From Adineta vaga (Eukaryota; Animalia; Rotifera): 64,000 bases of DNA. The stretch spans positions 2,852,001 to 2,916,000 of the forward strand of contig CP075494.1 in NCBI GenBank assembly GCA_021613535.1, written 5' to 3'. Shown one piece after another: positions 1 to 64,000 of this stretch; within the stretch, counting starts at the first letter, position 1; the number at the start of each line of letters is the position of its first letter. Made by a program: the position numbers and the translations under genes. A model generated the notes under the pieces. It did no database searches. It saw nothing but the letters and a program-made list of their open reading frames with translations, and was not told the origin of the DNA.

Positions 1-116
1 TCTTACTTTTTAGAGGGTATATTTATGGTTGAAAATTGTTTTCATCTCGTATTAGAGATGGTGATAAGTATTTTTACAAAACATTATTCTTTAGTTAAAA
101 ACAAAATAATCATTTA

Positions 117-363
117 CAGGGTGAGGGTGTGGGTGTCAGACGGATGTAGTACTCACAACGATCTCTCTAGTAAAAGGTTATGTACAAGCCGGTATAGGGT
201 GGATGTGGGTGTGGGTGTGAGTGAGTGTCTGCGTTTTTCTATTTACACACCCACATCCTCAATGATCGAACATACGTTGTTGATTATAAATTTGCTTAAA
301 ACATCGATGCAGAAAATAACATTTCAGCTAAATAAAATTATCTTCACCCACACCCACACCCTG
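117..363. repeat. Telomere-like inverted element, nested double copy
   Basis: CAGGGTGAGGGTGTGGGTG (117) ... CACCCACACCCACACCCTG (345-363), enclosing GGGTGGATGTGGGTGTGGGTGTGAG ... CACACCCACATCCTCAA (198-262). Confidence 0.75.
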
Positions 364-768
364 TTTACTAGTAGATAAAACAATAATCAAACAAATGAAC
401 TTGTTGATGTTTCTATCAACAGTTCAAACACAATCATGGACAAATGTTTATACATGTTATATAAAAAGAATGAATAAATAAAATTTTCTTTATGCAAATA
501 GTTGTGTAACATGATATTCCAATTCACATATTGCTTTCATCTAAACGTTTTATTGTTCTCGCTGATGTATAAAGAAAAGTGAATCTTTGGACGTATACAG
601 AGTTTAATTGATCAAGATTAATTTATAAGAAGATGAAAACAAGAAAAAGAACTACAATTGCCTGTAATAAACTGTGATTATAAAATAAAAGTAAAAAAAT
701 CATAAAGTGCGCTTTGGATTATACTCTTGATATCTGATTCTTATCGAACGATTACATTTAGAAAAAAA

Positions 769-3700
769 ATGTCCGAACAAAAGGCAAATGGTAAATCGGT
801 ACATATTTCTGCATCCAAAATATCTCCGGCAATTGAAAGTAAATATCGATTAGACTTTTTTTAGATTCATTCTCGATTCTTTAGATCCACAACGAGTGTC
901 ATGTCGATTAGATTGGGCTGAATCATCTTGGATAAGATGGATACAAATACCATTGTTTCTATGGCTATCACCCATTCTCTCTCTGGCTAATAAACGTTCT
1001 CTTGTTGAAAATGATCTTAATGATCTTTCTCTCAATGATAAATGTGGAATTATATTAAACAGAGTAAATCAATATAATTCTAAATGGCCTGGTGCATGGA
1101 AAATATTTCGAGGAATATTCTATAAAGATTTTCTGACAAGTATCTTACTGGTTTTTCCACTCACAATGGCTCGTATATCACAACCATTACTTATTCGTCA
1201 GTTGACTATTTATATTAAAGATCAATCAGGATTACCTGTTTATTCTGGTTATTTATTTGCTATTGCTCTTTACATTGCTGTACTCGTACAAGCAACTTGT
1301 CAACAACAGATTATGTTTCGAAATGTACGTATAGGAACTCGAATTCGTAATGTATTCTCATCCGTTATCTATCAGCGCTTATTAAATATCAATACGGCAG
1401 CTCTTCATAAGACGACTGCTGCTCAGACGATTAATTTAGTATCAAATGATGCAAATAAATTTGCAGAATTAAGTATTTTTATTCATGCTTTAATAATGGT
1501 ACCTTTGGAAGTCTTTGCAACATTTGGTCTTTTATGGTGGAACATTGGTCTACCAACTTTATTCGGTTATGCAGTATTAATTTCAATAATACCAATACAG
1601 GCCATGTTCAGTCGACTGTTCGGTAAATATAGAAAAGGTACAATGTCATACACGGATAAACGTGTTCAAACGATCAATGAACTTGTTAATGGATGTCAAA
1701 TTATAAAAATGTACAATTGGGAAAAAGCTATGGAGCAACGAGTATGCGAAACACGTCGATTGGAACTTTCAAATATTCGAAAAGCGAGTAGTTTGAGGGC
1801 TCTTAATGTTGCTATATCTTTTGTAACAATACCTTTAGTTTCTCTTGCTACATTTGGAGGTAGTTGGCTTATCAAACGTACTTTACTACCAGAGAATATT
1901 TTTTCAACATTAGCTTTCTTTTCAATGGTTCGAGTTCCATTAACAATTACAATGCCATATTTCATTGAAAAATTTAGTGAAGCTCGAATTTCTGCAAGAA
2001 GAATTGATCAATTTATGCAACTCGATATGTTATTGAATAAACGTGAAATAACAAAAAATGAAAATGAAGAACATGTGATCATCATGGAAGATGCATCATT
2101 CTCTTGGAAAGATAATCCTTCATTATTTTCACTTAATCTTAAAATTAAAAAAGGTAATTTAGTTGGAATAAAAGGTACTATTGGTTCTGGTAAATCAACT
2201 TTACTCTCTGCTATACTCGGTGAAATTAATCTTATAAGTGGAAAATTACAACTTGCAACGAATTCAATTTCTTATGCTCCACAATCGGCATGGATATTTG
2301 CTGATACTATTCGAAGTAATATTCTTCTTGGCAAACCAATGAATGAAGAACGATATAAAAATGTCATAAAAGCATGTTGTCTCGATGTTGATCTGGAAAA
2401 TTTTGGTGAAATTGGTGATTTATTAATGATTGGTGATAAAGGTGTGAATTTAAGGTAACAGTCAAGTATGTCCTTGCAAAAATGTCCCTGGCTTTTGATC
2501 CTCGGACAAAAGATCCTCTTCTAAAGTGTCCTTTCGAAAAATATTTTTCATCTTCATGAAATCTTGAGGGTGGGGGTGGATGAAGAAGATATACTCACAC
2601 CCACAACATCGATCGACTCAAAAGCAATACAATTACTGTGCAAGAATTATTGGGAAAAATTTCATTTTTTGTTCCTAATGATTAGTTTAATGAAATTTTA
2701 AACGCTCTTCTAGATTATATTTCATAATTTATACTTTTACCTATAGTAACACTATCGACTTTTTTTTTAGTGAGAGAATATTTTTGAAAGGACATTTTTG
2801 CGAAAGACATTTTACATGAGGACTTTTTGTCCGAGGACCAAAAGCCAAGGACAATCTTGAAAGGACATTCTTGACTGTTTTCGAATTTAAGTGGTGGACA
2901 AAAAGCTCGAATATCACTTGCTCGTGCACTCTATGCTGACGCGGACTTATATTTACTTGATGATCCACTTGCTGCTGTTGATCCTAAAGTAGCAAAAAGT
3001 ATTTTTGATCAATCTATTGGTCCAAAAAGTTTCCTTCGTGGAAAAACTCGAATATTGGTAACACATCAAACACACTTCTTAGTTGAATCTGATCAAATGT
3101 TTGTATTAACTCATGGTCATCTTGATGAATTACAAATTGAACAACAACCCGAAACTGACTCATCCGAGGAATCATCAGAAACAGATTCATCTAGTGGAAA
3201 AGAAACAGATTTCGTACTTAATACTAATATAACAGATATGAATTCGATTGTAAAAAATGAAACATCAATTGAAGGTTCGATCAATTGGAAAATTTGGTTA
3301 AAATTATTTACTGCACCACCATTACGTTGGTTTGGGTTTTTATTTATGATTATTCTAATGTTGGGTAATGAAGCTTTGTATGATTTTGCAAATAGTTGGC
3401 TCGCTTCCTGGTCGAGTAAAGATGAAATTGAACAACGATCATCATTCTATATCTATGTTTATCTTGGAGTAATTATTTCTACATTTATTGTTGCATTGAC
3501 TCGAGTCAGCTATATTATTTATATTATGTTATGTGGTTCAACTTATTTCCATAATCGAATGCTAAAAGGTATTTTGTACACGTCCTTACGTTTCTTTGAA
3601 AATAATCCAAGTGGACGAATATTAAATCGAGCAAGTAAAGATCAACAGGTAGTAGATGAATCCTTACCTTTAGCTTTAATTGATAGTATGCAATATTTAT

Positions 3701-5035
3701 TAATGACACTTGGTTCTATTATAATTATTGGAATAACGAATCCATGGGTACTTCTTATCCTCATTCCTTTAGTTCCAACTATTTTGTGGCTTCGACGATT
3801 TTATATACGTGCAAGTCGACAATTGAAACGACTTGAAAGTGTAACTAGAAGTCCTATTTTTACATTGTTTTCAACTTCATTAGATGGACTTACTAGTATT
3901 CGTGCTTTTGGTGTTCAAAATGATTTTTTGAAAATGTTTATCGAAAGAATTGATGCAAATTCACGAGCATCATTCATTCTTTCTGCTGCTGCACATTGGT
4001 TCGGTTTACGACTTGATCTTACAGCATCATTACTCACATTAGTTACCTCGATTCTTGCAGTAGCATTACGTCATCAAATTGATCCATCAACAGCAGCACT
4101 TAGTATAAGTTATTGTATTACTTTAACAGGTTTATTTCAATGGGGAATACGACAATCAGCAGAAGCAGAAAATTATATGACTAGTGCGGAACGTATTTAT
4201 GAATATGGTCAATTAGTACCTGAAAGTCATCAACATAATAATAATAATAATAATAATAATATTCTTATTCAACCAGACAAAAATTGGCCTTCTCATGGAA
4301 TTATCGAATTCAAAGATTATACTTGTCGTTATAGATCAGAACTTGATCCTGTACTAAAAAATCTCAATCTAAAGATTGATTCTCAAGAAAAGATTGGAGT
4401 TATTGGTCGAACAGGTTTGTATTAATTCAACTAAAGATATATGATATATTAAATGTGATTTAGGTGCTGGAAAATCATCACTCATCCAAGCTCTCTTTCG
4501 ATTAGTCGATCAATCAGCAATTCATGGAAGTATACTCATCGATGGCATTGATATTGGATGTCTTTCACTCGATTATCTTCGTTCTCATCTTAGTGTTATT
4601 CCACAAATGCCCATTCTCTTCTGTGGTACTCTACGATACAATATAGATCCATTCGAACAATTCTCCGATGAAGAATGTTTAGCAGTTCTTGAAGCTGTTC
4701 AACTGAAAAAATTAGTTCGAAATCATTCTGATGGACTGCATCTTTTGGTAGCTGAATCAGGAACAAATTTGAGTGCTGGTGAACGTCAATTGATTTGTGT
4801 CGCTCGTGCCATTTTAAAGAGAAGCAAAATATTGTTGATTGATGAAGCTACTGCACATGTCGATCATGCTACTGATACGATGATTCAAGAAGTAATTGCA
4901 GACAAATTTCGTGATCGTACAATACTGACGATTGCACATCGTTTGAATACTATTGCGAATAGTGATCGAATTCTTATGTTACAACAAGGAGAAATTGCTT
5001 TTTTTGATGTGCCTAAAAATATAAACTTGATGTAA
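769..5035 (+). CDS. ABCC4/MRP4-like ABC exporter (about 1244 aa); exons 769-838, 885-2454, 2892-4414, 4464-5035
   Basis: TMD1-NBD1-TMD2-NBD2 layout. Walker A GTIGSGKS and GRTGAGKS, signatures LSGGQ (split by an intron) and LSAGE, Walker B YLLDD and LLIDEAT. GT-AG introns join the ORFs in frame (3735 nt total). Confidence 0.93.
2455..2882. mobile_element. Non-autonomous Mutator-like TIR element (MITE) forming intron 2 of the ABCC gene
   Basis: Imperfect ~90-100 bp TIRs (AACAGTCAAGTATGTCC...CCTCGGACAAAA at 2457-2545; TTTTGTCCGAGG...GGACATTCTTGACTGTT at 2777-2879), flanked by the 9-bp direct repeat GAATTTAAG at 2446-2454 and 2883-2891. Confidence 0.88.
2561..2605. repeat. Telomere-like inverted element
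   Basis: ATCTTGAGGGTGGGGGTGGA...ACTCACACCCACA, inside the intron-forming MITE. Confidence 0.7.
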
Positions 5036-6243
5036 TGTTATTTCGAATTGTATTGTAGGATCAATTAAGTAACTATATAGTTTATATGCTTAGTTTAATA
5101 TAAAATAATGAATAAAAATGGATGATAAGATCGGAATAAAGGTTGTACTTTTATGTAGTTTATATGTTGCTTTCAGTCCTAACGATTTTTATCCATTTTC
5201 GATTTTTTCTCTCCCTCTCTCTTTTATAAAGTATTGGAGTAGATCGTGTTTCGTGGCAGAGAATCTATCTAGTTTTGCCACGATAGGAAATAAGTGGTTT
5301 TGTTTTACAGCATCTGCCAAATATGTTTGCAGACGGAAAATATTCATATGAATCAAGAGATTTTGAGGGAGAAAGCGAGAGTATAAGAGACATTTTTGGG
5401 ACGGAAATCCCAAGCCTCCTTCATCTAACCGGAGGGCTTGTCTATCACTGGTCATCCACACCCTTAATATTAATTAAACTAACGTTCATCAAGAGGTTCA
5501 GTAGTAAATAGTCAAGTAATTGGAAATAACAGTTGCGACGCGATTCACTAAATATTATTTCGAATCTTCCTGAAATGGGATTGTACAGGTTAAATGAATT
5601 CACATAACAGTTCTTCATAATAAAATAATTCATATTTCAGTCATGGATATGATCGAGATTAAGATGATGATGATGATATAACGAAAGAATTTCTTTTCAT
5701 TTATTTCATTGGATGAAATGGATATTACTATACTGATTGTTTTCGCAAATGATAATTTAAGTTATTATTTTGAAGAATAAAGTTAATTTCCACTTAAACA
5801 GCAATTGTAAGATCAAGAAAAGTGAGCTCCAAGTTTGGAGTTTACGAATGTCTAGTTTTTCATCGCAGGTTCTATCTTATAACTTGAACTCTTCATTTCT
5901 GACTCCTCAAATAGATGTTTTCGTTTTATTTTTCTTTATAGATAAGTAACTAATAGAGACGAGTGTTTTTTTCTGTCACTTTGTCTACTCCGGATGTATT
6001 TTATTGAGAGAATGTGCCAAATAGCAAAAGAAAAACGATCATTTTCACTTATTCATTCATTCATTCATTCATTGAAATCGTCTTATAGAATCTAAAATAT
6101 ATAAGGATATTTTATGTTGATAAATTAATACTATAGAAATCAAACAATTAAAATGTTGTGTCAAATCCGATTGTCCTGAAATCCATTAGATTTTCTATTT
6201 CTTTAAAAAAAATAGATTTGTTTCGGATTAATGCCGAATAGAT

Positions 6244-6323
6244 ATCTTGAGGGTGTGGGTGTAGGTGTGTGTAGGCGTGCTATATTTCTTGATGAATTCC
6301 ACACCACCCACACGCACCCTTCA
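6244..6323. repeat. Telomere-like inverted element
   Basis: ATCTTGAGGGTGTGGGTGTAGGTGTG...CCACACCACCCACACGCACCCTTCA. Confidence 0.8.
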
Positions 6324-6478
6324 TTTATTATATTATCTTCTCACGCTGATTAAGATTTGTTTTCTAATTCGTATAAATCAATCTTTTGTAGGCAGCTTTT
6401 GTTCGATATCTTCAATAGAAAATTGTCAGATGAAGATATTTTCTTTCGGTCAATCTGACTCAAAAATGAAAAGACAAA

Positions 6479-9375
6479 TTACAATCTCGTAATTACAATT
6501 TGAACATCTTTAGATTGTTGTTTTCTTTCTTGAAAATATTTCATCCAAATTTGAATTAAATGACATGACATAATCATCACTGATGCTAAGATGATTACCC
6601 ATACCTAGAATGAATTTTTATTTTCGACAATATTTCATTTAAAGAAACCTACTCTCCATGCTTTGCTCATGTCATCAGTTAATTTCACAAGACCAAAATT
6701 AACAAAAGCAACAATACCAACAATTGTCCACATGATGCCAGTTAGACGTCCAATATATTCCGATGGAAAACTAGTCGAGAAAAGATATTTTGTTTGATTT
6801 GCTTGGTTTGGAACTTACAAAGTACAAATAACTGCTTGACATCCTCCGAGGAGTGTTGATCGAGCAAAACAATTGATGATAATAACAGGTACAATCATCG
6901 ATGATGATGGAAACATCACAATCAAGCATAAGGCAATATTAAATAACCATGCAATTGTTTGAACTACAGAGATATTCAATAATTTTTGTTTTTCACCTAA
7001 AATACTTTCGACATTCTTCTTGTTTTTTCAAATTCAACTATTATTTACTTCGATCAGCTCGAAATCCGAGTAAATATCCATTGATTGGACAAATAACGAT
7101 TGCTGCTATCGTTGACATTGTATATTCAAAGGTATATTGATTTACTACAGATTATATGTTATAGCGTCCAATCTAAGAATGACATGAAAATAGCATATGA
7201 CCGATCTCGGATCCACCTAAAGCAATCAGCTTCTTCAGAGTGCGTGAGGGCATGAATATTCACTCTCACGCACCCTGAAGAATCTGATTGCTTTAGATGG
7301 ATCCGAGATCGGCCATGTGCTATTTTCCATCCAATGTAGGATGTTCGATTGGACGTCATTCAACACATAGGTATGCATTAATGATTGAGAAATGAAAGAA
7401 AGACTGAGAAATACCTAATGATTGATCTTGTTTGGTAATATAGGATATCCATGGTTGCCAAAGAATAGAAAGAAAGTTAGTTGAAATTAAAAGAATACTT
7501 AAAAATGCGACAAGTAAGAGATATAATGGACTTGTTAAATGTCTTCGAAAATTATTGACTTTTATTTCATCTAGAAGATGAAGATATGAATAAATACAAG
7601 AATTTGTTCGTTTTTTTATACCTTTGATTTCCGATTGTTTATCAAATTGATATGGAAGATTAAGAAATGAATAATTCCAATCAAGAAATAGAAATGATGT
7701 GAATAACATGAACAATCCAAATGATAACCAGATATATGCTAATGTACTTAATTCTATCTGTCTATCCTCTACTAATATCTATAAATAACAACATCGTTCA
7801 TATACGTATTAGAAAGTAATCTTTACCTCAAATATAGAATACCACATAGTGGCTGATATAACAGCACCTGTGAGTAATGATGAGACCAATGCACGAGATT
7901 TAGAAAAATAATCGGATGCTGTAAGACTTGTGACAAAAGTAATACTTCCACTCAGTGCCGAAAATGCACAATGAACATATAATAACGAATCTCGACCTAC
8001 AAATAAGACATTTTATTTTGCTAATTACATTGATGTTTATCTTTGACCTGGTTTTAAAAACGCCAATGATAACCATCCAATCATATGAAAGATTCTTCGA
8101 AATAAAGCAATCAGTTTTGGAAAGAAAAATCATTGAAACTTACATGGCAATTAATTTGACAAAACGACAACCAAATCGATCAATAAAAATTCCAATGAGA
8201 AATAATGGCAAATTAAAACAAGCAATTCCCACTGTCAATGCATTCTAGAATTATTCATCAAATAAAATCTTTTAGAAAAACATTTAAATAAACATATCAA
8301 TCCTTCAACCAGAGACTGTCATTAGGACAGGACTGTTGTGTTCTGGAAAAAAGAGAACACGGTAGAGTACTTGTGTTAGCTCTGTTGAAGTGGCTTCCTG
8401 TCCGTTATCTTCACAAAAGTTATATTCTCTGTCGATTAGTTCGATTTAAAAAGATAGATAAAATCTTGCTGTGTGCGGTACTATATTTATAATTTTATGA
8501 ATCATCTTCTTTTGACGAAATGACGTCTTTAGCTAGGCGTCATTTTTCTCAGAACGCTCTGAAGGACACTATAGACTCTCAGATAGAGATACAAGCGTCG
8601 ATGAATTAACTATATCATTTGTCTGGAACAAAGCTGATTATCAATGCTTCGAAAGTTCTACTGTTCTCGTTGTTGTCAGTAGTTATCGATTTCGTAGATA
8701 CAATTTACTCTAGACGTTCAATGGATTCTTCTTCCATCGACAATGAAAATTATTTTCGCTGCATTTCATCTATGAGTGTGGCGCTTCTTCAATCACTCTT
8801 TGTTAATGTCATGATGCAAACTAATAGTCTGAAAGACCAAAAGGACTTTTATCAAGTCCAAGGCGAAGCAAAGAGTGTTTTAGCCGTACAGGGCATACAG
8901 GACGAGTATCTTGACCAGGATAGTAATAACTGCTGTATGACAGTCTCTGGTTGGCAAGTCGATCTTCTCGATGTTCTTGACATCATCAGACAGAGAGATT
9001 TATTTCGTCAGGAATGATTTCTTACAGTGGCTCTTTCTTATTCTGTTATAGTCAATGTAGTGCGGAGAGGCATTTGATTCTGATATCGACGACAACAACA
9101 ACAAAAAGGGTGGAATGCAAATTCATGTATCGAAATGAGTAATCACTTTTAAAAATAATGGTGCTCACCTGATATTGATTCTTTTGTGCATCACATGGAT
9201 CTTTTGTTGATGATAAACATTTATTTTGATAGATTCCACGATGAGATAAAACTTGAAATAATCCCGGTAGACCAAATATTGTACCAGCAAAAAGAGTTGC
9301 TTCAATAAAAAAACAAAATACCCCTAACCATTTTCGATAAATAGTTTTTTCTTGTGAAATAATTATTTGCACCAT
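6479..9375 (-). CDS. SLC43 (LAT3/LAT4/SLC43A3)-like MFS transporter, multi-exon
   Basis: N-terminal FIEATLFAGTIFGLPGLFQVLSHRGIYQNKC, MFS motif A GIFIDRFGCR, C-terminal FPSEYIGRLTG. Exons rebuilt across GT-AG introns (e.g. 9168-8245, 7414-7145); stop at 6481-6479. Confidence 0.8.
7165..7355. repeat. ~190 bp fold-back palindrome within an SLC43 intron, with a telomere-like hairpin at its axis
   Basis: CGTCCAATC...CCGATCTCGGATCCACCTAAAGCAATCAG pairs with CTGATTGCTTTAGATGGATCCGAGATCGG...GATTGGACG; centre GAATATTC at 7254-7261. Confidence 0.85.
8306..8953. mobile_element. Probable non-autonomous TIR element in SLC43 intron 1
   Basis: Perfect 17-bp inverted repeats CAACCAGAGACTGTCAT (8306-8322) and ATGACAGTCTCTGGTTG (8937-8953) inside an unusually long 924-nt intron; no TSD seen. 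Confidence 0.55.
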
Positions 9376-10431
9376 TTGATCTACAAACAAAAAATTACTC
9401 TTGTCGTTTTGTGTTTTTCTTTGATGAAAAAATGAATTTTCTTTCGATTGTATCGACAAGCAAATTGTTCATTTCGATAATGATGATCAGATGAATATTG
9501 TTCTCATCAACATTCGAATCAGTTTTTGTCGCATGAGATAGTTTTTCTTTCTGATTTGCATACCAACGAACTGTATAGGTCAACGAATAGGAAGAGGATT
9601 ATGTTGGACACTGACGTTGTCTAATCTGTATTTCTAGAAAAGGCTGGTCTCTCGTAAAATTGAACATGATTCACATTCAAACGGTTTGAATATATCAATA
9701 TCTAATCTATTTGATTAAATTGTTCAATTCGATTGACCAACTGAGAGACATCACGACCGATGACGAGTATTCAAGTGTATGTCTTTCTAATCGGACGAAG
9801 TTACCTATGACTCCCTTACGGTAAGCAAATGTATTCATTCTCGGTAGGCATTTCTTTCACATCGATATTTGTGAAGGACAAAAAAAAACATGATACTTTT
9901 TTTGTTTGTCTCTTACCTTAAACAATAGATGAGACAATGAGACAACGATTAAATGTGATGTTTATATTTGTTGATATAATCGAGATCGGAGAGAAATTGC
10001 TGCTCAAATGAATTGGATTTCAAACATTTTGCAGCCGTTAGTGACTCGTCGCGTCATACGGTCTCTCTCTCTCTATCTGTCGATCATCATTTAATCGTTA
10101 AAGAAAATAAATGATGTTAGATATTTATTGTCTTGATTTGTTTGTTTATCTAATCAATAAATAGAATAAATGTGAGGATGTGTTTAAATTAATAAACTAT
10201 CACAGTCTAGATTTTGATTCTTATTTAAGAGAATCGTTCATCAGGTGGTAAAAGAATTCTGCCAGAATAGTAAACTCAAGAAATTTTTAGAAATTCAAAC
10301 GGAAAAATTCCAAAGAAATATCCAAAGAATCTATTCCCAAGAAGGGACAATTACCAGGAAACTAGAGTTTTTCACTATTATTGATATAGATTATTAAGTG
10401 TCAAGTATTCGTCTAGAAAACTTGCAAAGAG

Positions 10432-10809
10432 TCAATACAACATAGTCGTAATGAGAAGAAGATGAGTTAATGAAGTGTATATATATATATAGATATATAA
10501 TTCAGTTTGAAATAATTCATTTTTGTATTTGTTGATACATTCCAAATGAGCATTTATATTAGCCAAACGTTGATCGATAAGATGTAACATAAATGAACTG
10601 AAATTGTCATCAGTTCGAAATATTCTACAAATTGTCCATAAGTTATCCATGCTACTTTGAAATTGTTTTTCGTAAAAATTGATTTGTTTTTCTATTGACT
10701 TGGTATAATTTGACAATGTGTCATGGTTGGTGTGTTTCACAATATTTTTATATTGTTCATATAGTTGTTCTTGCAGACTTGGTTGTTGAATGTAGCTAAT
10801 CTGAGGTAT
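10432..10809 (-). pseudogene. 5'-truncated coiled-coil ORF fragment, possibly from an Athena/Penelope-like retroelement
   Basis: Open frame PQISYIQQPSLQEQLYEQYKNIVKHTNHDTLSNYTKSIEKQINFYEKQFQ...LIDQRLANINAHLECINKYK. Resembles, from memory, helical regions in bdelloid Penelope-like element ORFs. Cut exactly where the ABCC duplication starts; no RT motifs visible. Confidence 0.35.
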
Positions 10810-11755
10810 TCATCGATGGCATTGATATTGGATGTCTTTCACTCGATTATCTTCGTTCTCATCTTAGTGTTATTCCACAAATGCCCATTCTCTTCTGTGG
10901 TACTCTACGATACAATATAGATCCATTCGAACAATTCTCCGATGAAGAATGTTTAGCAGTTCTTGAAGCTGTTCAACTGAAAAAATTAGTTCGAAATCAT
11001 TCTGATGGACTGCATCTTTTGGTAGCTGAATCGGGAACAAATTTGAGTGCTGGTGAACGTCAATTGATTTGTGTCGCTCGTGCCATTTTAAAGAGAAGCA
11101 AAATATTGTTGATTGATGAAGCTACTGCACATGTCGATCATGCTACTGATATGATGATTCAAGAAGTAATTGCAGACAAATTTCGTGATCGTACAATACT
11201 GACGATTGCACATCGTTTGAATACTATTGCGAATAGTGATCGAATTCTTATGTTACAACAAGGAGAAATTGCTTTTTTTGACGTGCCTAAGAATATAAAT
11301 TTGATGTAATGTTATTTCGAATTGTATTGTAGGATCAATTAAGTAACTATATAGTTTATATGCTTAGTTTAATATAAAATAATGAATAAAAATGGATGGT
11401 AAGATCGGAATAAAGGTTGTACTTTTATGTAGTTTATATGTTTCTTTCAGTCCTAACGATTTTTATCCATTTTCGATTTTTTCTCTCCCTCTCTCTTTTA
11501 TAAAGTATTGGAGTAGATCGTGTTTCGTGGCAGAGAATCTATCTAGTTTTGCCACGATAGGAAATAAATGGTTTTATTTTACGGCGTCTGCCAAATATGT
11601 TTGCAGACGGAAAATATTCATATGAATCAAGAGATTTTGAGAGGAAAGCGAGAATATAAGAGAAATTTTGGGACGGAAATCCCAAGCTACCTCCATCTAA
11701 CCGGAGGGCTTGTCTATCACTGGTCATCCACATCCCCACCCACACCCTCAATATT
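10810..11755 (+). pseudogene. Recent duplication of the ABCC 3' end (partial NBD2 plus downstream sequence), copy of 4536-5470
   Basis: Near-identical at offset 6274 (ORF 10881-11309 differs from 4607-5035 by one residue, T>M); lacks Walker A and all upstream exons. Confidence 0.92.
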
Positions 11756-11894
11756 TTTACAATTTATGTAAAAAAGAAATCAATGTATTATTTAATGTTA
11801 GATTAAGAAAATATAGATAGAAATTCTAGGGAATATAAATTAACTTTTGTCAAATTAAAACTGGTTGTTTATGATTTATTTCATATTTAGTCGG

Positions 11895-13137
11895 TTAATT
11901 CGGTTCAATACGTTGATGACGATCATACCATGGAATTTCACACTTCGAGACAGAATATATAGTCTTTATTAGTTCTCGACGAAATGTAGGCGATGTTAAT
12001 GTATATAAATAAAATGACAATGTCGAATATGTATAAGCAAGAGTTTCGGTTAAATATTGAGCAAATGATTCGATAGATTTTCGATCGCTTGTCTTGTTAT
12101 TGAGATTGGACGTAAAAGCGCTATATACTAAGAAAGTCGTCCAAGGTATTGTTAAGATAATATAAAAAATGGTTTGAATAAATAACATAATCAATGTTTG
12201 CCGATCACGTACTCTAACTATACGATCTGCTGCCGTTTCACTTACTGCATTACAGTTATTTTGACGACGTTTGCGTTTATATTTAAGATTATTTCTAATG
12301 AGCACAGCACATGTAATCATAATTAATGGTGGAAGGATGCCACCAAGTATAATTGTAAAAATACTACGTACATTGCGACAGTAACAGGAGACCAAACACA
12401 TAGACCTCCATCAATTGTATGAAAAATCAAATTATGTACAGGTAATATGATCCAAATGATTGCAATAATTAATAGAACGCGATAAGCAATGTATAGCCTG
12501 GAAAATTCTCGTGCGCGAACATTAACTGATGATGATGCATATCGATCAATACAAGCCATAGCCAAACACCAACGATATGTCATTGTAGCAGATTGACCAA
12601 AATAGACACGTGCTTTACAAAATTCATATATATTATTCGGATCCGGATGATATGCAGAATGGGCACGTGATATCAGTCCGAAGGACATCGCAATAAGCAT
12701 CGCTATAGAGCCCCCAGAAAATCTATGACAAAAGAAAAATTCATAATCAATCCTCATTAATTCCAATTCTCAGATATGCCCATTGCTGTGTTTTTCGTCT
12801 GCGCAAATAGAATAATTGAATACTTGAATTCAAATTTCGAGTATTGCACATATGGATTCTGGAGGCAACTAAAATATACTATGGTCAATCTATTAATGTA
12901 ATATACGAAAATCGATCGAGCACTTTCTTTCTTATTGTTTCGAGAACAACTTTCATACTTATTTTAACTTGATTCCAAAGTATACTTACATATGCAACAG
13001 GAAATATTTCGAAATCGTTTTCTTAAAAACAGTAAAATATTAAGTAAAGACCCACTTATACCAAATGTTAAAATTATTGGACAAAAATAACGATTCATTT
13101 GTGTTTGAACTGTCGATAGAATGATGTTCAATGACAT
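11895..13137 (-). CDS. Rhodopsin-like GPCR, 2 exons (intron 12989-12723), with two apparent 1-bp frameshifts
   Basis: 7TM pattern with GSLLNILLF, ACIDRY, RDRQTLIML, FYLYTLTSPTFRREL; frame breaks near 12712 (G run) and 12366. Confidence 0.8.
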
Positions 13138-13576
13138 TATAAACAATTTGTTTTCTAAAATAACCTATAATAATCCAAAAAATATATATTAAAAAACTAT
13201 TCAAAACATAAAAACAAATATTTAGCTATGCATATCTTTTTTTCCGATTTAACTCAAATATTGTAGAGGGTATTACAGTGTCATTATAAAAACTATTCTA
13301 ATATATATATCTGATAAAGCTACTTAGTTTTTTGCATATCAGCCAACGTGATCATGTGCCGTCTTTATTACTATTCATTGATATATAGGCTATACACTCT
13401 CTTTCTGGTTAATGACGGACTATGGGATCTGCGGGCGACATGGTCCTCATGATTAATGTCGAACGGTTATTTGTTGAAAATTCTTGAGAACAAAAATCTA
13501 CCAGAACTATACAAAAACTAGATACTAATCTCTCTGGTTGTTAACATATCTGTAGTCCCCTGATTTCCTAAGATAG

Positions 13577-14349
13577 CTCGTTAGTATAATCTTGAGAGAA
13601 TAACCAACTGTTTATCAGTAATATATTTTTGCGTATTCAATTCTTGCAACTGAATATTACAGAAAAAAAACACTTATGCATCCACAATGAATACTCTGCT
13701 TAACTGCTTCTCTTTACATTAATTAAATAGTTTGCGAAATGAAAGCACGTACTTTGTGACTACGAACGATAAAAGTAAAAGAATGCACTTTAGAGAAATA
13801 TGAAAAAAAAGGAATTATCGAAAAACATTGATTGGTTAGAGTTCTTTTCAACAAACCTATCTTTCATCCAATTGTTATCAACCATCCGTATCTCTAAATA
13901 CATTTAATTGATAATGGCATTTTCTTTTCACAGATAGTTTAATGAAAAGAAATTTTTTTTCTGCTACGCTGATTACTGTTACATAGGGGACGGAGAAATA
14001 CTTCCATGCTCATCAATTGTTGTAATTTATTCTGGAAATAGTAATGACAAAAATGAATCAGAAAAACTGTCTCAGTAACTAAAATAATTGCGTGTCACAA
14101 GCGAGATTTTCCTGATTCATCTTTGTCATTACCATTTCTAGAATAAATTACAACTATTGACGAGCATGGAAGTATTTCTCTATCACCTATGCAACAGTAA
14201 TCAGCGTAGCAGAAAAGTAGAGTATACAGAAGATTCATTATGAATACATAAGTATTCTTTTTTCTGTAATATTCAGTTGAAAGAATTGAATAAGCAAAAA
14301 TTTATTACTGATAAAAAGTTGGTTATTCTCTCAAGATTATACTAACGAG
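13577..14349. mobile_element. ~770 bp fold-back element with long inverted arms
   Basis: 13577-13710 pairs with 14220-14349 (CTCGTTAGTATAATCTTGAGAGAATAACCAAC / GTTGGTTATTCTCTCAAGATTATACTAACGAG); 13957-14070 pairs with 14104-14216; unpaired ~245 bp in the left arm. Confidence 0.8.
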
Positions 14350-14763
14350 TGTCCCAGAAAGAATGGGCCTCTCAGTGCTTTATCAATGTCTCAGTCAACT
14401 TTTATCGTTCAGAATTGATTTTTTCCAAAAAATTCTTCGTTCAAGTCTGTACAAAGCGTTTTAGTGTAAAAACTACCCTTGATATATTCTAGACTGAAAA
14501 TTTTCAGAGAGAAAAGGGACATATTTTGTAACAGAAGTTTCTAAGAAATAAATTCCTTTTTTTCTCTAATTGGATAGATACTTGGTCATGTTCATCTCAG
14601 TTTGTCAATGTTTTCAAGTATTCTGTCAAAAATCTGTGCTTGACATTTTCATTTGGAAATATAAAATGTATATGAGACATTTGTGTAGGTCGACGGACAC
14701 GCAAAATGGAGTTGAACAATGTTTATGATATGTGCACAATCCAGACCGAATTCACTAGTTTGA

Positions 14764-14823
14764 ATCTTGAGGGTGTAGGTGTCTTTATAATCGTCGATTA
14801 CACTCACATAAATTCCTCAAGAT
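14764..14823. repeat. Telomere-like inverted element
   Basis: ATCTTGAGGGTGTAGGTGT...ACACTCACATAAATTCCTCAAGAT. Confidence 0.8.
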
Positions 14824-15064
14824 TTATATTGTTTTTATAAATGAGAAGAAAACTTTGTTTTCGGCCAGATTCTTTCTTTGTCAATTTATTTTACTACTTG
14901 TGTACGGTTAGAATTCTAATCTTGAAAAAAAACAATTTAAAAAAGTCGCACATGCTTCTGTGGTAAAGCAAAAGGAAAAAACCAACACAACGTCATCTAT
15001 TTGTTTAAATGTCTATAAAAACATGAATGGATTTTTTTTTCTTCACAACAAATTTGTCGATATA

Positions 15065-16790
15065 ATGACAAGTGACGAAGAAGACTATGTATATGACATT
15101 TTTTTTGTTATCGATTTTCTTTCTGACAAAGTGATTTGTTTTCATAGGATAATGATGTGGAAATTAGTGATGATGATAATTGTGAAGATGATAAGATTCT
15201 TAGTCATCTTCCACCTTGTAAGTTATCTTAAATATATTTATTTATTTACTACAGTTTTATTTCAAGTTCCTGACGAAAATACCAATGAGAATATGGGTAA
15301 AGAATTGTTTAGTATATGTTTTCAACGACGTTATTATGAATGTCCATCATTTTATTCTGGTTTTCTTGCCGAAGCATTTCATATAGCTTTTAATTCATTC
15401 GATATTCATGAAGTTTGTTTAGAATTTTTCGTTATTTTTTTAATAAATATTTCATATGACATCGATTATTTATTTATTATATAGCGTCTTCCCCTTCTCG
15501 TTTATATTCATAATGACACAAGTTTATTCACAAATCCATTCTGTTCAAATACATTTTGTACATCGCATATTATCGAATATTTATTTGAAAACTATCTTAT
15601 TTGGCCATGGGATATTACATTAGAAACTAATAAAACTAGGTAAATGATTTCCTATAGGATATTTAATTCTATAATGAAATATTTCAATGTAGATTGATAC
15701 AAATTTGGATGGATATATTTTCTACAAATCCATTTCAAAATCTTTCCATCGAACAATATCCTATTCTTATTGGTATTACACGTTCATTTATCGGAGAACA
15801 AAATAGTTCATTAACATCTGAATATAATTTCAAAATATTACTTCAAGATAATCAATTACTACGTTTTCAACAATCATTATCTCGTGAAACATTATTAGAT
15901 GAATTAAAAATATTTAAAAAAGAATTCAATCAAAATGAAAGAATTTTAGTATGTTATAATTATTTTCTAATATTCTTGTTTTTATTCATTTCTTTATATA
16001 GTCGAATTGGAATAATTTTAGAATATTTGAACAATATCCAGATATTATTGATGAAATAATAAAATATTTACCTTTAAATGATATAATTAATGTATTTACT
16101 CCACAAATTCTGCATAAACTTTACAAAGATCAAGTAAAAGTACATGTACATCATCATCCTAATAATGAAGTTTTGAATAATTTGATTCGAAAACTTCATC
16201 CGGAACAAATCATTTCTTTAGATCTTCAATATCTTTCAACTTACTCAAAAATTCCATTCATTTCTTTATCGATGTATGCTGAACTTATTTCTTTAACTCT
16301 GATGAATTGTCAAAATATAAATCATATTATTGGATTACCTATGAATTTTCCAAACCTACGTCGTCTTTCTCTCAAATATGATTATAGCATTTGTCTTAGG
16401 TCAGTTCAACGACTATGGAATTCTTCTTTAGAATTAATTAATCGACTAGAAATTTCTTGTGCAGACTTATTTGATGATGGTGAGACATATGCACCGGAGT
16501 ATTCAACAAATAATTCAATTCAATATTTTTTACTCGATGTCAAACGTCATTCATTGAACTTATCATATTCTATAAAATTAACAATTGATTTTATCAAAAA
16601 CATGTTTAATCTTCGATATTTTTGGATTATAACGCAGAAAAATAATCAGAATAATATTTCTGATTTTTCTTTATGGATAAATTTGATACAAGAATGTCCT
16701 CAATTGAGAAAAGGTACGGTGTTTCAAGTTGATGGTTCATCGGAGAATAAACAAAAGAAAGTATTGGAAATTAAAAGATCAAATCAATAA
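15065..16790 (+). CDS. UAS (FAF1-type thioredoxin-like) domain + F-box + LRR-like protein, multi-exon
   Basis: FQRRYYECPSFYSGFLAEAFHIAF-RLPLLVYIHNDTSLFTNPFCSNTFCTSHIIEYLFENYLIWPWDIT matches the UAS pattern, followed by FEQYPDIIDEIIKYLPLNDIINVF (F-box) and FPNLRRLSL repeats; ~50-nt introns. Confidence 0.7.
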
Positions 16791-17007
16791 CACCGATGTT
16801 AACTATTATTATGGTTTAATACTAACAGAACATTCTCTTCAACTCTTTTATGGTTTGTCCTTTTGTTGATATAAAAAAAAAGAAACATTATTTTTCTCTT
16901 GTTCTTGCACGATAGATGCGTTTTATTTGACTGAGAGTAAAAAATACGACGAAAAGTTTAGGAGTACCACATTTGTCTCCGTCTGTAGTCGTTCCTTTTC
17001 CTATTTC

Positions 17008-17068
17008 ATCTTGAGGGTGTGGGTGAGGATTCGTTCAAGTCAGTATCTCTATCTATCCACACCCTCAA
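17008..17068. repeat. Telomere-like inverted element
   Basis: ATCTTGAGGGTGTGGGTGAGG...ATCCACACCCTCAA. Confidence 0.82.
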
Positions 17069-18011
17069 ACGAATATTCTATTTCTTGAAAATATGAATTG
17101 TGATTTATGTTTTGTGTTCGCCAACAGTCGATTTTTCGAATACAATTTCAGCTATGAAACTTACATATAAAATTGAAGCTATCTTTTGGTCGATTCAGAT
17201 AAAGTACCTGATAAAAACCAGATCATTTCATGAATGTTTTGGTTGTTGCATGTCATCGAGTTCCTTCTCACGATATAATTATCTGTTTTCAAACAGGCAT
17301 TGTATTCATGTCATTTTCTTCTCCTTAATTATCGTTTCTTTCAATACGTAAAATAAATGAAATAAAATGTAATTTGAAGTTACGCATTTACTTAAAGCAT
17401 AATCATCTTCCTATTATCTGAACTATCTGATCAGTTTGTTCTCTAGATTGAAAAGATAATGTCTAAAAACGAAAATTCAATTTAATTTTGTCGATAACAC
17501 GGTATAAAGTGACTACTTCTTTAGTGGAACTTGCATATTTTTTCAAAGAAAGGGATCCTGTTACTAACTCACTATTAGCGTAAATGAACCGTATGAATTA
17601 CACATTTTAGTTCCAATAGAGCTATACTGAACACCTTGGATCAGCTGTCGTTTATATCTAAGTAGGACTATATTCTCATGTATTTTGTGGCATTCTAGGG
17701 CCGAGTGAATCGACTTACGATAAGCGATACTTTGTTGATTATAGTCTATTCAATCATTTGTTTCATATTCAAAGCAATGTTTAAGACTAGATGTCAATTG
17801 TAATATAAATACGTCATTGTCACAGCATGCTTATACAATATACTCATAAAAATGCAAAGAGAATTGAAAGTTAATTCTAGCGTAAATATAAAGGATATAA
17901 TCCAACCAACATTTATTTAGATTATTCAAAAAAATAAATAGAGCGAATTAAGAATGTACAGATAAGTATATATTGCATTTACTGTTACTTATTCATTTTA
18001 TCATCTTAACC

Positions 18012-18983
18012 ATGTCTTCACCATTTGCAGTCAGCTCGCTTACATCGTCTTTACTACAAACACAAAGATATCTATTTCAATATGGTGGACCAATTATTTT
18101 AGCTTTAGGTTCTATCAGTTGTATACTTTGTTCGATCATATTCAATAAAAAAACACTTCGCAAAAATCCATGTTCAATCTATATGATAGCATTTCAAATT
18201 TTTAATTTTACATATATTATTACAATTATATTACCATCTGTCTTATCTTACGGTTATAACATGTCATATATTGCAAATACATTACATCTTTGTCGATTTT
18301 CTATGTATATGACATACGTGTTAGATGTTCTAAGTCCTAGTTGTTTAATTTTGGCATCAATCGATCGAATTTTAGTTACATCACAAAATGCTTTAACAAG
18401 GCAACGAAGTACTTGTCGTCTCGCTTATATTAGTATTATTTGTGTTACATTAGTATGGTTCTTACTTCATATTCATACATTAATCTTCATGTCTGTTATT
18501 AGATTTGGATTCAATTTTGCACTTTGTTTTTCTTCATCTTTTACATATCTTACCGTTATAAATTATTATACATTGGTCAAAAGTATCATTATTCCATCAG
18601 TTTTGACAGGTTTAGGTGTTTTTGCAATAAGAAATGTTCGAAAATTAAATTCTAATAGAATTGCTCCTGAATCATCTGGAACAGTCTCTGGAAATCATCG
18701 CAATTTCCAATCAGTTCATGCGAAAGATCGTCAACTAATTCGTATTATTTTGATTGATATTAGCATTTTTGTTTTATGTACGTATCCATTAACAGCATCG
18801 AGATTATATCAACAAATTACTCAATATGATATGAAAAGTTATGATCAAACACTAGCAAATTTTTCAATTCAATACATATGTATATTTTTTAGTTATATAC
18901 CATATTGTATTGGATTATACAGTAAATTCATCGTATTAAAAACATTTCGAAAAGAAGCAAAGAACATGTTCTTATGTAAATAG
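18012..18983 (+). CDS. Rhodopsin-like GPCR, intronless
   Basis: LRKNPCSIY, LASIDR, KDRQLIRI, KTFRKE motifs; 7 hydrophobic segments. Confidence 0.9.
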   Translation: MSSPFAVSSLTSSLLQTQRYLFQYGGPIILALGSISCILCSIIFNKKTLRKNPCSIYMIAFQIFNFTYIITIILPSVLSYGYNMSYIANTLHLCRFSMYMTYVLDVLSPSCLILASIDRILVTSQNALTRQRSTCRLAYISIICVTLVWFLLHIHTLIFMSVIRFGFNFALCFSSSFTYLTVINYYTLVKSIIIPSVLTGLGVFAIRNVRKLNSNRIAPESSGTVSGNHRNFQSVHAKDRQLIRIILIDISIFVLCTYPLTASRLYQQITQYDMKSYDQTLANFSIQYICIFFSYIPYCIGLYSKFIVLKTFRKEAKNMFLCK

Positions 18984-19239
18984 TTATTTAAAACTACTTT
19001 TTAACTCTATATGTTGACCAAGCTTTTCGTCAGTAAAATATATATATATATATATTATTCTTTTTCGTCCAAGAATGAAATTTCATTTCAAATTTTTTGT
19101 TGTTTGTTTTGCTAAATATATTATATCAAACTGAACCATTAATAATTTATTGTAATATATCAATTAACAAGAATATGATGTGAGATACTAAATATTTTTC
19201 CTTTTAGTCATACGATACACTTTCATCATCATCATTGAC

Positions 19240-20350
19240 AAATGCATATCCAGCAACTAAAAAGAAGGGCGTGTGTGGGTTAAATTGAAACGCCGCTCTC
19301 ATCCACACTCAATTTCTGTTGTTAACGATGCTGATTGTCTTCACGATATTTTTCTCTTCTTGTTCAAAATGGCGTTGGCAACGGCAAATCATTAGTCCGG
19401 TATCTGATGCATCAACGCATTCGAAAAGAAATTAGCAAGATACGCAGAAAATGGCGAGGAATTTAATATTTATTTGTATTACAATAGAATGATGATGGAT
19501 GTTATTTGTAACAAGTTTGAGAAAAATTAGGTTTAGAATCGATACTGATATGCAAAATAATCCAAATAATATTTATTTCCATAAAGTTTCACAATTCTCA
19601 ATGCACGAGTGCGACTGATACGAATATTTGATGTGGATTTGCTCAATTAGTATCTGCAATTGAGATTGTTCAAGGTCGGTTATTTTCTTCTCCGAATAAA
19701 ATATTAACATTTATCAATACTCGACTTTTGCCTTTAATATCATCAACCACACAATTGCAGATCAGTGACGAAGAACACCTATTTTACGAGCTGATCCACT
19801 GAATCTTATGTTAGCAGCATATGAAACCACATCAACATCGTTGCAATATGCAACTTATGAACTTGTGAGACATTCCAATATAATAATGATGAGGAGGAGG
19901 AAATAAGGAAATATCCTGATTATGACATTGTCTCACAAATGTCTTATATAGATATGATTGTTGCAGAAGTCTTGAGAATGCATCCTATCGCCAATTGACG
20001 TATTCAATGACGATAGCTATGGAAAACACTGTTGTATAAGGAATTACAATTGAGAAAGGTTTTTTAATATATGCTGATGTATATTCAGTACATTATGATT
20101 CGGAAATATGGGAAGCGCAAGATCTATATGTATTTTGTTCTGAGCTTGATCAAATAAAACGTCATCCTACTGCATACTTGCTATTTCGAACTGGTCCACG
20201 ACAATGTGTTATAGTATGAGATTTGCGCTGATTGTAATGAAGGTTTTACTAACAAGGTCACTTCGACAATATACGATACTATGTCTGGTGAACATATGAA
20301 AAGTAGCTTTATTATTCGTGATCGAACAGTTATTACACCAGAAGAAATCT
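19240..20350 (+). pseudogene. Cytochrome P450 (CYP3-clan-like) pseudogene
   Basis: Fragments in CYP order with stops and frameshifts: KWRWQRQIISP (~19367), AAYETTSTSL (I-helix, ~19815), AEVLRMHP (ExxR, ~19963), HYDSEIW, HPTAYLLFRTGPRQCV (heme loop, ~20163-20210). Confidence 0.8.
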
Positions 20351-20990
20351 TTGGTTTCTAGTTTTTTGTTTTGAATAGAAAGCTAAATTGATGTTTCTTC
20401 GACGATTGTCGAAAGTTTTCTTATTGATACAAATTTTGCATCGAAATCAGCAAATCGTATGAGATTATTTTGAGATTGATACCTACACCCTGCTCTAATA
20501 TTTTTCTATTTTTGTATATATGTGAACAATTCGGAAAAGTTACCAATCATTTTGAAATGCAGCCGACAAAACTAAAAATAAGTAATTCATTAAAGTTCGA
20601 CTTCAACAATAGCGAGTCAACATTGTTACTTATTCTATCTATTATAATAAATTTTGATTCGCTATTTCCATGCATAAATATTTGTCTCTGGTTGCATTGT
20701 TTTACATATGATTCTAAGATTGTAAACCAAAACTATACTCACTACAGTTTTCAATAATAACAAAGATAAGATCAATATGTAACTCCATTAAATATTTGTC
20801 GCTATAATATTAACCTCTACAGTATAGATACTTTCAAGATACTTGATAAATTTTATGATATTTGTTCCATTTACATACACGAGGAGAACGAAAGAAATAT
20901 TTAAGAGCTTTCTTCTAAATATGATTGTTCTTCAATCACGGAAACAAACATATCTATATACATCATACTTTTTTCAACCTTACGAGTAGG

Positions 20991-21044
20991 CTTGAGCCTG
21001 AGGATGTTATTATAGTATTATACTCACACCCACACCCTCAAGAT
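20991..21044. repeat. Telomere-like inverted element, left arm decayed
   Basis: CTTGAGCCTGAGG...ACTCACACCCACACCCTCAAGAT. Confidence 0.7.
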
Positions 21045-21455
21045 GGATATTATCCACTTAAATAACCATAGTGACTCAATTTTAAAGAAATAGCAAAAAC
21101 AGTTTTCTCTTAGGAAGTGATGTCATTGACATCTATAACAAAGTTTTTCCTACATTATATTTTTCATGAAAACAGAAAAATGAGTAAGAAACGTGAATAC
21201 AAACAGAACAAGAGATATATCACACAACCGAAGAACATGACAAAATGTAACTAATGATTTTGAAGTTCTCATTTATAATTGTACCTAAAAACAGATTTTA
21301 CCTACACACCAAGAACAAATATAGCATATCAAAACTTGTTTTCCACCAATTTCAGCAGACAATATAAAGGAAAAATAAAAACTTCTATTTCATCTTGACA
21401 AATCGATCGAACAAGATTCTAATGTGATTAATTCATTTGATTTTCTCCTCCAAAC

Positions 21456-22602
21456 ATGAGTAGTACAAGTTCCATACCACCTGATTATCAAAATGCCAAT
21501 CCGTTGCTTTACACATTTCGGGATTATCATACAGGAATTCAACCATATTTTATTTTACCAATACAATTTCTAATTTTTGATCTTTCATTACGTTTTTGGG
21601 ATAAAGCTATTTATGATACCTGGTTGTTACCAAGTGAATTTATTGAAATTAGACGAGATGAAGGTGTTGAAATGCCACCACCAAGACCGCCACCACCACC
21701 ACCATCACCAATACGACCACAGCTACCACGACGACTACAACAAACACAACGACGAATACGATTAATATTTGTCCCACGACACCAAAATGTTTTTAGTCTT
21801 TCAACACTTTTGTTCGCTCAAGACTATAAAAAACTTTCAATACAAACAAAAAAAACGAAACATATTCCAATATTTGATTTATATGATCTTCTGTTTTCTG
21901 TTGTACCGTTAGTTGCTCATGCTATTTGGTATTGTGTTATTCAATCTAATTGTATGTCGGGTGAAAATGCAACCCCATGGAATTGTTATAATCTTTTTGG
22001 TTATCGAATCTATAATTATATATTCAGTCCGTTTGTTAGTTTTAGTTTTAATTTTTTTTCAAAATTAATTTTAGCGATACAAAAACGAAGGCAAAGAATT
22101 TCTTTATTTGAAAGAAAACAGAAATGGAGAAGAATTGCAGTTATGATTATATTCTTTACAACTCTTATTTCTTCAATATTGACATTCCTTTTTGTTGGAG
22201 CATTAGTTCTTCCGTTTTTCTTTACAAATGCTTTACCAATGGTTATTATTTATGCATTTATGGTGATGACCTATGCATATATTCTCACAGTTATCAACCT
22301 TTTCCTAAAATTCTATACAACTGTCAGAGGAAGAGCATTTTCTCTCGAGGATGAAAATCTTAATTTCATTAAAAGACAAATGAAAAAACTTCACAATCAT
22401 CGGCAATTAGTTATGCAAGCTGGTATTCGATTATTTCCACTTTTACTCTCGATTTTATTCAATTTATCACAATTTTTTTTATTTTGGATCAGATTATTTG
22501 GGAGCGATTAGTCGCGAAGCGGAAAAAAGAGATCCGACTGCATATTTTGGTCGAGCGCAAAATTCATCGCAAATTGGTCATACAGTTTTAAGTTCAGTAT
22601 AA
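21456..22602 (+). CDS. Multi-pass membrane protein of unknown function with a poly-Pro loop
   Basis: 351-aa ORF with several TM-like segments. A 1-bp shift in the T run at ~22475 would extend it (YFGSDYLGAISRE...LSSV) to a stop at 22600-22602. Confidence 0.65.
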
Positions 22603-22667
22603 AAAGTTACTTCCATTCAAGACTGTTCTTTCGTATTTTTTTGTTTCAAATATCTTTGAATCAATCG

Positions 22668-22722
22668 TTGAGGGTAAGGGTGTGTGTGGATAAACAATAA
22701 AAATCTTCAACCACACCGTAAA
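22668..22722. repeat. Telomere-like inverted element
   Basis: TTGAGGGTAAGGGTGTGTGTGG...CCACACCGTAA. Confidence 0.6.
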
Positions 22723-24944
22723 GGTGGAAGTATGTTGTCAACAACTGATTTGCTTTATTTCGTATATGCAAGATTATTTTTCTTGTATTGTCAATGGTAT
22801 ATTCCTTTTCTTTTTACATCACTTAACTTATTACTCAATCGTGTAATCACTGCGTTAAAAGACGGAGATATCCAAGTTTGTTCAAACATTCAAAATAGTT
22901 AACATTTGTGAAATAGATACAAATTGCGTGAATATTTAATGATAATATGAAATGAAATTTGTCATCGTCGGTCATTATATAGTCTCACCCACACCCGGTA
23001 CAGAATCACATATATATTTCGGGCAATGACATTCATATCTAAAAAAGATAGGCTACAGATAATAATAGAGAGAGATAAGCGCCAATCACATGAATCTAAC
23101 ATAACTTACTTATATTACACTATAGTATGGATTACAAAGTGATTCTGTTATTCTTTGAAACATTCACATGTATTTGAAGTAATCGTTTTAAGCTTAATTG
23201 TGTCATGCAATAGAAAAAAAAAACTTGATATATTTTATAAATTATGTATAGTCTAGTTGTGCATCTATGAAGATCGATAACGATTATACACAGAAACTTT
23301 TTACATTTTGATCAAATCACTTAGCGCTCAAATTGAAGCATTACGAGTATGTTTCTGGTTTATATTTTATTTTTTATCTATGTAAACTTGTATTTATACA
23401 TTCTCACCAACAAAATGATTATTGATAAAATCAATATAGAGATAGCAAAATGACGCGAGAAAACAATATCATATAGCATTGACTTAAGCAGCAGAATTTT
23501 AACTTTGTTTCTCTTCTACATTGAGACTATACCATAGTTATCATCGTATTTTTATTACAAAAAATATTTTGATTAAGATAAAATATCGTGCGAATTACAA
23601 TCAAATTGAGTCAAATACGAGTGATGATATCAAGACAACTTTTGTTTTTAGTTTTTGCATGTACTGAAAAATTCGAACAAATTCTTATGTATTTATTTAC
23701 AGTAGACAAAAGAAACATACTGTTCATTATCGGAATATACCATTTGATTGTTTAGAGCGACTAATTTCCTCACAAAATTTTATTGTCTTTTATGTGAAGT
23801 TAGCAGTTGATGTTCTTTCAATTTCTATTGTTTATCATCTTGAATTTCAAAACAATATCTTTCTTCTCATTGTATATGATTATTCACAATAGTTATAAGT
23901 ACTATGTGCTTGTCAATCATTTATTTTTCTTACATTTGAATTTCAATATTTATTTCCGAGAAATTATCTACAATCCAAAATTTTTGTTCTTATTATACAA
24001 TAAAAAAAATACGTCATCATCTATCTTATTTAAACAACGAACAAAGTTCGTTTGGAAAAAGATGAATCGAAAAAAATGAGAACTTAAATAAAAACTTTCT
24101 TGCTGAAGAATTACTAAAACAAAATACAATCTTGAAATTTTAAATAAATTATACAGCAAGGATGATCCGCTAAACAAATTTCAATTCAAGCTGGAAAAGA
24201 ATTATTTTGAACAAGATGGGCAGATTTCTTCTCAGATTGAATGAATATAATTTAGATGATCATTCATGGTTAAAACGACCCAAAAATTGACCAAAAACAC
24301 TATTTTAAGAATAAGACTTGTCAACACTTATTTATTTCTTTTTTCACTTAGATTTTCTTACGTCTTGTATTACCTTTTCTATATTTAAATGTTTACATTC
24401 AAACCAATCTTTAAATTGAGAAACAGATGTCGCATGAAAATGTGAATTCAAATATTTTCTTCAGACAAAGGAAAGAATAAAATTGAATTGATATTCTAAT
24501 AAATGATAATAGGTTGAGCCATACAACATGACTGACAACCAGTTTCTTCTTCATTAATATATTGACGATTAACTCGTTCGTATCCTATTTCGTTTGACAA
24601 TGAATTTCATTTCAATCAGAGAATTTGATTCAACCGAATAGATGAGAAAAGTAAAACAAGCAGTGTAGCTTAAATAGTTACATTCATCATATTTTCGTTA
24701 TTTGAGATATATGTTTAAAATTCATATATAAAACGAAAATAAGATAAAAAAAATTGAGTTGAATTTTAAATCAATACAAAGATATTTTTTTCACATTTTC
24801 TTTTTTTTCCTTTCTATTGATGACGTCAGATTTTCATTAATGAGTTTTTGTTAATTAATCAAATTGAAAAAAATTCTTTTATTTTCTTTTCTTATAAAAA
24901 AAATTCTGTATCAAAAATATCTTTAAATCATGAATAAAAAAAAG

Positions 24945-25016
24945 TGCCTCCACGCAGGATCGAACTGCGGACCTCCAGTTTACTAGACTGGCGCTCTACC
25001 ACTGAGCCATAGAGGC
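24945..25016 (-). tRNA. tRNA-Thr(AGT)
   Basis: GCCTCTATGGCTCAGTGGTAGAGCGCCAGTCTAGTAAACTGGAGGTCCGCAGTTCGATCCTGCGTGGAGGCA: 72-nt cloverleaf, anticodon AGT, A and B boxes, downstream T8 Pol III terminator. Confidence 0.96.
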
Positions 25017-25406
25017 ATGTTATACTTCATTCTTTTTCTTCTATTTCAGTGGAATTGATATCAAATCAAATATCTATTGATAACGAAAGTAACAGTTGGA
25101 TGCGAACAGATGTGAAACGATTCTTTATTTGAAACACAATGAATCATTTATAATGAAACTATTTTTTTATGCTTAATTGAATAAAACAATTTCATAGATT
25201 TAATATCAATATAACTAAATAAAATGACGTCTTTGAATTTTTTGTGAAATCTAAGGAAAAAAAAAGATATTTTGTCTTCAACCATCTATTTTTCATGTAC
25301 ATGATTCATAGAACATGACTTTGGTTATTAGTTCTTTTTTATTCATTGAAATAGATGTGTAATTACAAGTTTATTTGAATATTTGATAGAAAGAAGAAGA
25401 AGAAGA

Positions 25407-25844
25407 ATGTCTCGTACTTCTGTCAAGAAATCTGAAAGCAATAAAAAACATCCAGTTGATCGTCGTGGAGCAATTCGAAGAATTGAAAATGAAATTGTTG
25501 AAGAAGGTAGAGAAATTGAATATGGACTACGTGGACGACGTGCACCTATTGGCAGATATAATGGTGGATATGGCTATCAACAACCTCCAATAAATGTTTT
25601 TGTTCAATGGACACCAGAATTCGGTATGGCTTATCAACAATTTGTTAATGGTGGTATGGGTGGATATCCTAGAGGGGGAATGGGAGGTTATCCAATGGGC
25701 GGTATGGGTGGTTATCCAATGGGAGGTATGGGTGGATATCCTATGGGAGGTATGGGTGGGTATCCTATGGGTGGTGGTGGTGTTGGTGGTTATGGAGGAG
25801 GAATACAAGGAGTTCCTATTGGATTTGGTGTAACAACAAGTTAA
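25407..25844 (+). CDS. Small Gly/Met/Tyr-rich low-complexity protein with (GGMGGYPM)-like heptad repeats
   Basis: 145-aa ORF with five 21-bp repeats showing synonymous variation (GGMGGYP[R/M]). Confidence 0.7.
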   Translation: MSRTSVKKSESNKKHPVDRRGAIRRIENEIVEEGREIEYGLRGRRAPIGRYNGGYGYQQPPINVFVQWTPEFGMAYQQFVNGGMGGYPRGGMGGYPMGGMGGYPMGGMGGYPMGGMGGYPMGGGGVGGYGGGIQGVPIGFGVTTS

Positions 25845-26139
25845 ACAAGTTATATAATTGTCATGTTTGAAGTAAAGAAGAAAATATATAATAATCAATA
25901 TTTATTGATTGACTAACAAGGAAATATATTTTCGAATGATTACCTATGCATAACTATTGATATTTCTATCCAGACACATTGGAGTATCGAATAACATACG
26001 ATGAGATTTTACTGTTATTTGTCTGTTAGAAGAAAAACAAGTTTGTAACGCGTGATGTGAGTGAAATGAAAGAAAAAAGAGTTAATATCATTTTACAAAA
26101 TCTTAAGAATCAGTAAGTCAGTTGTCACATAAATTTAAA

Positions 26140-27020
26140 AATATAATAATATCATTAGAGTCTTTATTCGTTGCTGTCAAATCTGTTTTCCATCATTATT
26201 AAACTCAGTCTCTATCAAACTGTTTGGCTAAATATATGTTACATATACCTTTTCTGTGATGAAAATTATGCATTTGTATTACTAAATACTACTTGAATAT
26301 TAGGATTTCTTTCAAGTAAAATTGCCAAATCCGATGCCTTGTCATTACTAAAATCTCCAAGTTTAAAACTTCGCGGTTTTGAATATGGATCTTTGAAAAC
26401 ATCTTCTAAAAGTAAACTTCAATTTATCATTCTTATTCCTAATAATTAATTTATGAAAGTGATAGATGACTTAATTGTATAATTAAATCAACAATAATAC
26501 CTGATCTCTTCGTTGATTTCGATCCAAAAATGGTACCCACAATAATTCTTGTAATGAATAGAAGTGTCAAGAAACACATTCGTAAAATATATTTTTTCTT
26601 CCGATACCAATAGCGTCTATAAAATTCGAAAATAAATCAATTTTTGGATAAAGACATGCATCTATGGATAAAGATAAAATAATTCTTTTGATTAATTTTG
26701 TTTCAACAATCATTTGTGTTGCAGGTAAAAGAAGAAGTTCATTTTCAGTATTTGAATGTGAATGATTAGATATATTTTGACCATTAATAACTTCAACAGA
26801 GAGTATTGTTCACGTATTAATATGATCAAAACAGAAATTCTTATCAATTTTAGGTGAAATAGTTGTTCATGATGAAAATATCCACCATGTTATGGAGTTT
26901 CCAATTAAAAATTCTTCACTTAAATCTTTTGTTTGATGTTTGATTAGAGCAAACACAAATTCTCTTACTTTATTTATGTGATAGTTTCGATTCCATCGGA
27001 ATCTGATGCAAACATCTATC
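26140..27020 (-). pseudogene. Decayed ADP-ribosyltransferase - TM - FG-GAP/VCBS gene
   Basis: Minus-strand translation gives KDLSEEFLIGNSITWWIFSS*TT...TILSVEVINGQNISNHSHSNTENELLLLPATQMIV (ART, S-x-T and ExE motifs), then RKKKYILRMCFLTLLFITRIIVGTIFG (TM), then PYSKPRSFKLGDFSNDKASDLAI and EFNNDGK (FG-GAP); in-frame stops. Confidence 0.65.
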
Positions 27021-27170
27021 TATAACTTATCATCTCCTGAATAAAGATGAATATTAAAAAGAAAAATTTTGCATAGATGTCGACTATCGGCAGTATTTTG
27101 ATTTGTTGATGATATCTGATAGGTTAAGAAATATTCGATATCCACTTTTATTCTGATAACAAAGACAACA

Positions 27171-29251
27171 ATGAAATTAGAAGATTTACCGAATGAATTG
27201 TTTATTGAAATCTTTTCATATTTGAATGAAATTTATTTCTTTTTATTTTTAAATCGACGTTTTCAACAATTAATATATCAATATTGTTCAATATTAAATT
27301 TAAAATCAATAAGTAAATCACAATTTGATCAATTACTCGATGAAGAAACAATTGAAAAATGTAAATCATTACAATTATCAAATTCTAATGAAACATTTGG
27401 ACAAATTGAATATTGTTTAGAACGTTATCCATTAAATATTTATTTTACTAGACTTCAATGTTTATCTTTACATAAAATGCGAATTATAAATCAATCGATT
27501 CTATATGATTTATCATTATTAACAAATTTAGTTTCATTAAAGCTTGGAATCGTTTGTTCACAAATCATTTCAATAATCGATTTTTCCAATTTAAATAAAT
27601 TGAAACAACTTATTGTTCAATCATGTTTAAATACAACATGGATTCAAGTAAGATTTATAAAGGCTTTGTATCTAAATGATCCGTCATTTTTCTATTTATG
27701 TCAGGAAGAATATTATAAGAACGAGTAACAAAAAATTGATTAGATAAGCAGAGCTTTTTAAACTTTGAAGGTAGATCTTAACGTCTTTTTTCTCTAATTT
27801 TAACGTTTTTTTGCAGCAGATGGTGGTTTGCAATAATTGTATTTGTTTGCCAATCCATTGATATGTTTACACTTGAAGTTTTTGAAAAAAACTGGACAGT
27901 TTCATTGATTACTATTAGTCAATGGGAAAAGCTGATTCTCATAGATTCTTTTGGACTCTAGGATCTGAAAAGAATTCAAAAGGATCGAGATGATCCATCG
28001 TTATCCGAAGATTCACTTTCCCCCCTTGTTATTATTCCATATACCTATGATGTGACAAATTTCTTGAGGGGATGAGCGTGTTGTTATTCTCTTCATCCGC
28101 GAATACTGATTAGATAATCGATGTGAAGCTAGCACCACGAAACAAAGAATTATATAATAATATCTTCTTGATTTTCTTTCTTAAAATAGAATTTTCCTCA
28201 AATTGAAAATGTTGATTATACAATTCTTAATTGTTGTTCTCATTCAATTCAATTCGAATGGCCATTACAATTAAAACATTTGAAACTTGTTATTAAATCT
28301 ACTGAATGTATTGATTTAATTCCTGAATCATTAAAGAATTTAACAAATTTATTAAATCTTAAAATTTATCAAAAAGTAAATGAATCTTCATATCCTAATG
28401 GTCAAATTTGGCAAGATTTAATTTGTTCTTCGTTCAAATTCTTAAAAACATTTGAATATTCTTTTCAATTTCATTTTTATTCGGATGATTCGAATAGAAT
28501 TGAAGAAATGATCAGATCATTTTCATCTGATTTTTATTTAAAAGAAAAGAAATGGTTTAGTCGTTGCGAATTATTCGTTGATCATAGTCAAGCAATTCTC
28601 TATTCTCTTCCAAATTATTATGATCGTTATACAATAACAACAAATTCTTTCGATGAAACAATTTTAATTTATTCAAATCAAATAATTCAACATAGAGAAT
28701 TATCAATAATTGATTTAATATCAAATGATTATTGTCATCTTATTAAACGATTATATTTATCACCAATATTTTCTATTCGAAAGATTTCAATTAATAAGAA
28801 AAATGCTTCGAAAAAATTCGAAATTTTATTAAAAACTTTATCACAATTATATTTCTTGAGTATTCAAATCAATCAATTAGAAATTTTAACAAATAATTGG
28901 ACTAATCAGTCGGTTTGTCTTCCATTATCAAATAAAATTTGTTCATTAAAATTATCTCGAGATGAATATTCATCACAATGGTTTGATGATATTTCACTTC
29001 GAGAAATTCTAAGAATTTTTGCATTCAAATGTCAACATTTATCAATACGTATTCCATCACCTGTTGATACTCTTCTTTCAATTTTGAGAGAAATGAATCA
29101 ATTACGCAGTTTAAAAATACCTATTTCAATGAAAAATGATGAAAGTATAACAATGAAATGGTTAGAACAACAAAATTGTGGATTGAATTATTCCAATTGT
29201 CATTTGATTAATAATCAAAATAATTGTTATTTTTGGTTGGGAAGAGATTGA
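27171..29251 (+). CDS. F-box/LRR-like protein; exons 27171-27647, 28190-29251
   Basis: N-terminal LEDLPNELFIEIFSYL F-box, LRR-like repeats, phase-0 GT-AG intron keeps frame. Confidence 0.85.
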
Positions 29252-29742
29252 TGACGTCAACTATCACACTAGTTGATGCTTTTATTTATATATTTGCAAT
29301 CTAAACTAGTTTTAAAATTAATAAAAACAAAGAATATTTTTTTACGGAGAGCAAAATATTTTAATAATTTTCTATAAATCTTTAGTAAAGTACTATTGAG
29401 TCTTTTTAGAATTCGAAAAGAAGTAGAAATCTAATAAGTCGTTTATCATAAATGAAACAATACTAAAACGGTAGTGTTTCTACTTGGAAGTTAGAAGATG
29501 CGTGTGGTTTGAGCCTCACGAAGGTTTATTTTTTCTCCGTTCTGTGATATTTCATGACGTTGCTTATCTGAATCATCATATTCTTACACAATTATTTCAA
29601 GTGTTCTCTCTTTTCGTAATCTTAGTAGTCAATAAAACGTGATTCGTTTCTATCGATACGTTTCAAAAACATTCTCAACTTCTCGTCTATATATACGTAT
29701 TATTTCACTGAATTCATAGATATTTAAGTATAAGATCAAACG

Positions 29743-30399
29743 ATGTCAAAAATTCAAATTCTTGTGTTACATGGATATTATGATTCTGCAGCAAATCGTC
29801 AACACCAAATGCGTACATTAACCCGTTCGATGAAAGAAGTCGAATTCGTTTTCTTGAATTCGCCATTTCCATTCATCAATTATGGATTCGTACTAGCATC
29901 TGAAATATCGCATACTGATGCTCGTTATCAATGGACATCTTATCGACCAGAATTAGCTGGTCCTGATCATCCGTTAGATACTCTTCAAGAAAGTGTGACA
30001 TACATCGTTGAATACATCAATCAGAATGGTCCTTTTCAAGGTATTTTGGGCTTCTCTCAAGGAGCACTTGTGGCTGCTGCTAGTATGCTCCACATTTCTA
30101 ATTGTCCTTCTTTACCAACTTGTGTAAGATTCGTTATTCTCGTTGGTTGTCCATCTACCAATGATCCAACGATGAAAGCGGCTCTTGATTCGTTTGAAAA
30201 AGAACATGCCATTCCAACTTTGCATGTTACTGGTGCCAATGATACATTAATTCCATCATCGATGAGTCAAATCATGTTCGGCTATTTTCATCCTTCCCGA
30301 GCTGAATTTTATATACATAAAGGTGGTCATTATTGTCCAAGCGATAGTGATTTTCGAGTGAAACTTCGTGACTTTATTCAGCGTGCACTAATAATGTAA
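29743..30399 (+). CDS. FSH1/OVCA2-family serine hydrolase
   Basis: ILVLHGY, GPFQGILGFSQGA nucleophile elbow, PTLHVTGANDTLI, HKGGHYCP catalytic His; intronless. Confidence 0.92.
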   Translation: MSKIQILVLHGYYDSAANRQHQMRTLTRSMKEVEFVFLNSPFPFINYGFVLASEISHTDARYQWTSYRPELAGPDHPLDTLQESVTYIVEYINQNGPFQGILGFSQGALVAAASMLHISNCPSLPTCVRFVILVGCPSTNDPTMKAALDSFEKEHAIPTLHVTGANDTLIPSSMSQIMFGYFHPSRAEFYIHKGGHYCPSDSDFRVKLRDFIQRALIM

Positions 30400-30650
30400 C
30401 GATGAATATATATTTGTGAATAATCGAAATAAACACTGTTCTCTCGTCGACCGTTAGTAATGAGAGTTTCAAACAAAATGCTTTAAATCGATCATTAGTG
30501 CTAAATTTAAAACTTGAATTCAATTGAAATGACAAAACGCTGGATTATATGATAAATGAATAACAACATTTTTACAATACAATATTGAACGACTACTCGA
30601 AAAATGAATAGAAACTTTTATGTTCAATCTATGAATAAAGATACAAAGAT

Positions 30651-31612
30651 TTATTTACATATAAGAGTACTCTTCATTTCCCGTTGAAAAGTTTTGATAC
30701 GAATAGATTCGTATAACATCCAATGCAAAATGGAATAGATGTGATAGAAAGACCAATAATAAAAACAAATCCCTCTATCCGAGTTTCTAAATAAGTCTTG
30801 GACTGATTTTGAGTAATTTGTTGATATACAGCAATGATAGATTGAATTATATTGAATATAATATAGATAGTGATGTCAGTAAGCAGCATTCTAATAAGTT
30901 GCTGATCTTTTGAATGACCTGAACGTGAACCATTGTTCTGTGCTATTCCATTGACTGTTACAGGAATCGGAGCAACTCGACCTATAGTTCGAACATTTTT
31001 CACTGTCCATAAACCAAAAGTGATCATAAGAGAAGGAATAAGAACTCCTTTGACAATGAGTGGATAATAACTCATCACAGCTAAATATAAAGTAGGTTGG
31101 AATAAGCAAGCATTGAAACCCGGTGCCAACATTCTAAGATTCATAAAAATTAATGAATGAATATGAACTGCTGACCAGAATACAGTTACAATAATGATAG
31201 AGATGCAAGCAAGACGAATAGTACTTTTTTGTCTTGTTGAAGCATGATGTGATGTAAGTAATATTCGATCAATAGAAGCTAAGATTAGATAAGATGGGGG
31301 TAATATTTCGAAAAGAAACATTGTATAAAAACGAAGACGAAATAAGATTAGATGGTATGTAGTTAGATCGATTGAATAACCATTTGCTAATGTTGCATAT
31401 AAGGTTGATGTATAGATTAAGAAGATGCTGCTAACATTCGTTGCTATTAGATAAATTGAACATCGATTTTTTCGTAATATTTTTCTACTAAAAACACATA
31501 AATTGAGTATACAACTGATAGTTCCTATAAAGATCAAAATAGGTCCACCAAATTTATTTAAACCTTTTGAAATTGATGATAACAATGTGTTCAAATCATA
31601 ATCTGAAGACAT
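30651..31612 (-). CDS. Rhodopsin-like GPCR, intronless
   Basis: LRKNRCSIY, LASIDR, SKDQQLIRML. One missing A at ~30693 would restore the family ending SKTFQREMKSTLICK*. Confidence 0.88.
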
Positions 31613-32639
31613 TAATGTTTATTTATCTATTAAAAAAAAACGAGCAATATCATTCATTTGTTACAATGCTCTATAAAGTTGCTTGCTGAATAATTTTAAT
31701 CAACTGACATTTTATTCGCCTGTATATATGTGCATGATGTATCAAGGTAATTAGTGAACGAAATTCAATATTTTTATGGCTTAAAGTTGAATAACTATAA
31801 ATATAAAAAAGCGGATATATCGTTTGATCGACTTTCAGCTAAGTAATTGTTTCTCAAGGTCGATGAACAGTTATTTAGAATTCAACTACATTTTTTTAAT
31901 ATCTCTGTGACAATTTAGATATTTACGCATCTTCTGTTCTTCCTCTCATATGCATTTAAACATTTGTCCTCATCTCAAACATTCCTCATGCATATTTTCT
32001 TCTGGTGCTTAGCATTGATTTTTTCATTGTCAAAATGATAACTATAGTTTTTATACATCATCTGTATGAGTTGTTTTTTTTGTAGTATAATATTGTGTCC
32101 TTCTAGTACTATAAGAGGACGAACAAAATGTCATGAGTGAAATTTCTTTGGATGGTATAAAAGAATACAGACACGTACTTCTCAAACGTTCATACTCTAA
32201 CTTAGAAATCATCACGATCACGTGTAGTTTACTTGAAAACGTGAAATAGATGGTTCAACTTGACTTAAATTTGAGAAGAATGTATAAGGGTATAAGCATG
32301 GGTGAGAGTGCACATGAGAGTTAAACGAACATCTATATGTTTACTCATACCTTATTATTCTACATATATCACTTTAGCAAAAGATTTGCTATGACAATAA
32401 TAATAATCATAATACTTGTCGTTCAGATGACAGATTAAAAGCTATTCCAGATATGGTCGTTGCAAATGCTTGACAATCTATTTTATTATTAATTATGATA
32501 AATGCTGAATATTCACAATTTTCAAATGGTTTTTTAATTTATGTGTATCAAAATATAATAGTTTTTTTAAAATAAGATATCTTGAATATACTTTACAGTC
32601 GTAATTCATTCAAAATAAGTGAATGAATAATTTGATTGA

Positions 32640-32960
32640 CACAATAACTACAAGATCCGCTCGGTTATCGTTATTAAAGTCATAGGTTATCATAGTGTCT
32701 GGTGATCTACCAACAGTATCATTCATAAAATTCTAAAACGTTCGATTCCGTTTGCCAAGAATTACCCTAACTTCATACTGATGAAGTACCACCAATCTAC
32801 TATACTATCACCATTAAAATCATCTGCTACTAGAGAACGTGGATACAAACCAACTTTAGTATTCAACAGAGGTTGAAAAGTTCCATCGATCATATAGTGT
32901 TCAGTAACACGCTCATCGTATTCTCGTACTAAATAGATGTTATCATATCTGCCATACTGT
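32640..32960 (-). pseudogene. FG-GAP/VCBS repeat gene remnant
   Basis: DGTFQPLLNTKVGLYPRSLVADDFNGDSIVD and VGRSPDTMITYDFNNDNRADLVVIV on the minus strand, with disruptions. Confidence 0.6.
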
Positions 32961-33300
32961 CATCGATTTGTTAAATAATTAAGCGAGAAATTAATAGAAG
33001 TTCTTTTTTAAAAGTACATTTCTTTATCACGTCCTTAAATTGATCAAATAAATTCAATTGGATGAATCGGAATTTGTTATTTCTGTCAATATAATTCTAT
33101 ATAGACATTCAATGTACTTTTTATTTTTTTAGACTTATTCCTCGATAAAAATGTTGAAATCAATCCTGACCTTGTCCTTTCTCGTTATGCGTTTAAACTA
33201 AAGAAAAAGTACATTCATTTTCTGAGTTATTCATTCGATCTCATATATAAATAAACGACATTAAAGGAAGAAAAAGAATTTACTTTGAATAATATTTGGA

Positions 33301-33564
33301 ATGTCTAATTTTATCAAAGATATTGAAGGTTCATTTGTTGATAATACAATTGATCGTGTTGTTGATGAATTTATTCCCGATAAAAATGGTAAATCTTTTC
33401 AAAATAAATAAACATTCCTAATTGAAATTTCTTTAGGTGAAATTGGTCGTATGGCTGAAACTGGTATTAATCAATTTATTAATAATGAGATCAATTCAAA
33501 ATTAACACCAGGTGCATTTGATGGTAATGCAGGACAAAATCAAGGAGAAAAGAAATTTTGGTAA
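33301..33564 (+). CDS. Small 71-aa protein missing from the ORF track; intron 33389-33436
   Basis: ATG at 33301, 48-nt GT-AG intron, in-frame to TAA: MSNFIKDIEGSFVDNTIDRVVDEFIPDKNGEIGRMAETGINQFINNEINSKLTPGAFDGNAGQNQGEKKFW. TATATAAA about 55 nt upstream. Confidence 0.7.
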
Positions 33565-33742
33565 AGGAAGAAAAAAAGGACTTTTTTCGAAAACAATTCT
33601 TTGATTTTCTTATTCAATATAATAATTTTGAAATAAACTTCAAATATTCTAATTTCATATATTCATAAAAAGATCAATTTAGATGTATTAGTTTTATTTT
33701 TACTAAATTCTCTTCCTTTCAAAACTTTATTAAAATATTCAA

Positions 33743-34315
33743 ATGTCTTTTTTCAACAATTTATTTCGTCATCATGAATCACAAAATGTTCATGCACAAG
33801 TTTATGCCAACCAAGGAGAACATCAATCATCTTTTACACATGAAATCATAGCTGGTGCAGCTGGTTTTGCGGGTATTTTATCTTTTCAATGATATTTGAA
33901 AAGAATTTCCTATATTTTAGCATTGAAAGCATATGAAGATCATGTCCGTCGTTCAGGTGAACAAGTCAATCATCCAAGGATGAAAGAAATTTTAGCGGAA
34001 TTTGCAGCTGCTGAAGTTGATAAATTATTTGAAACAAAAGGTCTTGATTATTTAGATAGAGAAAAAGCGAAAAACATGGCTATTGAACAAGCTCATCATT
34101 TAGCACATGAAAAATATGATCCAGGACAAGTTTATCAAAGTGACAATTTTAATGGATATCAACAAAATCAATCCAATAGTTTTAATTACGGAGAAAATAA
34201 TTATTCGGATCAAGAACAACAACAATGGAATTATGAGAATGATCAACCGATATCTAAACATCATCATTATCACGTGAAAATTATGATTAATAAAAACAGT
34301 CGTTCATATTCATAA
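33743..34315 (+). CDS. CipC-like (DUF3759) protein; intron 33873-33920
   Basis: HQSSFTHEIIAGAAGFAALKAYEDHVRRSGEQVNHPRMKEILAEFAAAEVDKLFETKGLDYLDREKAK is the fungal CipC signature; Q/N-rich tail. Confidence 0.88.
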
Positions 34316-34944
34316 TCATCATCACTTGATTCTGTCAAGATCTTCAAATAATAATAAAATACTCGAGAAATTATATTTTCGATAGTCATATAATGGTTTA
34401 ATATCATTTTGTGGAATTCATGTATATTTTTCGAAGAAAAAGAAGTGAGTGTAAGTGTTAAGTCGAGATATTTTAGGAGTTTTTCTCGCGTCCTCCATTA
34501 TCACCACAAACCTATAATAGACAAAACTCCATTTTAAGAATAATCTAGTTTGAAGCAAAACCTCAGAATACACATGCTATTATTTTAAATATTTCTTTTA
34601 ACGAATATTCTGAAGTATTAGTACATATTACCAATAAAATAAATCAGTACATTAAAGAAGTAATATTTGTTAAAAATTTTGTTTAGAAAAGATGCATTGT
34701 TATTTTCGGAAACTCGCTTATATTTTCAGGAAATGAAACGATATTAACAAATCATACTCGAAAGTTGCGCCTTTTTTTCTAAATTTGATTTTTCATCGTT
34801 TATTGTGTCTAGGAAAGTATTCAAGCAAAAGGAAGAAGAGAAGTACGGAAGAAAAATGATGACTTATTAAGAATACAATGAGAACTTATAGTTATAACGG
34901 AAAGTTAATATTTATAGTTGTTATTGATCAGAAAAATAGAAAGT

Positions 34945-35865
34945 TTATATTGGAATGACTCTTGATGATCGATCTACAATCTTAGGTTGAGATGATAATT
35001 TGACGGGTAAAATCGATCGATTTTGATTCGTTAAAAACTTTACATTATTCTTCTTTTTTTCTGCTTTGGATAAAAGACAAAACAGAACTAATCCAAAGAT
35101 TCCTAATGTTATGCCCAATGAAAGTATTGCATAAGTTAATGGAGCAAATGACCATTTGAAAATCAATAAGATAATAATAAGACCACTACAACTTGAAATA
35201 TAAAGGATAGATAGTACGACGGTTTTTTTACTTTTACCAAGATAAACAATAACAGCTAACATTGTTGTAAAGAAACCAACAAGAGCAATGGCAATACCTA
35301 ATTGATCCAAAATACTTTTTGTTGATTGAAAACGAATGATCCATGCATAACACCATGCTGTAACATCGGATATATTATTAGGAAATTGAGCTCTTTCCAT
35401 ATGTTGACAAAGAAATGTTGCATTATGCGTTATAGGAACAAAGTTATTGCCTGCGAAAACGAAACAATCCATTGGATATTCAGGACAATTATCACCTGGT
35501 ATAAGTCTAACATCCGTTAAGAAACAACCTTGAAACATGAGTACGGCTGTTATGGATAATGTCATTCCTCCGAGTAAACAACAAAATATGCCAATGTAAA
35601 AGATCGATCGTTGTTTAATATGAAATAAGATTTGATTAGATTGAAATTCGTGTTTATTCGTTTCCAAAGAAAGATTTTTCATATCTTGATCATTATAAGT
35701 ATCATGTGCTTTCGCAGGATTAATTCCAATAACTCTTTCAATAACAAATTCTTGACCTTTTTTTGAACTAAAATATGTAGCAAAAACACCAATAATAGTC
35801 ATAAGGACAAGACCAAATGTAATACCATAATTCGCTATTGTATAACTGATATATGTCCATTCCAT
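34945..35865 (-). CDS. Multi-pass membrane protein of unknown function
   Basis: 306-aa intronless ORF with about 5 TM segments and a Cys-containing loop. Confidence 0.7.
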   Translation of the reverse strand: MEWTYISYTIANYGITFGLVLMTIIGVFATYFSSKKGQEFVIERVIGINPAKAHDTYNDQDMKNLSLETNKHEFQSNQILFHIKQRSIFYIGIFCCLLGGMTLSITAVLMFQGCFLTDVRLIPGDNCPEYPMDCFVFAGNNFVPITHNATFLCQHMERAQFPNNISDVTAWCYAWIIRFQSTKSILDQLGIAIALVGFFTTMLAVIVYLGKSKKTVVLSILYISSCSGLIIILLIFKWSFAPLTYAILSLGITLGIFGLVLFCLLSKAEKKKNNVKFLTNQNRSILPVKLSSQPKIVDRSSRVIPI

Positions 35866-36365
35866 TTCGATAACTTAAAAATGTCGTTTCACAATAAAAT
35901 ATGCTTTCATGATTTTAATTTACAGCACAATATATTTCTCTTAATTACAATTTGCTTTTCTTTTTAAAAAGGAAAATTTTAAAAAAATTGCGATGAAACG
36001 GAAAAACAATAATTATGTATGATGACTTCTCATATTTAGAACTTTTTCACTCTCACCTCTTCAAATTTACTCTTTTATTAAAAAAACAACTTTTGTAACG
36101 AGAAAAATCACACATGAATATTGCATTTAATATTTAAATAAAATAAAATACAAAAGAAAAAACGGTGCGCTTTGCATATGTTATCATCTTTATCTTTATT
36201 TAAAGCTGGTGGATATAACTAAACCTCATCTATTAAATCTATATTTCAAGTAAAAGATGAATCACTTTGCGTCTAACAGTATTTGTTTGATATATAATAC
36301 ACTAGAAGAATTACATTATGGTTGCGCAATACTTGCCACGTATGCAAAGGAAAAGCATATAACAT

Positions 36366-37233
36366 ATGTCTTTCTCACATGTGATTGTAAATACGATTTC
36401 TTCATTATTATATTCTCTAAATCAACAATTATTGTCGAAGGAAATGAGTTTATCAGCGAAAAAGCAAGTAACAGCCACTAATGTAGTAAATAAACTACCA
36501 TCGGTACTTATACTTGGACCCTTCGGAGCTGGTATGTATGTGTACGTAACTTTCATTCGAATGTGAAAAAACTTTATATGTAACTGATAAATTTTAAAAT
36601 GAATTCACTCTTTTTTCAGGTAAAAAAACAATTGTTCATATGATAAAATATGGTGAAATTCCTACCCTGATGCCAACAATTGGTGTCGATTTCGAGAAAC
36701 TATCTATTAATGAGTCTACTCTATTGGTCTGGAGTATAGGCGGTCGTTCAGGATATCGTCCAATATTGACAACATATTACAGAAGAATGTTAGCATTTAT
36801 TTTCGTTGTCGATTCAAATGATCATGGAAGAATCGATGAAGCACGTGAAAAACTTCATGAAATCGTCAATAATGAAGCTTTAGAAGGAAGAACTATTCTT
36901 ATATTTGCTAATAAACAAGATTTACCTAATGCAATGACTACTGATCAACTTCAAGATAAACTTCATTTAAAGAAAATCAATAAGAATATTAAATGGCATT
37001 TACAACCAACATCTGCTATACAAAATCAAGGTCTTCATCAAGGTTTCGAATGGTTAATGAATTCTATTCAAGATAAAAATGAACAAATAAATCCTATTGT
37101 AGAAACATTCAATGATACGATCACCATGAAAAATGATCTTATCTCAATATTTAATATAACTAAATTTACAACTTTCATACAGAAAGTTATTTCTTCGTCA
37201 TTTGATTTTATAGGATATCTTGTTAAACAATGA
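36366..37233 (+). CDS. Divergent ARF-family small GTPase; intron 36532-36619
   Basis: GPFGAGKKT, PTIGVDFE, WSIGG, IFVVDSND, FANKQD, TSA; extra C-terminal tail. Confidence 0.85.
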
Positions 37234-37376
37234 AAAGAGAATAAACATGATTGGATTTTTTTCTATTGAAAAAAGAAAATGATACAATTGACGACATCAT
37301 ATCTAATCGAAAAGTAAAAGGTCATGTATTTAACAAATTGAACTATCGTATCATTCATATCTTTGCTATTCTACTC

Positions 37377-37450
37377 ATTCTTGACGGTGGGTGTGGGTGT
37401 GAGTAAAAGTCCAGAGAATATACTCTCACATACACTCACACCCTCAATAT
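37377..37450. repeat. Telomere-like inverted element
   Basis: ATTCTTGACGGTGGGTGTGGGTGTGAGT...ACTCTCACATACACTCACACCCTCAATAT. Confidence 0.8.
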
Positions 37451-38008
37451 AAAATTGAGATATTTATTATAATTTTGAATATTTTTCACATTCAAATCAA
37501 ATTAATGATTGAAAATTTTCTGCATCTTTTATTTCTTTGAATAAATATTTTCTTTAGAGTTTTTCATTGTCAAAAAACAAAAGTGAGTCTTGAAGTGAAA
37601 TATCCAACACAAGACAACTAATAATATCCCAAGTCAGCTATCTTAATATTCAAAATCAACAGAAACTTTTTCATGTCAAAAAAATTTTATAAAAATAATA
37701 TTTCTTATTCAATGAATAGATGATTGATGTACTTAACTAAATAAATCTTTTAATTTATGAATATTTCTTTTGATTTTTAATATTAATTATAATTATTAAA
37801 AGCGATATAAAAATCAGTAATTAAAATAAAACGAAATCTTATTTATCAATTGTTAAAATCATTCAAAAAAAACTGTACATATTTTCACACTTCATCGGTT
37901 AGCATATTTTGATTTTACAACAGATATGCTATATAATAATAATAATTAGCAAGACAAAACTGCGTCATTTATCATGTAGCAGGTGTTATATGGTGTTTAG
38001 TTTCAAGA

Positions 38009-41000
38009 TCAGGCGCAATTAGATGAGAAAACACCGACATTATTTCCACTATAATTTGGGACAATAATATCAGCTTTTCCATCATTATTTACGTCGCCTG
38101 TAGCCACAGCATACAAGGAAGAATTGGTCAAATAGGTCAATTGAGTAGCAAATGTACCATCACCATTGTTGAGAAAAACACCGACGTTCTTTGAACCGGA
38201 GTTTGCGACAACAATATCTGGTATGCTATCACCATTCATGTCGTTTGTCACAACAAAATATGGCTTTGAACCGGCTGTATAGAGTACTTGAGCGCTAAAT
38301 GTGCCATTGCCTGCGTTGAGAAGAACACCGATGCTGGTTTGGTTGGAGTTTGCAACAACAATGTCCGGTTCTCCATCGGAATTGAAATCGGCGACTGCCA
38401 CAGATAGTGGCTGAGAGCCAGTTGGATAGGTCACTTGTGTTCCAAACGTGCCATTGCCGTTATTGAGAAAAACACCAACGTCATTTGAGTCTCTGTTTGC
38501 GACAATGATGTCGAGTTTTCCGTCTGAATTAACATCGCTTGTTACAACAGAATGCGGCTTGTTGCCAGCTGGATAGTTCACTTGGGCGACAAACGTACCG
38601 TTGCCTGCGTTGAGAAGAATACCGACATTATTTAAACCGAAGTTTGCGATAATAATATCGGGTTTGAGATCTCCATTGACGTCAGCTACTGTTGCACAAT
38701 GCGGGTCAGACATATTGCCCGTTGAATATGTGACTTGTGGAGCAAATGTACCACTACCTGTATTGATGTAAACACTGACGTTGTTTGCGAAGGAGTTCGC
38801 GGTGACAAGATCGAGTTTGCCATCACCATTTACATCAATCGCCTCTATAGACCATGTTAAAGTAGGATCAACTGGATAAGTGACTTGAGTAGGAAACGTG
38901 CCATTGCCTGCATTGAGAAAAACACCAATAGTGTAGTTGGCGGAGTTTCCGACGATTACGTCGAGTTTTCCATCACCATCTAAGTCACCTGTGGCTATAG
39001 GAAACGGAACGTTCTGTTGCCACTTGGATAGGTGGCTTGTGCCGGGAAACTGATGCATGGAACTATTACGAAAAACAGATTATTATTAACTTCTGTCTAA
39101 TCATGACGAATAAGCACTATATCGAAGCATTTTTCACTTATGACAACTTCGCTTCAACCATTGTCGACGCGAAGCAAGTGGAAAAGATGATATTCTCCAC
39201 TTCTTTCCAATTTTCGCTAGAAAATATACTCTCAGATTACGAAAAATCACTCTCGTATCTCGACTAGTTTGCAGTAGCTGTGTTCAAGGTATAATATTAT
39301 AATCATGGTCCAACCTCCATATGGTTTCGTGATGTTGCCTTTCATATTTATTCATAGGAACCGAAATTGAATCGCAAAAGTCTTGGAACGTGTCTCGACA
39401 AATGTGAAATATTTAAAATATCGTGGAACTTTACATATGAATACTTGCGAACATGTATACTTACAAGTTCTTCTATGCAAAGAAGCTAACTTAGTGGGCA
39501 TTGAAGGAAAGTACAATTGAAAAAATTGCATGAATACGAAGGTTAGTCAAAACATACGAGAATAATTTATATCTTTTCATCTGTCATAACCAACATCACA
39601 GAACAGTATAGTGACACAGCTTCTCGTTTTTCTAATCATTTCGACCAAGCAATCAAGATCCGACGTTCGTCATCATCTAAGTAAAGCAGCTAATACTCAG
39701 TTCGTCCTATTTATCGAAAAGATACAATTATTTATCCGAACTGTCTTTCTTAGCTTCTGATTCATCGACTATCCTGCGAAAACTGAATAACATTAAAGAA
39801 ATCCACAAAGAAAGGAATGAGAAACACAAGTAAATCAATATCTCCTTCTATTGTTACGCTGCAGTATATCTTTGCTCGCAATATCGTCATATATTACTGA
39901 CAGATTATTTATCAATCACAAAGCAAAAGCAATTGATCTTAACCAACCAAAATTCAAATTTGAATCACTAGAAGCATCTAGAACTACGAATAATTATAAA
40001 TCGCTAGATTCCTTTCCAATCTATTGATCATGCATATATCGTGTAATGATCGACCTATCTTCCTTACCACTTCATTTCTTTGAATGCTTATGTGCATACG
40101 GCAATACAAACTCGAATGCGGTCTTACCTGCTGCTGTTGTTGTCGACGTTGATGTTGTTGTTACTGTCGTGGACTCTGTAGTTGTTGTTGTTGTTACTGT
40201 TGTGGACTCTGTAGTTGTTGCTGTTGTTACTGTCGTGGACTCTGTAGTTGTTGCTGTCGTGGGTACCGTAGTGGAGTTCGTAGTTGTTGCTGTCGTTGAG
40301 TCAGTAGTTGTTACTGTCGTGGACTCTGTAGTTGTTGCTGTCGTGGGTACCGTAGTGGAGTTCGTAGTTGTTGCTGTCGTTGAGTCAGTAGTTGTTACTG
40401 TCGTGGACTCTGTAGTTGTTGCTGTCGTGGGTACCGTAGTGGAGTTCGTAGTTGTTGCTGTTGTGGATTCTGTCGTTGAGTCAGTAGTTGTTGCTGTCGT
40501 AGGTACCGTAGTTGAGTTCGTAGTTGTTGCTGTCGTTGAGTCAGTAGTTGTTACTGTCGTAGGTACCGTAGTTGAGTTCGTAGTTGTTGCTGTTGTGGAT
40601 TCTGTCGTTGAGTCAGTAGTTGTTGCTGTCGTAGGTACCGTAGTTGAGTTCGTAGTTGTTGCTGTCGTTGAGTCTGTAGTTGTTGCTGTCGTGGGCGCTG
40701 TAGTTGTCCCTGTTGTTGATATTGTCGTTGTGTTCGTTGCTCCTGTTGGTATTGTAGTTTTGGGTTTGCTGATCAAGGAGATAAGTATTACAGCAATGGC
40801 AGTACCAAGAAGAATAAGAGCAAGCAGAGAGAAAAATAAACAGCAAGGTGAACATCCGCAACAAATGTAATAAAGAAAACTAAGTAAAAGATTTTCGAAG
40901 TATAATAACGAAAATATTCAAAACAAATACTCACCCACCCCTTCTGTATCTATTCGACTTTCGATTGCGCCTATCTTTATATTCCGTTACATCCGACCAG

Positions 41001-41713
41001 ATATCAGTTACCTACATTAATTTAAAAGATGAATATAAAAGAAAAAAAGAACATGCAGTTTCGTTTTTTCCAGTTATAGCGTCAAATCGCTACAAAATAT
41101 AGGCAATACTGTTGCAACACAAGTGAATCACATTCACTTAAAAATAGTTTTATACGTAATAAGATAATTTAAAATTACCTGAGACCGAGTTCTCTTTGTT
41201 TTTAGCAATGAATACTTGTTGACCTTCGATGGTATTTCTTCATTGTATTCTCGAAGTTCTTTAGTTGAATCATCTGTTGTCGTTAAGGTGCTATTCTGTT
41301 CCGACGATTTTTTCTTCAAATCTTCATTTGTTTTCAGATTGGAAGACGACTAATGCGAAAGTAATAGGAATAATTCATATTTTAAAGAATCTTACCGAGA
41401 AGGAAAGTTTTTTCGACTCGACTGATTTATTATTTCGCGAATTAATAGTATTAGTGGATGATCGAATGTTTACATGGATAACACTAGAATTCCGCTTGCC
41501 ATCTTCTAATGAACGATGATGCTATATTAAAGTGATTAATGAGAATAAAAACAGAAAACAAAAACAAACTCGGATTGAACGACGAACTTTGCGAGTAGTT
41601 GGCGCGAGTGAGGCATGATGAACTTTTATATTTTGAATGTCCGTTGGTGAAATGCGCATTACTCGATCACGACTTTTTCTTACTCTTTTGATGCTTATCG
41701 AATTCGTCTTCAT
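38009..41713 (-). CDS. Type II membrane protein: basic cytoplasmic N-terminus, TM, Thr-rich mucin stalk, FG-GAP/VCBS beta-propeller
   Basis: Exons from ATG 41713; TM CCLFFSLLALILLGTAIAVILISLI; Thr repeat exon ends at phase-1 donor 40128|GTAAG. Phase-1 acceptor at 39063 opens VPCISFPAQATYPSG into six to seven D(V/F)NGDGKLDI...GNGTF repeats; one C missing near 39007. Confidence 0.72.
40135..40705 (-). repeat. Coding tandem repeat (TTATTTNSTTVPTTATTTES-type units)
   Basis: Near-perfect ~63-bp units, e.g. GGTACCGTAGTGGAGTTCGTAGTTGTTGCTGTCG repeated on the + strand. Confidence 0.9.
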
Positions 41714-43666
41714 TGTAGAGTGTTCGATAAGAAAATGAAAATTTATTTTTTTGTTCGCAGAGTCCACTGGATTTCATATCGTACATAAAAAGAACATTGA
41801 TAATATATAATTATACATCTGAAGGGTTTCTTATGTGTGTAAATATGAGACACATATCTCATTAATTCGATTGTGTTTGACGAGAAAAGAATCAATAAAA
41901 GGAAGCTTCATCTTGAGGGTAAGTAAAACAAAAAAAAAGAAAATAGCAACCATCGATTATTTCGATCTCCTTCAAAGGAGGAAAGTGTGCGTACCAGATG
42001 CTACCAATTCCTGAGCATTTTTCAGAATTTTTCGTTACGTAAGTGTTTGTAATTATTTGATATTTTCTCCAACTTAAAGTCTGATTGAAGGTGAGATATT
42101 CACACCTTTTTTTATAAAACATTTATTAAAATTTCTTAAAGATGAATTATCATTGTCTTGATTATGATACGAAAATATATTTTATGAGCGAAAGGATTAA
42201 TAGAGATTGATCTCCAACGGTATGTTATTTTCGAAATGAATTCCTTTTCTTATTTTTTTTAATCAAAAAGAAGATTATTTTTATTAAAAAATCTTTTTCA
42301 TCTACATGATCTCTTACAAATTCATTGTATCAACAATGTGGAATATAGATTTAATTAAAGAAAATCTTAATTACATATTTGACACATATTTTGGATAAAT
42401 TTTTTCATCTTAATAGTAATCTTTGATCGAATTATTTCAAATGGTTCTTCTAAAAGAGATAAATTGATAAAACGAAATGGGAATTCAACTACAAAAGAAA
42501 CAATATTTTCATTTGATTATTCTAATTTACATATTGAAGTTTATTCATTCATTCCATATCAAATGAAATTTTTATGTAAATTATATTTTGAAGAAAAAAT
42601 TATTTGAATATTTTATTTAAAATTATAACAAATATCGATGAAAGAGGAATTTCTTCTTATTTGAAAATACATCAAATTAAGTTTATTGTTTAAACAAATC
42701 GAAATTCGAAAGAAAAAGAGATTCATATGTATGACTGAATATATCAATAGATCGACATATTGTATTTTGTAAGCATTGAATCGAAAATAAAAATATACAA
42801 ATATCAAGAGTTTCTATTTACAAATCGATTGTTTCATTCATTCGTTTCAAAGACAGAATTCGTGATGCATAATACGCATGTTAAAACAAAGATGTTTTTT
42901 AAATTAATCATTTAGAAAGTTTAGAATAGTCCATGTCAATATTGCATAACGATGTATAATGAAAAATTTTCATACCTATGTTACCTGTACTTCTTCATCA
43001 AAATTATTTTCATCTGAGTGATCATTGTGAAGCACATGACATTCTATCGGTTGAGATTTATCTTTGAGAATGAAGCAAAAATTCAAGTCTAGAAAAAGCG
43101 TGTAGCCACGAAATTTCAAGTAGACTCTCGAAAGAATATGCAATGTGAAGGTAAATCACGTTGATGTATACTCCAGTTCACAACCATCCTCACTATTATT
43201 CTTTATTCTTTTTGTTTATGAAACAAAAAGATTTTTTCTCTACAAAAATATCTTTTTTTCTTGATCAAGAAGGGTGTTATGACCTGACCTCTGTCATCAG
43301 TAGAACCGCCCATTCACATCTTTGTTTTCCATCTGTATAGTTGATATATTGTTTTGTTTATCCTTCTTCTGTATGTAATTAGATAATAAATCCTGAAAAG
43401 TTCCACGTCAAAAATGAACATAACTATCATTTACAATCGAATGATAGCAACAACAGTGAACATTTCTTAATTGATTGAATAGTTCGAAAAGAATGAAAGA
43501 ACAGAAAAATGTTGAAATTAATGGTTAAAAACACTTCTGAATAAAATCAACATTTCATCTCTTGAAAGTTGTTAACGGTAAAAGTTTTTCTTTTTTTTCT
43601 TGTTTTTCTCATTTTGTTTTACAAGAGAAAAATTTCTTCTCTTATGTCCACATTTTCATCGATTAA

Positions 43667-45816
43667 ATGGCAACAAACGTCGATCCAAGTTCAACTGATC
43701 TAAACAGCAATCGTGAATGTGTGACTTTCATATGGCTCGATGTTCGACAAGAACCAATGGGATCATTCGTTGGTGCACTTCGATCTATCAATGATTGTGT
43801 ACGCATTTATACAGATATGTCAGTTTGTTTAAATTCAATTCAATCTTCTCATGAGACGATTTTCTTCATTTCATCGACGAGTAATGCAGAATTTTTAGCT
43901 GCAATACATCAATGTGAAACTGTTGAAGCTATTTTTGTGCTTGATCCTAGTACAAATACTATTCGAGGAGATTTTCCAAAATTATTCGGTATTTTTAATC
44001 AACACGAAGAACTTCTTCGAGTTCTTAAAGAAACATTTGATACATTCGAACAAACCCAACTCGAAAGATTTTCATTCGAAACCGATAAAACCTTTCTATG
44101 GTGGCAATTATGGAAAGAAATTGTAAGTTTTTCCTCATTGAAAGCATATAACTATTCTTTCTTATTTCCCTTAGATAACAAGTAAAAAATCAGTACCAAA
44201 TAATAAAAATGATCTGATTGAACAAGCTCGAAATTATTATCGTGGTAATCCAAAACGATTGAGAGTAGTCGATGAATTTGATCGATTATATAAACCATAT
44301 GATTCACTTCAATGGTGTTTTCGTTCACAATTTCCATCAAATCCTCTACGACAGGCACTACTCTCACATGAAATTGAATCCATCTCACCTTATTATTCTC
44401 TTATCATCGATGTAAATCGTTCCATTCAACAACAACAATCCAAACATGCAACTCATGGACAACTTTTTCGTGGAATGAAGTTATCCAATGAATTACTCGA
44501 TTTATTCGAAACACATACAGGTCAATTAGTTTGTGCCAATGGATTTTTTATGTGTAGTAAAGCGAGAAATGTTGAACTACAATTAGCAGCATCACCAGGT
44601 TATCGAACGGATCTTGCATCGGTTCTATTTAAAATTGACTATGATGCATCAGCTCGTTTTGCAGAAGTTCAGTTAGAAAATGGCTCGATGGCAACTGTTT
44701 TCGGTATCGCTACAAGTTTTCGAGTAATGTATGTTAGTCGAGGTGCGATGTCAATCATCAAATTGAAAACTGCTGCTGATGATGAAAAAAGATTTTTACA
44801 AGATTATAAAGGGAAAAATAATGGAATGACAGTACAGATGTTATTCGATGAATTAACAAAACCACCAACACCGCCAAAACCGCCGACACCACCACCACCG
44901 CCCAAAGTTGAAATTAGGTATGTAGATTAGTTGTTTAGGAAATCTAAAATGATCGCTTGGAATTTAGAAAAGAACCAGACAACAGTCCAAAAATATCTGA
45001 AGAAGAATTGCAAGCAAGGAAGTATTTGCAAGAGGGAAATATTGATCAAGCTATTATGACTTATCGACGAATTCAACCCATATCAGCGAGAATTCTTAAA
45101 ATCATCGGTAAGTTGGCAGTTGACGAAAAACAAGATTATCATACTGGAATCGAATGTTATCGGCAAGCATTTCAAATGCAACAAAAGGTAATCTTTATTC
45201 AAATGAAGAATAGAAAATAGTTTCTTTTTAGAAAGGTGAAAATGCTATCGATACTCTTTTACAACTCGGAACTTGGCATTATCAACGCGGTCACTTCGAT
45301 TTAGCGTTCAAGTGTTATACTCGTGTCTTATCGCTCTGTGAATCTACTGATCCACAAGATGTTAACTCAATGATGACCTGTCTGATTGGTCTTGCTAATA
45401 CTCATCAAATTCGAAAACAACCGACTGAAGCTCTCGATTATGCACAAAAAGCATGGACATTACATGAAAAATCTGGTGCTTTGGAAAATGAGAATTCTGT
45501 CGCTGAGATCTTAGTCTTATTGACGAATATTCATCATGAACTTGGTGATGATGCTCAAGCATTGAAACTGGGTACAAAAGCTTTGACACTACGCGAATTC
45601 ACCTCTTCATCAAATCAATCAATGACCGTGGAATTATTGAATACATTAGGATTGGTCGAAATGAATCTAGGTGAATCATCTCAAGCACGTTATTATTTTG
45701 AACGCGCATTGAAAATATACTCACATATGGAACCATCAAAACAGTCAGGAATGGCCGAAGTAGAAAAAAATCTTCAACGTGCACTCGAAATGCAACAAAA
45801 TGTTGACAAACAATAA
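43667..45816 (+). CDS. ART-like domain + TPR protein; exons about 43667-44122, 44176-44917, 44968-45187, 45232-45816
   Basis: N-terminal FIWLD...IFFI...AIFVL domain, ART-like LFRGMKL...GQLVCANGFFMCSK...VLFKID, Pro linker, several TPRs (ALDYAQKA, ARYYFERAL); ~50-nt introns. Confidence 0.8.
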
Positions 45817-46199
45817 AATTGTTTTTGAATTGAACTCGATTTGTCATGTTTCTTTTCTTAGTACTATCAATAAAAGAAAAGGATCAGTATAAAATTCTAT
45901 ATCCAATTTTCATACTAATGACAATTAATTGTGAAAATTTGTGCAATAACATATGTCACAATTTCACTTGTACTTTCATCATAATGATTCATCTCTGTTT
46001 TTCTCTTTTCTCGATTTGTTTGATATATTATGGACTTCGCAAATGATTATCGTGAAAATGATAATTATGAATTACGTAATTCATAAGATATTGAAATAGG
46101 TCAAGCAAATGTTACACCTCTTCGAGCAGCAATATCTCAAAAATATCTTTGTATCATTAGATATGTAATCATCCTTTAATCGACCATTGTGATATAATA

Positions 46200-46495
46200 T
46201 CGTTTGAAATTCATATTGACCCGATCCAATATGAACTGTTATTACAGCAGTTTTTGATATGAGTATAGACGTTGTATTTGCCGACCAAATAACTTGATTA
46301 CTTTCGATCAATGTTGTACAATGACTACCGAGAGATAACGGTTCAAACATCACTCGAGCTAGTGCATATACCATACATAATATGATTACGTGAATTCATG
46401 CCAGGCCCTTCAGATGGAACATCCCATAATTTCCAAGTAGTCGGTGCATTTTCATATGGATTCATAAACATATAACCATATACCGAGTAATGGTT
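46200..46495 (-). pseudogene. Alpha-L-rhamnosidase (GH78)-like C-terminal remnant
   Basis: YSVYGYMFMNPYENAPTTWKLWDVPSEGPGMNSRNHIMYG resembles the GH78 TTxWExW...MNSxNH motif; no upstream coding region. Confidence 0.6.
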
Positions 46496-48033
46496 AAACG
46501 AACTCAGAATATTTAAAAATCAGACAAAAAAAAATTTCAGAATGAAAATTGTGTTGTAATTAGAGAAGAAACAAGATCAGTTAAGATGTCAATAATGAAT
46601 GAACGGCAATTTCAATGTTCTATGATAACCTGTTTAACATTTGCTGTTGTCACCATATTGAATACTCGTCAATGCAAAGCAGTTTAGAATCTTACTAATA
46701 TTTTTGAGGTTATTGTGTTTTCGTACTGAGCTAGTCAAGGAACCAAAAGATGTCAAGTATCGTTTGAACATATGAAGAAACCATAAAGATGTATAACATT
46801 TGAAAATAATATTTTATGTAATCTGATATTGTTTGAATCGGAATATCACAAATATTGTAATAAATATTACAGAGAGAAAAGAGACAAGCTGCAATTATCA
46901 ATCATGCTTTCGTTTTAATCATTTTTATGTTTTTTTTTCATGGAAATAGAACCAACTACTACATGCACATTTACATCCACATCAAGTTTAACAACAGCAG
47001 TAAATAATAGTAGGTAATAGACTGAAGAATTATCACATTCTATACAATGACAAAAAAATTTAGTTGAAAGGAAGAAAGAAAGAGTTATATACAAGTCATG
47101 AAATAAAAGAAAGATTCCTAAAACATTTTCTTATTATTATTTTTCTTACTTTCAATATGATTAAGTGAAAAGAGCTTTTCATTTCGAAAATATTGAGTTG
47201 ATTGAAATGATTTTGTCGTATGACATGAGCAACCATTCTCTACCAATAAACTTCACTTATTTTCGTATTACTTTGGGGGCATTAATAATATCCGAAAATG
47301 TGCTGAAAAGATTCGCCGTCGCATTCGGTATCGTTTCATATACACCTTTGATTAATTCAAGAATAGGTTAATTCACGTTCTTATACACTCTCGTCCTTTG
47401 GCCATTTCTCAGTTTTGGATTGATTCTAATCAGAGTAATTATCTTTGCTTTGTAAATTATTGAAAAAATAGAAATTCTTTTTGCATAATCGATCTCTTTT
47501 ACATTATCGATAATTTAACTTATTACAGTTTATTCATTTTATGAATATTTATATCATCAAACAACAATTAATGGTGTATAGATTGTTTTTTTTATCTTTT
47601 TGTTGATTTAATACGTAATTTCGCAACTTGGTGTAATAAATACTTTTATCCTCACTCAGTCAATTGCCGTTGCTGTTACATTGCTTTGAAATGAATAATA
47701 ATTAAAATTTGTTCTTGTTTGGACTTTTATCTTTGTACTCTGTTTTTAAACAACATCGAAATATAGCAGAGCAACTTACTTCATTCTGCCGCGTGACAAG
47801 GTTGAGATAAAACTATTTCAAATATTTCAGTTAATTTCTTATCTTTATCAAAAGCTACAAACAAACACAGAAAGAGAATAGGCATACATAAAATTATTTC
47901 AGTTACGATGAAAGAGTCTCTCAAAACAAATACAACTAAAGAGACTATGGGCATCTCTATTGCAGAGAACAGTCAATCTACCAAAATTTCGATGCAAGCA
48001 ACAACAGTGCTCGTTTGTAATCATTCGTTTCGA

Positions 48034-51000
48034 ATGAATCTTCGTTCATTCTGTTCACTGTTTAGTGATACTATTTGTATCACTATCTTAATCAGTGGAC
48101 TTTTATTCGGTCTAATACAAGGTAAAAATTCTGACATGTTACTAATACTCTGGCGTCGAGATCTATAACAATCATAGTCTCAATACTATCAGTTTTCCTT
48201 TTTCAATATATAATTGGATCTTCTGTGCAATCTATTTTAACAGAGTGAATTTTTACGCATACTATTAATCGAATCTAACGGCGAAATTTAGATATGAGGA
48301 TTCATCCCAAAACACTATTGTTATTATGATATTGATTCAGACCTATTGATTATCCCTATGCGAAGATATATTTACTATAACCTCATGTCAATGTTGAAAA
48401 TCAGTCTTACCGTAATGATTATCAGATATGAGAAAGTATTGAGATTCTGTACACTATAGAGTATGTAAAAATATTTGACTAATACATTGACTCTTTCATA
48501 TAGCTAGATACTATTGAAAACATATTGGATCGATTGTTGATAATTTATGTATGACTTTAGATGATGGCGAGCATAGAATTTAAGTTAAGACTAACAGTTT
48601 GATATAAATTCCAACTTTTAAATTATAAGAAGTGAATATTGTCGCTATCTTCTACTATTTGTTCTAGAATCAACAGCTGTGCCATTGGCAACTGCTCAAG
48701 GAGATGTGACAATGATTTTTTCTGGTGTTTGGACTGAAAACAGTCCAAAGTTTTCTCGCACTTTGCGCCAATCGGAAGAACATTTCTTTTATCAAGCAAT
48801 TGAAATAAAAGTTCCGATAATGGGTACTTACACGTTCACCAGTAGAAGTGCAATCAATACATATGGTTATATCTACGACACTGATTTCGACTCTAACAAT
48901 GCTAACTTAAATCTAATATCACAAGACGATGATGGCGATGGCAAAGGACAATTCAAAATCACTACTTTTCTGCATCCTGATCACCGATATATTTTGGTTG
49001 CTACGACCAATACTGCGGAAATTACTGGAGAATTCTCGATTATGTCATCTGGTCCTACTGCAGTGAATGTACTTTCTAGAGCTGATAGTAAGTAGTATAT
49101 ACATGCAACGCTTCAATAGAGATGAGAAAGTTTATCATACTAAATCATATTTTGTCATACTAATTAATTTATCTTTAATTTTTACAGATATTACTTCAAT
49201 ATATTCGAGTTCATTATCATTCAACAGTCAAATATTTGTTCGACCCGATGGTTTTGATGATGAGTTCTACTTCTATGAAGCTATACAGATTAGCGTGTCT
49301 ACTGCTGGTACTTATGTATTTACGAGCGACAGCCATGTTGACAGTATTGGCTACTTCTATAACTCACCATTCGATCCATCCGATCCAACGATGAATTTAA
49401 TTACTGAGGATGATGATAGTGGTGATGACATCAACTTCAGTATAGAAGTATACCTTCAAGCGGGACAAAACTACGTTCTTGTAGTTACAACACACAGCGA
49501 ATTTGTTACAGGAAGATTTTCTGTCTCTTCATTTGGCCCAGCTTCCATCAGTTTTACGTCTATCATCGCATCAACAAGTCAACCAATAACAATGTGTAAG
49601 TTCATCATCACTTTGATCTATTTCCTAATTTATTTTTTTGTAGCACCTACTCCGCCTACTACGCTATCATCCTATTCGAGTGCACTCTCCTCTAGTAGTC
49701 TAATATATGTTCAACCCGACGCTAACGACGATGAATACTTCTATTATCAGGCTATACAATTTACTATTTCTACTGCTGGTACTTACACTTTCACAAGTGA
49801 CAGTGACATTGACACTATGGGCTACCTTTACAATTCAACTTTTGACCCATCTAATCCGTCGATGAATTTAATCGCCGAAGATGATGATGATGGTGATATT
49901 CCGCTACAATTTCGTATCCGAATTTATCTCGAATCTGGACGAACCTACGTTCTTGTGGTTACAACGAATGCTGAATTAACTACAGGAAGTTTCTCTATCT
50001 CTGCCTTTGGTCCAGCTTCCATTAATCTTATGTCCATCATTCCATCAACAAGTCAACCAATAGTAACAAGTAAGTCCATCACCCATTTTATCTATCTCTC
50101 AATTTATTTTTTTTCCTAGCACCATCTGTACCTACCGTAACATCATCATATTCAAGTGCACTTTCATCTAGTAGTCAAATATTTTACCGACCTGAAGGTC
50201 ACAAAGACAAATTCTACTACTTGCAAGCTATCGAGTTTAGTATTTCTACTGCCGGTATTTATACATTTACGAGCGACAGCATGTTTGATACTATTGGCTA
50301 TTTTTACGACTCACCTTTTGATCCCTTCAATCCATTGATGAATTTAATCACTGAGGACGATGATAGTGGTGACGGATTTCAGTTTCTTATTGAAGTTAAC
50401 CTCGAAGCTGGACGAACCTATGTTCTCGTGTTAACAACGCATTCAGGACTTGTTACGGGAAATTTCTCTGTTTCCGCTGTTGGTCCAGCTTCTATCAATC
50501 TTATTTCAATCATGGCATCAACAAGTCGGCCAATAATAACACGTAAGTTATACATCAAGATTTTTCTTCACACAGTATAAGAAATAATATCGTTTAGCTG
50601 CTTAAATACTAAGTAGTTTGTAATGAACTCATTTTATTTGTGATTGTTTTTTATTCTTTTAGAACCCACTACGCCTTCTGTGTCATCCACATATAGAAGT
50701 GCACTAACGTTTAGTAGTCCAGTCTATGATAGACCTGAGGGTAACACCGATTATTACTATTATTTTCAAGCAATAAGAATCACTACACCCACAGCTGCTA
50801 CTTATGTTTTCACAAGCGACAGTGATATCGACACCAGAGGTTATTTTTATCAAAATTCTTTTGATCCATCCGATCCAATGACAAATTTAGTCACAGAGGA
50901 TGATGATAGTGGCCCTCAACTGCAATTTCGTATCCAAGTTTATCTCCAACCTGGGCGTACGTACATTCTTGTGGTAACTACTCACAGAGAACATGCGATT

Positions 51001-54000
51001 GGAAATTTTTCGATCTCATCAGTTGGTGTTGGTCCAGCATCTGTTACTTTTATGTCAATCACTGCATCAACAAGTCGACCGATAATAACACGTAAGTTTC
51101 TCATGAAATTTTTTATGTCATTAATATAATTTTTTGTAGCGTCCACTCCATCGCCTATATTAGCAAAATATGCCGGTGCATTATCCGCCAACAGTCCAGG
51201 ATTCTTTCGACCTCTAGCCTTGACAAATGAATACCACTATTTTCAAGCTTTACAAGTCACTGTATCCACAGCTGGTATTTACATATTCACGAGCAATAGC
51301 TCTATGGATACAAGAGGCTATTTTTATCAAAAATCTTTTGATCCATCCGATCCAACAACAAACTTGGTTACTGATAATGATGATGGTGGTGGTAAATTGC
51401 AATTTCGTATTCAGGTATACTTACAACCTGGACGTACATATTATTCTTGTGGTCACAACACATAGACACAATATTATGGGAGATTTCGAGGTCTTAGCCG
51501 TTGGTCCCACTTTCGCCAGTCTTACGCCGATTGTACCGTCAACAAGTCGACCCATAACAACACGTAAGTTCTCTAGCAGTGATCCAAACTAAACTAATTC
51601 TTTTGTGAATTTATTTTAGAACCAACAACACCTACGTATCCGACGTCTTTTGTGGGCGAATTAGCGACTAGCAGTTCAATATTTTATCGACCTCAAAGTT
51701 GGTCAAACGATTACTACTATTTTCAAGCAATACAAGTTAACGTACCTATGAATGGTACTTATGTTTTCACGAGCAACAGCTCAATCGACACTAGAGGCTA
51801 CTTTTATCAAAATAGTTTTGATCCATCAAATGCAACGATAAACTTGATTGCTGACAATGATGATGGTGGTGGTAATAAGCAATTTCGTATCCAAGTTAGT
51901 CTCGAATCTGGAAAAACGTACATTCTTGTGGTAACAACACATAAGGAACAAGTTACGGGAGCCTACACTGTTTTAGCTGTTGGTCCAGCCATCGCCAGTC
52001 TTTCGTTCATTACACCATCAACGAGTCGACCTATTACAATACGTAAGTTTCTCACCAATGTTTTCTCCAAGATTCGAGTATATGTTGATTTCTTATTCAT
52101 TTTTTGTGGCATGCATTTAAAACATCGTTTGTCTTGAATTCTTTTAGCTTCTACAACCCCTTCTGTACCATCGACGTATACAGGTGCACTATCTCCCGAT
52201 GGTTTAAGTTTTTCGCGACCTGGGGATACGACAAAACGTCGGTTCTACTTTCAAGCGATTCAAGTCAGTATATCTACAGCTGGTACTTACAAGTTCAGAA
52301 GCAACAGTACAATAGATACCAGAGGCTATTTCTATAATGACACTTTCTATCCATACAATGCAACAGCGAATTTGATTACCGATAATGATGATGGCGGTGG
52401 TAGTTTGCAATTTCTCATTGAAGTTTATCTCCGGGTTGGTCAGACGTACGTTCTGGTGGTCACAACACATAGAGAAAATGTTACGGGAAGTTTCTTAGTA
52501 TTAGCCACTGGACCAGCTGTCGCTAGTCTTGTACCAATAACACCACCAACAACTACATCGACAACAACACGTAAGTTGTTCGTGAATAATTTGTTCTTAA
52601 TAGGTTACGTGACTAAACTGTCCACGGGGCTTAGCTAAGTCTATAAGAAAGTCGAGAGAAGATCGGTATCACCGATGGATGTAAAAAGTTGTGTAGAAGT
52701 TTAAAGAAATTACTCACGGTTTATACAGTATTTATCTATCACAATTGTTTTACCCTGATCTCGGGTATAAGATATGGATGTTGTTATCATCAATTTTTTG
52801 CGACAGTTTATTTTAACACCTGTCTCTGAAACTTCTTTTCATAATTTCTACTTTCTTTATTTTGTAGCATCTACTATGCCTTCCATATTGACATTCTACA
52901 TCAATGCAATATCGTCCACTAGTCCAACATTTTACCGGCCGAATGGTGGTAGCAACGGTTATTACTATCATGCTTTGGAAGTCACTGTGTCCATAAGCGG
53001 TACTTACTCCTTCAGTGTCGATTCGTATGTCGGTGCTGTTAGCTATCTTTATGATACATCTTTTGATCCCTTAAATCCGTCAACAAATTTGATCACTCAA
53101 CAAGATAATAGCCGCATTGTTCTTCAATCTGGACGTAAATACATTCTCGTCGTCACGACCTCTCAACCATCTATTATGGGATCGTTCTGGATATCGGCTC
53201 GTGGTCCTGCTACACTTACTCTAACATCGATGGAAACACCAACAGGTAAGCCAGTAGAACACGAAATTAGAGTCGTACAAAATGAATCACAGTAGATGTA
53301 CGTGAGAGTTTATCTGTGAATTGAAATTAGTCGATGAAACTGAGGAAATAAATCCGATAAGTACATTATAGTTTGGAACAAGGAAGTGCTTGAATTATAC
53401 CGACAAATTAAATAAATTTTGGCATACTTTTAATGTTTGGGTAACTAAAATTAGAAGCTACTTGAAAATGATCACATGAAAAAAGAAATCATTCACTAGA
53501 AACAAAGAGTTTAGATTGAGGAAATATTCTTTTACTTGTTTTTGATTTCATCTTAATTAGATATGAAATTACAGACCATACTAAGAAAAAATCTCGACAA
53601 AAAAGTCTATAGATAAGTTATACAGTCGAGTAAATTTTCCCATCAAACGCTTATTCTGCCATTGATCAGAGAAACAATAGTTTTGAAAAAAGAAAGTTAA
53701 TTAAATGCTAATTAGACTAGAATTGCTTTATTTTTATGATTTGTTCGATGAAATAATTGCTTTGAAAACAGTAAGAAGTGATAAAATGTGGATTGAATTA
53801 TGTCCACAAGAATGTATCGATTTTTAAACAGCTTCAGTCTCAACCTCAACCATCCTTGGTTTATATGATCATTTGCGACGAATGTTTTGATACTTATACT
53901 ATCTATTTTTTAATCTTGATCTTTGTAATGATAATCGTATGATTTACATTATTTGATGGATTATTTAGTCACTACGACGGATGGTCCAACTCAATCGACG

Positions 54001-54383
54001 CAAGGTGTATCAAGTACTACTCTTGGATCATCGGCAACAATCGAAACAGGCACAATAACAATAACTGGTAAGTTGATCGATTTATCAAATGTTGCTTATT
54101 GATCATCAACTGATCAAAAAGAACTTTATTTTGAGTAGTTTCCTATTCGGGTTCTCTGAATAAAATATATCTAGGCTTTTATATATGTATAATTTATTGT
54201 GCCCTATGATCTTAAAAGAGTTCTAAAGAGACAGTAATTCATTTAATAAGTATGTCCATTAGCAAAACTTCATAAAAATAGGAAATTCAAAAAGATTTTT
54301 TTATATTCTGTTTGATATGTTTTTTAGTCGTGTGTATGCTGATCATTTCAACACTACAAATATTTCAACAGCGTATATTCTAA
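48034..54383 (+). CDS. Surface protein with nine tandem PPC-like beta-sandwich domains (one per exon), S/T stalk and hydrophobic C-terminus (GPI-like)
   Basis: Signal exon 48034-48121; repeat exons 48668-49087, 49188-49595, 49644-50069, 50120-50542, 50663-51091, 51140-51563, 51620-52042, 52148-52570, 52868-53245; tail exons 53969-54067 and 54328-54383. All introns are phase 1. Motif YFQAI.V...GTY.FTS.S.IDT.GYFY..SFDP..P..NLI..DDD.G....F.I.V.L..G.TYILVVTT. Confidence 0.85.
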
Positions 54384-54510
54384 TTGAACTACAATGATAT
54401 TTTTTATTTGTTCAAACAAATAGTTCGGCCATTTTTTATGTTTGAAGTATTTTTTCAATAAAGATTGATTACTATTAATTAAAAGTAACGAATTCTACGA
54501 AAGAATTACG

Positions 54511-54657
54511 CAGGTGAAGGTGTGGGTAAGATTGGATATGGGCGTACCTAAGAGAATAGTGTAGATTCAGAAATGAGATCTTCACACTCACATTCAGAAC
54601 ATCACACGTCAATTTATCTACATGGGTCTATCACACCCACAACCACACCCTCAAGAT
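54511..54657. repeat. Telomere-like inverted element, long spacer
   Basis: CAGGTGAAGGTGTGGGT...CACACCCACAACCACACCCTCAAGAT. Confidence 0.72.
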
Positions 54658-55775
54658 TTTTAAAATCTTAGATTGTCTACTTATCTTTTCAATTTTTTAT
54701 GTTAGATTTGAACAAGGCTTTGTAACATTTTAAATTTGACATATATTTCATCTCGTGAAATGAACAATTAGACTAAACAGAAACATAGATTTATTTCATT
54801 CATAGAAATACGAACTGATATAAAAGAAAAAATAAAGTTTTCAACTCTATCTCAACTCCTATAGACATTTTAATCGATTTGTATAAGTATTTGGAAGAAA
54901 ATTCATTCATTTTTGAACAAACAGTATTCTCTTCTATGATAAAATTAGAAAGAAGATCATTCAACAGATACTAATAAAACCAAGAAAAATTTATAATTAG
55001 ACCTATTTTCCTATTAAATAGATCCATCTTTTCTCTCTTGCATTCACTGTTTCATCAAATATCTTGAAATGACATAGTTGTTCTCACTTTGTATATTTTA
55101 ATTTTCATGAAATGTTTTTTTCTTATGATCCCTGTAGTTCTAGAATTATGCATTTACGTCATTGCGACGTAAAAATAATCAGCTTTCTTTTCTGTCACAT
55201 TCATTTGAAATTTTTACGCATTGTATTAATGTCAACATCAGCATTTCTCTATTCCTTTCAAGAAAATCTATTTAAATATGGTGGTCATATACTTATAGCT
55301 ATTGGTACTATAAGTTCTATATTGAATCTAATAGTATTTACACAGAATACTCTACGAAAAAATCCATGTACAATATGTTTTATTACTTTTAATAGTGTCA
55401 ATCTTGTTTACTTCTACTTGGGTCTTCTTTTGGTAGTACTCGGATATGGTTATGGTATCGATTCAAGTGCAACTAACATAGCCTTTTGTCGATTTCGTTA
55501 CTATATAGGGTTCCTTTTCGCATCTTGGGAATCGTCTTGTCTCATTTTAGCCTCTATTGATCGGACATTAGCCACTTCACCAAATGCTTCAACAAGAAAA
55601 CTTAGCACACGTCGATTGATTATTATAATTATCATTATTATATGTTTATTTTGGGCAATATTTCATGTTCATGCATTAATTCATATGCAAATCCTTCAAT
55701 ATGGACCTAATTATTTCATTTGCTATTATGAACTAGGTGCATATACAACATTCGTCACTTATTATTCACTTTTAA

Positions 55776-57945
55776 CCCTTTGAGGACCGCTGACCCATAT
55801 GTGAGTCGTGACGTTTTTTTCATAAATTTATGTCATGTATTCTTTCCTTACGTCATATGTACTTTTCGATCTTCTATATTCTTCCATGACGTCATGTGTT
55901 CTTCCTTTACATCATATGTATTGTTCGATTCTCTTCCATTACGTCACATGGATCTTTCTATTCTGTTCTCGTTGATCTTGTTCAAAACCTATATATAGTC
56001 TTTCACTTTTCATAATAAATGAATTGTGTTTATCGCATACAACTATCTTTGGCTATTGCCTAATAGAAGCAATCAGTATTTCCGAAAGGATCAACTTCAC
56101 AAAATTTTACTTTTGATATCATTGAAAAATGGCGCGTCGCAAAACTTCTTCAGATCACGAAATTTCAGAAATTTTACAAAACGCTGAATCTGCAAGTGAA
56201 TCAAGTGAAGATGATATCGAACAAAACTATGAATCTACTGATGATTCTGGAGAACCGAACGACATCTCTATGCGTTCTGCAAATATTTCCAACTCATCGA
56301 ATGATGATAATTCTCCACCACCGAAAAGAAAAAATGGCCCCACCAGAGAGAAAATGGAAAGAGGGTACGTTTATTCCAAAAATTGAACAATTTACTATTA
56401 CCCATTCTGGAATTTCAAACAACTTACTAAACACTTCTTTGGAAACACCACTTGATTTCTTTGAACTTTTTTTCGACTCATCACTTATTGGAAATATTGT
56501 AACACAAACTAATATTTATCAAAATCAGAACAATTCTACCGCTGCAGCAAAAACTGCTCCATGGATCGACACAAATATTCAAGAAATGTATGTTTTTTTT
56601 GCTGCTGCTATACTCATGTCTTATACCAAGAAAAATCGTATAAAAGATTTTTGGTCCACTGATGATCTTATCTCAACGCCAATTTTCGGTAGATTATTTA
56701 CACGGAACAGATATTTATCACTTTTACGTTATTTGCATTTCAACGACAATATATGTTCTACTCCCGGTGATCGACTCGTCAAATTAAAACCTATTTTACT
56801 GAATTTGAAAGAAAAATTCAGTAAATCTATGTACCCATACAAAAATCTTGTGATCGATGAAAGTTTGATGTTGTGGCGAGGAAGACTACTATTCAAGCAA
56901 TACATACCAACTAAGCGACATCGATTTGGTGTTAAATTATTTATATTATGCGACTGCAAAACTAGATATATATTGGATTTCATTATATACACGGGAAGTA
57001 CAACTGAAATAAAAGAATTTCCTTCATTGGGAATATCAGCATCAATCGTCATGACACTCATGGAAAAATATCTTCAAGTTGGTCATGTACTTTATTTGGA
57101 TAATTGGTATTCCAGTCCTGCTCTATATGAAACACTACATGACATGAAAACTGGAGCTTGTGGAACAGTCCGCTCAAATCGTATTGGCTTGCCGAAAATT
57201 CTCAAGAAATTGAAAGAAGGAGAAAAAGTGTCTCAATTTACAGATAATCTCTTATATCTCAGATGGTATGATAAGAGGGAGATAAACATGCTGACTACTG
57301 TCCATAACGATGACATGATTCGAACTGGAAAAATCAACCACATCACAAATGAACCAGTTGTAAAACCGCTATGTATTGTGGACTACAACTCAAATGTGGG
57401 AGCAGTAGATAACACAGATATGCAAGTCAGTTTTTCTGAATGTATCAGAAAAACAGTTAAGTGGTACAAAAAGTTATTTTTTCACATTTTGGACATGACT
57501 CTTCTCAATGCTTACATTATGTACAAGGAAAAAACTGGGAAAAGACTCAAGTTTTTAGATTATCGCCTAGAAGTTGTACGTGAGATCGTTCAAAAGTTTG
57601 GAAATATGAAAAAAGAAGGTAGAGGAAGACCATCATTGTCATCAACACCTCTTCGTCTTACCGCAAGACATTTTCCATCCCGTATACAATTAAATGGTGA
57701 GCAAACTATCCGAAGACGAAGATGTATTGTCTGCAGTAGAACAGAACTTGGACCAAAAAAGCGTACCAATACTTTATATGAATGTGTCGAGTGTGATGTT
57801 GGTTTATGTGTCGATGAATGTTTTAAAAAATATCATACTTTAAACTGTTTTTAAATAGATATGGACCCTTTTCATGTGTTTTAGAAAGTAAAAATAAAAA
57901 TAAAAAAGCTTAATTTCTTTCAAAATTAAACCGGTCCCCAAAGGG
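55776..57945 (+). mobile_element. Full-length piggyBac DNA transposon (2170 bp)
   Basis: TTAA TSDs at 55772-55775 and 57946-57949; 14-bp TIRs CCCTTTGAGGACCG / CGGTCCCCAAAGGG (13/14 match); four subterminal TTCC.T.AC.TCA repeats at 55845-55950. Confidence 0.97.
56129..57854 (+). CDS. piggyBac transposase (PGBD4-like)
   Basis: DDD triad (VIDESL, YLDNWYSS, GAVDNTD) and C-terminal Cys-rich domain (CIVC...CVECDVGLCVDECFKKYH). The acidic N-terminus from 56129 joins via a 1-bp shift in the A run at ~56330. Confidence 0.93.
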
Positions 57946-58396
57946 TTAATCAATAGTCTATTTCCACCTGTTCTCATGTTCATTTTTGGATTTTGGACAG
58001 TGAAAAATATTCGTAGAATTCGTCGTCCAGTGCGATACTCTGGTACGACTAATTTAAACGTTGCTGTGATTGGTAGACCACAAATACTTCAATCAAAAGA
58101 TCAACAGTTGATTCGGATATTACTTGTGGAACTTATCACTTATATTCTGTGCAAATGTCCAATTACAACCTGCTATATTTATCTAGAAATTACACGACAT
58201 ACTGAAAAAAGTACAGAACAAGAACTGATTGAACAATGCATTTTATCATTAACAATTTTCGTGTATTTTATCGAGAATAGTATTAGTTGTTATGCAAATA
58301 TCTTGGTATCAAAAACCTTTCGTTCAGAACTAAAACGTATTTTGTTCAATGTTCGTCAAGTGTGTCGATCATCACATTATTAGCTATACCAAATAT

Positions 58397-58448
58397 CGGG
58401 TGTGGGTATCTATACTATCTATTTATATTACACCCACACCCTCAAGAT
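58397..58448. repeat. Telomere-like inverted element 14 nt after a GPCR stop codon
   Basis: CGGGTGTGGGTAT...TACACCCACACCCTCAAGAT. Confidence 0.8.
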
Positions 58449-59156
58449 ATGTGATATGCTTTGTTGATTGCTAATTAGGAGAAATCCAAATCTTTAATTT
58501 TCTATATAAAATTTTGATGAAAATAGTAGAATTCTATTTTCTACGACATTTTCTTCTCTTTCTGTTTCTTTCTCTGCCAAGTCTCGTTACGTAACTTCTG
58601 CATACACATTGTCTGTTCTAATTCTATTCATTCACTCTATTATACCATATTCATCTTGGATGTCCTTGAAGAAGATCTTTTTAATTTCTATAAAAAACGT
58701 GCCTTTTTTTGAGAAACTCCACACTCTCTATTCTATAAACAAACGCTAGCTTGTTATCTAAAAATTATATACCATATATATATAGAATAAAAACCATCTT
58801 TCCATCTCAATTAATAACTGTTTGATAGACTATATTCTCATTTTCATATGGTAAAATAGAGTTTATTAAAACAAATCTCTTTATATTGTATAAATGTTCA
58901 TCCATCAAAAGTAATTAAATTATTCTTCAGTAGAAATATCTAGTCATTTTTAATCTTACACATAAATGAACAAAAATAGAAGAAGTTACATATATGTCGT
59001 AGGATAGATTAAAATTTTCTTTGATTTGCATGAGTTCAGTTTAAAATACTCTTAGTTGAAATCAAAATTATTTTAAAGTGAGGCGAATATAACTTCAGCA
59101 CGACATATATATTAAAAAGCAACATTTAATAAAGCATTTTTACATTTCCTGCTAAG

Positions 59157-60089
59157 ATGAATACATCAACACAACTTTTTCTAAATGAATCTATTACAAT
59201 AACTGTTGAATCTTGGTTTATTCCAGCCGATCTTCTTACAATAATATGGATTAGTATTGGTATTCTATTATCAACAATATTTTTCTTAGCAATTCTCTTC
59301 GATCGAACATGTTATACCGTACCAATGATGTTAACTGCTAATTCATGTTTACTTGGAATTATTTTTGGTTTACTTATTCTTAATATGCGTATATTTACAT
59401 TTCATAATGATCGTAAACAAATTCAATATATCGATTTCTTTTGTAGTTTTCGAGGATATTTTGGTTATGCATCATGTTCAATACAGAATTGTTCGTACTT
59501 ATTACAAGCACTTTATCGATATGTAACTGTTGTTTACCCTAACCGTTTATTTTGGCATTCAGCAAAATTTCAATTGATTCTCATCGGTTTTACATGGATT
59601 TTTGGTTTATTATATCCTATTGCTTTTCTATTTACCGGCGAAATAATTTATAATGTTGATAATCAAATATGTCAACTCCCACTTCGATTATCATTTTCAA
59701 TAATTTACATGGCTAATTTCGCTTATATGACTCCGGTTTCATTAACAATGATTGTTTATTTTCTATTAGTTCGATTTGTAAGACAAATGACTAAACGTGT
59801 AACACCAACAAATACATTATTACGTGCTCGTCGAGAGTTAAAAATGGTTCGACGTACAGTTATCTTAGTCTTTATTCTATTTACTCTTTGTTTTCCATAT
59901 GCATTATTTATTTTCATGTCCTTTTTTATGACCATACCCAAATATCATTTTCGAATTGCTTATATATTTCTTGATACAGCATATGTCTTTGTTATGATTG
60001 CTCTATTTCAATTTACAGATCAACTTAATGCATCATTAAAACGACGAATTGATCGACGACCAACAAGAATATCACCAACAATGACTTAA
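59157..60089 (+). CDS. Rhodopsin-like GPCR, intronless, different subfamily
   Basis: 7 TM segments, LQALYRY (DRY variant), RELKMVRR, CFPY. Confidence 0.88.
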   Translation: MNTSTQLFLNESITITVESWFIPADLLTIIWISIGILLSTIFFLAILFDRTCYTVPMMLTANSCLLGIIFGLLILNMRIFTFHNDRKQIQYIDFFCSFRGYFGYASCSIQNCSYLLQALYRYVTVVYPNRLFWHSAKFQLILIGFTWIFGLLYPIAFLFTGEIIYNVDNQICQLPLRLSFSIIYMANFAYMTPVSLTMIVYFLLVRFVRQMTKRVTPTNTLLRARRELKMVRRTVILVFILFTLCFPYALFIFMSFFMTIPKYHFRIAYIFLDTAYVFVMIALFQFTDQLNASLKRRIDRRPTRISPTMT

Positions 60090-60622
60090 ACAAATAAATT
60101 TTCTGTCGTTTTCTAACTTTTATGTCGAAGAATTATATAGTATGAGAGTGAAAGTGCATGACAAGACGTTTCTTTTTTTGATACTTTATTTATTTACAAA
60201 AGAATAGATACAATATCATTGACGTAGGTTTCATGAGTTTACGGTACAAAATATGATTTTTACAAAAATTCCAAAAGAATAATTAATAAATCTTTCAGTT
60301 TATAAATTTATATCGATTACATATTTATTCTACCAAATGAAAATAGAAAATGACGAACAAAGATCAGTACCCATACCTTTTAATGAACTTTTAGTTTTAT
60401 GTTCCTCATTATCATCAGAATAGTAAATTGAAAGTCTACATTTATTTATTCAAAATGATGACGGCACAGTTATTTTCTATAAATCTCAATACGGTAGAAA
60501 GAAATCCAAACAGATTAAAGACGCGATAGAAGAAACTATAGCCATATGGTAATCCTCCGATTCATCATCTTTCCACATACTTAGCGATAAAATTGTGTTA
60601 GTAAATTTCTTTAGAGGAATAT

Positions 60623-63417
60623 TTATTCTTTTTGTTGATTCGAAAATCGAATAAGTTGAACAAGATTTTCTAAAGATGTGTCTTTTTTTTAAAATCGAAC
60701 CGTTGTTTAATAAATTTAATTAAAGGACGAATTGTTAATTTAATACCAAGACAAATTAAACCAAATAAATCCAAAAATATAACTATAAAGAAAAAGGAAA
60801 AAGAAAATGAACTAAATAGAAATGAATTTACTTGAAAAAAGAATAACATGTAAGATAATTTCTGTCTGACGAGCAATGGGTTCTTGAATATTTTTCATAA
60901 AAAATTCTGATTGACTTATATCAATTGAAAAACTAATTCGATCAGATAAATATCGTTGATATTCGCCATTTTTTTCGAAAACTATTTTATCAGAAAATCT
61001 TTCCATTGTTAATGTTGGTATCCATATTCCACTAAATATTGTTTCATCCATATCTCGATAACCAATTGTTCGATTAACTTGTTTTGTTAATTTAATTTTC
61101 ATATTTCCATTCATTGTTAATGTTTCATTGTTTTCAGAAAATAATTGACAAAAATCAAGTTTTTGTAATTGATAGATTTGATTATTTTCATTTCTTGACA
61201 AATCGGAAAGACAAATTCGAATAGCTCCAATAAAATAAGGTCCAATTAAATCATATTGTCTTGTAATGAAATGTTGTGATAATAATGTTGACACTGAAAG
61301 AATCGTTTTATTTTCATTATATGAACAATTGAAATTATTCAAGCGAACATCTTCTTCAATTATTAAATGATGACAACGAAAAGCAGTTCCAATAAAATCA
61401 ATACGAAGAATAAGATTTTGTTTATCAAGCATTGTAAAAATCGGTTTTTCATCTTCATGTTGACCTATTGTAAGAAGTTGTAAACCACTAGTGAATTTTG
61501 TATTTGACATTGAAGATTCACATGAAGATTTTAATGAAAAGTTTTCAATTGGATAAAGATTTGTAAATGAAATTGTAAATTTTATAGTAAAAATTAAAAG
61601 TATAAGAATAGGAAAGATCATTAATCCTCCAAGCCATGATTCACCTTCACCGATTAAATCAAGATGTCGAAAGAATCTTTTGAATAGAATTTCTTTTCGA
61701 TGAAATTTCGGAAAATATTTGAAAATATTTATAAGAAGAAATAAAAGAAAAGCAAATCCAATTGCTAAACAAGTCCAAAACAATGATGATTTTATTAAAC
61801 ATTGTGGTGATGATATTGTTGTTAAATCAAATATATTTTTTAATAAAATATCATCAAATTCAACTAAATCAGGTGAATTTGGATATGGAATAACTTGATC
61901 ATATGATAAAATATCATTCAATAAAATTTCATTTAATGAACCACGAAAACATAAAGAAGTTTCATTTTCTAAACATAATTCACATTCAATACCTGAATTT
62001 CCATTATTTTTTCTTTTTAATGGACAAATAAAACAAGGACCAATACTTGTTGTATTTCTCGATGTACCTGGAAGACATTCAATTGATTTATAGATTTCCA
62101 TTGTTGTTATATCATGTTCAATTTGACATGAACAATAACCCGGAGAACTACTTGATAAAAGAAGTACAACACCAATATTAAGTAGTATACCTAGATGAGA
62201 ATTATAAGATATAATTGTTAATATACTATATGGTAAAGATTCATAATTTAATATCGGAAGTATTTGTTGATTATTTGGATAAATTATTTCTGGTGTCGAA
62301 TTGAATTCATCAAGAGAATAAATCTAAATATTTAATTTAAAAAGATGATATTCATAATCAGATCTTGTCTGTAGACTTTAGTCTTTTAATCGATCGAAAA
62401 ACTCACTTGTATTTGTGATGTTGACCATGGCAGTGTTGATAATGAATAAGCAAGTACAGCAAATGTTTTATTATCAAGTAAAACAAGAGATTTTCCAAAT
62501 AAAATTCCTTTTTGTGGATGAATATAGTTTTGTAGAATTAAAATTTCATTATTTATATAAAAAGTTTTCCAAGACAAAATCATAATCATATTTAAATAAG
62601 GAATTCCAATAATAAATAAATCAATATGATCAAGAAGAGATATTGATATCATAGAATTACGCGTTATATCAATTGAACTTGAACCAAAATTATATTTAGA
62701 TAATTCAGTTAATGAAGAAATAGTTAAATTATCTATTGAAGTGAAATTTAAAACAATTAAATACGAAAGAAATTGAATATTAATAAATCTTTGACCAACA
62801 ATAAATAGAAAATGATTTTCATTAATTATTAAAGATTTTGGAAAGAAATAATTTTCATTTTTATGAACAAATTCTGTATTAATTATCGATGTATAATTTG
62901 TTTCAATATCGTAACAAATAATATAATAAATTCCAATTGCATAAGCTCGTTTTCCATATGGATCCATTCCAACAAGAGAATGTTCTTGCATTCGAAAATC
63001 AGTTATATTTATTGAAATATAATTCGAAATGCTTACACAACCATTTGAAATTGATGTAAGAGAAACAATTGATAAGAAAACATCTCGTCGTCTATTTTCA
63101 TTAATATAAGAAAATGTTAATTGATGTTCAGTTTGTTTTATTCCAATAATAATATTATAAATAAAATGTGTTAATGACGTTAAACTTCTTTCAATTGTTC
63201 TATAAGGTAAAATACATTTAATTGATTCATTACTAAATGGATTTCGAATAATTGTAAATTGTTCTTTATCATTTTGAGCAAATATACTTAAATATTCATT
63301 TATTGCTAAAAGAGATCCATATGAATCATATTCATTTATATTATTTGGTGGAAGTACAAATTCATTATGAACAAATCTATTTATAATAAATAAGAATATC
63401 CAATAGAAGAAATTCAT
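60623..63417 (-). CDS. Large signal-peptide-bearing membrane protein of unknown function, multi-exon
   Basis: ORFs 63417-62386, 62101-60812 and 60876-60670 are joined by short introns; signal peptide, Cys-rich CLPGT..CFICP module, 2+1 TM segments. Confidence 0.7.
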
Positions 63418-64000
63418 TTTTCTTTCTTTGGAATTCTATTCAAATGATTATGATAACTCTTACTTTCAGTGTTATATGATCTTTATGACACTCAATATAT
63501 TTATTAAGATTATAGATATGATCCACTTAAGATTTATGTACTTTACTTTTATTATTTCATTAATCATTGTTTCTTATAGATGTACGTATACTGTAAAACA
63601 ATTAAAATACATAGAATGACAAAATAGAACTGACTGAAATTGTCATGTATTTGTTTATTCTGTTATATTGATATAACAAACTTTCAAATGTATTAAAGAT
63701 TGAATTGTTGAACTAGAAAGTCAGTTTTTTTTTCTAATCTGTTAGTTCTATTATTGATCATAGTTGAAAGAAACGATATTTTTGTTGAAGAGAAATACTA
63801 CTATTGACTCATAATAGCGTCGAACTGATAAGGAATTCTAAGACTTTATGAATTAAATGTCGTTGATAATAGAACGATACATTATGTACTTTTCATTTTC
63901 AGGATAGAAAAAAAATTAGAAGAAATTTATTTTTCCGAAAGAATTTTTAGTATTTTAGTTGTTAACTATTATGAGATGTTTCTATTCCTCTCTAATCACA

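Follow-up and report, generated by a model that had tools for sequence, protein, structure and literature searches.

The origin of new spliceosomal introns is a long-standing question, and the best-supported route is the insertion of a transposon with co-option of its target-site duplication (TSD) as a splice site. The documented examples come chiefly from protists and fungi, along with a few marine animals that have large introner families. Single transposable elements lying in exons are also removed from pre-mRNA via sites in or near their termini, as in maize Ds and Mu alleles and with Tc1 in C. elegans, mostly through cryptic sites and with mRNAs that are imprecise and partly functional. 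[quoted passage not shown] The case stands alone and is fully resolved: an ohnologue and orthologues preserve the pre-insertion state, the transposon family has been identified along with its autonomous relatives, and the insertion falls within an essential catalytic motif. In the mechanism described for introners the element brings the donor and the TSD is co-opted for the 3' AG, and 'singular introns of transposon origin' have been recognised as a category (PMC11282704).

The host gene of the insertion is an ABCC4-like full ABC transporter of four exons on the plus strand of chromosome C5, at 769-5035 of the window, which is the whole 64,000-nt stretch that was analysed (C5:2852001-2916000) and was taken from the 100.8-Mb, six-chromosome AV20 assembly (PMC8494291). 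The ABCC (MRP/CFTR) architecture, TMD-NBD-TMD-NBD with Walker A and the LSGGQ signature, is present, as judged from Pfam searches of both large exons, from the domains of the deposited gene model I4U23_022628 (P0056, 1,110 aa) and from homologues named ABCC4. The Pfam matches fall on either side of the insertion: exon 2 contains ABC_membrane and, at its end, profile positions 3-52 of ABC_tran, the first third of that domain, and exon 3 begins at its very start with profile positions 111-136 of ABC_tran and also contains ABC_membrane. DNA homology reaches upstream of exon 1, the orthologue match beginning at 603. The coding parts and the native introns are as follows.

769-838, plus strand: exon 1, with the ATG at 769; its N-terminus agrees with the orthologue models MSKKQ.../MSEQ...
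839-884, plus strand: native intron 1, 46 nt, GTAAAT...TTTAG, after which the frame continues into PQRVSCRLDW
885-2454, plus strand: exon 2, TMD1 and the initial part of NBD1, an open frame that ends in ...GDKGVNL plus AG and agrees with the deposited model
2892-4414, plus strand: exon 3, the remaining NBD1 (SGGQ..., Walker B), the linker, TMD2 and the start of NBD2, 100% identical to the deposited model
4415-4463, plus strand: native intron 3, 49 nt, GTTTGT...TTTAG
4464-5035, plus strand: exon 4, the remaining NBD2 to the stop codon, read from the sequence and the deposited model

A genome search with the NBD1 part of exon 2 recovered an ohnologue on chromosome C3, of 80% identity, and further ABCC paralogues, in all of which an open frame longer than 1,000 codons spans the insertion site. 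Four orthologous bdelloid loci, of 80-87% DNA identity, were also available; they come from an ENA metagenome (L038), from sequences labelled Rotaria sp. Silwood1 (L039/L040), from R. sordida (L084) and from ENA (L085).

Between exons 2 and 3 lies a miniature transposon that splits the codons of the LSGGQ signature of NBD1. Its parts, and those of the candidate intron that it forms, are listed below.

2455-2891, plus strand: candidate GT-AG intron, 437 nt, phase 2 in the Ser codon AG/T, equal to the MITE plus one target copy
2446-2454, plus strand: left copy of the target-site duplication, GAATTTAAG, or 8 bp (2446-2453) if G2454 is base 1 of the terminal inverted repeat (TIR)
2883-2891, plus strand: right copy of the target duplication, GAATTTAAG, its last two bases AG being the candidate acceptor
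2455-2882, unstranded: non-autonomous MULE (MITE), 428 nt (429 from 2454), recognised by its TIRs and family copies and without coding capacity
2457-2542, unstranded: left TIR arm with subterminal AATGTCC repeats, the donor GT (2455-2456) being in the tip
2794-2879, unstranded: right TIR arm, whose tip CTTGACTGTTTTC gives a branch-point-like TTGAC and a pyrimidine run
2561-2613, unstranded: nested palindromic micro-unit of about 53 bp with telomere-like GGGTGT runs, with at least 8 other copies in unrelated flanks
2623-2685, plus strand: transposase C-terminus remnant, SNTITVQELLGKISFFVPND followed by a stop, compared with the ORF ...NNTITVQELLEKLSFFVLNN of an element on chromosome C1, the match being found in the DNA too

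The junction reads GGT GTG AAT TTA AG/gtaacagtcaag...cttgactgttttcgaatttaag/T GGT GGA CAA or, with the intron in lower case, AG/gtaacagtc...gactgttttcgaatttaag/T GGT GGA CAA. Unspliced, the frame meets a stop right after GVNLR; with 2455-2891 taken out it gives ...GVNLSGGQ... exactly, the same as the orthologue protein at this site. The initial annotation had described the intron as a TIR element plus one TSD copy, and this is borne out, all 437 nt being accounted for. It had also taken the GT from the left TIR and the AG from the duplicated target, with excision restoring the protein; this geometry is confirmed by the exon translations, exon 2 giving ...MIGDKGVNL and exon 3, when translation starts at the duplicated AG, SGGQKARISLARAL..., with the candidate donor at 2455-2456 in the left TIR tip and the candidate acceptor at 2890-2891 at the end of the duplicated target. 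Of the 9-bp TSD described there, the duplication itself stands, and its length is either 8 bp (GAATTTAA) or 9 bp (GAATTTAAG, that is GAATTTAAG). The aligned family termini all start with G-[G/A] (GGTAAC, GAATAC, GGTATC, GAAAAC) and the TIR may therefore begin with G2454, which would make the duplication 8 bp rather than 9; the 9-bp reading fits the 9-bp TSDs of the autonomous relatives, and the seamless excision is identical under both.

The two TIR arms are 86 nt each and 83% complementary. The donor stands in the context AAG/GTAACA, and in the right TIR tip the branch-point-like TTGAC lies about 18 nt upstream of the acceptor and is followed by TGTTTTC, with AG absent between them. The predicted fold of the intron RNA is one long stem of -150 kcal/mol (z = -9.1 against shuffled sequences) in which the splice sites are juxtaposed. 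Since a GGTA tip is seen at 4 of about 15 family termini, the donor GT is intrinsic to the element, with no later mutation behind it. The anatomy of the MITE is no chance pattern, since about 15 other genomic sites have related termini.

Whole-genome DNA and pattern searches revealed about 10-15 related copies or fragments in A. vaga. Their roughly 15 termini have the consensus tip G-R-N-N-ACAGTCAAGAATGTCC and subterminal AATGTCC repeats in common. The closest copy to the MITE, a truncated one at C4:10049402, is 87% identical and the others are 70-80% identical; this closest relative also has the GGGTGT micro-unit of about 53 bp, at the equivalent position. The internal part of the MITE matches the 3' end of the 2.4-kb element on chromosome C1 (L022), including the 3' end of its transposase ORF. 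That element is degenerate, with a TSD matching at 7 of 8 positions, and a Pfam search of its ORF pieces gave no matches. The family was therefore classified through L082 on C5, which together with L083 on C3 represents 2.39-kb relatives that are 92% identical to each other and lie in unrelated flanks. L082 contains five exons and four short GT-AG introns, the exons summing to exactly 506 codons, and is bounded by a perfect 9-bp TSD, CACAAGAAT; the TSD of L083 matches at 7 of 9 positions. The product of L082 matches FLYWCH (PF04500) with 26.6 bits against a cutoff of 23.6, and in an exon-by-exon search of the intron-split domain a single 54-aa exon matches positions 31-81 of the MULE profile (PF10551) with E = 0.0012 and 19.6 bits, below the cutoff of 27.6. 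The L082 type and the MITE type differ by about 25% in their TIRs and by 41% in protein. The MITE has tips in common with the autonomous copies and shares with them its ends and its internal remnant, which supports its assignment as a probable deletion derivative of a FLYWCH-MULE family. The label 'Mutator-type' that had first been attached to it is thus supported by the long TIRs, the 8-9-bp TSD and relatives with a FLYWCH and a partial MULE domain.

We then asked whether the MITE is spliced. The deposited model I4U23_022628 reads ...GDKGVNLSGGQKARI..., which is the junction 2454^2892 exactly. The same model is N-terminally truncated, beginning 93 residues into exon 2, and drops 51 coding nt (17 residues, SSLRALNVAISFVTIPLV) that every orthologue keeps. 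In the annotation of A. vaga, repeats were masked first and GeneMark, Augustus and PASA were combined, so that ab initio predictors and transcripts both contributed (PMC8494291). In view of its errors elsewhere and of an annotation that relied on repeat masking and partly on ab initio prediction, the model is best regarded, at this junction, as a prediction and as weak evidence, not as independent proof of splicing. Protein searches with the 1,032-aa frame of the ohnologue and with the first 320 aa of exon 3, in a collection that seemingly holds no other A. vaga data, gave this model as the sole entry at least 95% identical to the gene. The FUN_ gene numbers of PMC10809525, consulted for expression, do not map onto the I4U23_ tags, FUN_011005 being a serine hydrolase.

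The coding sequence itself carries indirect information. There are no stops in about 1,230 codons, and dN/dS against three orthologues is 0.08-0.15; the metagenomic orthologue, whose frame is broken in several places, was excluded from the codon analyses and served for the empty site only. When changes are polarised with the ohnologue, the A. vaga branch shows N:S = 36:63, compared with a neutral expectation of about 3:1. Of all random substitutions in this CDS, 5.4% would generate a stop, so that about 3,700 nt free of stops leave room only for an unspliced period of less than about 1.5% neutral divergence. The N/S of the A. vaga branch is roughly double the value for the orthologue clade (Fisher p = 0.049), a hint of some relaxation. 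With regard to the splice signals, the candidate acceptor is AAG and the six readable native introns, two in the host gene and four in L082, all end in TAG, which is a small sample; a heuristic acceptor survey of the window yielded 14 ORF pairs only, too few to judge the frequency of AAG. The 5' splice site sits within the very stable stem. Taken together, the open frame, the low dN/dS, the old family, the good donor, the branch-point-like TTGAC and the pyrimidine run give indirect support for splicing, and we assign a probability of roughly 0.6 to the reading that the MITE is spliced with gene function retained and constitutes a single transposon-derived intron.

The explanation that survives best beside it, and that we regard as a real though lesser possibility, is a recent and possibly heterozygous disruptive insertion, in which the MITE is unspliced or is spliced inefficiently or imprecisely, the allele is null or hypomorphic, the seamless geometry is coincidental and stops have yet to accumulate. 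We estimate that such a geometry would arise by chance in about 3% of random exonic insertions of this family, from a factor of 1/2 for orientation and about 0.07 for a target ending in AG, so that a genome with many exonic insertions would contain a few of them and looking for them would find them. The atypical AAG acceptor, the position of the 5' splice site in the stem and the mildly raised N/S on the A. vaga branch speak against splicing, and redundancy with the ohnologue (80% identical) and with several paralogues could make loss of the gene tolerable. Since the assembly is haploid, the insertion may be heterozygous or hemizygous, and allelic divergence in A. vaga is 1.7% (PMC8494291). 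Dating the insertion by TSD identity (9/9) or by TIR mismatches was set aside as uninformative, and because no young sister copy remains after cut-and-paste transposition, the age of the family is no guide to that of the insertion; L082 appears intact and could still provide transposase. Against a recent disruption stands, first, the absence of stops, which caps the unspliced history as described above, and, second, the state of the family: the nearest member to the MITE is only 87% identical, its own autonomous type on C1 is degenerate, and the intact L082 type is distant from it in both TIRs and protein. With its own autonomous type dead and the L082 type distant, recent mobilisation of the MITE is not obviously possible. 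If the MITE is unspliced, the finding is merely a fresh gene disruption.

It had also been suggested initially that the MITE might be one member of an introner family. Such a family would be active, and many near-identical copies of it would serve as introns in further genes of this lineage. In principle the MITE family is pre-adapted to such a role, with the GGTA donor tip at 4 of about 15 termini and the branch-point-like TTGAC in the conserved tip. The suggestion nevertheless does not stand up to the genome searches, in which the family is small and old, with about 10-15 copies or fragments and pairwise identity of at most 87%, and in which a flank-ORF test of the family copies, following the TIR search proposed for finding further exonic copies, placed long open frames on both flanks at the present copy only. 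A second candidate exonic copy (L044) was rejected, since it consists of a 25-nt TIR fragment next to an open stretch that is non-genic. In addition, A. vaga was scored 0 for introner elements in Supplementary Table 4 of Gozashti et al. 2022 (PMC9860276), and rotifers are unmentioned in the text of that study and of its 2025 sequel. The only bdelloid claim that we found, an 'introner-like' one for A. steineri fed4, rests on generic intron features (PMC10597677). Membership of an active introner family is thus very improbable.

The before state of the site can be read directly in the relatives. An uninterrupted N(L/V)S(G/E)GQ is found in all six readable copies within the genome, namely the ohnologue (C3:930k) and five paralogues, and the four bdelloid orthologous loci are likewise intronless at the site; in each of these loci the BLAST alignments of the left and right flanks share exactly the 8 nt of the target, which is present once. 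In A. vaga both copies of the TSD carry TTA, a synonymous variant specific to the lineage, in place of the TTG of all relatives, as a true duplication would give. In the light of the uninterrupted ohnologue, paralogues and orthologues, the candidate intron is the element and was acquired by the A. vaga lineage after its split from the sampled bdelloid orthologues. The proposed search of paralogues and orthologues for an intronless LSGGQ site thus found every examined copy intronless, and the de novo gain that had been put forward is supported, as a lineage-specific gain of the candidate intron. That an ordinary older intron occupied the position and the MITE inserted into it later is hardly credible, since beyond the fact that transposable elements frequently reside in introns nothing speaks for it, the MITE and one target copy make up every base of the 437 nt with zero leftover intron sequence, and the position is intronless in the ohnologue, the five paralogues and the four orthologues.

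We therefore return to the reading of a spliced, singular intron and propose the following origin. A miniature FLYWCH-MULE transposon inserted, in the A. vaga lineage, into the exon encoding the NBD1 LSGGQ of the ABCC4-like gene and duplicated its target GAATTTAA(G) on insertion. The element tip G/GTAACAGTC, together with the duplicated target ending in AG, forms a candidate GT-AG intron at 2455-2891, the excision of which gives back the original codons exactly. The opposite TIR tip contributes the branch-point-like TTGAC and the TGTTTTC pyrimidine run upstream of the AG, and the 86-nt TIRs can pair in the pre-mRNA and place the splice sites side by side. Removal by the spliceosome would presumably be efficient enough to keep the gene functional. 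On this reading the event is a single de novo transposon-derived intron and does not derive from a proliferating introner family.

A wider proposal, which we consider rather unlikely, is that the MITE is a functional lineage-specific intron and that its MULE family is structurally pre-adapted for making introns, with the donor G/GTAAC in one tip, TTGAC and the pyrimidine run in the other, and targets ending in AG giving clean introns. The transposon load of bdelloids is famously low. If the family is indeed pre-adapted in this way, bdelloids may be a metazoan system with sporadic, ongoing conversion of transposons to introns without an introner burst. If the single conversion at this locus is true, it is the first documented event of its kind in bdelloid rotifers.

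In comparison with known systems, the A. vaga element resembles introners of Micromonas, Aureococcus, dinoflagellates and others (PMC11282704, PMC9860276, PMC12130899) in being a short non-autonomous TIR element with a TSD, in taking the GT from the element and the AG from the target, and in its seamless excision and its absence from orthologues. Introners form families of many similar intronic copies, from 5 to more than 2,000 per genome, whereas here there is one exonic copy of an old and small family, with splicing that is a candidate. The MITE-derived introns of Fritillaria borealis and the TIR-paired non-conventional introns of euglenids (PMC11282704) share with it a MITE with TIRs and a TSD, and TIR pairing that can place the two ends side by side; those introns have non-canonical ends and are numerous, whereas the A. 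vaga candidate is canonical GT-AG and single. With animal FLYWCH-type MULEs the family has in common the long TIRs, the subterminal repeats, the 8-9-bp TSD and relatives with a FLYWCH and a candidate MULE domain, the MITE keeping the TIRs and the transposase 3' end; it differs in that the MULE match of the relatives is partial and lies below the Pfam cutoff in the exon-by-exon search, and in that the MITE is non-coding. Unlike the maize Ds and Mu alleles and the Tc1 cases, the geometry of the A. vaga MITE would restore the wild-type codons exactly. The mechanism would be the one already known from introners; the novelty lies in the bdelloid rotifer host, in the FLYWCH-MULE superfamily and in the full readability of the states before and after the insertion.

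Two longer copies of FLYWCH-MULE, the Mutator-superfamily transposon group to which the MITE at 2455-2882 belongs, were located in the same A. vaga assembly:

L082:1633-4022 (C5:16355133-16357522), apparently intact FLYWCH-MULE transposon of 2.39 kb
L083:1559-3869 (on C3), second copy of the 2.39-kb transposon, 92% identical to that in L082

The L082 element contains five exons separated by four short introns, with a total of 506 codons, and is flanked by a perfect 9-bp TSD, CACAAGAAT. This type of 2.39-kb element is likely the autonomous relative of the MITE family. Recognisable TSDs are absent from several other copies of the family. On C1 (16105438-16105921, loci L054 and L045) two termini of the family adjoin head to head, ACTGTATTC being followed directly by GGAATACAGT, an arrangement that suggests nested or tandem insertions.

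Inside the MITE, positions 2561-2613 form a palindromic micro-unit of ~53 bp, ATCTTGAGGGTGGGTGTGG-ATGAAGAAGATATAC-TCACACCCACACCCTCAAGAT, whose arms are telomere-like GGGTGT runs. The nearest relative of the MITE has such a unit in the same position, and at least eight other loci, with unrelated flanks, contain one. Besides 2561-2613, the unit is recorded at:

window 120-365; loci L010, L013, L015, L017-L021 and L002, micro-unit

Possible identities for the unit are a very small mobile element of the foldback type and a hairpin related to telomere repeats.

Inspection of the deposited model of the ABCC4-like host gene, I4U23_022628, revealed that its first residue is Met 94 of exon 2 and that it treats 51 nt at 1789-1839 (SSLRALNVAISFVTIPLV) as an in-frame intron. 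Since the 17 residues encoded there are kept in all orthologue models, the deposited model is probably wrong at this segment, or else the segment is an exitron.

Across the whole window, Rfam returned a single match:

24945-25016, minus strand, tRNA gene (RF00005, 67.7 bits)

The closest orthologues of the ABCC4-like gene, P0013 and P0024 (84-87% amino acid identity), carry the species labels Rotaria sp. Silwood1 and R. sordida, while the best matches in Adineta steineri and A. ricciae reach only ~76-80%; either the orthologue has been lost in the Adineta relatives, or sample labels or contents have been mixed. The short NBD2 intron (4415-4463) is a presence/absence difference between bdelloid orthologues: it is present in A. 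vaga, its ohnologue and the Rotaria-labelled loci L039 and L084, and missing from an ENA contig (ERZ26165376; L085:1495-5187), where the gene is one frame of 1,231 codons.
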